DNA from: Selaginella moellendorffii
Lineage: Eukaryota > Plantae > Lycopodiophyta
Reading direction: 5' to 3'
DNA length: 64,000 bases
Assembly (NCBI RefSeq): GCF_000143415.4
Contig: NW_003314346.1
Coordinates: 523,515 to 587,514, forward strand
This document shows, piece after piece, positions 1 through 64,000 of this stretch. Each line of letters opens with the position of its first letter. Positions within the stretch are counted from its first letter, which is position 1. A program made the position numbers and the translations under genes. The notes beneath the pieces were generated by a model. The model saw nothing but the letters and a program-made list of their open reading frames with translations, had not been told where the DNA came from and made no database searches.

Positions 1-249
1 TTTCATGAGCATGAAATCCTCCTCCTTGGACGATTGATCCGGCACTGGAAGAAACGATGTTACTTGCACGGTGTTGGTTTCACGCCAGAGTTTGACGACG
101 AAGAACCTGTCCATGCGCGAGAACAGGCAGCCGATACGAGCACTGCCCATCGTCCGCTCGATTCCCTGGCGTAGAGCCGTGATATCCAACACGTTTCCAT
201 GAGGATCTCAGTGGAGCTCTCGCAGATTGAGCTCTCGCAAACATCCAAC

Positions 250-1749
250 TTAGCTCGCGATGGATTGCGAGCAAATGTTTGCCAATAGGATCTGTGGCAC
301 AGCGTCGCTGGGCAGCAAATTGGTGAGCTCTCCCCACACTCGCCTTGCGCGATCCACATCCCGGTGGATCTGGCAGCCAGCCAGCAGCGCCGTCCAGGCC
401 ACCGAGTTCGCGCTCGCGATCCCGCCCGACCCAACCAGGTCCTGCGCCCGGACTAGATCCCCTGCTCGCCCCAGCGCCTGGATCATCGACGACAGATGCT
501 CCTCCCTGGCCGCGATCCCAAAGTCCGGGAGCATTCCCATCCCCAGCCGCAATCCCTCGCCCACCATCCCGACGTGATTGCAAGCTGCCAGGACGTGCGT
601 GAGGCACACATCGTCGGGATCCAGCCCCTCCGCGCAGAGCATCCGGAAGAGATCGATCGCGCTCCTCGTCCGCGACTGGATCGCGATCATCGACGTCCAC
701 GACACGAGGTCGCGCTCTGGCATGCGATCGAACACCCTGCCCGCATCGCCAATCTCTCCATTCACCGCCAGCGCCTCGAGCAGCACCGTCCACGCCGCCA
801 TCGCGTGCTCGGGCATGGCGTGGAACGCGATCTTCGCCAGATCCAGATGCCCCAGATGGGCGAATCCAATCACCATAGCCGTGCTCGTCGCGGCATTCCA
901 CTCAGGCATGGATTCCAGCACCCCACCCGCGAGCTCCATTTGGCCGCGCTGGGAATATGCCTGGAGCATCGCGGTAGAGCACACGATATCGTGCTCGGGC
1001 ATGGAATCGAACACGCGCGCTGCCCGGTTGAGCTGCCCGCTCGTGGCATACATTTGGAGCATGCCCGTCCAGGATACCAGGCTCCACTCGGGCATGGCGT
1101 CGAATATGCCGCTCGCGTCTTCGAGCATATGCCCGGGCATAGTATATGCCTCGAGCATCGCGTTCCACGAGACTGTGGTGCGTTGCGGCATCCGGTCGAA
1201 GATCCGCCGCGCATCGCCGGGATGCCCGCCGTGGGCATAGGCTTGAATCATTGCCGTCCATCCTACAACGTTGCGTTGCGGCATCTTGTCAAACATGGCC
1301 TTCGCATCGGCAAGATGCCCAGCCAGGGAATATGCCTGGAGCATCGCGGTGTAGGAGACGACGTTCCTCTCCGGCATGGAATCGAAGAGGGCTTTGGCGC
1401 CCGCGAGTTCTTCGCTCCTCGCGAACGCCGTGATCATCGTGTTGAAAGCGAAGAGATCCGGTTCGGGCATTCGATCGAAGGTGGATTTGGCGAGACCAAG
1501 ATGCCCGCTCAAGGCATACGCTCGTAGCATCGCGGTCCAAGCACAAACATCCGGCTCCACGGCGCTCTCTAGCGCTCTTCGTGCCTCCTCCAGGCTCCCA
1601 AATCGGCCATACATTCTCACCAACGAGTTCCAATCCACTGGATTCCCACTCGCGACCATTTTCCTGTGGATCTCGCGCCCTGTTGAGAGATCTACGCATC
1701 GCTGGAGCTGGCCCTGGAAGGAGAGGGATTCCATCATCGCCGACGCCAT
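250..1749 (-). CDS. Pentatricopeptide repeat protein (PLS class, mostly 31-aa repeats, truncated E extension, no DYW), intronless
   Basis: 499-aa ORF with tandem 31-aa repeats such as FDRMPERDLVSWTSMI and AMLQAYSLAGHLADAKAMF. It ends with VLAACNHVG, HLSSMIQALGRAG and WTALLAGCQIH, typical of P2-L2-S2-E1. Confidence 0.95.
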   Translation of the reverse strand: MASAMMESLSFQGQLQRCVDLSTGREIHRKMVASGNPVDWNSLVRMYGRFGSLEEARRALESAVEPDVCAWTAMLRAYALSGHLGLAKSTFDRMPEPDLFAFNTMITAFARSEELAGAKALFDSMPERNVVSYTAMLQAYSLAGHLADAKAMFDKMPQRNVVGWTAMIQAYAHGGHPGDARRIFDRMPQRTTVSWNAMLEAYTMPGHMLEDASGIFDAMPEWSLVSWTGMLQMYATSGQLNRAARVFDSMPEHDIVCSTAMLQAYSQRGQMELAGGVLESMPEWNAATSTAMVIGFAHLGHLDLAKIAFHAMPEHAMAAWTVLLEALAVNGEIGDAGRVFDRMPERDLVSWTSMIAIQSRTRSAIDLFRMLCAEGLDPDDVCLTHVLAACNHVGMVGEGLRLGMGMLPDFGIAAREEHLSSMIQALGRAGDLVRAQDLVGSGGIASANSVAWTALLAGCQIHRDVDRARRVWGELTNLLPSDAVPQILLANICSQSIAS

Positions 1750-1791
1750 TCTTCCTCTTCTTCTTCCTCTTGCATCATTCTAAGCTAAAAT

Positions 1792-2148
1792 CTAGCTGAG
1801 CAGTGAGATCCCATTCTTGCGGAGAGTGTCCGTGATGACCTTGATGTGGCTATGGAACTTGGGCGCCTTCTCCGCGATCTCGGCCTCCATGTTAAACCTC
1901 GCCCTGAGCATCTGCTTCTTCCTCATCCTCTCCGCCAGCGTGAATCCAACCAGCTCCGCCGCCTGGAGGCTGTTCGTCTTGGGCATCCGATCGCGCAGCG
2001 CCGCCTCCACCGACGACGCCTCGGCATGCTGCGTTGTCTTGCGATTCCCCACAAACGCGATGATGTACTTGTTGTGGAAGCGCAGCCGCAAGAACTGCAG
2101 GATCGCCATAGCCGCCAAGAACCCTAAACCCCTCCCTTCCCGATCCAT
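1792..2148 (-). CDS. Ribosomal protein uL18-like (L18p family) protein, copy 2; alternative ATG at 2109
   Basis: LRLRFHNKYIIAFV, ASSVEAALR, AAELVGFTLAERM and DTLRKNGI match the uL18 pattern. Clear paralog of 2162-2473. Confidence 0.8.
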   Translation of the reverse strand: MDREGRGLGFLAAMAILQFLRLRFHNKYIIAFVGNRKTTQHAEASSVEAALRDRMPKTNSLQAAELVGFTLAERMRKKQMLRARFNMEAEIAEKAPKFHSHIKVITDTLRKNGISLLS

Positions 2149-2161
2149 CCAATCTATCCTG

Positions 2162-2473
2162 TCAGTAGAGCGTGATGCCGTTCTGGCTGAGCGCGACCGC
2201 GATGGTGGTGATGTAGTCGTGGTATCTGGGATCCTTGTCCGCGAACTCGCGCTTCATGTCAAACTTGGCCTTGTGGAGGCATTTGGCCTTCATCCTCTCC
2301 GCCAGCGCCCTGCCAACGAGCTCCGCTGAATCCAAGCTCATCCGCTGCTTCTTCTTGTCCTGGAGGAGCGATTCGCTGCTCGTCGCCATCACCACCTTGC
2401 GCACTCGCGCGCTGCTGATGAACGCCGCCATGTAGTAGCGCTCGAAGCGCAGCCTGAGATGATAGCACACCAT
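2162..2473 (-). CDS. Ribosomal protein uL18-like protein, copy 1
   Basis: First ATG at 2473: MVCYHLRLRFERYYMAAFI, ATSSE, SAELVGRALAERMKAK, IAVALSQNGITLY*. uL18 family pattern. Confidence 0.8.
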   Translation of the reverse strand: MVCYHLRLRFERYYMAAFISSARVRKVVMATSSESLLQDKKKQRMSLDSAELVGRALAERMKAKCLHKAKFDMKREFADKDPRYHDYITTIAVALSQNGITLY

Positions 2474-2742
2474 TGTTCCACCACTTTGTGAGAAAGAAAA
2501 ACCTTCGCCCTTTTCTACCCAAGATCTAAGAAGATCTAAAGAAGATCTAAGAGAAGATCTGAGAACACTGCCCAAGAACTAGACGAGAGAAGGAACTTCT
2601 GAGCGCAGCATAGCAAGAATGATAGATACAAAGCTATACAAAAATTCCCAGACCAGCCCAGGCCCCCCTTATTGCGTTGTGACACACCTCAATCGCGGAG
2701 AATACATACCAGGGAGTGGAGTGAAATCGATCGATCCGCGCG

Positions 2743-3646
2743 TCAGCTCTTCGTTTTCGAGTGCTTGACGAGCCACTCGATGACTACTTCGATGTTGGTG
2801 GAGTTCTTGCACGAGATCATGTAGCAAGAAACCTCCCTGTCCGCCAGAGATTGCAAGCTCCTGCAAGAGAAAGAAGCCGTAAGAACAATCGTCTAGAAAA
2901 AAGAGGAACTTTGCTGCTGGCTTACTCACATTTGATCGATCAAAGCCTGCTTGGAGAGATGATCCGGCTTATCAATCTTGTTACCGAGAACTAGCACTGG
3001 TACTCCGGCTAGCGATGGCTTTCCCAGTAGATCATGGAGCTCGTCCCTGGAAATCGCGACGTTCTCTCTATCAGAAGCATCCACAACGTAGCTGGAAAAC
3101 CAAAGAAAGTTTTTTTTTTCGTGCGTTCGTTAGTCGTCGCAAGTTGGCGGCTCGAGAAGTTCTTACACGATAGCTGAAACTCCGCGGCAATAGCGCTCCC
3201 ACATACTCCGGAAGCGTGGTTGTCCGCCCAGATCCCACAGCTTGATCGTCACATTGCCTTTGGTCACTTTTCTCATGTTGAATCCCACCTGCGAGAGATC
3301 CTCAGGTCAGGCATGGAGGAGAAAAGGATGGATCGATCGACAGAATTCCTACCGTTGGAATCATGTCCTCGTTGAATCCACCAGTCTGCAATGGAGGAGC
3401 TAGAAAAGATCAGCCAAGAAAGACTCTCTGCGCATTCGCGAATTTTCCATACCGCAATCACATTCACCAGCGACGTCTTGCCAGCGTTTTGGAGTCCAAT
3501 CAGCGAGAGCTCCATTTCTTGCGTGAAGAACAAACTAAGAGAGAGCGAGAGACAGAGAGCTCAATCACCAGAGCTGGGAAGAAATCCATGGATGATTCGT
3601 GCTCTTACCTGCGAAGCCAATTGAGGAAGGCGTCCCACAGCCCCAT
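2743..3646 (-). CDS. ARL8: ADP-ribosylation factor-like GTPase 8 (spliced, ~6 exons)
   Basis: Exons give [65 protein letters not shown] and a C-terminal [28 protein letters not shown] introns. Confidence 0.95.
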
Positions 3647-3918
3647 CGCCGCGCCCTGCCAAATGCCCTACCAGACTACACCATGCGCGCAAAAACCTAG
3701 TATCCCTAATTTGCCTCTCTTCTTTTCACTTGTGAAAGGTCACACTTCATCGTCCACCATAGCCTCAAGCTCCACTCAACCACGGCCGTGGATCTCGCCA
3801 GTGCCGTACGCCATACCGTACCACAGCTGTCCTCCAGCGCGACGCAATGTGCTGGAACAGCGGTGAACGTCCGATTCTCCGCCATCCAACGGGCGCGCTT
3901 TCTTTGTTTTTGATTCTT

Positions 3919-5793
3919 CTAAGTCTTGGAGCGCTTGTTCTTGCTGCCGCTACGTTGGTGATCCTCCCTTCCTCTTCCTCTTTTGTTTGATCGTGGGTTC
4001 CCCATCTTGTTCTTGGAGCCTCTACGTTGATGATCCTCCCTTTCTCTTTCTCGTTTGTTTGATCGTGGTTTCCCCGTCGCGAACTTCCCCATCTTCGGGA
4101 ACTGGTTAACCTTTGCTCGTCCAACTTTGAATCCGCGCTTAAATCCACGCTTTTGCGCTGCTCCGGTCGTAAAGTCTGGCACAAAAAGCAAGAAAAACTC
4201 CATCAGAAACAAGGAACTTGTCGCAACAAAGTAAAGTTTCGTTTACCTTCGCCAGGTTCTTCACCGACTTCCTGGCGATAATAATCGGCATCGTCGTCCT
4301 CTTCCTCCTCCTCGTGTTGTTCCTCACCATCCATGTCCACGTCCATATCATCGACTGGCTCCTCCTTCTTTTTCTTGTTCTTCTTCTTGTTTTCTTCTCT
4401 CAAAAGCCTGACAGGCAGATCAGAGAGCTGAGCCAAAGAGAAACAAAGAGGAACAACGCTCACTCTTTCCGTCGAACGTTCGCTTCCTGTTCTGCCTTTC
4501 TTTGCTTCCGTAATGCCTCCCGCTTCTCGAAAGTTTCTTTCAGTTCTGCTACTTCTTCCGCGGTTTTTTTAACTGAAAAGAAACGAAAAACAGCTCGTCG
4601 TCAGCAAGCTGCTTCCACACGCAGTGCATGAAAACATACCATACTCGTGGAACATGACCGCTCCTGAACAAAGCCCCTCCTCGACTTTCACGAGCTGCAG
4701 CGTCATTCTAGGCCCGATCTCATGGAGCTTGACAGCACTCTGTTGTGATGCCGGATTTCCTCGTCCATAATCTTGTGGCAGCGTCACCCTTGAGGATTCA
4801 TTCTCAGCTTCGCTCTCAGACCCATATCCGGATCTACGAACAAGAAGAAAAGGCCGTGAGAAACAATGACACTGTTGCTTGGCTAGAGAGGCATACTTGG
4901 TAACAAACTCGCTCACGTCGTTGAGCGTCCTGAGATCTGGAATTTTGGTACGTTGGACAAGCTTACGAATTCCACGAGAAACCCCGACGGGCTGTGCGCT
5001 GATCGCATAGTGGCGAAAGTCGATCACCTTTGTGTCTTTGTCATAGTTCAAGAGGAGAACCCTTTGACAAAGCGAAAGTTTCACCTGAAAATCAACTATA
5101 AATCGACGTGAGCTTGTGATGCAGCTCTACCTTTTTCACATCGATAACTGGGAAAATGTTTTGGAACATAATTGTCACAAGCTTCAAGTGAGCTTCAGCA
5201 GGATTGAATCCGTTAAGAACAACCTGAGCAGAAGGACGAGTCATAACGATCGTCTTTGCAAAAAACAAGTTTTTTTTACCAAAGGTGGATTTTTGAAGAT
5301 TGATGGTGGTGCTCGGTACCTTAGAAGAGCACGAGCAACGTCCGCGGCCAGGCAGAAATCATGAACCTTGAAGGTCATGGTCGGGCCGTGAGGACTTCGG
5401 GCAACTTTCATGTAAGGAGCGTTCTTCGTGTTGGACAGGATCACAAAATGCGAAACACCCAAAGGACCAGCGACGTGAACAAAGTCCTTAAGCGTGTTCT
5501 TCCCAGATTCCTAAAGAGAGAGGTCACTCGCATTTCCTCTGGAAAATCTGCCCGGGCTTACCTTGAGATGCAATGCAGTGTGAGGAAGCATCAGCTTGCG
5601 CAAATCCTGCTCCAAATTCCGGAGAAGCACCGGCAGTTTCCCTCTGCCAATGACAAAGCTCCTGGGAATCTTCTCGCCCGTCTCATGGCTCGGCGCTAAC
5701 TCCTTGTGCGTGTGCTTCTTCCTCTGCAACAACAAGCAATGAATCGATCCAGAAGAACGAAGATCCAAGACGCACCCTTCGCGTGTGTCCCAT
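3919..5793 (-). CDS. PPAN: Peter Pan / Ssf1 Brix-domain ribosome biogenesis protein (spliced)
   Basis: KIPRSFVIGRGKL, DLRKLMLPHTALHLK, GVSHFVIL, PHGPTMTFKV, IDFRHYAI and QSAVKLHEIGPRMTLQLVKVEEGLCSGAVMFH, followed by an acidic/basic tail. Confidence 0.93.
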
Positions 5794-5883
5794 TGAAGAA
5801 CCCTAGCCTAGGGTTTTACGGCACCCAAGAATATTCTATTTGGTGTAAGAAAATGGTATATTCACAGAGCTTTGGTAGCATAT

Positions 5884-7044
5884 TCACATAAATGAGAGCT
5901 TGAAAAGGATAGCTAATGTTGCACCCGCCGCGATGTTTAATACATTGACAATGTCGTTGTTTAGCTACACAAGAACACAAGGGAGATGGTACTTTAGTTA
6001 GAACGAATAGTAAGAAAAAATTCGTGGATTTACCCATTCGAATCCAGGCTTGCCTTGTAACGTAGCTCCCAGATAGCTCTCGAAAAAATTGGCAACTTGC
6101 GAAGATATCACACAGATCACCGCTCCGGAAAAATCCACCTAGCGCAAGAACACGATCGAAGATCACGATCAAGCGATCTGGAAACGATTTATCCAAACCT
6201 CATGCAAGCTCCAGGCAGCGGACGCTAGGAGGATCGAAGCAACGAGTCCAGCGGCAGTGCCTTCCAAACTCACTGCTCCCTCGGTTCCTCGCGGAACGAT
6301 CGAGAAGTTCGTCACGAGGTACCTGAGAATGAGAAAGATGATCACGACAAAGAAGAACTCGAAAGAACTCGCTCACGTTGTCTTGCCGTAAGCTTTGCCG
6401 ATCTCGCTGGAGATGGTGTCGCTGAGCTTGGTGGAGAAGCTGGCGACGAAGGCGAGCTTCCAGAGCGGGAGGAAATCGCTTCCACCGATCCCAGAGGCGG
6501 CGGCCAGCGCGCACACAATGCCGGCGCTCCCAGATCCCCACACGCTCGCTGGCCCGCGCTTGCCACTCCGCTTCTCCGCGATCCCCTCGGCCTCCTTTTG
6601 CTTGATCTTCACCTTGGTCGCTCCAGTTCCCTGCAAGAACGAAGAAACCTCTCGAAACTTTTTCCCCAAGAAATCTGGCGATGGATCGAGAGACTCACCA
6701 GGCAAAAGTAGATCGCGGCGACGAGCAAGCCTTGTCCGCCAAACGCCCTCCACAGCACCAATCCCAGGATGTAAGCATTGCCGACGCCCGGCCAGGTGAG
6801 GCCAGCCCTAAGCAGCGGGAATCCCAGCGCGAAGATCACACCATTGGCGACCATGGCAGCTCCCCACGACGCGGGATCCTCGGAGAATGCCCAGCGCACC
6901 ACTTCGATCGCGCTCCTGGCCTCCTCCATACTCGCCCTCACGCTTACCGTCGATCTCCTCCTCGATCTCCTAAATCTGGGCTGCGAGGAGCTAGATCTGT
7001 GCGCGATCTTGCTGCCGCATTGCGATGGAACCAGGCATAGCGGA
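5884..7044 (-). CDS. VTE6: VTE6-like phytyl-phosphate kinase (DUF92/TMEM19 family), plastid-targeted, spliced
   Basis: GTGATKVKIKQKEAEGIAEKRSGKRGPASVWGS, FSTKLSDTISSEIGKAYGKTT, VPRGTEGAVSLEGT, ESYLGATLQ and LNNDIVN. Ser/Arg-rich transit-peptide-like N-terminus. An upstream ATG near 7082 is possible. Confidence 0.9.
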
Positions 7045-7132
7045 GGCCACCGCGCCACGCTCATCGCCTGCCCTAAATCCATGCTTTTAGGGGAGGGCAA
7101 TCCATCGATCGATCCATCATGGGCGCCCCGCG

Positions 7133-9088
7133 ATGAATCGCCAGCAATGGCTGGATCGCATCAAGGCCTCGAGCAGGAGCGCGCCGCGATGTGGCGAGAT
7201 CTTGAGCCTGCTGATCCAGGAGCAAGAGCAAGAAAAGCAAGATTTGCCCGTGTGGAACAAGCTGATCGAGACGCTTGGGCGATTGGGGAACATCACGCAG
7301 GCGAGGCGCGCATTCGATGCCATTGCCGCCAAGGATGCCTTCTCGTGGGTGATCATGCTCTCGGTCTACTCGCGGAATGGGCAAGTGGAAGAGGCCAGGA
7401 AGATCTTCGACGCCATGCCCGGCAAGAACACCGTGGCTCTCAATGCGATGCTGGCGGCGTATGCCAGGAATGGTCTCGTCGGGGACGCTAAGAAGTTCTT
7501 CGATTCCTCCATTACTAATGGGAACCTCATCGCCTGGAACACTCTTCTCGCGGCATATGCCCAAAACGGGCACCTGGATCGAGCAAAGACGATCTTTGAT
7601 TCCATGCCCGCGCATGATCTTTGCTCCAGCACTGCGATGGTTGATGCCTTTGGGGAGATTGGCCTCCTGGGCGATGCTAGAAGAGTGTTTGATGGAATGA
7701 AGCTTCGAGATCTCGTGACTTGGAATGCTATGATCTCTGCGCTTGCCCGGAGCGGGCATTTCGAGGAGTGTCGAGAGCTGTTTGATAAGCTTCCTTTGCA
7801 GAGCTTGGTATCTTTCACTGCTGTGCTGGGAACTTTTGCGCAACAAGGGGATTTGGAGGTTGCAAAGATTCTTTTCGACGAAATGCCCGAATGGGATCTT
7901 GTGTCGTGGAACGCCATGATTTCACTGTATGCCCAAAGCGGGCATTTTGACAGAGCAAAGGAGATGTTTGATCTGATGCCCAAGAGGGATGTTTTCACCT
8001 GGACGGCAATGCTTGTCGCTACAATCACTTCTCAGGGCTTGCGAGAGGCAAAGCTTTTGTTTGATCGAATGCCAGAGAGAAGTATAGTCTCTTCGACTGC
8101 GCTTCTTGCCGCATATGCCCAGAGAGGGCATCTCCAAGAATCCAGAGACCTGTACCGCTCGATGCCCGAGAAAGATCTCTACTCCGCCACCGCAATGCTG
8201 GGCGTTCTTGCGCAGCACAGCCTGGTCGGAGAGGCGCAAGGGATTTACGAGAGCATGCCCGAGTGTGATCTCATCTCATCCACGGCAATGCTGGTTGCGA
8301 ATTCCACCCAATCTGTCGATTCCGCGAAAGCAATGCTAGAATCCCTGCCGGACAAGCTCGATCCCACCGCCTGGAACGCGATCATCTCCGCCCTAGCCCA
8401 CAGCGCGCACGGGCTGGAAGAAGCTCGGGCGCTGTTCGATTCCATGCCCCAACGAGATGGCGCTTCGTGGAGCGCGATGCTAGAGGCATATGCCCGGCAT
8501 GGGTATCTTTCCCTGGCTCGGGAGATATTCCAGGGCATCCCACAGCGCGACGACTTCGCGTGGAACTCGATGCTGGCGGCATATTCCCGGAACGGGTATC
8601 TTGCCGAGGCATATGCGGTGTTCGATTCCATGCCCCGCCAGGACTTCGTCGCGTGGAGCTCGATGCTCGCGGCATATTCCTTGAATGGGCATCCTTTGCA
8701 GGCATTGGACGTTTTCGACGAGATGAAGGCCAGCGAGTTTCCCGACGAGGTGTGCTTCGTGCTCGTGCTACTTTCGTGTAGCCATGCCGGGAAAGTCTAC
8801 GACAGCGGCAGGAACTTCGTGTCGATGGCTATGGATTTCGGGATTCAGCCGACAAGGCAGCACTACTGCTGCATGGTCGACTCGCTCGCTCGATCCGGAT
8901 TCGTGCGAGAGGCTCGGGAGCTTGTCGGGAGCATGCCATTTGTTCCAGACTCGGTGGAGTGGACGGCGCTGCTGGGGAGTTGCAAGAACCACGAAGAACA
9001 CCGGGATGGAGCTCTGGCGGCCAAGTCGGCCCTTAACTCGGCTCCGGGAGACTCGTCTTCGTATCTGCTGCTTGCGAGCTTTGTGTGA
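7133..9088 (+). CDS. Pentatricopeptide repeat protein (PLS class, long run of 31-aa repeats, short E extension, no DYW), intronless
   Basis: 651-aa ORF of repeated FDxMPxRDxxSWNAMLxAYAxNG units. Ends LLSCSHAG, HYCCMVDSLARSG, WTALLGSCKNH, SYLLLASFV*. Confidence 0.96.
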   Translation: MNRQQWLDRIKASSRSAPRCGEILSLLIQEQEQEKQDLPVWNKLIETLGRLGNITQARRAFDAIAAKDAFSWVIMLSVYSRNGQVEEARKIFDAMPGKNTVALNAMLAAYARNGLVGDAKKFFDSSITNGNLIAWNTLLAAYAQNGHLDRAKTIFDSMPAHDLCSSTAMVDAFGEIGLLGDARRVFDGMKLRDLVTWNAMISALARSGHFEECRELFDKLPLQSLVSFTAVLGTFAQQGDLEVAKILFDEMPEWDLVSWNAMISLYAQSGHFDRAKEMFDLMPKRDVFTWTAMLVATITSQGLREAKLLFDRMPERSIVSSTALLAAYAQRGHLQESRDLYRSMPEKDLYSATAMLGVLAQHSLVGEAQGIYESMPECDLISSTAMLVANSTQSVDSAKAMLESLPDKLDPTAWNAIISALAHSAHGLEEARALFDSMPQRDGASWSAMLEAYARHGYLSLAREIFQGIPQRDDFAWNSMLAAYSRNGYLAEAYAVFDSMPRQDFVAWSSMLAAYSLNGHPLQALDVFDEMKASEFPDEVCFVLVLLSCSHAGKVYDSGRNFVSMAMDFGIQPTRQHYCCMVDSLARSGFVREARELVGSMPFVPDSVEWTALLGSCKNHEEHRDGALAAKSALNSAPGDSSSYLLLASFV

Positions 9089-9192
9089 TCACGATGAACG
9101 AGGCTAGATCATCTGCACCGAGGAAAAAGAAAAGTCACTACTATACAAAACAAGACCCACCACTGTACACCAAGAATCGCCCAGCTGTGGAG

Positions 9193-11553
9193 CTATGGAG
9201 GATGCTGTTGTCGCCAAACACGTCGGTTACCTGGTCTAGTGGGAAACTTGAAAGCCGGTCTGGTTAACTGAGTCATCTGTAAGGTGTCCTCCGCAAAGAC
9301 CACGTCTGGCTTCGGTGGTGCCCGGCTCCGGCAAGGCTGTTCCAACGTTGTGGTAGCGGTCGTGGTGGCTCTCACATTTTCGGCGGCCTGTTCTTCAGGA
9401 ACTTCCAACGTTCGAAGCCACGCAAGGCACTCCTGGTCTCGCTGCGATCGAATTTCCAGCATCCGTTGCTTGTTCTTGCCCATTGAGTTGAAGTAGCTGC
9501 TGGAGCTTGTGCTCGTCTCGTTGCTTCTAAGTTGCTGCCGCCTGTCGCCCAAGCTTGTGCTTGGCCGCTTGTCGTTGTAGCTCTGGACGGTGACTTCCAT
9601 CTCTTCTGTGACTGTCTCCAGCTTTCTGGATTCGTTCTTCACACGATGGATCTCTCGGTCTGATGATGGAGCAGCGGCAGGAGATACTGCTGGTGGTGAA
9701 GCTTGTGCAGCTATTGTTGCTGTCGCAACAGGAGGAGCTACCGCTGGTGGTGGTGGTGCTGCTGCTACTGTTGCCACTGGTGCTGGTGGCGGTGGTGCTG
9801 CTGCTGCTTCTGCCGCTAGTGCTGCTGGTGGTGGTGGTCCTGGAGCTGAAGGAAAACTTTCATTTGGCTGAGGCAAACTCGCAGGCACTGAAGCCTCGGA
9901 AGTGAAAGCCAGACGCGACGGTGGTCTTGAATAAGGTTCTGGTGACGGTGAACCTCTAGTCTTCTTTTTCGATGCCTTCGAAGACTTCGAAGACTTCTTG
10001 GAGGACTTTGAGGACTTGGACGACTTGGACGCTACCTCCGGCGGCACTGGAACAACAGTATTTGGTTTGGGCTTCTCACATACATCCGAGGCCGAGAGCT
10101 TTCCAAGGTTGAGTTTTGGCACCACCGGGCTGGCGCTCCGGCATCTTGGAACAGCTGCTGGCTTGGCTGAGTGAGAAGATGTCTGGCACCCTTGATCCAC
10201 CGCGACCTGAGTAACCGCGTCACCAGCACCTTCACTTCTATACACAACGTTGTAGTAAGGATCATCTGCTCCTCCACCTCTCAGCTTAAGTCCAGGTATA
10301 GGAACACCTTTTCTAGCGAGTTCCATCAGCTGCTTCTCCGTCCTTGTTATCAATGCTGACAAAGTGAGCGTTCTCCTTTCTACCTTCTCCTTGCTGGCTT
10401 TCTCCATATCGACCAGTTTTTCGAGGCAACTCTTGTGCTCCATAATTCTGTCATAAAGCCTGGTCATTTCTTTTGCCTCTTGCGTTGCCGATTCTGCTGC
10501 CTGCTTGCTTGCATCCATGTCCTCGTTGGCTTTTGTGACAGAGCCTTGTAGAGCCTACAGAATCAAGAACTTTACACTCCTAAAGACAGGAAGGTCGAAT
10601 ACCTGGATGGAGGCATGAAGCCGCTCGTTTGCAAGTTCGAGTATCTTGTTCTTGTCTTTCATGTAATTGATCTCCTTGTTTTCTTTGCTCAGTCGTTGCT
10701 GTGACTTCTTGAGATGCTTGATTACCTCCTGCAATCTTCCCATTTCCCCGGCAAAGACATCTCTTTCAATTTGGATCTCCTGAAACGAGAACAGCAATTT
10801 CTAAAGAGTTAAATTAATAAACCTGAAGCTGAAAAGCTCACTGACTTTTGAATTGGTCACGCGTAAGTCTCGTTCAAGCTGGTATATCTCGTCCTCCTGC
10901 GAGCTACAGAGAGCTTCAAACTTTGCCATCTTCAATCTAAGGCCTACAGAGATTATAAAAAGTAAATGCTGAATGCTTGGAACAATTCAGTTGTAGAACG
11001 TACCCTGAACAATAGCACGCAACCTCGTTGGAGCACCAGTCCGAGGACCCTTTATCCCCAGCTTCTCCAAACTATCCACGTTTTTCTCCAATCTCCTGTA
11101 ATACAGAATGTCCACTGAAACCAATAAAGCCTTGAATCACCAACAAGGAAAATAGAACGCTTCTAGCAAAGAGAAAATAGAGCACCTGTTTTGAAGCCTC
11201 AGCCTGGACGCGTACACCTTTTGCTTCTTGATGAGAGCGTTTCGATCGTTTATCGCTTGAGAGAGCTTCATTATCTCCTCGTAAAGAGACTCCATGTCGC
11301 GCTCCTTGAGAATTTTCATCTTTGGCAGCGGACAAGGCGCGATGAAGGGCGTGGGAGGCCTTGAGGCGCCTCCCCTGGACATGCCACTTTGCGGTGTTCT
11401 AGCCCTGGTACCCAAGCTTCCGGCGGTCACAGGCCTTGGAGGCATGTCCTCGATTTCCCCAGGACCCCATTCCTGGAAAACAAAATCATCTTCTTCATCG
11501 TCGTCCTCAATGCTGGACGACCACACTGGACTGGTGCTCGTTGGCCTCGCCAT
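9193..11553 (-). CDS. Uncharacterised coiled-coil protein with Pro/Ala-rich disordered C-terminal half (spliced)
   Basis: ORFs 11137-11553, 10555-10797 and 9193-10518 are separated by short GT-AG introns. Heptad-like E/K/L-rich segments are followed by a low-complexity PPPA/AVA tract. Confidence 0.7.
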
Positions 11554-12283
11554 GGCGAAAACACCCGCTTTAGATCAATCGATTCCCCACATGCCTGTCT
11601 TGTTCCGATCGCTGGCAGAATCCTCTTTCCCGGCCATCGATTCCTCACTGCGATATTTCGATCGATTCCCCATTCCTGGCTCCCCAGACACTAGGTCTAC
11701 GCCCACGCCCTAGACCTCCGCCAGCTGGATCGAGCCTGAGCTGGAACAAACGAATGGGATTACCTTCGCAGCTTCGCGACCGCGATCGATCGCCATCCTC
11801 GCCGCCAACGAAGAACACAGCGCCGCCCGCCACGCTTCCAACGCAGCGCCAAAGTTAGGAGGTTAGAACTCCCGCGTATTTAACCGCATTCTACACAATT
11901 CAAATCTGGCCGCACGATGGCCGCGACCAACGGTCAAGATTGTACGAATTCTTGATCTTTGATTAATGCTTTACCCATAACCAAATTAAAAATCCTACCA
12001 GCAAGGCGTCTATGTCACCAGCTCGGTGGCAGGCATCTCCAAAAGATGCCTGTATATACTGTCAGCATGGCCGCCTGGATCGCTATTAGATTATTCGCGT
12101 CCGTGTTCCTTGCTTGATATGAAGAATTTCATAAATTTCTTCTATTGGGCGCGCAAATTTGAATTTGAATGGATGAGATGTTGAAGGGTATATAGGGCTA
12201 GGGTTCTAGGAGGGGCAATGCGCATTGGAGGGAGCTAAATCTTGTGACAAGAATCGAGCGCGTCGGTGGTTGATCAGTCAAGC

Positions 12284-14632
12284 ATGGGCGATCGGTCTAA
12301 TTCCGTCAAGAAGTATTCGCTCGCAGAGGTATGAAAGATTCGTGTGGTGTCTTTGGTCATTCGAACTCTTTTCTTTGAATTTCCAGACGCCAGGATCGAG
12401 TGGGCGGAGGCGCTCCACTTTTGGGGGGCCGCCTCCTACGCCTACGCCCATCGTCACACCGCCGCCGCCCCCACAAAGGACGGGTATTCAATCGTACCTT
12501 CACGCGCTGCTTTTGAAAATCGCAAGCCTTGTTGGTGCAGTGAGGGAAGACCAAAATGTTCTAGACGAGAAAAAACGAAAGAGTGAAGTGGCGAGGAAGC
12601 GCAAATCCACTGTAAGTTCTCTCTTTTCATTTTATGTTTTTCTTTCTTTCGTTCTTTGTCGTGAACTCGTCTGGTTTGGCTTTTTTCTTTTTCCTTTTTT
12701 TTTTTCGAACACAGGCACCACCAGAAGTTGAAGAACGTGATCAGGTTTTTTCTGCTTCTGCTTGACACACAACGGCAGTAAATGTACGTATTTTTCTTGG
12801 AAATGAGCGACATTAACTGTGAATGTTTGGCAGATGGTTGTGGAAGAAAATGTGCAGCAGGCTGAAGCTCTGCCATCTCCACGTCCCGACGTGGTTGAGG
12901 AGAACGTCCAGGAGCAGCCGGAGGACGACGAGGACGGCGTCAAAACTGAAAAGGAAGTGGAAGAAGAGATGCAACAGCAAGATTTAGTAGAAGTTGAAGT
13001 ACCAGAGGTTTGAACGAATCACTCCCATAACTCCAAATGAGCAAGAACACTTTGCGTTGTGTAGGAAGATGCTGAGCAACAAGTTGTGGAAGTGAATGAC
13101 GAGGATTTGCAGCAGTCGGAGGTGGGAGAATCGTCTGAAGAATCCGATCTAGAGGTACGAGAACGTCTGAATTGTAATGGACGCAGTCGAAACGTTGACA
13201 ATGTATAGGAGACTGTCCAGCAAGAGGCCGAAAGTACTGATGACAAGATTGAATTGGTGGAAGACGGTTATCCGGTGAACGAAGAAGAAGATATGGTAAT
13301 TGTTCCTGACAAGGAGGAAGATCTGGCTGAAGAGGAGGATAAACCAGCTTCTCAGGAAAAGATTGTGGTGCCTACCAAAGAGGTCCACGAAGCCAGAAAA
13401 GAAAAGAAGACGTCACTCAAGAACACTGACGAGAGGGAGGCCAAAACACCACTCAACGATGCTGAGAAAGAGATCAGGAAAGAGAAGAAGGCCTCACTCA
13501 AAGCTGTTGAGAGAGATAGCGAGAGGGAGAAATCGCCGCGCAAATCACCACGTAAAGATACAGAAAGGAAAGAGAAGAAGGTGTCGCTCAAGGCTGTCGA
13601 GAAAGAAGAACGAGACGCCAAGTCGCCGCGGAAGGATAGTAGGAAGGCGTCAATCATAAACCTTGAATTAACAGATGCTGGCAAAGAAACCAGGAAGGAG
13701 AAGAAGGCGTCACTCAAAGATGGTGAGAAAGAACCACTTGGTGACATATCGCCACGCAGACTTGGGGAAATATCGCCACGCAGTGGAAAAGAGGTATGTG
13801 GGATTCAACTTCTGGTAATGTTCTCACGTCAATTTCATGCAGCTCAAAGACGATCGAGTCAGTGAGCAAAATTTACAAATAGTTGGGGAGTGTATGGGTC
13901 ACGAAGAAGAGGTATGGTTTCTTATTTCAGGGCCAAAACTGAAGTATATGAATTGCAGATGCTGAAAGAGCAGCAGCAGCAACACGGTAGCCTGGCAGCG
14001 ATTCGCGTATCAGTACTCTACAATCAAACCGATGGGAATGTTCTGTTCTTGGAGGGAGGCAAAGATTTCGTCGATCTTCTGATGAACTTCCTGCTGCTTC
14101 CTATTGGAAGCGTGATGAAGCTGCTTCACGATAACAAGGCGGATCTCACAGGACTGGGAGCTGTGGTCCGGCTGTTTCAGAGCATGGAGAAGCTGGAACC
14201 TTCGATCATGGTGGTGGACAAGGACGTCCTGACGAGGCCAAAGTCCGAGAGGAGTGAACAAGAACCCCACCAGATCGAGCAACCTCTTGCTCCTCAGCTC
14301 CAGAACGGGTACGTGAAAGAGAATCTAACTTTCACCATCACAGACGAGCTCGAGATCTTTCCTACGTCGACCATCAAGAGCATCGCGTTGCTCAACCAGC
14401 TCCAGGTGAAAAACATGGCCGACTTGAAAAGCATGGAAGTCAGCGTCGACACCACAGACGTAAGAAGTTTTCCTCTTCCTCGCTTATAGTTTCTCTCGAT
14501 TTTTCACAGGTTCTTCGATTGCTCAGAGCTTCACTCACTCGGAAATCCGTGCTGAATTACGTTTTCCAGTGTCGTCTTCCAAACCAGCACGAACACGAGC
14601 GCTGCGATCGTTGCTCCGTGCATTGCAAATAA
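12284..14632 (+). CDS. DUF674-domain protein with long acidic and Lys/Arg-rich N-terminal extension (spliced)
   Basis: C-terminal VLFLEGGKDFVDLLMNFLLLPIGSVMKLL, GYVKENLTFTITDELEIFP and VLRLLRASLTRKSVLNYVF are typical of DUF674. Phase-0 introns near 13794 and 13911 join it in frame to the charged upstream exons. ATG at 12284. Confidence 0.8.
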
Positions 14633-14762
14633 GCTGTTTAGTGCTTGAGAGTTCTTTGTAGGACTTCAGTTTTTTTACTCGAGCATTGCCACCGCGCAAC
14701 GCATATAAATATTTTAGGTTATGGTAGTGAGGAGTCTCTTGTCCAGGGCTTTTCTCCGATCT

Positions 14763-16529
14763 ATGGCGACCGCAGCCGATCGCCCCGCCACAGGTAATGC
14801 GCATCGTCATCGCGATTGTAATCCTCCACATTTTCGATCGTCCAGGAGCTGCCAAGATCTTGGCAGGTAGCAAGACGATTTCTCCCGCTGGTTCGTTTAG
14901 GGACAAGTTCGTCGCGGCGTTTGACAAGATCAAGAAAGAGCTACTTGCGGATTGCGATGCTTTCCAGTTTACTCGTGAATCCAGAGAATGGGTGTCCAAG
15001 GTTGAGCTTTCATTTTTTCTTTTCCTTCTTTTGGTTTTCTCAGTGCAATGTCTTTCCAGATGTTGGACTACAATGTTCCAGGAGGTACCTGTATTCCTTT
15101 TTTTTTCGATCAAACTCACTTCCTTTTGGGACAGGAAAATTAAATCGAGGTCTCTCGGTGATCGACAGTTTGGTGCTGCTCAAGTCCGAAGACGAGCTCT
15201 CCCGGGATGAAATCGAGCAAGCGTTTGCTCTTGGATGGTGTATTGAATGGGTAAGTTCTTGCATCGATTGGTAAAGAACTTCTAAGTGTTTTTGGTTTCT
15301 ACTTTTTGCTTTTCCATGCATAGCTGCAAGCTTACTTCCTAGTAATGGATGATATAATGGACGATTCACACACCAGGAGAGGAAAGCCGAGCTGGTTTAA
15401 ACAGCCTAATGTTCGTGAGTTTTGTGAGAATTTTATCAATGAGCTGTGACACAGTCTTCCTTTGTGATTAGGTGGGTCTTGTTGCTGCAAACGATGCATT
15501 ACTGCTTAGAAACCATGTACCACGGATTTTGAGGAAGTATTTCCATGGTCAGCTGTACTACTTTGATCTCCGAGAACTTTTTGACGAGGTGCGTTAGCCC
15601 CTGGAAAAGCAATCATTTCTAAGTGACTTAAACTCTAGGTGGAATATCAAACAGCATGCGGTCAGATGCTTGATCTGATCACATCGCCAGCCGGGAAGGT
15701 TGATTTGTCCAAGTACGTCATGGAAACGTAAGTTTTATTTGACTCTATGAAGTATCCATAATGTTTGTCAAAGCAGCTATCTCAGGATTGTGAAGTTTAA
15801 GACAGCGTTTTATTCTTTCTATCTTCCGGTGAGGGAGCAAGAGTGACATTATAAACCAAGTCGTTGACGCCATATGAGAATACAGGTTGCTTGTGCTTTG
15901 TATATGTCAGGCGAGAGCGACAACTCCAAGTTCGAATCTGCGAAACAAATACTACTACAAATGGGAACCTATTTTCAAATTCAGGTCCTTGTGGTTCATT
16001 ACCTTTGATTATTGACGGAATCGGCCCCTGCAGGATGATTTCTTAGATTGTTATGGACATCCTGATGTTATTGGCAAGGTTGATTCCTTGCTGTTTTGTC
16101 TTTCATGTCAAGCTCACTGAACATTCCAGGTTGGAACAGATATCCAGGACGCAAAGTGTTCTTGGCTCATTGTTCGAGCTATTGAACGAGCAGATGCTAG
16201 CCAGAAAACGAGACTAGAGAACAACTATGGCAAGAAGGACAATGCCTGTGTCGAGGAGGTGAAGAAAGTGTACAACGACTTGGGCCTTGCAGTGAGTATT
16301 TTGTTTTGCTTTGAGACTTTTCTCTTTAGCTGCTGGTGAATGCAGGCAGCTTTCTCGGAGTATCAACAGACAAGCTATGGGAGAATTTTGTCTGCTATTG
16401 ATCGGGAAAAGAGTACTCGCTTACAAGTACGTGGTGTTTTCGAGTTTGTTACTTCCTGAATACTCTCTAATTACCCTGCAGGGAGTTCTGTCGTTATTTC
16501 TAGAAAAAATTTACAAGCGCCAAAGGTAG
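14763..16529 (+). CDS. FPS: Farnesyl diphosphate synthase (spliced, ~13 exons)
   Basis: [44 protein letters not shown] (FARM), [26 protein letters not shown] (SARM), [12 protein letters not shown] and KIYKRQR*. Confidence 0.97.
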
Positions 16530-16898
16530 AATTGCTTCTCTTGCCGTTCCTGCCAGCTGTTACACGCGTTTGTCATTTGTTTCGTAGTTAGTATTGGGCT
16601 TCGTGCAATGCGGAGCACAGATGATGATTTTAGCTGTAAATATCCGTTGCTTTTCTCGCGCTAAATGTGTCCCCATCAAAGCCAACAAAAGCTGCAGCTA
16701 TCTGCTCATTCGAGGACTTTTAAATTTTTATTATGACACTTTAGGATCAGGTATTTTGGAATATATATATACTAACTTGTTGTCATAGGTCATTGATTGA
16801 GCTCCTCTCGTTTCATCGTGAAGAACGAGATGCGAGAATTTTTATGCTCGTCAGTAAAGTGTTTACTTCACTTTCAAGCGTTGAGACGGCCCACAGCA

Positions 16899-17811
16899 AT
16901 GGTTTCTATAGCTGAATTTGCTGTGATGGTGATTCTCGGAATCACTCTTCGACAGGCACACGGATCAGGTATGCCCGGAGCTAAAGAAATTGATGTTTGA
17001 CATTTGATCATTGTGCAGCCTGTCCTCTGAATTTCGACTACTTCTCAAAGCCTGGGAGCGATTTTCTCTGTGGGAGCACAGCGAACTATCTCATTCGCGT
17101 TCTTGCTTTTCATACAAACACGACAGCTTCTCCTCGACCGCTTTTCCTGGGTCTCGATAGGTGCTGGGAAACTATCAGCAAGCTGGACACCTCCCCCGAG
17201 TGTAAGAGTTCTTTGGAGATATATTCGCCAGATTATGCATCTCCTTGCAAGTTTGCTACTTTGCAAGAGCTCGAAGGGAACTTCACGATTGCAAACATCA
17301 CGTTTGACGGGCTCCTCAAGGTCTGCACAAGCTCCTTGTCTTTCTGGGAGCTTTTCACATCAAATCTCCGGAGCCTCTCAAACGTGACAAAAGATACACC
17401 ATGGGTGTGTGAGACTGCGCTGCAAATCGCCCTGCTCAGCACCGATGTTTTGAACGACAACTGGGCGCGGAAATTCGAGAATCTTTCCGTCGTCTTTCCA
17501 TTACCTCGAGCTTCTCGAAAGAGAAACAAAAGGAAAGGTACTCTTTTTGTTCTTCTTTTTTCTCTCTTCCACATGTTGTATTACAGAGCTTGCATACACA
17601 GTATCCCTCATACTTGTCTGCTCGGCCATGCCCTTCGCGGTACTTTCATATTTCATTTGGAAAGTCCTTAAAAATCTCAGGAGGAGTGCTTCGATTCACA
17701 ATGTTCGTGTAAGAAAACTTCCACCATTTCACGGCTTTGGATACTCACTCTTTGTTTGTCTAGGAGCTTGAAGAAGAAGATAGCAGCAATAAAACAGTGG
17801 AAGGTCCATGA
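16899..17811 (+). CDS. Small single-pass membrane protein with Cys-containing, SPARK-like ectodomain and no kinase domain (spliced)
   Basis: Signal-peptide-like MVSIAEFAVMVILGITLRQAHGS, then CPLNFDYF with spaced Cys and several NxT/S sequons, a TM segment LAYTVSLILVCSAMPFAVLSYFIW, basic KVLKNLRR and a short last exon ending in TGA at 17809-17811. The SPARK assignment is by resemblance only. Confidence 0.6.
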
Positions 17812-20800
17812 CTATTCAATCCAGCTCTTTGCTCTCTTGAGGCTCACAAGCTTTTCCACAACCGCGGGCACCACCCATGGAAAGCTCAAAGACTCGACGT
17901 TACTCCCTTTACGAAACTCCGGATGATACGTGACATGGTACCAAGCACACGCCTTCGCCAATTGGTGCTCGTTTAGTCCGGCCTCAAACCATCTCCCAGC
18001 TTCCTTGGCAAGAGACTTCATGGCGCAAGCGATCCTATCTCTCGTATCGTTACGCTTCGTCTTCTCGTTGGCTTTCCCGAGGCACAGCACATTCCCAGTT
18101 ACAATCTCGGCCTCGGTTATCTCATAGTGCCGCAGCAAACGCTCCAGCTTCGTATCATAGAGCTCCTTGAGCGACCGTGCCTCGGAGACGTGCTGCTCGT
18201 ATCCATCTACGGTCAAGCTACGATCAAACTCTTGATCCATCTCCTTCGGCGATGCTGCCACTGCTGATGATCTCTGCGAGAAAATTCTTCCATTGGACTG
18301 GAGCGACCGGTAGAGCTTCCCCAGCACACTCTGCGAAGTATACGTCGATTTAAACTCGTTCTCCATGAAGTCGGGATAGTCCCTGGGACGAAGATCTACG
18401 GGAATCACGGCCGGGATGCCAGTCTTTGCAAAGTCGACGGCGGTTGATGCGAGCCTCGCGAGTTCCAAGCATTTTGGATCCTTGGCTCTTTCCAGCTCCT
18501 TATCAGCGTGAACAAGGTGAGCATTCGAGATCACTCCCAGGCTATCGTGAACCATCGAGTCGACGAAGAACCGCTGGATTTCCTGGAAAGAAAAAGAAAG
18601 CTAAGCGCTGAGAACTTGAGAGGATTCAAGCTTTACCTCCAGAGTCACTGAATGGTCGAGCTTGGCGGCGGTACCGGGCTCGTAATCCATCGGCTCGTGA
18701 GTCACTGGTGGTACGAGAGATTTGTCCCAGGTGACGAAGTAGAGATCACCATCGAGATCACTTCCGGAGCACTCGTTGGGATGAGGCCTGGAAGATCATA
18801 CTATCAAACCAAGACGGAAGAACAATGGTAACTTTGCAAGAAGTACCTCTTTCCTCGCTGTGGGAAGACCACGCAGTCGATCATATGGTGAAGTCCCGGA
18901 ACGTCCACGGCTTCCAAGACCAAGAGATCTCCCGGGTGTAAGCAAGGATTCTTGGTGACGACGACTTTCCCGAGAACAACGCAGGCGCTCTCGCTCCGTG
19001 TCACTCCCCTGCGAGGCCTCGCATCGTCCAGGCCATCGTCCACGACTCTGCGAGTTCCTGGCGTTGGAGACACTTGCACGAAGACCTGTCCGTAGTCGAG
19101 AACTCCAGTCTCGTCCAGGCATCCCAGCAAGCAGCGGCCTTTCGGGACGTAGATCCGAGACTTCGTCCGGAGGAGGTAGAGCTGCAGCGATCGAAAGTTG
19201 TCCAGCAACCTCCGCAAGAATGGCTCGTGAGCTGGTTTATATCCCGCCTGGAGCATCGCCACCATGATCGAGTGAGCCTCGCCACCCGAGGACGAAGATC
19301 TCAAGACTTCAATCGCTGTTTGTGGATCGCTCAGCATCTCATCGAGGATTTTGAGCTCCTCCTTTTGCATCCGCTCGAACACCTCGTCCGGAACTCCGAG
19401 AGTCGTCATGAGGATGATACTCTGCCGGTTCAAGTAGTATGGAGCGTACTGCGACGCCTTGAGAACGTCCAGGCCTGTTCTTTCTGAGGGGAACTTTAGC
19501 ATGCTCGGTCTCAGGGAGAGCTTGGTCGAGCAAGTTGGATCAACCGCAACAACCCCTTTGTAGCCAGCGTAGCGAATCTGGAGTGCCGAAAGAACCACCG
19601 GCATGTTGCAAGCTCTTGCCACGCTCGTCGCAAACGCCTTGGAGATTTTCCCGACTCCATCCGAGAAGCAGTAGCGTGTGCCGCAGTAGATGTCTTCCAC
19701 GGACGAGAGCTCATCCTCCAGCACCTCGAGCGAGCTCCTGGACGACGAGAAGCTCTGGCCGATTCGAGCAGCACACTTTGCAATGTTGGTGAAGCCGCCA
19801 AAGTCACCCATCCACGCTCGGATGCTCTCGGCAGTGACGCTGCCGGCGTCGGCAAACATCCACAGCGAGTGCTCGCGGAGCTGGCTGGCCGAGAAGCCCA
19901 AGAACTTAAACTTCTTGCCACCAATCGTCACGCCATCTCGGACCACCGCTAGAACTCGGTGATAGACGCTCGAAGGCTCCGGAAGAAGGCCGATTTGCAC
20001 AGAGACTTTGGTTGGCAGTCGAACGGCGTCCGCGTACAGGGTTTCAAAGTTTTCGTCCACAAAAGAAACGCGCAGAAAGTTTGCAGCAAAGTCCTTGTAG
20101 CGTCGGGTGACCCCGTTCGATCGCTCCAGCTCGGGTCCCGTGCAGTAGACTTTAGTCGGGGTGACGACCAGCCTCTTGACGTAAGTGTATCCTCCATCCG
20201 GCTCCACAAGCTCCGAGCGGCGATGGTGGCATTTGAGATAGCTCTCGATCGTCGAGAAGGCGTCCAGACTCACGTTTCCAGCGGGAGAGACGAGCTTGTC
20301 CAGTGCCGAGAGGCAAAGTTTCTCCGGAAAGCCTTGGAGCAGTGTAAAGAGCTCGCGAGTGACCGACGCCGGGCTCATATACCCGGACTGGACCAGGAAG
20401 TTGATCTTGTAGACGATGTCGAAAGGAAGAGGAGCACCATCGTCCTCGGTGATGCTGAGAATGGGAGAAAGCTCCTGCTGCAAAGCATACGACTCGCCAG
20501 CCACCAAAGTGAGCGCTCGATCCATGGAAGAAGTGTCGTAACCGGACAAGCTCTTGGAGATCTTGAGCGCCTGCTCGTCGGACAAGTCGGAAGGGAACTC
20601 GAGGCAGTAGACGAGAGACTGCGAGATGGCCTTGCCGGGAGTGAAATCGGTGCTGCGAGTCCATGTTGGTTCTTTCGCAAACTTGGAGTACTTATAGTTG
20701 TAGCTGTTGGATCTCACGGCCTTGAAGTGGCGAAGAATCGCGAGCGGGGTGTCCAGCACTGGATTGCCTTGCTCGGATGGAGATGGAAGGCCTTGGAAGA

Positions 20801-21394
20801 CAAGCGGTGGTCGAAAGAGCTGTGTAACGAAGAAGCCAAGTTTGTTCCACGAGCTACTTGAATGAAAGCTTGAAAGAAACTTACCTGGAGAAGAAGATGG
20901 CTAGCTTGCGAGGTCTCGACAAACGCATCCACGAACCGTAGATTTCTAAACAGCAGCTCGAGCTTGTAATCGACACCATCGTGCTGGAGCAGCAAATTCA
21001 GCTGGCAACTGCCAAAGCAAAACTCGGCAGCCACACCGGAGCACGACCAGAGACAGTCGATGCCACTCTCACCTCTCGCGAATCCCATGGTGAGAACGAT
21101 CCCTTCCACGCGCTCGTCCCCCCGGATGGGTCCGTGCGTGACGGCCTTGCGGGCTTGGATCCGCAGAGCTCTGCCGTAGAAGAGCAGTGCGTTCTCGGCG
21201 GCGAGCTGGGACGCTAGCTGCGAGGCCTCGGCGGTGGCGAACTGGACAAAGGCGTAGCCGCGGGACATCCAGTTCGCGTGGGCGGTATCGATCGAGCAAG
21301 AGACTACTGTGCCGCGACCGCAAACGCTCTCTAGGCACTCGACTAGCTCGCTGGCCACCGCACATTTGCTCACATTGCCCACATAGGCCTCCAT
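17812..21394 (-). CDS. RDR: RNA-dependent RNA polymerase, RDR-alpha clade (RDR1/2-like), 4 exons
   Basis: N-terminal RRM (SRGYAFVQF), FLRVSFVDE, KCAARIGQSFS, FSDGVGKIS, QIRYAGYKG, KNPCLHPGD, catalytic CSGSDLDGDLYFVTWD (~18730-18775) and AVDFAKTG. The exon1-exon2 splice is in frame. Confidence 0.97.
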
Positions 21395-22035
21395 AGCTAG
21401 CAAGAACCCTAAAACCTGGGCGGGATTTAGGGCATTTCGAACTTGGGGTTTTATATTTGGTCACGAGCTATGGTCGCGAGGTGAGTTCTTGCGCCAAGCT
21501 CCAGCCTAGCTTAGTAGATTTTGGCTGCCGAAGCTCCTGTCCGCCACGAGAGCTTGTCTTATCAGCTTGCAATGAGGAGGATCTAGAGCTCATGGATTTG
21601 GCGGCGAGCAACAATCAGCTCGCGGGATTCTTCCGGACGATCCTTGCCATCGCGCTTGCGAGGCCCAGAATTTCTTCTTTGTTCGTTTTTGCCTTCTCTC
21701 ACGATCACGGTTCTCTGTGTGTACAGGCCCACGCCAGAATGCGGATTTGGAGAATGCGTATCGATACACGCAGTCGAGCAAGGCAAGCTTTGGGGGCATG
21801 CGCTTGTCCTCGAGGACGGTGAGCTTGGCCCGATTGCTAGGCACTTGTCATGAACGCTCGAGAGGATATACAAGAGCACCCTGGTCGCTGGAAGTTAAAG
21901 CATTGCCTTGGAGAAGCAGATGAATCGTGTGACTCCATAGCCGCAGCGCGGATAGTACTCGGCCACTGCACAGGTTGACACCAGGAACTTCGAGAATTAT
22001 TGCCAGTAACGATCAACAAGGGTATTTAGCTCACA

Positions 22036-22971
22036 ATGAGCTCGCCCGGCATTGGAGTGGGCGTGTTTCAGCCTTCAGTGACTGCACCGAGAAATCTGTA
22101 TGAATGGTGCGACCTGTTCGTGGAGATGGAAGATGACGAATCGAAGCTCAACGAAGCGAGAGGCCAGGTGCTTGACAAGGCAGAGAAGCGTCGCAAGACG
22201 GCTAAGGCGGACAGGAAGGTTGTTCTAGGCGCTGCTCGTTGATTGTGCTCACGCACTCACGAGAACATCACCGTGTGGTCAAGGGCTGGTTGCGGCAACC
22301 GAGACGCCAGAAGTAGTAATGGATACAGCCGGGCTTTGCCGTCTTCCTTCTCTTCTGCATCGTTCACCTGAGTGACAACGGTTTTTTCTTCGAGGCTGCG
22401 GCAGAAGTTCCAAAGTTGAGAGGCTCTCGTCCAGCTGAGCCGAAGTACGTTGTGCGTCGTGGTGATTCGGGCCAGTTGTTGGAGCTGGAGATTGTGCACA
22501 CCTTTGTGGATTACTTGTTCCGAGGTGGCAGCTATCTTGGTCCGATTTGATGGTGGCAAGCAGCAGGCGATTCTCAAGAGAGGCTCAATACAGTGAGCCA
22601 AACGTGTTGCGGCAGCAGTCGGCATGCCAGCGGAGTTCTTCAACCAGGCGGAGACGGAGAATCGTGTTCGGCAGATTCTAGGTGGTTGTTCCGGAGGTTC
22701 TCTGGGCTGGTACTGGTGTGTAACCGTTTAGCTGGGGAACTGTCCGGTTGTGCTCATGGCGGACGCAGGCGAGTCACTCGACGGTGTGACGCTGCCAATG
22801 GACGAGGTGGTGGCGATGGGAATGAGTTTGCTCGAGACGGTGACCGAGCTACACAAGCGAAGCGTAATCCACAGGCACATATCCCCGCGGAACGTTGCAT
22901 ACCAAGCAGGAAAAGGGGATTGCCTTGCTGCTACATGCGGCAGTGAGAGGACCTTGAGTTTGGCTTGCTGA
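22036..22971 (+). pseudogene. Decayed protein kinase-like sequence
   Basis: Stop-interrupted reading with AETENRVRQIL (alphaC-like), VVLMADAGESLD (hinge-like) and LLETVTELHKRSVIHRHISPRNV (catalytic loop, with His at the Asp position). No DFG motif found. Confidence 0.5.
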
Positions 22972-24886
22972 GTGCGCTCTTCGGCGAAACGCTGGATGCT
23001 TCAGCAGGCATTGTTTACACCATGATCAGGATGGCCGGACTGGACTGGACTGGGTCAGAAGCTGCTCAAGGGATGCATCAGGCGAGAGGATTCATCGCCA
23101 AGTTTGAAGAACCCCTCCTTGGGGGCTCACAAGCAGAAAGCTGGAGAGGTCCCTGAGTTATTGACCTACATCGTGAGAGCTCTTCTGGAAGACCTATGTC
23201 AAGAAATCCACTCATGATTTGGTAAATTAACTACATGCTTCTTAATCTTAAGTTTGTGGGAGTGCCTCCGTGAAGAGGCGTTCCAAAAATTTTGATATGC
23301 CGCTGTTATGTGGCCGGCACACGGTATTCTTTAGTAAAAGGCGAAAGAATAGTTCGCTTTGCGCTGACCACACGGCCCATATGTTTTATGAAGGGTCTTC
23401 GATCGCTTTATATACTCATACATAGGCATGAAATCAAGCTCCGGCATGTGGGATAACTCCACAAGCCCTAGGTCATCGTACACTTCCGTACTGCCCTAAG
23501 AGCATTGCTCTCAAAATTGAAACCATTAAACACCACTGTCATGGTAAGCCAGAGCAAGCGAATGGAGAAGTGCCAAAACCGGATCGTCCACAAACTCCTG
23601 CCCGTCAATGTACATCAGCCTCCCATGCAAGAAAGAGAAACAGTGACGCCGTGCGAACGCTGAAAGTCTTTCCAGACTTTGCTGATCCCAGAATGAGACT
23701 CAGCTGGCGAGGCTCTTTGTCCCTTATAAAACTGATGGCCGATGCGATGCATTGCCGCCCAAGAACGCGGATGGAGCCCATCCTATCATCTAGAAACTTG
23801 ATCTCATTCCATCGGGCGTTTACAAAGAAGGAGATCGTGAGTGGACTGGTGTGCGCAGAAATGTTTCTGCCTCTCCGTTGCCCGAACCACCGTTCGTGTT
23901 ACACGTACGAGAGGAGATGGATCGATGGTCGATTCTGGCCGAAATATGCAGCAATGCTGGTGAGCACAGCTTGATATCTTCGTGCAAACTCACATTGCAG
24001 TCTCTCTCCGATGGTCGCTTAGCAGCCACTTCCACAGAGAAGCGTGATCGGTGATGTCAGTTGGTATTTCTCACTTGACGGCACCCCTGGAATCCAGAGG
24101 ATGCGCTGGGTACTTACCGGACAACCGCCGGCCGATCGAAAAGATTAAAGATGGATACGGCCTAAACCCTATTGATATATAACGATTCTTAAAAGATACC
24201 TTTATAGTATCTTTTTCACCGCAATCGGCTTGAAAATATAAACATACTCGGAAAAGATGCACCGTTCGTACGTGTGACAGAACGGTGGCATTGGAACCTC
24301 GCAGAGGAATGTCACTGGATGCACACACACATTCCGGACACATGCTGGCGAACACAGACAGAATGCTTTCAGCGGGCATTTGCTGCAAACAAGACATCCT
24401 TACTTCTTCATCTTACATACACATCACGCTCCAAGAACTTCGAAGTTGCAGTCCAGTAAAAAGCCACTGTAGGCACGCTGAGCTTGTACCACCTTGCCTT
24501 CTCTGCCACTATCGCCGGGAGCTTGGATCACTATCACAACCTTGCGGACTACCTTCACAATGCAGAACCAAAACCTGTCATCACTGGGAGAAGCGTTAGT
24601 AAGCTGGAACACCTCCCATGAGTTCTTCCCACGTTCGTATCTCCGCAATAATGATTTGATCATATCCAACTCGTATATCCAGCTTCGTTCAAGACCAGAA
24701 ATGATCAAGAGTAAAGAGACAGCACCTACTGAGAAAAACTATCATATTGAAGATGGAAGGGAATGCATGACGTCCAGGGCCCAGTACACTTTGCTGGTGA
24801 GTACCTGTCGGGGTTTTGCAGTATTTGTTTTGAAGCAAAGGCACAAGGATTTGGAGAAAAGGACCAAGAAAACTTTATTTGTAATT

Positions 24887-25345
24887 CTATAATTTCCACT
24901 TATCAAGCAACACTCCCATCAATAGTGAAGTGAGCCTCTTCACCATTAAAAGACCAATCCCATCTTCCTGCCTTTTGTGGACAGGCGTTTCGCCCACATG
25001 TGGCTTGCATGCATTGGCTAATGATATTATTACATCCAGTCTATTAAGATTCAAAATTACCAAGTAATTAGTAAGTATTAGTTTGAAGCTTGCCTCCCTT
25101 ACCGTACAATATTTTGCCTTGGAATTGCCTGTGAAAGTTAGAGTGACACTTCTTCTCCTTCCAGATGAATCAAACCCAAAAATATATGTTTTCCCATTGT
25201 TGGCTATATCAAAAGTATTGGCAGCTTGTTGGTAATTAGACACTGTAAGCCCTGCTGGCATGGAGCCTCCATAACAATCAGCACTATAAATTACACCAAA
25301 GTACAAAAGGTTAAGAAACATAAGTGCAATAATTACTCTATCCAT
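24887..25345 (-). CDS. Putative small secreted protein of unknown family
   Basis: MDRVIIALMFLNLLYFGVIYSA-DCYGG is a hydrophobic signal peptide with a plausible cleavage site, followed by a ~150-aa open frame in AT-rich DNA. The 3' part may be spliced or decayed. Confidence 0.45.
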   Translation of the reverse strand: MDRVIIALMFLNLLYFGVIYSADCYGGSMPAGLTVSNYQQAANTFDIANNGKTYIFGFDSSGRRRSVTLTFTGNSKAKYCTVREASFKLILTNYLVILNLNRLDVIISLANACKPHVGETPVHKRQEDGIGLLMVKRLTSLLMGVLLDKWKL

Positions 25346-25399
25346 TGTGATTGAAAAGATGTATTGCAATGTCATGTTTTCTAGGCAGTTCTTTAATAG

Positions 25400-25570
25400 T
25401 TGATTCAAATGTGTTCTATTAGAACACGCAAGTGTTTGATAAGATTTATGATAAGATCAATGACTTTTACTACTAACCCTGCCCTATTAGTTGATTGAAT
25501 GTTTCCTATTAGGACACGCAAGTATTTGATAAGATTTGTGATAAGATCAATGACTTTTACTTCTAATCCT
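25400..25570. repeat. Two-copy ~90-bp tandem direct repeat
   Basis: ctattag(a/g)acacgcaagt(g/a)tttgataagattt(a/g)tgataagatcaatgacttttac occurs at ~25416 and ~25506. Confidence 0.85.
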
Positions 25571-27423
25571 AAAGAAGGGGTCTAAACCCTAATTAAGATA
25601 TTTAATTCCCATATCACATTAGTGGAAGTAAAGGGCATTACAATTTATCCCTAAAGGGCAAAGTTTTTACTCTAGTATTTGGGATTATGCTTTTATTTTT
25701 ATTCCTTTTTTTTCTTTTAGATCTAGATTTGCATTAGCTTTTTATAAGATCTAGAATTTTAGCTATTGCTATGTTTAAATTTACTCTTCCTTTTGATCTT
25801 CATTACATTCCCTTCTTTTATCATGCCATATCGTTATTGATCAAAGAATATGTCACTTAAGGCTGTTAATACTACTCCATTGAATTAAGTTTTTAGTGCT
25901 GTAGGGTGTGATCATATTAGTGTTGCATTCATCCTTGATGTATTGCCATCTCCAACTTTTGTGGGATATAATTATATAGCTTCTCTTGTTCTTAGTGTTT
26001 TGCCATCTTTTGTTAATGTGGAGTGTGTTCATGATATTAATTGAAGAGTTGTGGATAATGCAATCTAATTCTTAGAGAATGTTTGAGGATCAAATTTATA
26101 AGAAGACAATATTTACAAGCTTGAATGGATTTTAAATTGTGATGAGAAGCTTAATTATTATGGAGATAGCTTTAAAGATAAGTTGAAATTTTTGTAAAGT
26201 AGGTGTTAATCCTTCAATCTATCATCTGATCATTTTCTTTTATCTTTAATTTTAGTAACATAGGTGTTAATGTCATTTGATTATTTTCTTTTACCTTCTA
26301 TTTTGTCACAGCCTTTTGTTATTTCTCAGTCTGAGCCACCTTCTCATGTTTTTAGTTTTTTATTCCTTATTTACAGTATCTTCTTCTCTTAGCATGTCAA
26401 TCATGTATAACTTTTATGATTTTTATTCTTAATCTAGTGTTGAGTTGAGTGTTTTCTGTACTCATATTAATCTAAATGTTAAGCATGTGCATAAAGTTGA
26501 GGATCTTGCTTTTTTTTTCATTGGCAGAGTCTTTAATCAATTGTGTTATTCAGTATTTCTTTATTCCAAGGTTGACTCATTTTTGCAAAAGTTTCAAATT
26601 AAATATGTATCCTTAGTTATGAGTGTTATTGAGAGCCTTTGCTTTACTGTTGCTACTAAAGAGTTTATATATTCCCTTAAGAGTGTGGATATTTCTATTG
26701 ATTTTCTCATCTTAAGTATTGAATTATGTGTTGAAAAGATTGAGTGTTGTGAACTTTTTACTTATATGATGGTGGTCAAAGTATTTTATGACAGAAAGTC
26801 CTTTGTATTCTAAGTATTAAGCACATATCCTTCTTTTTATTTTCCCATTTTTGCATTGATAAGTGTCGAAAATTCCTCTTCTAATATTTATATATCCCTT
26901 TTTATTTCTTCTACAATATTTCTTTATCAATTTTTCTTGCTTTCTCTTTTTTGTCTTGACACTTCAAACTTTTTTGCTTTGGAAAAGGGGGTGGGTAGAA
27001 GGGACAAATGGGAGTCTAGCCCTGACAAGATAGTGAAGACGAACAGATACAATAGTGAAGTAAGGTGGATTATGAAGTGAGGATAGATATAATAAGTTTG
27101 AATAGAACATTTAACCCGAATATAGTGAAGCCAAATGAATATGATAGTGGAGTGAGGCCAAATATAAATTATAGAGTGAAGATGAAAAGATGAATATCAC
27201 AAGTTTGAGTTAATACAGGTTGTGAATGTTAACTAAAAGGAAGACACAAAGGCAAGTTCTACTTATGTTCGTAAGTCTAAGTTAACAATAATCTCAAAGA
27301 ATCGTTGGTGGGTAAATTTAAAGGCAAAATGTATTATTTGTTGCAATGATGTTTTATAACCTGTAGTGGCTCTTGAAGTCCCTTTCTTCAGTTCAAAGTT
27401 ATTGATTCAAGGTTGGTTTGAGG

Positions 27424-27655
27424 TATAATTAACCAAAAAGAATGACTCAAGAGATAATCTATAAAATTTAAATATAAAAAGAAAAAACCCATGAATAAAA
27501 GTGCATTCCTTTTTTTGAATCGGTTAAGGGTATTAAGATACCTATAAATTGAAAATAATTAAAGAGAATAACTTAAGAGATAATCCATAAAACAAAAGTG
27601 CATTCTCACTTTCAATTGATTAAGGGTTTTGGGATATTTGAGGTTAAGCATCCAT
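27424..27655 (+). mobile_element. Two heavily decayed partial copies of the Cassandra-type LTR found intact at 58354
   Basis: aaccaaaaagaatgactcaagagataatctataaaatttaaatataaaaagaaaaaacccatgaataaaagtgca...aatcggttaagggt aligns colinearly with the intact LTR. A second copy at ~27560 ends ttgggatatttgaggttaagcatcc. Confidence 0.75.
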
Positions 27656-27999
27656 TATAGGAGGTTACATGACAATTTGGTTACTACATACAAAGTTGTA
27701 ATTGGTTCATCAGGATTTTGTAGTTGACTAATGCTTGTAATACATATATTACCTTCTCTAGGTAATAGATTAATTAATAGTACTATAATATATGGATCAT
27801 CCATTTGGAACTAAATCTAATTCATCCATTCTCACATATAAGTAGGGGTTTAAACCCAAATTAAGGTAAGCTTGTTTGTATGCAATAATGGATAAACATA
27901 ATGCACCTTGTGTGTATAGCTGGGGGAGCAAAACACACTAAGAGATTATATTCTATGGAAATGTCAAACAAACTCTCTTAATTCAAATAAATTCTCACC

Positions 28000-30310
28000 T
28001 TTTATAAATAAAAAACATTTTAGACACATGTTGTCTAATTACTTTTTCAATATATAATTACATCGGGCTACTATGCAGTTTCTGGTAAAGTGGAAAATCT
28101 TCATGTTATAAACAATAAAGAGAAAAAGGCTTAACCTTGTCTAAGGTAGGTTACACTTCCTTTTGAAGTTCACTGTTATCACTTGTAAGCCCTTAGAGCT
28201 ACAAGAGAAACTTGGAAATTGCAAACATACTTTCTAGAATCTTCCCTTCAACAAACTTTGTGATCTACAGTACCATCCACAAATGCAAATTTTACACCAG
28301 GAGGTTATAAGAAAAGTTTGGTGTTTATGGTATTCTTGAATCAGCCTTGGTTCACATTACATAGCTGTGTTACCCACATTAGTGGGGAGCTAACATAGCT
28401 CAAATGTCTCCTTCCATTTAACAAGTCATGCAATTGGCTTTGAATGCAGACATCAAATACAAGGAGTGGGAGTTGATGAGCAAAACATGCTCTAATTGGC
28501 CTCGTCTTGGCATATGATAGGAGACTCCATATTCAACAAGCCCTCAAGAAATTGCCATCTACCATAGGGAAACAAGTGTCAATTCCATCCACTTCACTTC
28601 CTCCCCAAGAGTGGCTGAAACTAGTGGACGACATGAAGCTGGACAAGTGTTTTGATTATAGAGCAAAGGGACATAGATAGGTTTGTAAGGCTTATACAGG
28701 TCAGAAATAAGGAGCAAGCATGAGCAGGTTGACGAGCATTTCAACAAAATGGTGAGGGAAATCTCATTCTAGTTGCTTTTGAGGATTTGGATTTGGAGTG
28801 AGAGATTTTTGTTTCAAGATTCAAGTGCATTTGGGTAAAAGGGGCAGTCTTAGGTTGTAAAGCACATTGGTAAACTTAAGAGCTTCACATTCCTTTGTGA
28901 ATGCTCGTAGCTTTGGTTGACAACCAAGCCAGCTCCCATTAGGGATCACACATTGAATCAAGTTAGAACCAAACTCCATTGCAGTTAACTCTTCAATAAT
29001 TCATCTTAGCCCATTTGCATCACATGCGCTTCTTGTTCTTAAGGATGTTCGTGGAGGATTACAGGGCTCTTAACAGGATAACTGTCAAGAACAAGCTTCC
29101 AGTACCAAGATTGACCTCTATTTTGGTTAATATTAGATTGCCATTTAAGGCCAAGACAATGTTCAGAACTCACTAAGGTTTGTTTCATTTTAGAATAATG
29201 CCCAATGTGCCTGCCATGTTCATGAACAAGCTTTTGGCTAAGTATCTTTTCCAATTCATTATCGTTTTTTTATAACATACTAATATATAGTCAAGACTGG
29301 ACAGAGCACTTAGAAATGGTGTTATCAATTTTGGAGAGCAATGTTTGCAAAGTTATTCATGTGTTCTTTGGGAATGGAGACCATTCAGTACCTTAGATTT
29401 TGACAAGGTATGGGCTGATCAATCAGAATTACAAGTTGTTGCAAATTGGCCACTTCCCAAGTTTCTGAAGCATTTACAAGCTTTTTATGGTTTTGCCAAC
29501 TATCTATGTTGCTTTATATTGTGACCCCATTTGGCAATATTTTCTGCTCTTCTATGGTTAGATGCAGCACAATAGTTTTAGTTGTTGAAGTAAAAACTTC
29601 TAACTGCACCTTACTTTCACTTAGAACCATATATTGTTAAGACTGATACTTCAGATATGAGTGGTTCTTCACCAAGGAGAGGAAATGGTGGCCTTTGATA
29701 GTCTATTTATGAGTCTAAAGTACTAGTGTATGAACAAGAAATAGTGGCCATTATCCATGCCATTGGTCACTAGTGCCACTACCTATTGCCTCAATTGTTT
29801 ACACTTAGGACAGATCATCATAGCTTGAAATTCATTTTGGAGTAACAACATTTATCCAAAAAGTAATAACATTAGGTGAAACAACTTCAAGCCTTGGATT
29901 TCACTATGAAGTTCACATTCTTCCATATGCATTATCACAACAATTTGAATGTCTCAAAGTGTTAACGTTCTTTAGTATTTCTAGATGGGAAGCAATGTAA
30001 GTCAATAAGATCTCACTAGATTTGACACTATTTGGTATTTGGCAACAGTTTCATGACAATCCTGATTATACAGATGATAAGTTAACATTTTATGAGAACA
30101 TTCTATAAGCTGCCTCTTCATCCAGACAGTATTTCAATGGACTTTATTGTGGGCTTCCCTTCAATGCATGGCCATGATGCTATTTTTTGTAGTGGTGGAT
30201 AGTTTTTCTGAAGTGGCACACTTTATCCCTACATCTTTAACAAGCTCAGCACATCAGACAGTTGAATCCTTTTGGTCTGAGGTAGTCCAGCATCACGGTC
30301 TTCCATGGAG
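28000..30310. mobile_element. Highly degenerate Ty3/gypsy pol relics (+ strand ~29270-30310; probable - strand fragment ~28000-29250)
   Basis: Residual motifs YEQEIVAIIHA and RTDHHSL (RNase H) and FVVVDSFSEVAHFIP (integrase) on the + strand, with many stops and frameshifts. Boundaries are approximate. Confidence 0.65.
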
Positions 30311-30312
30311 CA

Positions 30313-30970
30313 CCCACAGCTCCAGCTCACACTGTCTTCAACATAGACAATAAGCGTAGCTGAAATAATGCCCCAACCATCATGGACATGCAATACCAGC
30401 TGAAGAAGGTGCTGGCCTGCTTCTGTTCAAGAGGATCCTCCTTATCAAACTGATTGCCTCTGAACGATGAGATGCAAGGCTGATATCCTCCATAACCCTA
30501 CTGTGTATAGTCCAAGATCTAGAAGCGCTTCTTGTTCCAATGTGCGAACTGAGCATTTTGACACATTCATTTCACAAGGAGAAGGTTTTAGCAAGGGCAG
30601 AGTTATGTGACTGTAAGTACCACCATTCCCTGAATGATAACAGGTTAGGGAATGAAATTTTATTCTCAACCTCTTACCAGAAGGTAGATGATATGAAATA
30701 TGAGATTTGCAAATTTGTATGGAATCCACCCAGCAAGGAACTGAGGTGTCCATGGAATTAAGAACGGCATTAGCTGCTTCTGAAATATGCTTATGTAATA
30801 CACTACTGAGATAGAGAATTAAGTTAGTCCAAACAGAAGCAAATGTTTGAGTTCCTCAAAGTTAAACCAAGGATAACAGTTCCAACATAACCCCATATCG
30901 AGATGTGGCAGGCCAATTGGTTTTTGCATCCTTCCATTCCACGAGAAACAAGGATCAGCCCAGCACTAAT
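30313..30970 (-). pseudogene. Partial, deleted duplicate of the 5' half of the NPF transporter gene
   Basis: Colinear near-identity with 39595-40400 (e.g. cccacagctccagctcacactgtcttcaacatagacaataagcgtagctgaaataat), including introns, with internal deletions. The 3' half is replaced by a gypsy relic. Confidence 0.9.
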
Positions 30971-31410
30971 AAAGAAATAAAGGATTGCAAATGCTCTGTT
31001 ATAAGTCCTCAGTGCCGCATTATTAGCAGGCCCTTGTCTGCATCAGGAATCGTGACAGATAAAAAAGTCCCCGATTGTGCATCTCGCCTCTACAACATTC
31101 TTGCCAGACTCCAGTTTTCAATTCACTTTCCAGAAGCCTGATCGCGCTCCAAAAAAACGCCACATAAGAACCCTAGCTGAAGGCGGGAGAATGTTTAAAT
31201 GTATTGTGGATCTTTCATTTTGTTATCCAGACATCAGAACATGTCTCTAAACAACTAATACCGTCGTCCAGAATAGGTCATGGAGAAGCTCCAACCTTTG
31301 CTGAACCTGTCCCCCAGAAGGTCTACAATACTGACTCATTGGCCTGTTTTTCTGCTGGTGGAAATTTGGCAACCAATGTTTGAACTTACCTTCTAAATAG
31401 GTTTATGTGA

Positions 31411-32842
31411 TCATGGGAGTATGAAACTGGTAATCTGATCGTGCACGACAGTTCCAAACCAGATCTTCCCATCTTTTTCATACACTTCGCTTATAAGTTT
31501 CACGATCCGGGCCTCGCGGTCTTCCAGCCGCCGGAGCAACTGCCCCCGCTTGTCAAACAGTGCCGCAACCGAGTACATCTTCTCCCCGACTACGTACATA
31601 ATCCAGCTCAAGGGAACCAGCACCCCGGAACACGAGTGACTTTAGCCACGGAGTGACGCTCATGATCTCCTGGATCCTGTTTCGGCAGCAGTCGATGGCC
31701 ACCCAGAACTGGCCCTTGTCGTTGATACGAACGTTGTCAGGATAGCCGGGAAGATCAGCGAAAACTTCGAGAGTTCCAGTTAAGTTACCTTTGAGCCATA
31801 ACTTGAGAACCCTGTCAAGAACACGAGCAAAGTCTTTTAGAGAAGCTACTGATGCCATATCAAAATACAACAAGATCAATATGTATAACCTGCAATTGGT
31901 TGTCTCGACTACCAGGAGGAAAGATTGATCGCTTGCGAGCTGGACTCCGTTAGCAAATGCTAGGCCGCGAAGAACCACCACGGCATTGCCTGTGTTTGGA
32001 TCATACTGAAGTAGACGGCCTGTATTCTCTCCTTCAACGATCACCATATGATGTAACCTGTATTGAAGTGGAAAGAAAAAAGAGCAAGAAAAAGAAGCCA
32101 TAGCAAAAGAGTGTTAAAAAAACATTTCTGGCAAAAAACTGCGACTCAAAGAGCATGGAAGATCAACTATACAAAGAAAAAGAAAGAGAGCAAAGTGTCA
32201 TGGAAGTTGAAGAAAGAAATTCTCCAAGAACAAAGACCCGAAGTGGAAATGAAAAGAACCTGCGATTCCAGGGCGTGCACCCTTGGAGCCAACAACGAGC
32301 AAACCATAGTAAGAATCAGCAATGTAGAGATCGGATTGAAGCGCAATCCCAGCGGTCTGCCACAGACGTGCTCGTTCCTCACCCGCCGTCGCGGATCGTC
32401 TCTATTGTCGCATTCTTCCCTGTTCCTGCACAGAAAGAAGATGAAGAACCCACCCTAGAAAATATTTTGCTTACCCCCATCCGCGATCCAGCACGATCCG
32501 GCCATCGCCCAGCCCAGTGTAAGGCCAATTCCCCTGTGGATCGAACTCGATGCTCTCGGGGCCGAAGAGGCGATCCTGGAACTCGATGCTTGTGAATTGG
32601 AGCAAGCTGTCGTTGCGCGATGGCCACTTGGGCAGGACGCTCTTAAGAGGAGCGATCTGGTGCTTCACGGGGTAGTATTTGAGGCCGCCCAGCGGCCCAG
32701 GCAGGATCGTGCAAAGAATCGCGGCTGTGGTGGCTATAATGGCGATGGACACAAATCTCTTCTTGTTCTTGAGCTTGGAGAAGGTGCTGTCTTTGAAGTT
32801 TAGCTCCATTGATTGATCCAAGACTCTTTCTGGAGAAACCAT
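31411..32842 (-). pseudogene. Strictosidine synthase-like (SSL/APMAP family) gene, probably frameshifted
   Basis: GPESIEFDPQG, PYTGLGDGRI, CGRPLGLRFNP, TGRLLQYDP, GLAFANGVQLA and LPGYPDNVRIN...FWVAI. A frame jump occurs between FNP and DLYIADSYYGL at ~32330, and the FTDSS-type segment was not found. Confidence 0.8.
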
Positions 32843-33061
32843 TCAAATTTTCTTCCAAGCTTCTTGTTAGGCACCAGGTCAGGATAATAGGATAAAGAAA
32901 GGGCCCTGCAATCAAGTGATCACCCCTTTAGCTAGTTGGCTTAGGGTGTAAGGGATAGGATCCTAACATTGGTATCAGAGACATTGGTTGCGATGGCCAA
33001 TTAAGTTGAACGCTGGAATCCTATTGTCGATGGTGGTGCCGACGATGGTGCCGACAAAGCT

Positions 33062-36000
33062 GTGGAAATTTGGATTATTCAAGATGTGGTTCATGAGCTG
33101 CGAGCCCTTAATAAAAATCAGCAAGAGATGCAAGATGAGATGCATGGCATGATGGATACCATGCGTGGGCGTGTTGAGGCACTCGAGGCTGGATGGGGTA
33201 GCGCTCCAAGTAAGCCTTCTTTGGTAGATCGACTCAAGATTCCAACTTTTTCCGGTGATGGTGGTGTGGATGAGTGTCTCGCTTGGCTAGCCAATGTGAA
33301 GAAGTTCTTGGCTGCTAGGGGAACTCCGGATGCAAAGGCTTTAGTGGCTATTCCGATGGTTTTACGTGATGCGGGTCTTCGATGGTGGAATTGGATTGAG
33401 GAGTCCCGTGTTGCAGATAAGAAACCACCAGTGTCTACCATGGATGAGTTTGAGGCTGCTTTCCGTTTACGGTTATGACAAGCACAAGTCTTGCAAGCGT
33501 TTGCAGAGTCCTTCTGTCGAGAATCATCGTGATGATCACCGTGGACACAAGGATAGGAACAAGCATCACAAGTTGAAGTCGGTGGTGACTACTTCAGATG
33601 CAAAGGGGTCCAAGAAGCAGAAGTTCTTTGTGAAGAATTATAGACAAGGTTGTCATCATTGCGGCAAACTTGGATACTACAAGGCTGATTGTCCGCAGTT
33701 GAAGAACAAGCAGCAGGACAAAAAGAATGGCCAATCTTCTTCTCATGGTAAGTCCGATACTAAAAAGTTGCAAACTTTGTAGCGTGAGGATGAGGAGAAC
33801 GACCATTCTGGTCGGAGGAAGCGACTTTCGATCGTTGCTTGTCAGCTCAACTGTGTGTGGAACAAAATGGAGCTTGAGGATACGTGTGAATTAGCTTTAA
33901 TGTTGGAGGGTGTGTTCCGTGGCAATCCAGTGCGGATTTTATTGGATAGTGGGAGCGATGACAACTTTGTTTCGGCAAAGTTTGTTGCGGAGCATGGCCT
34001 GGTCACATGTGGAGTTCTTCCATACACAGTGGAAGGTGCAACCACCTCTACTCAACATTTCGATGCTTGTGTCGAGGGGCTGGAAGTGTTGGTTGGCAAA
34101 ACCACACTTGTGGAGACTTTTTATCTCGCGGATATTCATCGTGTGGATCTCATTCTTGGGATGCCATGGTTGGTGAAGGTGGATCCAGAGATAAAGTGGA
34201 GCATTAAGCGTATCTCGCTGGAGTATGGTGGCGTTAAAGATGTGTGGTTTGGCAAGGGCGTTCAACCACCAGTTGTTATGCTCTCTGCTACATCTTTGAA
34301 GTGGGCTTGTCGTAATGGAAAAGCACTTTCGAGTTACTTGCTGTTTGTTCATGACTTGGGGGACCAAGGCACGTGTGGGGGAGAAGCAGCAATATGGGAT
34401 GTACTTGACGAGTTTTCTAATGTTTTTCCATCTGAACTTCCTCATGGATTACCTCCATTACGAGGTGTGGAGCATGGGATTACATTGGAGCCGGGGACGC
34501 GGCCAATTTACCGGCGTCCATTTCGGTTAAGTTATGCGGAGGAGCAAGAAGTTCAACGACAAGTCAAGGAGTTACTTGAGTTTGGATTTATTCAGCCAAG
34601 TAAATCTCCGTTTGGTGCTCCGGTCTTGCTTGTGAAAAAGAAGGACAGTTCAATGCGGATGTGTATTGACTACCGTGCTTTAAACAAGAAGACAGTGAAG
34701 GACAAGATGCCGATGCCACGTGTGGATGATATCCTAGACAAGCTTGGTGAAGCACGAGTGTTTACCAAGATTGATCTAAGGAGTGGATATCATCAGATTG
34801 CAATGGATGATGCATCTATCTCCAAGACGGCATTCAACACAAGCTTCGGACATTTTGAGTTTACCGTTATGCCGTTTGGTTTGACGAATGCACCGGCCAC
34901 ATTTACTCGGTTGATGACGGAGGTATTTGGGCGTTATCTTCATGAGTTTGTGGAGATTTTCTTGGACGATATTCTTGTTTTTAGCAAGAATATGGAGGAG
35001 CATAGGGTGCATTTGCGCAAGGTTCTTTTGTTACTTCGAGACAGCAAACTTTATGCGAAGAAGAGTAAATGTGAATTTGCAAAGTCGGAGGTGGAATACC
35101 TAGGCCATATTGTGACATCTAAGGGTGTCAAGACGGATCCAAGGAAGGTGGCTGTGGTGGAAAACTGGCCTACACTGACTACAGTGGTTGAGTTGCGCAG
35201 TTTTCTTGGTATGGCTAGTTACTACCGACGTTTCTAGCATAAGTTTGCAGAGGTGGCTATTCCTTTGACGTGGTTGTTACGTAAGAATGTGCCCTTCGAG
35301 TGGAAGACGCCACAAGAGGAGAGTTTTGTGGCGCTGAAACGATTGTTGAGCGAGGCTCTAGTGCTTCACATTGCTGATCCATCGAAACCTTACGAGGTGA
35401 CATGTGACGCGAGTGGTTATGCACTGGGAGGAGTTCTCATGCAAGAGGGACAGCCTATTGCATATGAGAGTCGAACTTTGAATTCCGCTGAGCAACGCTA
35501 TTCCACATATGAGCAAGAGTTACTCTCTATTGTTCATGCTTTGCGAACGTGGCGACACTATCTTTATGGTGCAGTGTTCGTGGTGTTGACAGATCACAAA
35601 CCACTTGTGTATCTTTTCACACAAAAGGAGTTGAACACTAGGCAAGCTCGTTGGATGGTCAAACTCATGGAGTTTGGGGAGTTTTCTATTGAGCATCATC
35701 CGGGAAAATTAAATGTGGTGGCGGATGCTTTATCTCGTGTTCGTCATGTGACGACGTTACGAACACGATTTTGTCATCATTTGAGTAAGGTGGTTAGCGA
35801 GTTTGGGCAATTGGTTGAGCATGCTCAGGCTCAGGATGCTGGGGTGGCCTCTTTGCGAGACCAGATGGAAGCTCCTTTCTCATTGGTGGATGGGATTCTC
35901 TACTACAATGGCCGTGTATATTTGCCACGGGTGGATGCGTTAATTACTCAAGTTTTATTCCACTATCATGATTGTCCAGAGGCCAGTCATTTTGGGGGGA

Positions 36001-37097
36001 AGAAGACATATGAGTTGATTAAGCGCAACTTTTATTGGAGGAATATGAAGGCTGATATCCTCAGGTATTGTAAATCATGCAGGCTTTGTCAGCGGGTTAA
36101 GGTGCCACGGGAGAAGCCGGGGGGACTTTTGCAACCTTTATCTATTCCTCAAAGCCGTTGGTGTAGTATCTCTATGGACTTCATCACTTGTTTGCCACGA
36201 ACACAGAGGCAAAAGGAGCAAGTATGGGTCATAGTGGATCGGTTGACGAAGTATGTGCGGTTGTTGGCTCTTCGGAAGACTGTCACTGCCTCAGACTTGG
36301 CTGCGGTTTACTTGGAGAAGGTTTTTCCTGATTTTGGTTTGCCAGAGGACATCATTAGTGATCAAGATTCAAAGTTCACCAGTGGATTTTGGAAAAGCTT
36401 TGCAAAGGCTATGCAAGTGACTTTGAAACTCTCAAGTGGAGATCATCCTTAGACGGATGGGCAAACCGAGCGTGTGAATCAGGTGGTGGAGGATATGCTA
36501 CGTTGTAGCATTGGTCAAAGGCAAGGACAGTGGGATCTATATCTTCCGTTGGTGCAATTTGCTTACAACAATAGCCAACACAGTGGAACCAAGCTAAGTC
36601 CTTACTTTGCCATGTTTGGAAGGCATCCTCGAACAGCGGTGGAGTTGGGATTGCATTTGAGTAAGGATGTTCAAGATAAGCTTGATTCCGAGGCAATTGA
36701 TCTGGCCACAGAACTTGATGAGATTCTGGTGGTGTGCAAACGGAATTTGCAAGCAGCTCAGGATAGAGCGGAGAAGTTTGCCAATGAGCATCACCAATTC
36801 CGGGAATATAAGGTGGGTGATCTCGTCTTTGTGCGAATGATCTTTCCGTCAAGTGAGCGGCGGAACACCTTGGTGCCTTTACGGACAGGGAAGAGTGATA
36901 AACTCTCCCATCGATATGCTGGTCCATATGAAGTGTTGGAGTGCATTGGTAAAGCGGCTTATCGAGTGCGGCTGCCAGCTGGGGTGAAAATTCATCCGGT
37001 ATTTTATGTCAACCAGTTGAAAGGTGTACTATCTCGGAGTGACGGGCCCAATGCCTCCTTGATGTATACGGCTGCGGAAGATGGACTAGGAGCTTGA
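33062..37097 (+). pseudogene. gag-pol (Gag zinc knuckle, protease, RT, RNase H, integrase) with premature stops
   Basis: CHHCGKLGYYKADC, LLDSGS, RMCIDYRALN, FLDDILV, CDASG, TDHKPL, ISMDFI, DIISDQD, HP*TDGQTE and YAGPYEV. Domain order PR-RT-RH-INT. Stops at ~33476, 35235 and 36450. No chromodomain seen. Confidence 0.95.
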
Positions 37098-37171
37098 GCA
37101 GGATTCCCCAGAAAGGGTGATCACTAATACAACTTGTCCTTGGGACAAGGACTTTGTTGGGGGGGAAGAAT

Positions 37172-37404
37172 TGTTAGGCGCCAGCTTTGACTACATGGTC
37201 AACGTCGGTCAAAGGGAAGCTCAAGGGTATATTAAGGCATGTTAGGGTAGGGGCCTTAACCTACCCTAGGGCTCATGGTGGAGCGGCGGCGCAGTGGAGC
37301 TTTTGAGGTAGCTCGGGGGTGGTTGGGTGGTGAGGAACATCAAGAGGTGGCGTAGCATAGTCTAGGGCGACTAAATCTCTGTCTTTTTGCGCTGGATCAT
37401 AACA
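37172..37404 (+). repeat. Internal second-type LTR (233 bp)
   Basis: Preceded by the PPT GGGGGGAAGAA. Starts TGTTA, ends TAACA, contains a TATA-like tatattaa, and is followed by the PBS-like TAGTATCAGAGC. Confidence 0.85.
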
Positions 37405-38427
37405 TTAGTATCAGAGCCCAGTTCGATTCTCGTGGCTGACGAGTGGGGCAGGAATATTCTAAAGGAATATTCAACATGGTGGATCTAGAGGGAGAACCAA
37501 GGTTTAGTAGACCCTAAGAGAAGGACCATGGTGATCGGATGGTGGCCTAAGTATGATCGCGGACAATCATTCCCTGATGAGGGGGAGGATTGTTAGGCAC
37601 CAGGTCAGGATAATAGGATAAAGAAAGGGCCCTACAATCAAGTGATCACCCCTTTAGCCAGTTGGCTTAGGGTGTAAAGGATAGGATCCTAACACTTCTT
37701 CTCTTCTTCTTCCATACCAATTTCATGGAGTCACACCTACCAAAGCATATTAACCCTAAATCTAGGTTTTGTTTTGTAAAGTCCTTATATGAGGCCACCG
37801 TGGCACTGGGAAATGGCACTGTCCAATGACAATGGTGCTGGATGGTGCATTGTCCGGACTGTTGTGTTGATTATATCGTAGTTCTCCAAGAAGCTGCCCA
37901 ATAGCACTTCCTGTTCTTTTTCATTTTCGGTTATCACATTGCTCTTCTTAACAATTCACAATTTGATCCATTTATTATTGATTTGTATTTCAAAAAATCT
38001 TCCAATGCTATTGTTCAGTTGTTTCCATAGAGAGTGGAGGAATAAATGGTTGTATGATATTCATGCGTTATAAATTTTATATTATATTATATCCACTGTT
38101 TGTGGGCTAATCCAAGTTAACCTTTCCCTCGCTCGACCAAAGGAAACCATGGGGTAAAAATAGTTAACCCAAACCATCGTTTAGATAATAAGTTCACTTT
38201 AAAAGCTTTTGATAGTGACTAGAACTGTTGAGTGTTCTCTTGTTCCATTACATAATGGATTTTGCAATGTATCATTGCATCATTTTCTGCTCCATGCATT
38301 CCTTTCAAAGGTATTACAAAACTTTCCTGTTCAGTGATGAAACATTCAGATGAACTTTCCTCCTATAGCACCTCAGAGGTGTTTTGTGGATTTGATTTTC
38401 TGTAGAAAATGCTCAATCAAATTTAAA

Positions 38428-40370
38428 TCATCCGGAGGCATACCTTTCAACAATCAGATCCTCCGGGTCAAGATCAAGCTGAGCATAACTCGCCCTCAAT
38501 GAAACTGAATCGTTGTGGTTGATTTGAATGAGTTTGTAGCGCAGAGAGCAGAACAGATAGAACGCCAGGTTGACAAAGCTGAGTATTGTTAGAAACCAAA
38601 AGTAGTAGTCAAGGTTACCACGGTTAAGATCATCGGGGAGCCAACCTGTGACTTTCGTAACTAGCACCACCTGCAAACTGCTCAGATAATTCCCCAAGGC
38701 AAATGAGCACTGGGACAAAGCAAGTCCTACGCCCCTCATGGCATCAGGTGACTGCTCGTAAAAGAAATCCAGCTGCCCACTGTAGGCAAACACCTCAGAC
38801 AGGCCGACCAGAAAGTATTGTGGTAGCTGCCAGAAGTCGCTCAGAAGAGGAGCTGAATTTGTTCTTGCCACGGACTTCAGCCTGAAGACCTCCACAAAAG
38901 CGGCACAGACCATTGCAGTTGTTACAACTACCTTGCCGGTTCCCATTCGTTGCAGGTTGGTAATTCCGCGCTCTTTGCCTGTTAACTTACGGGCTGCTGG
39001 AACTAGAAGCCACTCATATGCAGGACTGCATAAGATGACACTTAGCATGCAAAATGTTGACAGAGATCCTGGCAGTATTTTGAAGTTGCCTACCAGCGTG
39101 TTCATACCAGCGCCTTGCTCGACAAACAGAGTGCTCACTTGTGTGTACAATGTTGAGAATATGATCGTTGTTGACCAAATAGGGAGGAGTCGCATCATAC
39201 ATTTCACCTCTTCAACTTGCGTGACTGTGCAAAGCCGCCATGAAATGTTAATATCATCGTGAGTATCGAGTTTCACTGCTGCCTTATCAAGAAATCTAGG
39301 AAGGAAAAATGTCCAAGTTATAGTCGACTACAGGTCTGAAAGTTTTAAGTGTTTACCTGAAATTGGGAGTATGCTGGATCTTACGACTTCCTTGAATAGC
39401 AGAAACAGCAGAGTCAACCTCATAAAGCTGAGAGCTGTCTGAGGGAACTTCTACATACAGTTTGAAAGCGGCTGCAGTGAAGACCTTGACTACTCTGGTT
39501 AAGGGATTACCACCTGTTTTTTGATGCCGATATAGTCGAGTGCCAATCAAGAAGATTATAATCGATGCTGCAGCAGCAGCTGTAGATATAGCGAACCCAC
39601 AGCTCCAGCTCACACTGTCTTCAACATAGACAATAAGCGTAGCTGAAATAATTGCTCCAACCATCATGGACATGTAATACCAGCTGAAGAAGGTGGTGGC
39701 CTGCTTCTGTTCAAGAGGATCCTCCTTATCAAATTGATCACCTCCGAATGATGAGATGCAAGGCTGATATCCTCCATAACCTACAGCTACTGTGTAAAGT
39801 CCAAGATACAGTAGCGCTTTCTGTTCCAGTGTGCTAACGGAGCATGTTGACACGTTCATTTTGCAAGGAGAAGGTTTTAGTGAGGGCAGAGTTACGGTGA
39901 GTGTAAGTACCACCATTCCCTAAATGATAACATGTTAGAGAACAAAATTCTATTCTCAACCTCTTACCAGAAGGTAGATGGTAAGAAATATGAGATTTGT
40001 ACGATATTTTCCCCAGTAAGCATCAGCAAGGAATCCACCCAGTAAGGAGCTGAGGTAGGAAGTCCCAACCCAGTTAGTAACGGCATTAGCTGCTTCTGAA
40101 TTACGCTCATGTAGTACTCTACTGAGATAGAGAACTAAGTTAGTCCAAACACCGCAGAAGCCAACAGAAGCAAATGTTTGAGTTCCTGAGAGGAAGAAAA
40201 ATCTGAAATGCAAACTAAGATAAAAGGAACAACATACCCAGAATATATGGTGATGTGCACCATCCACCTGTTGAGCCCTTGGCTGCAGGCTTCCCAAACC
40301 AATCCACAGTCCCATCTCTGGTTGTTGCATCCTGCTGCTCCTGCTCCAATTCCTCATGAATCTTGTCCAT
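38428..40370 (-). CDS. NPF: NRT1/PTR family (NPF) transporter, NPF7-like, 4 exons
   Basis: DGTVDWFGKPA..STGGW, AANAVTNWVGT, LLGGFLADAYWGKYRT, PCISSFGGDQFD, WRLCTVTQVEEVKCMMRLLPIW, WQLPQY, FFYEQSPDAMR and DLNRGNLDYYFW. ATG at 40370. Confidence 0.93.
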
Positions 40371-41269
40371 TCCACAAGAAACAAGGATCAGCCCTACACT
40401 AATGAAGAACTAACACACATGTAAGTGTTCAAATAGTCTTATAAAGATTGTTATAACCCCTTAGGCCCATATTCCACTAGGGGTAGTTTTTTGCCCTTAG
40501 CCAATCAAATGAGTTGAGATCCAATAAAGTTGCCTACCACTTTGGGATGGTATCAACTAATAAAATTTTGTTGAGTAATTAGAAGTGGTGATTCAGAATT
40601 GGGTGCTACAACTTCCATATTAAATTTGAGATAAAAGATGAATTTAGAAAGTCAAGAAAGCAAGCTTTTGCATTTTTTAGAATTTCAATCATACTTTAAT
40701 ATATGTGCAATAGGCATCTGCATTAAATTCAAGCACAATCATCAAAATTTCATACAAATATCCAGGTAGAGACTAGCAATTGAATTAGCCTGGAACTCCC
40801 ACACCACCTCATCACTGTCTATTGTGTAATATGGCTGAGGTGGAGGACATATACAACATTAGCTACACCCAAGTTAGATTATAAGTGGTTTTTTTAATTA
40901 TTATTTTGTTTTTGCATTTTTTGTGATGAAAAAAATGAAAGTTCACGTGGGATGAAAAGGATCCTCCATATACATCTTTTGCTCCAGGCATGGTCCTTCA
41001 TCATTATCATGTAGGGACCAAGTGCTTTGTATGTTGGAGGCCTACAAAAGTCCATCTATGAGTACAAATGCTTCAAGGATTACTTTCATTGGGTGTGGTT
41101 ATAAGGCTATTAATGAAGAGCTCTTGATATTAGAAAGTAAATCCACATTCCATCCCCAAAATCAAAGAACTGAAACATCCAAAAAAGACATTTCTACAAG
41201 CACAAAAGTTTTACCTAAATTTGAAAATATGGCTTCACATTTGGTGCCAGTCCACAATTATCATATATA

Positions 41270-41405
41270 ATGAAATTGGTATGGAAAATAGAAGGTAGGA
41301 AGAAGGTTGAGGAAAAAATCTTGGATCAATCTATGGAGCTAAGTATTTTCTTCTTAAAAGACTGCAACTTTTCCAAGCTCAAGAACAAAATTTGTCTCCA
41401 TTATC
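41270..41405 (+). pseudogene. Decayed inverted copy of the SSL gene 5' end (empty-site version)
   Basis: atgaaattggtatggaa...tcttggatcaatc.atggagctaa...tccaagctcaagaacaa matches the reverse complement of 37695-37725 joined to 32750-32864. Confidence 0.7.
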
Positions 41406-41504
41406 AAAGCAAATAAAGCTGTAATTCATTTTTAAATCCTACATTGGCAAGTTACAGACAATGGTGGAACTCTACACTTAGACTAGAATGTTGAAATAGT
41501 GTCA

Positions 41505-41840
41505 AACTTTGTTTAATTTTGTTTTACATGCTAGTATTAGCTTTGAGATTTTAGATGTTTTCATAAATTTATCTATGAGTATCGAAAGTTATCAATTGGT
41601 AAGTCCTTTTGGATATGTTTCTTTTACTGCTATAACAATAGGAGGTTAGGATTATTAGTTCCCTTTATCAGTCTCTATGCAAGCTAAATTTTGTTTAACT
41701 TTGTTTTACATGCTAGTATTGGCTTTGAGATTTTGGATGCTATCCAAATTTATCTATAAGTATAAGAAGTTATCTCTTGGTAAGTCCTTTTAATACTTTT
41801 CTTTTACTACTATGATAGTAGAAGGTTGGTATTACTAATT
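41505..41840. repeat. Degenerate ~180-bp tandem duplication
   Basis: tttgttttacatgctagtatt(a/g)gctttgagatttt...aatttatctat...ttggtaagtcctttt occurs at ~41518 and ~41700. Confidence 0.8.
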
Positions 41841-42399
41841 CTTTATGCTTTTTTAGTTAAGTGCACATGTGTTTTAAACTAGCTTGGGTGGAGGATGGAA
41901 TTCCTAACGGCTATTAAAAAAATATATTTAATTTGATTAGAAAAACCTATTTGTTAGCTTATATTTGCTAGTGTTAAGAACCCTTTTGATATTGAGCTTA
42001 GTTTCTCAATACTCACTAAGTGATAAGTTATCTGCTAAAGCACTCTCATTATGATTCCCCATATATTGGTCCTATTTCAATTGCATTAGTTATTTATGTA
42101 AAGTGAGTTTGGGCTTTGACCTAAAAAAGATTAGAACAAGGATAGATATATCTAACAAGAAGTTAGATAATATCTTAAGTTAATCAATCATGCTCAACCT
42201 ATCCATTATCCTTACTATACATTTGGAACCCTTCATTATTCCTCACCCCCAAGTACAAAAACATGTTTTAGGCTTTCACCCTAGTTCTAAAAGTTAGTCT
42301 AATCTTGAAAACTTACTAAATATAAAATAGTACTATATTCTGAATTTAAACAACACCATTTTGTTCAAGCTCTATATTCTGTAAATATGCCTAATTGGC

Positions 42400-43410
42400 A
42401 GGTATAGACCATTCTATGCTAGCTAGTGGACTATCCATATCCTCACGTTATGCTATCTATATGATAAAATAGCATTAACTCTATTTAGCTTTGTTTTGCA
42501 TATTAGTCTTGGCATTGGATGCTTTAAGATTATTTTAATATCATTTTGTCTTTTGTTCTTTGCTTATATACTTTAGAGTTCAATTTTGTCCATTTGTTCA
42601 GTGATGCAAAGCCTTGAAATCTTGAGTTCCTTTTTGTTTTCCTTGGCACACATGTCCAAGGGTTAAATTCTGCTCCATGGTTATCCTATTAGGGTATAGA
42701 GTGAAAACTATATACACTACATTTGGTATCAAAGGATTAGTTTTAACGAGTATTATCTCGTGGGATTAAGCAATTAGTTTTGTTGCATATATAGAGATGA
42801 AAAATGATGATCTTAGTGAGTACATGTTTGGTTGTTATGGCTTTATATATGTCATTGAGTATAGCTTTTGGTGTATACCATTATTTGGTTTCCCGTTGGG
42901 CATGTTTATCCTTCTTTTATATTTTGTTTGGGTCTAAATTCAAGCTCTATACCATGCTAATTGGTGGAATACCCATATCCTCACATTATACTACTAATAT
43001 ATTTAAATAGTGCTAAATTCTATTTGGCTCCTTCTTGCATGCTGGTTTTAGTGTTAGAACACTAAATATTTTAAGACTATTTCAATATTGATTTGTGCCA
43101 TTCCTTGACTATACACTCAAAAGATCAATTCTATCCCTTTATATAGGGACCCAAGGCCTTTAAATTTAGGTTATCCTTGGTATATATGATTAAGAGTTGA
43201 ATTTTACTTTGTAGTTATCCTATGATAATTTACTATAGAATATAAGGTGAAAACCACATGCACTACATTTGGTATAAGAGGATTAGTCTTAGTGAGTACT
43301 ATCTAACAAATTGGGCAACTAGTTTCATTGTATATATAGATATGAACATGATGATCCAAGTGGATACATGTTTAGTTGAAATGATTTCATATATGTCCTA
43401 AATATAAATT
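42400..43410 (+). repeat. Degenerate ~545-bp tandem duplication, each unit carrying an LTR-end/PBS-like junction (possible old tandem TRIM)
   Basis: ccatatcctcac at ~42436 and ~42973; cactacatttggtat(c/a)a at ~42715 and ~43261; tatagagatgaa/tatagatatgaa in both units. Confidence 0.6.
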
Positions 43411-44789
43411 TTGATTACCGTATTGAACCAAATTGTATAAGATTTTGCTTGGGCTTATTAGATGGATTTGAGATGTACTATTTGTATGAGGTTATGCTTG
43501 GGCTTATGAGTAAGGCACATTAGCAATTTAAATTTACACCTTTAGTTGGTAGGATTAATATTAACATATTGGAAGTTATTATAAAACTTAAGAATAGAAA
43601 GAATTGATAATTGGCACTATGTAGGATTAGATGGTGAATTAGCACTTAAACCCTATTTCTATCTTTTTATATTTCAGCCTTCCATCATCAATGCACATCT
43701 ATATCCTTAAGATCTAGAATACTTAGGTGATGCTAAATTTATCTTTGCTCACAACCTTGACAAGAGCCTTTTTAGGGATTGAAATACTTGAGTAATTTTT
43801 CTTTATTATTTTTATGTGTTTATTTGTGTTTAGTTCAAAAATTGTTACAATAGAGTGTAAAATTTAAAAACCAAGCCAAGTAACAAACAAGCTTCTTCTT
43901 CTTTTCTTCTTTCTTTCTTTTTTTTGTTCTTTATCTTTTTCCCTCTTTCTACAATATAGAATTTCAACAATGTTTCACTAGTGACCATAGTGGGATATAA
44001 GGCATTGCAAGATAAAATATATCAGTAGTAAAAGATTCTAAGAAAAAGAAAAAGAAAAAAGAAAAAAAAAGATAAATAAATCTTAAAGATTATGAAGAAT
44101 TTCAACAAAAAGATAGCAACCCAATTCAATTAATGATGGTGAAGGTGCACTTTATAACTCTTCTCTAAATTTAAAATAGCTACAACCATTTTAGTGAGAG
44201 ATGAATAAAGGTTCAAGATTTTGTAATTAGGAAAATTTTCCTGATGTTCAAGAAATATTCTTGACACTCAACAAACTCAAAAAAAAATCCTAACACTAAA
44301 AATAAATTTTAAGGAATTTAGAAAATTGATGAAATAACAAAATTATCCTTTTGGAAATCGAAGATGCACAAGATAGTGATGAAGAGGTAAATGTTTTATC
44401 TTGTGTATCATCCCAAACAGAGCAAAAAAAGAAAGCTTAGGCAAAATGAAATTACATTTAAGTTTAGGCATCCAAAAAAAAAAGACCTAACCTAGGCAAC
44501 ACTCGTCATAGACAAGCGTGAAGTAGTTAGGAATGGTTATAAAATCATATAGTATATATGAGACACAAAATCCCTAGGCCCCAAAGTGGAGCCGAAAAGG
44601 GTGCCACATGGTAGTGGCCGAAGCGAAAGCCAAACGAGCGTAACACGTTTGGACTAAAAGCTCTGACTTGGAAGGTCGAGAGCGGGACTGGAACTCCCAA
44701 CAAAGTGCTCGAGGAGCGAGCACGAGGCAACTAATAAGCAAGGCTCCAAAAAGGGACCCAAAAAGGACCAACACATGACACATGGAAGT

Positions 44790-45150
44790 GTTCGAGATGG
44801 AGTCTGAGATAGACCCAAAGTGGAGTCTGAAATGGAGTCCGAGATGGACCCGAGATGGAGTCTGAGATGGAGTCTGAGATGGACCCGAGATGGAGTCCGA
44901 GATGGACCCGAGATGGAATCCGAGATGGACCCGAGATGGAGTCCAAGATGGAGTCTGAGATGGAGTCCGAGATGGACCCAAGTTGGAGTCTGAGATGGAC
45001 CCGAAGTGGAGTCCGAGATAGAGTCCAAGATGGACCCGAGATGGAGTCTGAGACAGAACCGAGACCGAGACCGAGACCGAGACCAAGACCGAGACCGAGA
45101 ACGAGTTCGAGTCCGAAACCGGGACTGAGACCGAGTCTGAGTCTGAGTTT
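44790..45150 (+). repeat. Minisatellite in 5' LTR (GAGATGGAGTCC/GAGATGGACCC 11-12-mers, then GAGACC/GAGTCT hexamers)
   Basis: Directly visible tandem units; this array is longer than the 3' LTR copy. Confidence 0.95.
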
Positions 45151-48100
45151 GAATACTAATACAGGCAGTTGGGTGAAAGCCCAAAGCAATCGTCCCCTAG
45201 GGAGGGGGGGGCTGCGGGGGGTTCCAAAAGTATAGTAGGGAGAGTGTGGGGGTTGGAGCCTAGTGGAGCCAGTTTGGCCAGGAAAGGCCAGTTTGGCCAG
45301 TTTGGCCTAGGAAAGGCCAGTTTGGCCCAGGAAGGCCATACCCAGTGTTGGGTGATGAACAGACCACTAGGAAGTCCAAGACTAGAGTGAATACGGACTG
45401 ACAAGCAGGGTAGCTTGGTGAAGTGTTCAAGAGCCGGCTCTAATTCCCCCGGGAGATCGACTGGCCGATGCTCCTAGTCCAAGTGTGGGTGGGACTACCT
45501 ACTTGGATACTAGGTGCGGCTTAACGGAACCTTGCTCTAAGCCCATGGCTAGAGCACCCAAGGGTGGAAGGCAGGGAGAGTACCCAGGTGGCTCGCGTAA
45601 AGCCACGGTGTTCCGAAATGTTGCCCCAAAGTCCCAGACCGTGGGAAGGAAGAGGAGCAGACCTCTAGCATAGTGACTAAGGACATAGTCACATGGTGAG
45701 GAAGTCCCAGAGGACCGTAGGACTTAGTGGTCAGGCTTGTGGGCCTTGATCTAGTGGCAGTGTTGGCAAACACGGCCATGAACAGAAAGGGACTTGGTGA
45801 GGACCGGAAAAGGGATATTAGGGACATGTCTGTGGGTATCCTAAGGATGCTAAGGAGTGGATCTGGAATGATCATTCATGGACGGATGGCCCAATCCTTG
45901 AGAGACGAGACTGGGATGTAGATGGGGTTAGACCACTGGTGTGACCAAGGTAAAGGGGCATGGCTTTAGCGTGACAGGCGGATATGCCGATGGTACCTTG
46001 GGGTGTCGGTCATGGGACCGGACACGTGGAGCACTTGGACTAAGTGCAAAGGTTGAGTGGATGCCATTCTCAGGGCTAACAAGCCCAAGTCCAAAATAGG
46101 ACTTATAGAGGTTGTGAGTTAGACTCCAAGTGGTCGGAGGTGTGGTTAAGTGACTAAAGTAGAATGGAAAATTTAGTCGCTTACAACTTGGTATCAGAGC
46201 TGTTCCTTAGTCTGACTCTTATTGGTGGTCAAGTATATCACCACTTGTATTGGAATCGGAAGGTCCTAGATATGGACCTATCCTCGAGGAGTAGCATGTC
46301 GAAAGGACATGGCTCTCCACTCAAGTTCATGCATGAACTTGTGCACGATATGGTGGATGGAAAAGGGTCAGTAAGGGAATGACTTTGGGATCTTGGGAAT
46401 AGTATAAGGGTTTCCTCATAGAGCTGAGGATGTGATTCAGATGAGCATTTGACGCAGCAAACGAGCTAATGTAGTTGTGGTAAACAACTATAGTTGGGAT
46501 CACGGGAAAGATGCAGACTCCAAAACAATAAAGGAGTCACAAGATTACCCTTATATGGTTGAGGCTAGTACTCATAAATTTGAGACCGGAATTGTTGACA
46601 GTGGGAAGTCAAATACAGAAGAGGACACCAGTCCTTGAAATGGTAGCCGGGCTACCTCTAATAAATGCTGGAACAACCCAAGGAGTTGGGGGTGTACTTA
46701 AAAGATGAGTTGCTATTCTCATCACATGGACAAGTAGTCCTAAGGGGCAAAGGTTAGCCCCAAGAAAATCATCAAGTGTCAAAGTAACACTTGCAAAGAT
46801 TGTCCTTGTGAGTAGGACATGAATACAAGAAGTTGTATTCCAGTGAGTTGGCACCTCTAAGACTGAGATCTCGCAGGTTGTTGGATTAGCAAAGTCCAAA
46901 ATGCTAGATGACTCAAGCGGAGTCAGGGAATGGTCCTAAGGGATTGGTTGAAGCATTTGGACTGAGGTGTATGGTGCCCCATGAGGTATGGGGAGGATCA
47001 TAAGATCCAAGTATAAGAAACAGTAGGTATCTCATTGATGGCAGAATGTGCCATACTAAAGTTGTGGGAAAGATGTTCCCAGAAGAAAGCAACTTTGGCC
47101 TAGAGTTGGGTGCAAACACTATGGTGCGGTGCTAACGAATAGTTAACATGAGGAACAATTATATTGATCTTGGCAAAGACCTAGACACTAATAAGTAGTG
47201 TCATAAGGGTAGACTCGTAGGGCCGATGGTGTGGAGATACCAAATGTGCCAAGGTGTGATACCTTGAGGTTATGATGGTGGGTTCATAAAAACCTCTTGC
47301 CAAGGGAATCCCAACGGAAGTGGGAATGGCATGGCCTAAGCTAGAAGGCATGCGGTTGGAGTGTGGTGACCCAGATAATGATGGAGGTGCGGAAGCACCA
47401 AGCAATGAGTTGTAGAACTTGACAACTATGGGGCAACTAGGTGCAAGAGGTGCAAGATAATTGGTTAAACGGGTAGAAGGTAGTTACCCAAGACTTCTTA
47501 ATGGCATAAGGAAGTTAGATATACCCTTATGGGGGATAAATTGCTTATGTTGTGATATAGTAAATCAATGTCGTAAACGAAAATGCTCATTGTCAGGAGG
47601 CCATCATTGGGACACCCAAACACTCTAGAACACCAGGAGGTGGTGTTTCGTGTCGCAAGGGCAATAGATAAGGCCCAAGGGACTAAGTCTCTAACGAATG
47701 ATAGATATAAGGTGCTATCCAAATGTCCAAGGTTGTGGAGACAGGAGAAGACTGTCTACCCAAATTGGACAAAGCCAAAAATGAAATTTTGGCAAGGCTA
47801 GTGATGGGCATGTAAAGGCCCATAAGCAGCAACGTTAATCCTGATGTGTGGAATTATAAGGTGAGCATGCCCAAGATTGAGGAACCACTCCCTAAGCTAT
47901 CGGGTAGTTCATCCCTAAGAATACTTGCTAAGGCATAGTAAAATGTGTAAAGTTATCCTCCTAGTCTGGAGGAGAATAACCAAAAGAAACATATGGGGCC
48001 AAAAGGCAAGTAGTATTAGGGTGGAATTGAACTATAAAAATCAAAGGGCATATCCAATGGTGGTTATGCAAGTTGGGAGTGGAGAATCGAAAGGGTGCTC

Positions 48101-50464
48101 GAGGGTGTTGTTACTAGCAACCGTGATGCCATGGAGAGTCTAAAATATGAAATTATCCATACTAGACTATATGGCAACTAAAAAGCTTGCAAAAAGGGAG
48201 GCCTTAGCAAGCTAAGGGACAAAGTTCCTTTAAGGTTCCCAAAGACGATTCTAGGTAGCTTAGTACCTAGAAAGGCCAAGTGTAAATGGTTCATAGAACG
48301 CTTGAAATCAGAGTGGCGCAGCAGAAGCATGGTCTTGAAGCTTGCCATGAGGCAAGGCTATCAAGGTTACAGAAGTATTTCCCGAGTGTTCAAAGAGAGG
48401 GCTTTGAACGAAAGTTGATGGTCAAGGACTTTCACACTTATGTAGGAACCATGTTACGGTGGTCGGAGGACTTGCCAAGTGAGATTGGCAAGTCAGGGGG
48501 AACAAATCCCTAGTTGAAGGTGATAACTTCAAAAAGGGTGGGCCATGGGGCCAAGCATGGAGGAGTCCATGCATGATCACAGACGTGTCAAGTGAGAGGA
48601 CTTGGCAGTGTGGAGGAATTAGGTTCCTAAGCTGTGATCTATAGCGTGCTTTAAGTATAAGTTGGTGCACCGGCGTGATGAGTCACGCCAGGCATCCTGG
48701 GTGATGCCGTCCGTAGATGCATATACGGAGGTTGGGTTCGAGTCCCGACCCTCTAGTGCTTGGGTTCGAGTCCCAAATCACTAGGGTGTGGTGATAGTTT
48801 GGAATATGAGGACACTCATTTTTTGGTGGTCATGGACTCTCAGTGAGGAGACTGGTTTGGGCACACCGCCAAGTGAGGGATGCCTCGGAGTCGTGATGCA
48901 TGGTTAGATTGCTTAGTGTGGCTCAACATGTCTAACTTGAACCCTTTGGTGCAAGTGGCACCAAGGACGTGGTGAATGAGATGGGGACATCCAGTCTTAG
49001 TTGCTATGGACCCTTGGCCAGAAGGGCTAGCTTGGGCGCACTGCCAAGTGTGGGGGATACCCCCGGGTCATGGTCAACAAGTTAAAGGTCTGGAAGACCT
49101 AGTATCTATTGGCGAACCTATTAAGGTATCAAAATTAGATCACTAGGTGATCGTATGGCTAAACAAGGACAAGGTCTTTGTGAGGTTAAGGAACAAGATT
49201 CCTAGTTCAAAACGCTGATTTGAACTATTGGTAATGGTGTGGCTTGGTCAAGGTGACCAAGTGGGAAGGACATTTAAGGGAAATGAACTACGACAATACA
49301 ATCGTATTGTGAGTTCAAAGTAGTTTCTAGGAGAGACCTATGGGAGGGTCACAAAATTGGGCTGTGGAAGGGGTCCATAGCAAGAGAATGCTAAAGAGAC
49401 CTACTAGGGGTGAGCACCCTCTAGACTTGGCAAAGTGGAGCTTTGCCATGGAACTAAAAGAATACTTCAAGGAGGGGGTAGTGATCCTGTGTTGTCTGAT
49501 GCAACAATCAATGGATAGGAGCAAAAGACTAGTGGCCAAGTTTGGGCCATAGAATTTAATGGGAGGAATCCAAATGGCAAAGTTAGCCAAGGAACACTAA
49601 TGTGTTTAATGCTAACGGATTGTGGGAAATGAAGTGGACTTCCAAGGATAGATTCCCAAGTGCTCAAATTTGGCGAAGTAAAAGCTCCAAGTGAGGAGCA
49701 GCAAAGTAGCCAAAGGATAGGGCCGTGGACAGCTCTGGCACAAATGATAATAATTGAAATGTAATGCCAAGGGTGGCACAAAATAGAAAAGAGGATGATC
49801 GTGCCCTCTAGTAGAGAACTTCCTAGGAAAGGGAAGTGGACTTGCCCAAAATATGCAATGCAAGGTGTCGGAGACATCTAGGAAATCGACTTTGAAAAGT
49901 CAAAATTAAAAGTTCCAAAGTGCAAAGGTTATGGCGATAGAATCTGAGACTACTCGAGAACGGGTAGTGGAATTGAGTTAGAGAAGGTGTCCCTAATGGG
50001 TTTAGCGAGAACTAAACCAATAAAAGGGAGCAAACCACCCCAGATGGCCGAATGAGTCTCTATGTGGGAGAGACTATGCTCCTTGGAGGATGGACAAGGC
50101 ATGGTGAGCCTTCGGTGTCAACAAATATTGGCTGGGGGCCAAGGATGGAAACGGTAATATATATGGGTGTTACTTTATAAAAGGGTTTACCGTTCGATGA
50201 GGACATCGAACTTCGTCTATGGGTGGTGGAGTTGTGAGACACAAAATCCCTAGGCCCCAAAGTGGAGCTGAAAAGGGTGCCACATGGTAGTGGCCGAAGC
50301 GAAAGCCAAACAAGCGTAACACGTTTGGACTAAAAGCTCTAACTTGGAAGGTCGAGAGCGGGAGTGGAACTCCCAACAAAGTGCTCGAGGAGCGAGCACG
50401 AGGCAACTAATAAGCAAAGGTCCAAAAAGGGACCCAAAAAGGACCAACACATGACATATGGAAG

Positions 50465-50750
50465 TGTCCGAGATCCGAGTTGGAGTCCGAAATGGACCCG
50501 AAGTGGAGTCCAAGATGGAGTCCGAGATAGAGTCTGAGATGGACCCAAGTTGGAGTCCGAGATGGACCCAAAGTGGAGTCCGAGATAGAGTTCGAGATGG
50601 ACCCGAGATGGAGTCCGAGATGGAGTCCGAGATGGAGTCCGAGATGGACCCGAGATGGAGTCCGAGACAGAACCGAGACCGAGACCGAGACCGAGAATGA
50701 GTCCGAGTCCGAAACCGGGACCGAGACTGAGTCTGAGTCCGAGTCCGAAT
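50465..50750 (+). repeat. Minisatellite in 3' LTR (same units, different copy number)
   Basis: Directly visible GAGATGGAGTCC and GAGACC arrays. Confidence 0.95.
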
Positions 50751-51777
50751 ACTAATACAAGAAGTTGGGTGAAAGCCCAAAGCGATTGTCCCCCAGGGAG
50801 GGGGGGGGCTGCAGGGGGTTCCAAAAGTATGGTAGGGAGAGTGTGGGGGTTGGAGCCCAGTGGAGCCAGTTTGGCTAGGAAAGGCCAGTTTGGCCCAGGA
50901 AGGCCATACCCAGTGTTGGGTGATGAACGGACCACTAGAAAGTCCAAGACTAGAGTGAATACAGACTGACAAGCGGGGTAGCTTGGTGAAGTGTTCAAGA
51001 GCCGGCTCTAGTTCCCCCAGGAGATCGACTGGCCGATGCTCCCAGTGCAAGTGTGGGTGGGACTACCTACTTGGATACCAAGTGTGGCTTAACGGAACCT
51101 TGCTCTAAGCCCATGGCTAGAGCACCCAAGGGTGGAAGGCAAGGAGAGTACCCAGGTGGCTCGCGTAAGGCCACGGTGTTCCGAAATGTTGCCCCAAAGT
51201 CCCAGACCGTGGGAAGGAAGAGGAGCAAACCTCTAGCATAGTGACTAAGGACATAGTCACATGGTGAGGAAGTCCCAGAGGACCGTGGGACTTAGTGGTC
51301 AGGCTTGTGGGCCTTGATCTAGTGGCAGTGTTGGCAAACACGGCCATGAACAGAAAGGGACTTGGTGAGGACCGGAAAAGGGATATTGGGGAAGGCTATT
51401 CCCCATGTCTGTGGGTATCCTAAGGATGCTAAAGAGTGGATCTGGAATGATCATTCATGGACGGATGGCCCAGTCCTTGAGAGACGAGATTGGGATGCAG
51501 ATGGGGTTAGACCACCGGTGTGACCAAGGTAAAGGAGCATGGCTTTAGCGTGACAGGTGGATATGCCGATGGTACCTTGGGGTGTCGGTCATGGGACCGG
51601 ACACATGGAGCACTTGGACTAAGTGCAAAGGTTGAGTGGTGGGGATGCCATTCTCAGGGCTAACAAGCCCAAGTCCAAAATAGGACTTATAGAGGTTGTG
51701 AGTTAGACTCCTCCAAGTGGTCGGAGGTGTGGTTAAGTGACTAAAGTAGAATGGAAAATTTAGTCGCTTACAGTATA

Positions 51778-54550
51778 TTAGTAGCACTTAGACATACTGA
51801 AAAATAACCCTTACTCACTGTTGTATGCATTTGTATTGAATTAATCATTTTTTCTCCCGCATATGATTTTTTGTGCAAAGTAGAGTTGAGAAAGTGACAC
51901 ATGCTTATCGAAATTGAATTCTCTTTTAATTCTTCTTCTTCTCCTCTCCTTTTATGTTCTTGTCTTTGTTTATTAGCCACTATTTTGCAGGTAAGGGTGA
52001 GAACATGAGTATAGGCAGAAAAAACCTTACTTATATTTAGCGACTACAGTAGAATAAGCTATCACTCTTTAATTTGAAAAATAGCTAGGAGAAAAATCGC
52101 TTGTGAATTCCAAACATGCTTAGCACTAAGAATCACAAGTAAATCTCTTCAATGATTGCAAAGGCCTTAAGCCCAAACAATACTAAACAAATGAGTTCTT
52201 TTTGCAATTACAGTGGGTTAATGCCTAGACAACACAAGAAAGACAATTCTTCAACCATAATACAAGTTATAAAGCTTGGGATGAGTTTGAAATTGGAATT
52301 CAATATATATTGCCAAGAAACTCAACTTTAAATTGTTTCACTAGTAATTTCTTGAGAAAAATCCAAAAGAAAAAGGAATGAAGCTTGTTTAATATGGAAA
52401 ACACAATTAACTACTTTATAATTCTTTCTTTCTAAATAAGTTTTCACTTGGGTTTTTAAAGGACATATTTTTCAGCAACGTATCACAATTTTTCTAAGCA
52501 TATACAACAGGAAAATTGGGCACTTGTAACTTTTATCTTTGATTCCAATTTAAAAAGAGTTAGAGCTAACTTTAGTAAAGAATAAATTAGGGAATTATTC
52601 ACCCAAGTCTTATGAAGCTTTGACAAAGGTAAAATTACAATTAAAACATTATGTTGTCTCAAAGCTTTGATCTAAGGCCCTTAAACTTGGACTACTATTT
52701 AAATGCGGTTTGAAAGTAGATTTATCCCAAGTTTAAGCCTCCTATATATAGTGTAAGAGCCTATAAGACTCAAACAAGACTCACAAGTCAAAAATTCAGA
52801 AACAGTTATCACAAATTGCTTTAACTGTTCAAATTGCTTTATACCTAATACACCTAAGTAAATTAATCAAGGCTCATCTTTTATACATAGAGAGCCTACA
52901 AACATTGGTCGGTGTGGAAGGTGTCACTCTTTAATAGATTTTGAAAGCACTCACATCATATCTAGCCCCATAGAGAGGAATCAAAGGCAATCATATGAAA
53001 CACACTTTATGTCCTTTGAAGTGAGGCATAGACAAAGAGCAAATATACAAGTGAATAAGTGTGAAAATCTACCTTTCAGACTAATTGAGCAACATCCAAT
53101 TGCTAAGGGAAATACTCACCACTTTAGGTGTGAAACAGCCTTTGTAAGGCATGAACCACCCTTTGTGAGATGTAATCTATAAATGTACATGCATCTTCAC
53201 AGAAGAGAATTCCCACATAGTAAATATTTTCCACATAGGCAAAATTATACAACTACTCCAATAAGAGTTGTAACTCAATTTTTGCTAACGTTTGGAATGC
53301 ACAGATCACTTCGTGTGCTAATCAAGCTTTTGTCAGACGAAGTAGTTGAAAGGTTTCACACTATAAATGCAAAATAGAGAGCTGTAGAGCTTATTACTAG
53401 GCGTAGGCATCAATTTTAGAGATATTGCTATTGTCACTTTAATCTCTAAAGAACTAAAATAAGCTTAGAAACATTAAAAAAAGGTTTTTTTTTTTCTAAA
53501 AAGGTGAAATAACCTTAGACACTCCCAAAAATTCTGAAATACATTGCAAATATCAAAAATCTGTCATACAAGCTTGAGTAAAAACTTGTATTGACCATTA
53601 CCACTCATTAGTAAAGAGGCTAGAGAGAAATTTACCTTGAAAAACAATTTTTGTCTAGATCTAAAGTAAAATCTTCCATGAATTAGCTATTGCATGTTTG
53701 AAAAATTACTTAACATCATTCCACAAAAAAATTGATTTAAAATAGGCTATCATGCACTAGACAATTTGACTCTTATGTTGATTCTATATAGCAATTTCAT
53801 ATAATGGTCTCCATACCCCATTCAAATTAGTCTTTAATGTTGATTCAATTTGCCTAAAATTTCCTAAGAGCAATAGGCTACTTATTCTAATTTTACAATT
53901 GTAAGGGCAAAGTTGGTTATAAGCTAGAGGGTGAGACCCATTATGAAGCAAGTAAACTACTTTAGAATTGGCTATCATGCGCCAAAGAACTTGCACTGAA
54001 TTAATCTTAACCACACTAAGCACAGGCACAAAGGGAAGGACCCCCTGCACACCTAGGTAGAGAGATTGAGAATTAATGACCCTCCACTCACTTGATAGAA
54101 GTTCAATTGGGGAATTGGGGTAGACAAAGTAAAAATGTTTACCAACAATCCACCACATTTATTAGAAGATACATTTTACATATAGACTCAGATGGAAGTT
54201 AGTTGATCCCCACTCTATGTGACTAAACAAAAGTATAAGAAAGCAAAAATTAAACTATCTTATGTGCCTAGTTAGTTTAACAAATGATAGATTTAACAAA
54301 ATTGCTTAAACAATTTGACGAATTATCAAGCGAGATACTTGACAATATTTTGCTCAAGGTATATAGAAGTTTGACTCCTAGTACCTTTGCTATTGTCAAA
54401 AAAGGTGTGATAATACACCTAAATTACTTTGTAGCTACACAATGTAAGTGATATTTATGTCTGTGGAGTTACCTATACAAAAAGAAAATAGTACTAGGAT
54501 TCTTCCAAGACAGAGAAATCCTTCCTCTAAATGATAAGGTTTAATGAACT
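51778..54550 (+). mobile_element. Very old AT-rich retroelement-like relic, probably continuous with ~43400-44556 before the LARD inserted
   Basis: AT-rich, purine-skewed, stop-riddled sequence with only faint gag/protease-like wording. The family cannot be assigned by eye. Confidence 0.35.
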
Positions 54551-55214
54551 TCTCACAGTGTCGCTGGTGGGAGTGTGGACCATATTTGAGCTCACGAGTT
54601 GAAGAGTTGAGCTCACGAGTTGAGCTCAATTTTCAATTGTAATTTAGTACAAACATTATAAACTTTAAAATTTTAAAGTTATGGCGAACTTAATAATTTC
54701 ATAACTCTCTATATATTATATAGATAAAAATGTTCTAAAGGACACTTCTTGTTCTAATAATTTAAATATTTACTACATGCAATAATAGAGACGTTTGTTA
54801 GAATATAAAATAAAATGTTTACAAAAAGATTATTCTTGTCACTTCTTTAAATTTGTACTCTGTGCTTTCTAGCTAGTAAATGTCAGGTTCGTCAGAATTT
54901 TTAAAGTATGAAATTTGAATTAAGATTCTATATAAGGCCATATAACCATTTGAAAGGAAAAAAAAACAACTGTGATGGTACATATGCTCTCACAATACAT
55001 TGGAACATCATACACCCGAAAGACTATCACGAAATATTTTTTGAGAGGGTAAAGACAAAAATGGAGACTCACAAATACTATGAGTAGTATTGCGAAAAGA
55101 ACCTCACAAGTCTATGAAATGAAAAGTGAAATAATAAAATATTTTTATTAATTATATAAGGTATAATTAGTTTATATTATTGATAGAGAATAAACATCGA
55201 TAGTGCTGGAAAAT

Positions 55215-58200
55215 CTAATTAGCTCCAAAAATTTTCTGCAACTCGGCAATAGTAAGGCTTGCTTGGTGTATATAAATATCCACTTTAGGATCCTGGTGCA
55301 AAATGTTGATGAAGATGTAGTACATATGCTTGCAAGGAGCATATGCCTTCCCATGTTCCTCGCGCTTCGTAAAGTCTGGACATGTGCAAGAAGGAAAGTC
55401 TTGAATGGCAATTGTGTACTCTCCACCTTCTGTTTTGACTGTGTACTCTTTTGCAAGCGCAGTGATGTACTTCGTGGAGAGAATCTCACACTCAAGTGTT
55501 TGAGCCAAGTTTATTTTACCTTGCTTCTGCTTGGAGACGGTACCAATAAATTTAACTGCCTTACCTTTTCGTGCTGGCCTCCTATGCATCTCTGTAGGAA
55601 TAGTCTTGGTTCTGTCACTCATATCTCCAACTCTCCTCTCAAGATTGAAACCAGATTTCTCAAGGTTTTCAATCTCATCCGAGGTGAGCGCAACCCCATT
55701 AGCAACCGGCCATTCTTTAGGTACTGCATCAGGTTTAGTCACTATAGTGTCTTCAAGCCGCTTTGTATGGTTGACATCAGAGTTGTAGCAATATAACCAA
55801 CACCATCTTGAAAATCCTGCTTGCTTTCGTTCCCCATGGAAACATGGGGCTGGAACAGAAGCAGACTTATCACCACGGATCCAAGCCCAACACTTGCCCC
55901 TTGGAAGCATCCCCACACACCTTACATTTGATTTCGCTGACACTTGACAGATTGCCCATTGCTTCGGCTCCACACTATGATAAGCAATTTCAACCTGCTG
56001 TGATGCACTTTCTTCATCAGCCACTTGAGGTGGTTCGGTTCTAGGGCGATGTCTTGGAGCAGAATGATACTCAACATCAGGCCTGTGAGAGCTTTTTGCT
56101 CCAAGATCCGTGCCAACATCTTCACCAGCAAAGGAAAATCAATGCTTTGAGCGGACGGTCTTCATATCACCAATAGAAGCCCAAGGAGTGTACTCCATAG
56201 ATGTGCTGTGGACCACTTCCTCTACTGCAGTTGCCATTGTTCGTGCTGGTGGTGTCACTTTCTTCTTCATCCGATCGTGTAACATCTCAACCGAAGGTCC
56301 TGTTCCCATATATCTTCCTTCCTCAAATGCCAAGGCTTTTGAAGACTGTTCTACAGTGCGTATCAAATATGATAGACATGCTTCATATAGACTCATCTTC
56401 CCTTTCCCTGCCTCAGAGGAACGCCAGCTCCAATGTTTACTCTCTGAGAGATTCACAGTTGGGGTGTATGCAAGATCCTCAAGTGGTTGATCCTTATAAA
56501 AAGATGATATTAAAAAGCAATAAAAAGAGAGGAAAAAAAGAAAAACCAACCTGAAAAGAGTGATGTCCCCATTGGAACATTCTAACTTCCCACCACCCCA
56601 ACCACGACTCAAGTTGTGGTAGACAACTTACGTCAGTATGGCCATCTTCACGCCACCACATTCGGATCTCGTTTTCTTTTGCCTCATGCTCTTCTTCAAA
56701 AGGTGCAGCCTGCCATTATTTGCACAACTCCTTAAATGTTAATTGGAAATCTGGCTTAATAAGGTGGTAGTGTTGGTTTAGGCTTTGAGCCCAATGGAAC
56801 TCACAAGTCCTCTCACGACCTTCTAGGGGTAGACCATTCCCAAAGACTGCCCGGACACCATTCCAATTAGCCCCAGCCCCATCTGCCATGAAACCGCGAA
56901 AGTTGGCAGGCTTACCAATCCACTTCAATACAATGTCGGAGAGGGACTTCCAAAATATTTCTTGAGCCATCTGGTCTTGTACTTTAAACTCTGCTGTTGC
57001 AATTGTCAAGTTACAACGTAGTCTGAGAAAAGTGCAATGTTTAAAACCATTTTAAGATAATGAGAAAAAAAAACTACCTCGGATCATACACATGAGCTCC
57101 CATGGTTGTCCAACCTGCCACCCGCTCCATATGGTCAAAATATACCCATGCATTAGCAAGGTCACTCGACCCAGACATATCCATTCGGGAAACAAAATCC
57201 ACACCAGAGGTAGGGCCCATGGTAGACATTTTGAAAATGAAGGGGCGCTCTTGCTCACTAACGACTTGATCTGGAAATAAACTCCCATGGATAAACTCAT
57301 AGGGACAAGTCTATTTTAGTTCAAGGATTGAGTCGATTTTTTATTGGAGTTTCCCCTCTCGAGATTCACACATCCAAGACTTTATCCTAAATAAAACAAA
57401 ATGTAAGAGAGATACTATTGAAAAGTATGTAATAATATTTTCATACCTCCTGAGGCTAGTTGCAGGTTGCACATGTCGTAGTAACTCCCGCAAGCTAGCC
57501 TCATCCAGTTGAGTATTCTTGTAGTCCGGATCAAGTAAAGTATTTGCGATAAAATCCTTGAGCACTGTCTTCTGAACATGCTTCGGAGTTGCAGATGAGT
57601 TTCTCACAGTCTCTATCTGCACTGCATCTTTGAAATGGTTGACTGAACTCCTTTGTATCCCTTCCTGCATTGGATGTGTGTGCATGCCAATATGTACTAT
57701 AGCTCTACCAACCTCTCCATCCCGTGGAAGAAAATAGTACATCTTGGCCCCGCAAATGGCACGACACAATGGAGCATTCTTGCAAAACCGACACTTGAAT
57801 CCAACACCAATGGTGTCACAGAGGGGAGGATTGGTTGCAGATCCTTCAAAAAATATGGAGTTTTTACCGCACTCTTGATTGCATGTTTTATTCACACAAT
57901 CCAAATACCCACCACAATGAACCATGGACACTGTGCCTTTGAAATGCTGGAAATGTGTGGTCTTGATCTTGCACCAGTTGTGGACATCCTGCTTCGTCTC
58001 CATCCCCTTTCGTTTGGAGCTGACAAAAGGTGGTAGTTCAAAGAAGATATTGCCATTGTATGTAGATGGGAGCTCGCTAACAGGCCTATGCAGAAAGGAA
58101 CGAACATTGATAGAGAGGTGGGAAAACTGGAAAGCGTTGCAAACAACTTGGAATATCAGTGAAGTTGGAGTTTGGAAATTCTTGGCTCGCACTGGACTAA

Positions 58201-59137
58201 CATCTCCACTAGAACTAGAAGAGGAAGAAATGATGATGACCGACTCTTGCTTCACATTCACTTTAGCAGGATCACAGCCTCGCACTTTGATTGGAGATCC
58301 AAAAACTCGAATCTCTTTCGACTTGGAATGTTGCAAATCCCAATGTTGTCCACTGTAAGCAACCAAAGAGAACGACTTGAGAGGCGATCCATGGGGTTCA
58401 AATATAGAGGGAAAGGGCCCATGAACAAGAGTGCACCCTTTTTTCCAATCGGTTAAGGGTCTTGGGATATTTGGGGTTAAGCGTCCTTGGGTTTGAATAG
58501 TACTGGGCTGGGTGACCTCCCGGGAAGTCCAAACTCAAGAGCTTACATTTGGTATCAGAGGGGTCTCGGGTCCGACTCTGTTGGTTGGCTAAGGGAATCG
58601 CACCACATATTGATTGACATCTGGCTGGTCCAGTTTGCTCCCGCTGGGCTCGACCCGAGGGGTAGGGTGTCAAGAGAGCGGGGCTCTCGGGAGAGCTGCG
58701 GCTCTCAGCTTCCGTTCACGAGGGCGTGAACTTGCAGGGAAGCGTGGTGGATTGTAAGCAACCAAAGAGAACGACTTGAGAGGCGATCCATGGGGTTCAA
58801 ATATAGAGGGAAAGGGCCCATGAACAAGAGTGCACCCCCTTTTCCAATCGGTTAAGGGTCTTGGGATATTTGGGGTTAAGCGTCCTTGGGTTTGAATAGT
58901 ACTGGGCTGGGTGACCTCCCGGGAAGTCCAAACTCAAGAGCTTACATCCACCTTCACCTACACTCGAAAGAAGAAACTCTGATCATTCAACTACACCAAT
59001 GTTGTTGCGAATCACAGCTTCCAATGAAATAGAACCGAGAGAAAGATCGAAACGTCAGCAAAGAAAACTTTATGAAATAAGACTCTGGGAGATAGAAAGC
59101 GGTGGGTGATCTTGGTAATGCAAAAGGAAGCCCTCCA
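55215..59137 (-). pseudogene. Mutator-superfamily (MULE) transposase with N-terminal GCM-like zinc domain and C-terminal SWIM finger; disrupted
   Basis: CGGYLDCVNKTC...CRFC...CGAKMYYF...HIGMHTHP (GCM/WRKY-like); VYFDH, FMADGAGANWNGVRAVFG, TCEFHWAQSL (CxFH) and TVNLSESKH (DDE core); SCTCPDF...PCKHMYYIF (SWIM). In-frame stops at 56716 and 56139, with a Cassandra insertion in a 5' exon. The start is approximate. Confidence 0.85.
58354..58946 (+). mobile_element. Cassandra-type TRIM retrotransposon (593 bp) with 5S rRNA-derived segment in both LTRs
   Basis: LTRs 58354-58547 and 58753-58946 (194 bp, TGTAAGC...GCTTACA, 2 differences). PBS TGGTATCAGAG at 58550, PPT before 58753, TSD TCCAC. The LTR segment GTTAAGCGTCCTTGGG..AATAGTACTGGGCTGGGTGACCTCCCGGGAAGTCC matches the plant 5S rRNA internal control region. 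Confidence 0.95.
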
Positions 59138-59860
59138 TTTTGTTGCCTTTAGGTTTTGGAACTCTGAACTTTTATAACGAAATGTCACCTCACATGTGCT
59201 ATGCCATTATGTGAAAAGATAGGGCGATTTTATTCTAGGATCTAACATCGATAATGTTGTTATAATAAATTCTGTATGAAGTATATAGGACTATGTTGTA
59301 CAATATTAAAAGTCTATATACATTGAATTCAAAAACATACTCAAATTTATTATATGCACTAACTTTTGGTAGAACGGAAAGAAATATCACCTCAAGCATG
59401 TGCCATAATATGAAAGATAGGAATGATTTTATTCTAGGATTTACCATCAATCAATTGTTGCCAAATAAATTAAATATTGTACATATTTTCAGTACTTCAT
59501 TAAAGCTAGAAATCATCACATTCTTCTGAACTCATTTAAATATATTCCATCTTTGTACTACCATCTATCACCTATAGTAAATTATCTATATACATTGCTT
59601 TGGAAATAACACCTTACGATTTAATAATCTTATATTTTCTAACAATTTCGTACTTTGATCAATTCAACACATGCGTCTGTGACATTATTTCACATTATGA
59701 CATAGTCATATTAGAGCACACCTCCATTATTAAATTACAATTCAAAAGGACTTTGTCATGTGATCAAATCTAGGGCGGAATAGAAATTGTACAGTGCTAG
59801 ATTTATTATTTATTGTATAGTGAAGATTTACTGCATCCATGATGAACGGCTGTGATGAAA

Positions 59861-59900
59861 GTTAGGTTAGGGTTAGGGCAGCCGCCGGCATTAGGGTTTT
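59861..59900 (+). promoter_or_regulatory. Telo-box-like TTAGGG(TT) cluster just upstream of ATG 59944
   Basis: gttaggttagggttaggg...ttagggtttt. Similar AACCCTA/TAGGGTTT motifs sit near the starts of host genes in this window (~2120, 5800, 12199, 21405). Confidence 0.5.
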
Positions 59901-59989
59901 ACAGAAAGTATCGCAGGAGATTGGGAGTGACTGCGGGAATAGAATGCCGCCAAGAGTAAGTTTTTTCTCCTCCTCCACTCCCTCTCCTC

Positions 59990-60790
59990 CCCGCCCAGCG
60001 CCCCCGCGCCCATGCCATGCCCAGCGCCACCACGCCTAGCACTACTGCACGCACACCACGCCATGCTTAGCACCGCCACTGCCCAGGGCTGCCGAGCGCC
60101 GCCCACTGCCATGCCACGCCCAGCGCAGCGCTGCCTAGGTCCGCCGCTGCCCAGCACCAGCGCTGCCTAGGTCCGCCGCTGCCATGCCGTCGCTGCCCAG
60201 CACCGCCACTGCCCAGCATCACCCACGCCACGCCACGCCACGCCAGCGCCGCGCTGCCTAGGCACCCAGCACTGCCGCTGCAAGTGCCCAGGCCGGGCAT
60301 TTGGCTGGGCACTCCGCCTGGGCCAGCCAAGTCCACACAGGCCGGCCAAGGCACTTGGCCGGCAATGGTGCCAAGTGCTTGTGCCAAATGCCCACGCTGG
60401 GCATTTGGCGCGAGCCAGCTAAGTCCAAGCGCCAAGGCCAACTGCCCGTGAGCCGGCCTTGGCGCTTGGAGGTGGGCCGGTTCGCCAGCGAACCGGCCCG
60501 CCTCCAAGTGCCAAGGCCAGTGTGCACCAAGTGCCCGGCCCGGGCATTTGCCCCGAGCCGGCCTTGGCACTTGGAGGCGGACCGGCGCCCGCACCAACTG
60601 CCAAGGCCAACTGCCCGTGAGCCGGCCTTGGCGCTTGGAGGAGGGCCGTTTCGCCAGCGAACCGGCCCGCCTCCAAGCGCCAAAGCAAGGTTCTCGGGCG
60701 GTTGGCCTTGGTGCAGGCCGGCCAAGGTGCTTGGGGGAGGCCCGGTTCGCTGGCGAACCAGCGCCTGCACCAAGCCCACACCTTGTTCCC
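59990..60790. repeat. GC-rich array of short tandem repeats and nested palindromes
   Basis: 31-bp-arm inverted repeat at 60455-60518, a second copy at 60624-60687 (169-bp period), a perfect GCCGGCCAAG-gca-CTTGGCCGGC at 60341-60363, and tandem GCGCTGCCTAGGTCCGCCGCTGCC at ~60128 and ~60160. Confidence 0.92.
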
Positions 60791-60994
60791 CTCTTCTTAT
60801 GCATTTATAATTTATAATGAGTTCTTTTTTTTTTCAGAAACAGAAGCAACTACAAAAGGAGAGGGATGTTGGATCAAAAAGAAGACATGAGGAAGATGAG
60901 ATCCAGGACGACAATCAAGTTGACCTTTAGATAGAGATTTCCATAGCGACAACTCTACCGTCTTCCCAACCACATAGCTCCAGTCCACATGCAC

Positions 60995-61175
60995 CCCCAC
61001 CACTGCCATCGATGCCACCACCACCATTACCATCGCCACCACCGCCACCACCATTACCACCACTGCTACCACCACCATCATCACCACCATTACCACCAAC
61101 ACTGCCACCATCATCACCACCACCAGCGCAACCATTGTCATCACTACCATTGCTGCCACAACCACAAATGCCACT
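60995..61175 (+). repeat. Imperfect (CCA/CAC)n trinucleotide tract encoding a Pro-rich linker
   Basis: Directly visible; reads PPPLPSMPPPPLPSP in the frame of the exon starting at 60838. Confidence 0.85.
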
Positions 61176-63393
61176 ACTCTAACATATTCACAAAATATGG
61201 CAGAAACGGAGTAGTGCCCAAGTGCGCCTGATGGCGGTGTTGGGCCCGAGTCGGGGGGCTAAATCTGATAATGGTGCTACTGGAGGTGTAGCTGAAGCTG
61301 AAAGAGAAGTGGAGCTACCTGAACATATTGTCGACAAGCGCTTCCAAGAGACAGTTTTGAGAACTAAAGAGAAGGCCATTCACACGACTCTGGAGTCTCT
61401 CAAGTGGGAAGGCCCGGGGCACATGATCCGAGAAATCCCACTATGTCGATTCACTCAGACAAGCATCGTTCGGTCTGCTTCACCGCACTTCGTCAACATG
61501 GATATCTATAGTCTGTACAAACAGAATGGCCTTGGGACAAACATAGGTATGTTCCTTGTTTCGGTTTTCAAGCCAGGAACGACAAATACCCTCTCGGTGT
61601 CACCGGAAATCGAGAGGGATTGGGATGACATTTGGAAAATGAAGTCCCGCGAATTTGACATCAAGCTTATGAGCCATCCTGAGACTCAACAATTTGTGGG
61701 GAAAATGTTCTACATTATCGACGGGAATCATCGCTGGTGCGCGTGGATGAAGTGCATCCAAGAATGCTTCCGAGACGATCCTGTCTATCACATCAATGTT
61801 CCGGTTGGACATGTACACGCGAGAGGATCTCTAGATGTGGCAAGGCTTGTAATAGCTTGCCACAAAATTAATGCATAAGTACCTCTCCCTCTTCAATCAC
61901 TTTTAACAATTTGTGTTTTGCAGACTGGGACAGTTTGCAATGCAGAAACAAAGCCTAGTACATGATATTGAGTAGATCCGGTTTCTTGCCAATCTCGACG
62001 AGGATGCAGTCCGCAGCCACTATGGTGATGATTTAGCATCACTTATTTGGCATCAACGAGGTCATCAGGATGCTAGAGTGTTTTGATTTCTCTAAAGACT
62101 ATAACAGCTACTTCCCCTCGCAGGTGACGAAGTCCCATCCCTGGTGTGCTCACTCACTCTAGAATCTCCCTACAAGCTGAATGAAACTTTATAGATGGTA
62201 CAAGAATCCAATGGCTTTTATGACAGCTGTGTGGAGTAAGGTATGTTCTTTTAAGTATACTTCTTATCATAGAATGTTTGTGTTGTCTTCAGCCATTGGT
62301 GAAGATTAAGCAAGATGCATATGCACAGTTGCATCGAGCTGAAAATGATCAAGAACTCTCAGAGCATTTAGCTGCAATTGACAAGAAAATCAACAGCACA
62401 AAGAAGACAAAGCTAAAGAAATTACTTAGTGTGGCTGACCCTCGATGCCCAAAGGAGTGGTTCGATATTATAATAGAGATTGCTTGTCATGAAAGTAAGT
62501 ATTGTTTGTATTTACATGAAGGTTCTCACAAAAGTTAATTTTTAGTGGGCAAAACTCCAGATGAGATTATTTACAACATCTCAAAGTCAAAGCTTATATA
62601 TGAGGAACAGGTACACATTCTGAACGACCTCAATAGCAGACTCAGAGAAGGAGAAAAATGTTTGGACAGTATGATGGAGACTGTGATGAGGAAGACCATC
62701 TATATTTCACAAACTGTATATGAAGGGGAGATGTTTCTAGCGCCTTTCATAGGGGATGATCCTGAGCAACTTCCATTTAAGGACTTCGTCACCATTGAGC
62801 TTACAAAACTCGGAGAGGACTGGCTGCCAAAGAAGGCCACAAGCACGACTCCATTTGATAAACAACTTGGCCAACCTTACTTCATGCATCGAGCAGCTTT
62901 TAGGTAACATACAATTTCTCAACTATACTCAATTATTTATATTCTATTATAAAGCTCTATTTCGTTAAAGTGGGAATTGTCATTATCCCACTTGTAAAAT
63001 AAGGTTTCCAAACCTTTATATAGTATATAAATATAACAAAATTCAACTGCATTGAGGCACATGCCATTTTATTTTAAACAAGGAAATGTCTACTCAATCA
63101 CTTCTCCTCCCCCTGCCACTGCTTCACCTCTCTCTTCTCCTTGTCATCGTCGTCCAATTTCTTTCCATCCTTTTAATATTGGCTCAGTTGCTCCGAGTCT
63201 AGGTGGAGCCCAAGTCCCCATTCAATCTTTACTTTCCCATTATTAATAAAACAACTTCGTAGACTTCCAATAACATGCTGTAACACTTCTAGTATAATGC
63301 AAATCCTCTCAAAGAATTGTCTTTTAATATTAATACAATGGCATGGAACCCCATGCCATAATAAGTTACATTTTTAAATAAATACATGCCATC

Positions 63394-64000
63394 TCAGACT
63401 GTTATTTTTTGCCTCCAACGCCTATACAATAATCTTGGAATTTCATCACTCTCCACACTATCAGGATTTAAACCCAATAGTAATGCCATCTCTTCTCTAA
63501 TACGTCCACGCTCATGTTCAGTGGTCGAAGAACCCATCCGGTTGAGCAGATTATGGAGATGCGGATAGTGCTTGGCTAGACAATATACATGCCATAAATG
63601 ATGACTGGTGTCTGTCCGATCAAATGGCTTCTGATATACCGTTCCATCTGCCATTTGGTTGATTTCTGCAGCCACCTCCTGGACTGGCCGGTTCTCTATC
63701 ACCATCGCTCCAAGCCGTTTTGCAAGGTCCCCCAGAACATACGGTTTCTTCTCCCTAGTTTCCATACTACAAGAGATGGGGTGCACTGCATATGTGTGCG
63801 TGTTCGCTGCAGTTTTAATCGGCGAGTCATCGATGATGAGGATTTCACTTGAGCTAGCAGTCCGGTTCATCACTACAGCCTCTGGCTTGACGAAGATGGG
63901 CTTGCTACCCCTCACATGGACCATAGTCAAGCAATCCTCCTGCGTTAGGAGAAAGTCAAATGGTAATATTACTCGCGTCTGATCGTGCATCATCTGTAGC
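63394..64000 (-). CDS. FCP1/NIF-like HAD phosphatase-homology protein, 3' part only (runs off the window)
   Basis: FDFLLTQEDC, KPIFVK and EILIIDDSPIKTAANTHTYAVHP match the C-terminal NIF motif (LLIDDSPxK..N...AI.P). The DxDxT motif would lie beyond the window. Confidence 0.7.
   Translation of the reverse strand, partial: LQMMHDQTRVILPFDFLLTQEDCLTMVHVRGSKPIFVKPEAVVMNRTASSSEILIIDDSPIKTAANTHTYAVHPISCSMETREKKPYVLGDLAKRLGAMVIENRPVQEVAAEINQMADGTVYQKPFDRTDTSHHLWHVYCLAKHYPHLHNLLNRMGSSTTEHERGRIREEMALLLGLNPDSVESDEIPRLLYRRWRQKITV

Follow-up and report, generated by a model that had tools for sequence, protein, structure and literature searches.

At one end of the window, by which we mean the whole 64,000-nt stretch of Selaginella moellendorffii DNA analysed here, three genes lie side by side. 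A transposase gene on the minus strand is followed by a divergently transcribed plus-strand gene with the motif YIIDGNHR, and a NIF/FCP1-like reading frame converges on the latter. A sequence-only reading had taken the three for modules of one element larger than 9 kb. Do they belong together, and what might the middle gene contribute to a transposon? Our analysis indicates that the window probably contains a MULE-lineage DNA transposon, present as a single dead and truncated copy and equipped with a ParB-fold accessory gene, and that the NIF-like frame sits in a separate repeat (Table 1).

Table 1. Features of the element copy and of the adjoining repeat, in window positions.
Feature	Position	Strand	Remarks
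MULE-type transposase pseudogene (putative)	55218-59150	-	N-terminal segment, zinc-finger region, intron-split DDE core, C-terminal SWIM
Transposase coding pieces	58534-57344, 57310-57077, 57051-56719, 56627-56142, 56138-55218	-	
Conserved N-terminal segment of transposase	59150-58953	-	
Cassandra-like TRIM insertion	58348-58946		secondary, within transposase
WRKY/GCM1-type zinc-finger pattern CRAIC-X22-HTH (CX3C-X22-HXH)	57766-57674	-	regular-expression match on translation
In-frame TAA and TAG	57341-3 and 57311-3	-	Selaginella counterpart reads through both
GT-AG intron, 55 nt	57077-57023	-	separates regions of first and second catalytic Asp; junction also in Selaginella
In-frame TAA in catalytic region	56716-8	-	sense codon in Riccia
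GT-AG intron, 58 nt	56550-56493	-	after WWEVRMFQWGHHSFQ; position kept in Selaginella and Riccia
In-frame TGA	56139-41	-	upstream of SWIM-bearing part
SWIM motif CTCPDF...CKH (CxC...CxH)	55388-55326	-	Pfam SWIM and pattern
Palindrome array	59956-60837		GC-rich (68%), between the divergent genes; inverted repeats I1-I10
CGGTTC-N6-GAACCG sites (n = 3)	60478-95, 60647-64, 60743-60		
ParB-like accessory gene	61222-62904	+	divergent from transposase
ParB/Srx-fold exon (predicted)	61222-61875	+	IPLCRF 61435-52; YIIDGNHR 61711-34
117-nt insertion	62074-62190		private to this copy; between ParB exon and next coding piece
Middle-domain coding pieces of accessory gene	62224-62535, 62539-62904	+	split by in-frame TAA 62536-8
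Other, ~20-fold commoner repeat	62952-64000		begins here; cuts off or abuts accessory gene
C-terminal part of NIF/FCP1-like ORF	63999-63397	-	runs off window end; N-terminal half past 64000

The minus-strand gene had been described as a GCM-DDE-SWIM transposase decaying by point stops. Its reading frame was recovered, and its motifs together with its neighbours in the ESM Atlas support assignment to the Mutator type. Removal of both introns left a single continuous frame with no frameshifts and four in-frame stops, which bears out the decay by point stops; the accessory gene carries in-frame stops as well. The putative catalytic core follows the pattern D...D...CxxH, with WTTMGAHVYD, FMADGAGANW and CEFHW visible in the translation. 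No Pfam model matched the zinc finger, which was found by pattern alone, and the Pfam SWIM match, the sole Pfam match on any window piece, was sub-threshold (E 0.0034; 17.3 bits, cut-off 19.6). None of the proteins from the window, Selaginella and Riccia matched the Pfam models MULE (PF10551) or Transposase_mut. Among the Atlas neighbours with a Pfam family, those of the window transposase piece were mostly MULE or ZSWIM1-3 RNaseH-like (0.93); for the Riccia transposase ORF the two best clusters (0.96 and 0.94) were unnamed and the named ones scored at most 0.91. Translated comparisons (tblastn and tblastx) gave 36-64% identity to a Selaginella locus (L001, 8418-5069) and 29-41% to a Riccia locus (L002) in four of the five pieces, the SWIM piece being without a match. 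Zisupton/KDZ was dropped as the transposase class, the Atlas neighbours being MULE and no KDZ Pfam match being found. A programmed stop common to the window and Selaginella transposases was dropped too, since the codons are adjacent rather than identical and Riccia reads through.

The divergent gene was found on the plus strand with its YIIDGNHR motif, as described, in an open frame (61183-61875) closed by a TAA (61876-8). The sequence-only reading had assigned it a ParB/Srx fold and suggested AlphaFold as a check. An AF2 model of the exon product reached a pLDDT of 85. Foldseek searches with this predicted model returned ParB/Srx-fold proteins in all of the best 39 rows, and VIA-align placed the model on the CTP-binding N-domains of ParB proteins with Z scores of 8.0-8.3 (rmsd 2.8 Å over 90-97 residues). 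The best 29 VIA-align rows comprised ParB, Noc, KorB, PadC, serine kinase, SbnI and Srx; unrelated rows had Z scores of 2.8 or less. The phosphate-binding G-x-x-R motif is present as DGNHR, with an invariant N169 and at least 90% conservation at G168, H170 and R171 across 43 sequences. The motif thus reads GNHR, unlike the GERR of chromosomal and plasmid ParB. The structural alignments end at about ParB residue 128-140, covering the N-domain only, and no HTH was seen in the accessory protein. Pfam ParBc did not match the window pieces, and the family profile run against PDB sequences found no ParB and a single chance ribosomal match; the fold assignment therefore rests on the predicted model, which supports a ParB/Srx-fold domain as the product of the IDGNHR gene. 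We found 151 homologues of the ParB exon, the named ones coming from Selaginella, Adiantum and Riccia. A profile of the region after the ParB domain, built from 19 homologues, matched the first middle-domain piece (E 0.0047) in the expected order. Word-index searches for homologues, run with the ParB exon, the N-part of the transposase and the NIF piece as queries, each yielded nothing, and self-comparison of the window revealed no second copy of the transposase, ParB-like or NIF-like gene.

In the Selaginella and Riccia relatives the accessory gene runs on into a PF01555-like methyltransferase-fold domain. PF01555 matched this downstream part with E 7.6e-4 in Selaginella and E 5e-5 in the Riccia protein P0153, both under the gathering score, and the domain was also matched by tblastn (E 3.7e-4). 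In the window tblastn gave no match to it at E 1 or better. Judging from intact relatives, the accessory protein would run from a ParB/Srx-fold nucleotide-binding domain through a conserved helical middle domain to an amino-methyltransferase-fold domain resembling PF01555; the window gene appears to have been cut at ~62952 by another element, ahead of the methyltransferase-like part. Two diverged Riccia families are 58-84% identical in the ParB region and 53-70% in the methyltransferase-like domain, with linkers at 25-38%. A tblastn comparison of the Riccia ParB-methyltransferase protein with phage genomes gave no match.

The palindrome arrays are element-specific in the window, Selaginella and Riccia, and the palindrome CGGTTC-N6-GAACCG is common to the first two. 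Depth in the DNA run X1 over the window array resembles that of the flanking element. The Selaginella array lies between the transposase and the ParB gene at 9185-9630; the intergenic region there holds three clustered CGGTTC-N6-GAACCG sites against 0.14 expected, for a pattern derived after viewing both loci. The half-site is kept between two lycophyte genomes at ~50% protein identity. The liverwort uses a different palindrome, the Riccia array consisting of nine copies of ATTCCGGCGAG-N3-CTCGCCGGAAT.

Linkage between the two divergent genes recurs. At the Selaginella locus L001 and at three Riccia loci (L002, L003 and L005), the same transposase precedes the ParB gene by 2.4-2.9 kb on the opposite strand; these are four of five loci, all fetched via ParB homologues. 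At the fifth, Riccia L004, no MULE transposase was detectable within 10 kb of the ParB-like gene. On the right, a boundary was marked by a step in word depth at ~62952, from ~35k to ~0.8M in X1 and from ~15 to 240-475 in a second DNA run, X9. A second, independent X1 junction (58338 to 62952) uses the same breakpoint. The step in both runs and the second junction place the NIF-like ORF in a separate high-copy element. The convergent ORF reported by the sequence-only reading does exist, and its NIF/FCP1-like identity is weakly supported: it had no Pfam match even at E 10, 96 of its 100 nearest ESM Atlas clusters were NIF (score 0.91), and BLASTP aligned it at E 0.055 with the NIF part of a fern (Adiantum) protein, P0106. 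P0106 itself joins the same ParB-like domain to a NIF domain that Pfam recognises significantly (E 2.4e-12). For the NIF piece, AF2 on the single sequence gave a model with a pLDDT of 41, which was discarded.

These data allow the possible relations among the three genes to be weighed. The ParB-like gene could be an ordinary host gene that came to lie beside a transposase by chance, as its exon-like structure and the solitary gene at Riccia L004 would allow. Set against this are its in-frame stops, its multi-copy status (13-21 variants at each position among the X1 contigs) and an identical divergent pairing across three genomes, and we consider a chance neighbour scarcely credible. Both genes occur in multiple copies, and their divergent linkage is kept in Selaginella and Riccia; they therefore belong to one element as its modules and are not syntenic host genes; the single-copy, syntenic alternative that the sequence-only reading had itself named is contradicted for the ParB-like gene. 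Its larger claim, of three contiguous genes in one element of more than 9 kb, survives for the transposase and ParB-like pair and is not supported for the NIF-like gene, which lies beyond the depth step. Adjacency of the three genes does speak for a three-module element, as does the fern fusion P0106, by which ParB-like and NIF modules travel together somewhere, and the X1 contig joining 58338 to 62952 could be a deletion derivative that retains a shared end. The depth step itself could in principle reflect abundant deletion derivatives with a common terminal region. Against three modules stand the ~20-fold rise in depth in two independent runs and the orientation of the NIF ORF, which is on the opposite strand here and fused C-terminally on the same strand in the fern. 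Moreover, the slot of the relatives' methyltransferase-like domain is filled here by another repeat, and a NIF segment is absent within 10 kb from all four homologous MULE loci, the very loci at which the co-occurrence proposed as a check was found, in the same order, for the transposase and ParB-like genes. We regard three modules in one Mutator element as quite improbable. The NIF-like ORF may possibly be the tail of a related ParB/methyltransferase-like/NIF cargo gene from another transposon family.

The conserved core of the two-gene element would then comprise a transposase with WRKY/GCM-finger, DDE and SWIM parts, a divergent accessory gene, and, within the 2-3 kb that separates the two, an array of element-specific palindromes. 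In the window copy the transposase bears its four stops and the TRIM, and the accessory gene bears stops and the 117-nt insertion. The lineage extends to bryophytes and lycophytes, and probably to ferns. We propose tentatively, as possible rather than probable, that the ParB-fold NTP switch would load the accessory protein on the element's own palindromes, and that the methyltransferase-fold domain would go on to act in cis, marking or shielding the chromatin or DNA of the element and so serving self-recognition or anti-silencing. The sequence-only reading had likewise cast the ParB-like and NIF-like proteins as element-encoded regulators, a role that both might have. With rather less assurance, land-plant MULEs may carry a eukaryotic counterpart of parS-ParB, in which a non-canonical methyltransferase-fold domain, or in ferns a NIF phosphatase-like one, would mark or protect the element in cis. 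If true, this counterpart would be a transposon self-recognition module common to algae and early land plants.

A competing explanation accepts the two-gene element and denies that the palindromes are ParB sites. They might instead be transposase sites, promoter elements, or sources of hairpins or small RNAs, and the ParB-fold protein might be, for example, a nuclease or a kinase-like NTPase assisting transposition. This would fit the location of the arrays in a bidirectional promoter region, the absence of a visible HTH beside the ParB N-domain, the closer resemblance of GNHR to the GxHR of Srx and serine kinase than to the GERR of ParB, and the non-canonical motif IV of the methyltransferase-like domain. 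It fits less well with red algae, where inverted-repeat arrays beside ParB-like genes recur on unrelated transposase superfamilies (bioRxiv 10.1101/2025.02.11.637652); by analogy, the arrays would be tied to the accessory gene and not to a given transposase. We judge a non-ParB role of the palindromes unlikely.

The sequence-only reading did not recognise a described family. Accessory genes of ParB/PF01555 type with arrays were, however, published for red- and brown-algal transposons in 2025, so that the design is known from algae and what is new is a land-plant member. In red algae, Plavaka, Mutator and Zisupton elements carry accessory genes of the ParB-like and PF01555 kinds with arrays of inverted repeats next to them; the Plavaka genes PAG2 and PAG3 recur on the Mutator of Chondrus and on Zisupton elements (Petroll et al., bioRxiv 10.1101/2025.02.11.637652). 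By their published description, PAG2 and PAG3 resemble the present family in being accessory proteins of DNA transposons and in having an N-terminal ParB-like domain that is weakly detectable, a PF01555 methylase module, tandem inverted-repeat arrays beside the ParB-like gene, and a cargo common to transposase superfamilies. The best PAG match was 7BNR_B; with the land-plant model, 7bnr chains rank second to third in Foldseek and 7bnr_B second in VIA-align. The domain arrangement differs, since in red algae one protein joins the ParB-like domain to a 2OG-oxygenase and another holds PF01555 together with SET, whereas the land-plant relatives combine ParB-like and PF01555-like domains in a single protein in which neither SET nor oxygenase was detected. 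Sola1-1_Ec32 of the brown alga Ectocarpus carries a ParB-like/methyltransferase accessory gene (Dinatale et al. 2025, PMC12477816). Its single protein of ~1100 aa has ParB-like and N4/N6 DNA-methyltransferase domains, is encoded on the strand opposite to the transposase, and is proposed to bind and modify its own element, as we propose here; the transposase superfamily differs (Sola1 versus MULE). Green-algal ParB-methylase fusions are mentioned as well (Iyer et al. 2011, as cited in PMC12477816). The plant methyltransferase-like domain has [D/N]LP[T/D]G at motif IV in place of (D/N/S)PP(Y/F/W), and its activity may have been lost; the domain is absent altogether from the window copy.

Two further systems invite comparison. 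The bacterial CTP clamps ParB, Noc and KorB with parS share with the present family the N-terminal nucleotide-binding fold, as far as the predicted model tells, and short palindromes nearby. They differ in that the present protein showed no HTH, has GNHR where they have GERR, and is without a ParA partner, and sequence profiles provide no link. The anti-silencing factor VANC of Arabidopsis VANDAL is likewise the product of an extra gene on a Mutator-superfamily element, with sequence motifs of that element as its presumed target. VANC is not known to have a ParB fold, and no relation in sequence or fold would be expected.

Self-binding and self-modifying ParB/methyltransferase accessory proteins are a recent proposal that came from algae, and the literature searched describes algae only; the Selaginella, Riccia and window loci would extend the design to land plants. 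Each protein family is matched there with a defined palindrome, so that assays of binding, nucleotides and methylation could start from specific protein and DNA partners in tractable material from bryophytes or lycophytes. The window copy itself is dead and truncated, and its value is that of a family marker. For annotation, gene models named ParB-like, 'trimethylguanosine synthase' or 'FCP1 homology' call for caution as transposon cargo rather than host genes.

Searches for TIRs with TSDs of 8-11 bp in the window, Selaginella and Riccia found none. In the window, a 26-nt, AT-rich inverted pair (54784-54809 / 62936-62961, score 27) was dropped as a TIR, being weak and straddling the depth boundary, and a 13-mer tandem at 54586 was dropped as a terminus because it has no partner at the other end. 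The Selaginella locus gave no candidate. Of two Riccia pairs, one of 33 nt was dropped for want of a TSD and the second was set aside as probably two separate MITEs. No transcripts were detected, with no RNA reads on either ORF and 0.00-0.01 of the gene's sampled words in 13 transcriptome runs.

Two later insertions distinguish the window copy. The 117-nt insertion was bypassed by an X9 contig, and in X1 the joint runs from 62067 to 62191. The TRIM is bounded by 204-nt direct terminal repeats (58345-58548 and 58744-58947) that are 97% alike; a 5S-rRNA-like stretch occurs in each (two Rfam 5S_rRNA matches, both with E 6e-4). Contigs from both X1 and X9 join 58348 to 58947 with five shared letters, and other copies of the element therefore lack the TRIM, whose own word depth is 30-100 times that of its flanks.

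The 54.5-64 kb region of the window contains three sets of reading frames. In translation, the minus-strand transposase pieces show a zinc-finger region (CX3C-X22-HXH), two Asp-bearing blocks with CEFHW after them, and a SWIM motif of the form CxC...CxH. When the two short GT-AG introns were taken out, the frame ran unbroken from the catalytic core as far as the natural stop codon. The whole gene carries four in-frame stops and no frameshift, in agreement with the sequence-only reading, which had described it as decaying by point stops. SWIM was the sole Pfam match of the pieces, with a sub-threshold E of 0.0034; Pfam MULE matched neither these nor the more intact Riccia ORFs. In the ESM Atlas, the neighbours of the second-Asp piece and of a Riccia ORF were MULE, ZSWIM1-3 RNaseH-like and FAR1 clusters, with good recognition values (the window piece scored 0.93; with the Riccia ORF, the top two clusters, both unnamed, scored 0.96 and 0.94, and named MULE-type ones at most 0.91). 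These neighbours, together with the finger and SWIM patterns, support a divergent member of the Mutator superfamily, as first proposed, although Pfam MULE is silent; no sign of KDZ/Zisupton affinity was found.

The insertion that splits this gene has 204-nt direct terminal repeats, 97-99% alike, each with a 5S-rRNA-like stretch inside (Rfam E 6e-4), and is therefore a Cassandra-type TRIM. Contigs of two DNA sequencing runs, X1 and X9, span the site, so other copies of the element lack the TRIM; the 5-nt overlap that the bridging contigs share at the joint is consistent with a 5-nt target duplication. The TRIM is covered 30-100 times as deeply as the host element. RNA reads over the TRIM break off at 58478 and 58534, suggesting that they are genuine 5S RNA reads.

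Features of the window element and of related loci
Feature	Position	Strand	Remarks
Transposase, five collinear pieces	58534-57344, 57310-57077, 57051-56719, 56627-56142, 56138-55218	minus	
Short GT-AG introns of transposase	57077-57023, 56550-56493	minus	conserved, from Selaginella and Riccia comparison
Cassandra-like TRIM	58348-58946		599 nt; splits 5' part of transposase gene
Palindrome array, window	59956-60837		68% GC
Palindrome array, Selaginella	L001 9185-9630		
Palindrome array, Riccia	L002 8494-9371		23-nt palindrome ATTCCGGCGAG-N3-CTCGCCGGAAT, nine copies, 63-144 nt apart
ParB-like open frame	61183-61875		IPLCRF 61435-61452; YIIDGNHR 61711-61734
117-nt insertion	62074-62190		private to window copy; skipped by an X9 contig
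Further accessory-gene piece	62539-62904		after the in-frame TAA that ends 62224-62535
NIF-like ORF	63999-63397	minus	N-terminus beyond window
MTase-like domains	L001 11986-12731; P0153 residues ~960-1150		

An exhaustive HMMER search with the ParB-like frame returned 151 relatives, including those of Selaginella moellendorffii (51% identity), Adiantum ferns and the liverwort Riccia sorocarpa. The blocks IPLCRL..VR and WDGNHRL.AW were conserved in a 43-sequence alignment, from which a confident AlphaFold model (pLDDT 85) was obtained. The best 39 Foldseek matches in the PDB were without exception ParB, Noc, KorB, PadC, SbnI or sulfiredoxin. VIA-align to CTP-binding ParB N-domains gave Z 8.0-8.3 and an rmsd of 2.8 Å over 90-97 residues; its best 29 rows were all ParB/Srx folds, and unrelated rows had Z of at most 2.8. 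The ParB/Srx fold predicted for the IDGNHR gene is therefore supported, though it extends no further than an N-terminal nucleotide-binding domain. An HTH was not seen beside this domain, and sequence profiles by themselves (Pfam; the family profile against PDB sequences) did not reach ParB. Further on, 62224-62535 weakly matches the family's post-ParB region (E 0.0047) in the correct order, and the gene ends abruptly at ~62952. An imperfect CCA/CAC microsatellite (60985-61176), His-, Pro- or Thr-rich by frame in translation, lies directly 5' of the ParB-like frame.

The pairing of the two genes is, judged by gene order, conserved across bryophytes and lycophytes, because the same layout is found in L001, the Selaginella locus of the closest ParB-like homologue, and in three of the four Riccia loci reached via ParB homologues. 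In L001 the same transposase lies on the opposite strand, 2.3 kb 5' of the ParB exon, with all five window pieces matched at 36-64% identity; two of the three Riccia loci represent different families, their transposases only 40-65% identical. At L004 (Riccia CM100801.1 22363023-22384994), neither a MULE transposase nor an MTase-like part was detected within 10 kb of the 570-aa ParB-like gene, which may be a fragment or sit on another kind of carrier. The transposases of the window (56716-56718, LCK*WQAAP) and L001 (~6590, LCRE*MDAP) have in-frame stops at neighbouring codons within one short stretch, probably by coincidence since the Riccia transposase reads through.

In the relatives, the ParB gene extends into a PF01555-like methyltransferase-fold region (E 7.6e-4 for the Selaginella accessory protein and 5e-5 for Riccia P0153), 1.8-2.4 kb downstream of the ParB exon; a tblastn search of the Selaginella locus with the Riccia region as query gave E 3.7e-4. 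A GxG-like motif I is recognisable (VLDATAGFGS, VIDFAGGWGAT), and motif IV reads NLPDG or DLPTG in place of the catalytic (D/N/S)PP(Y/F/W); the domain would be either a conserved pseudo-enzyme or one of unusual chemistry. Two diverged Riccia families are 58-84% identical in ParB, 53-70% in the MTase-like part and 25-38% in the linkers, a pattern that fits selection on both domains. The UniRef name of the Riccia proteins P0151, P0153 and P0154, 'Trimethylguanosine synthase', is probably an annotation error inherited from the methyltransferase fold.

A palindrome array lies between the divergent genes in window, Selaginella and Riccia alike, in Riccia between the transposase and the ParB-MTase gene. 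The window and Selaginella arrays share the core CGGTTC-N6-GAACCG, with three sites within 283 nt and three within 258 nt, respectively, the latter where 0.14 would be expected for the 20.8-kb locus as a whole; this likeness is suggestive, the pattern having been picked after viewing both loci, which leaves no clean test. The Riccia site differs from this core. A weak Rfam match of 60340-60416 to the bacterial sRNA naRNA4 (35 bits; gathering score 59.5) is almost certainly an artefact of GC-rich palindromes.

The sequence-only reading had joined the transposase, ParB-like and NIF-like genes into one Mutator element larger than 9 kb. The first two do belong together, recurring as a pair in Selaginella and Riccia; the third module is not supported. 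Summed word depth of contigs over 58001-64000 was ~4-43 thousand (X1) and 0-22 (X9; 60001-61000 without X9 contigs) in 59001-62800, 1.0-1.5 million and 650-1300 over the TRIM, and 0.64-0.85 million and 240-475 from ~62950 onwards. The 13-21 variant X1 contigs per position in 59001-62800 show the element to be multi-copy. In a separate X1 contig, 58338 is followed directly by 62952, a different left partner at the same right breakpoint, which looks like the end of an independently inserted mobile element. The depth step and the reused breakpoint therefore place the NIF-like ORF in another element, ~20 times more abundant, and the NIF segment is absent from all four related MULE loci. As to what the ORF encodes, it had no Pfam match and an unusable AF2 model; NIF appeared in 96 of 100 Atlas neighbour clusters (score 0.91), and its BLASTP alignment to Adiantum P0106 (E 0.055) fell in register on the NIF half, pointing weakly to a NIF identity. 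In P0106 (Adiantum capillus-veneris KAI5065344.1), a ParB-like domain (195-315) is joined to a NIF domain (955-1129) that is significant in Pfam; the catalytic motif of this NIF domain is FDVNGV, not DxDxT, and it may be an inactive phosphatase. By analogy, the window ORF is a plausible candidate for the tail of a ParB/MTase-like/FCP1-like cargo gene.

The window element is thus a decayed, truncated MULE with two genes, not three. The sequence-only reading had not recognised a described family in it; the accessory-gene design is, however, already known from algae. Red-algal Plavaka, Chondrus Mutator and Zisupton elements carry accessory genes, one with a ParB-like domain (best match 7BNR_B) adjoined by tandem inverted-repeat arrays and a separate one with a PF01555 methylase (Petroll et al., bioRxiv 10.1101/2025.02.11.637652), and an Ectocarpus Sola1 element has a 1104-aa ParB-like plus N4/N6-methyltransferase gene opposite its transposase (Dinatale et al., PMC12477816). 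The window, Selaginella and Riccia MULEs likewise combine a ParB-like gene with inverted-repeat arrays. In the land-plant relatives, however, ParB-like and PF01555-like parts sit in a single protein, unlike in red algae, and opposite a MULE rather than a Sola1 transposase. A full-text literature search found no land-plant report of such accessory genes. Our data add to the known design a land-plant MULE lineage, the single-protein ParB-MTase-like architecture with non-canonical motif IV, and a palindrome conserved between two lycophyte loci (window and L001). As to mechanism, we infer that the accessory proteins may act as regulators of the element.

Searches of window, Selaginella and Riccia turned up neither terminal inverted repeats nor a target-site duplication. 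In the tissues sampled, the element copies appear to be silent: 13 transcriptome runs of the species contained 0.00-0.01 of the gene's sampled words, and two RNA-seq runs gave zero reads on the ParB and NIF frames, their reads being confined to the TRIM's 5S-like parts and a 66-nt stretch of the private insertion. Rfam and tRNA searches with this insertion gave no match; reads on its 66-nt core (62122-62187) run into unrelated sequence on both sides.
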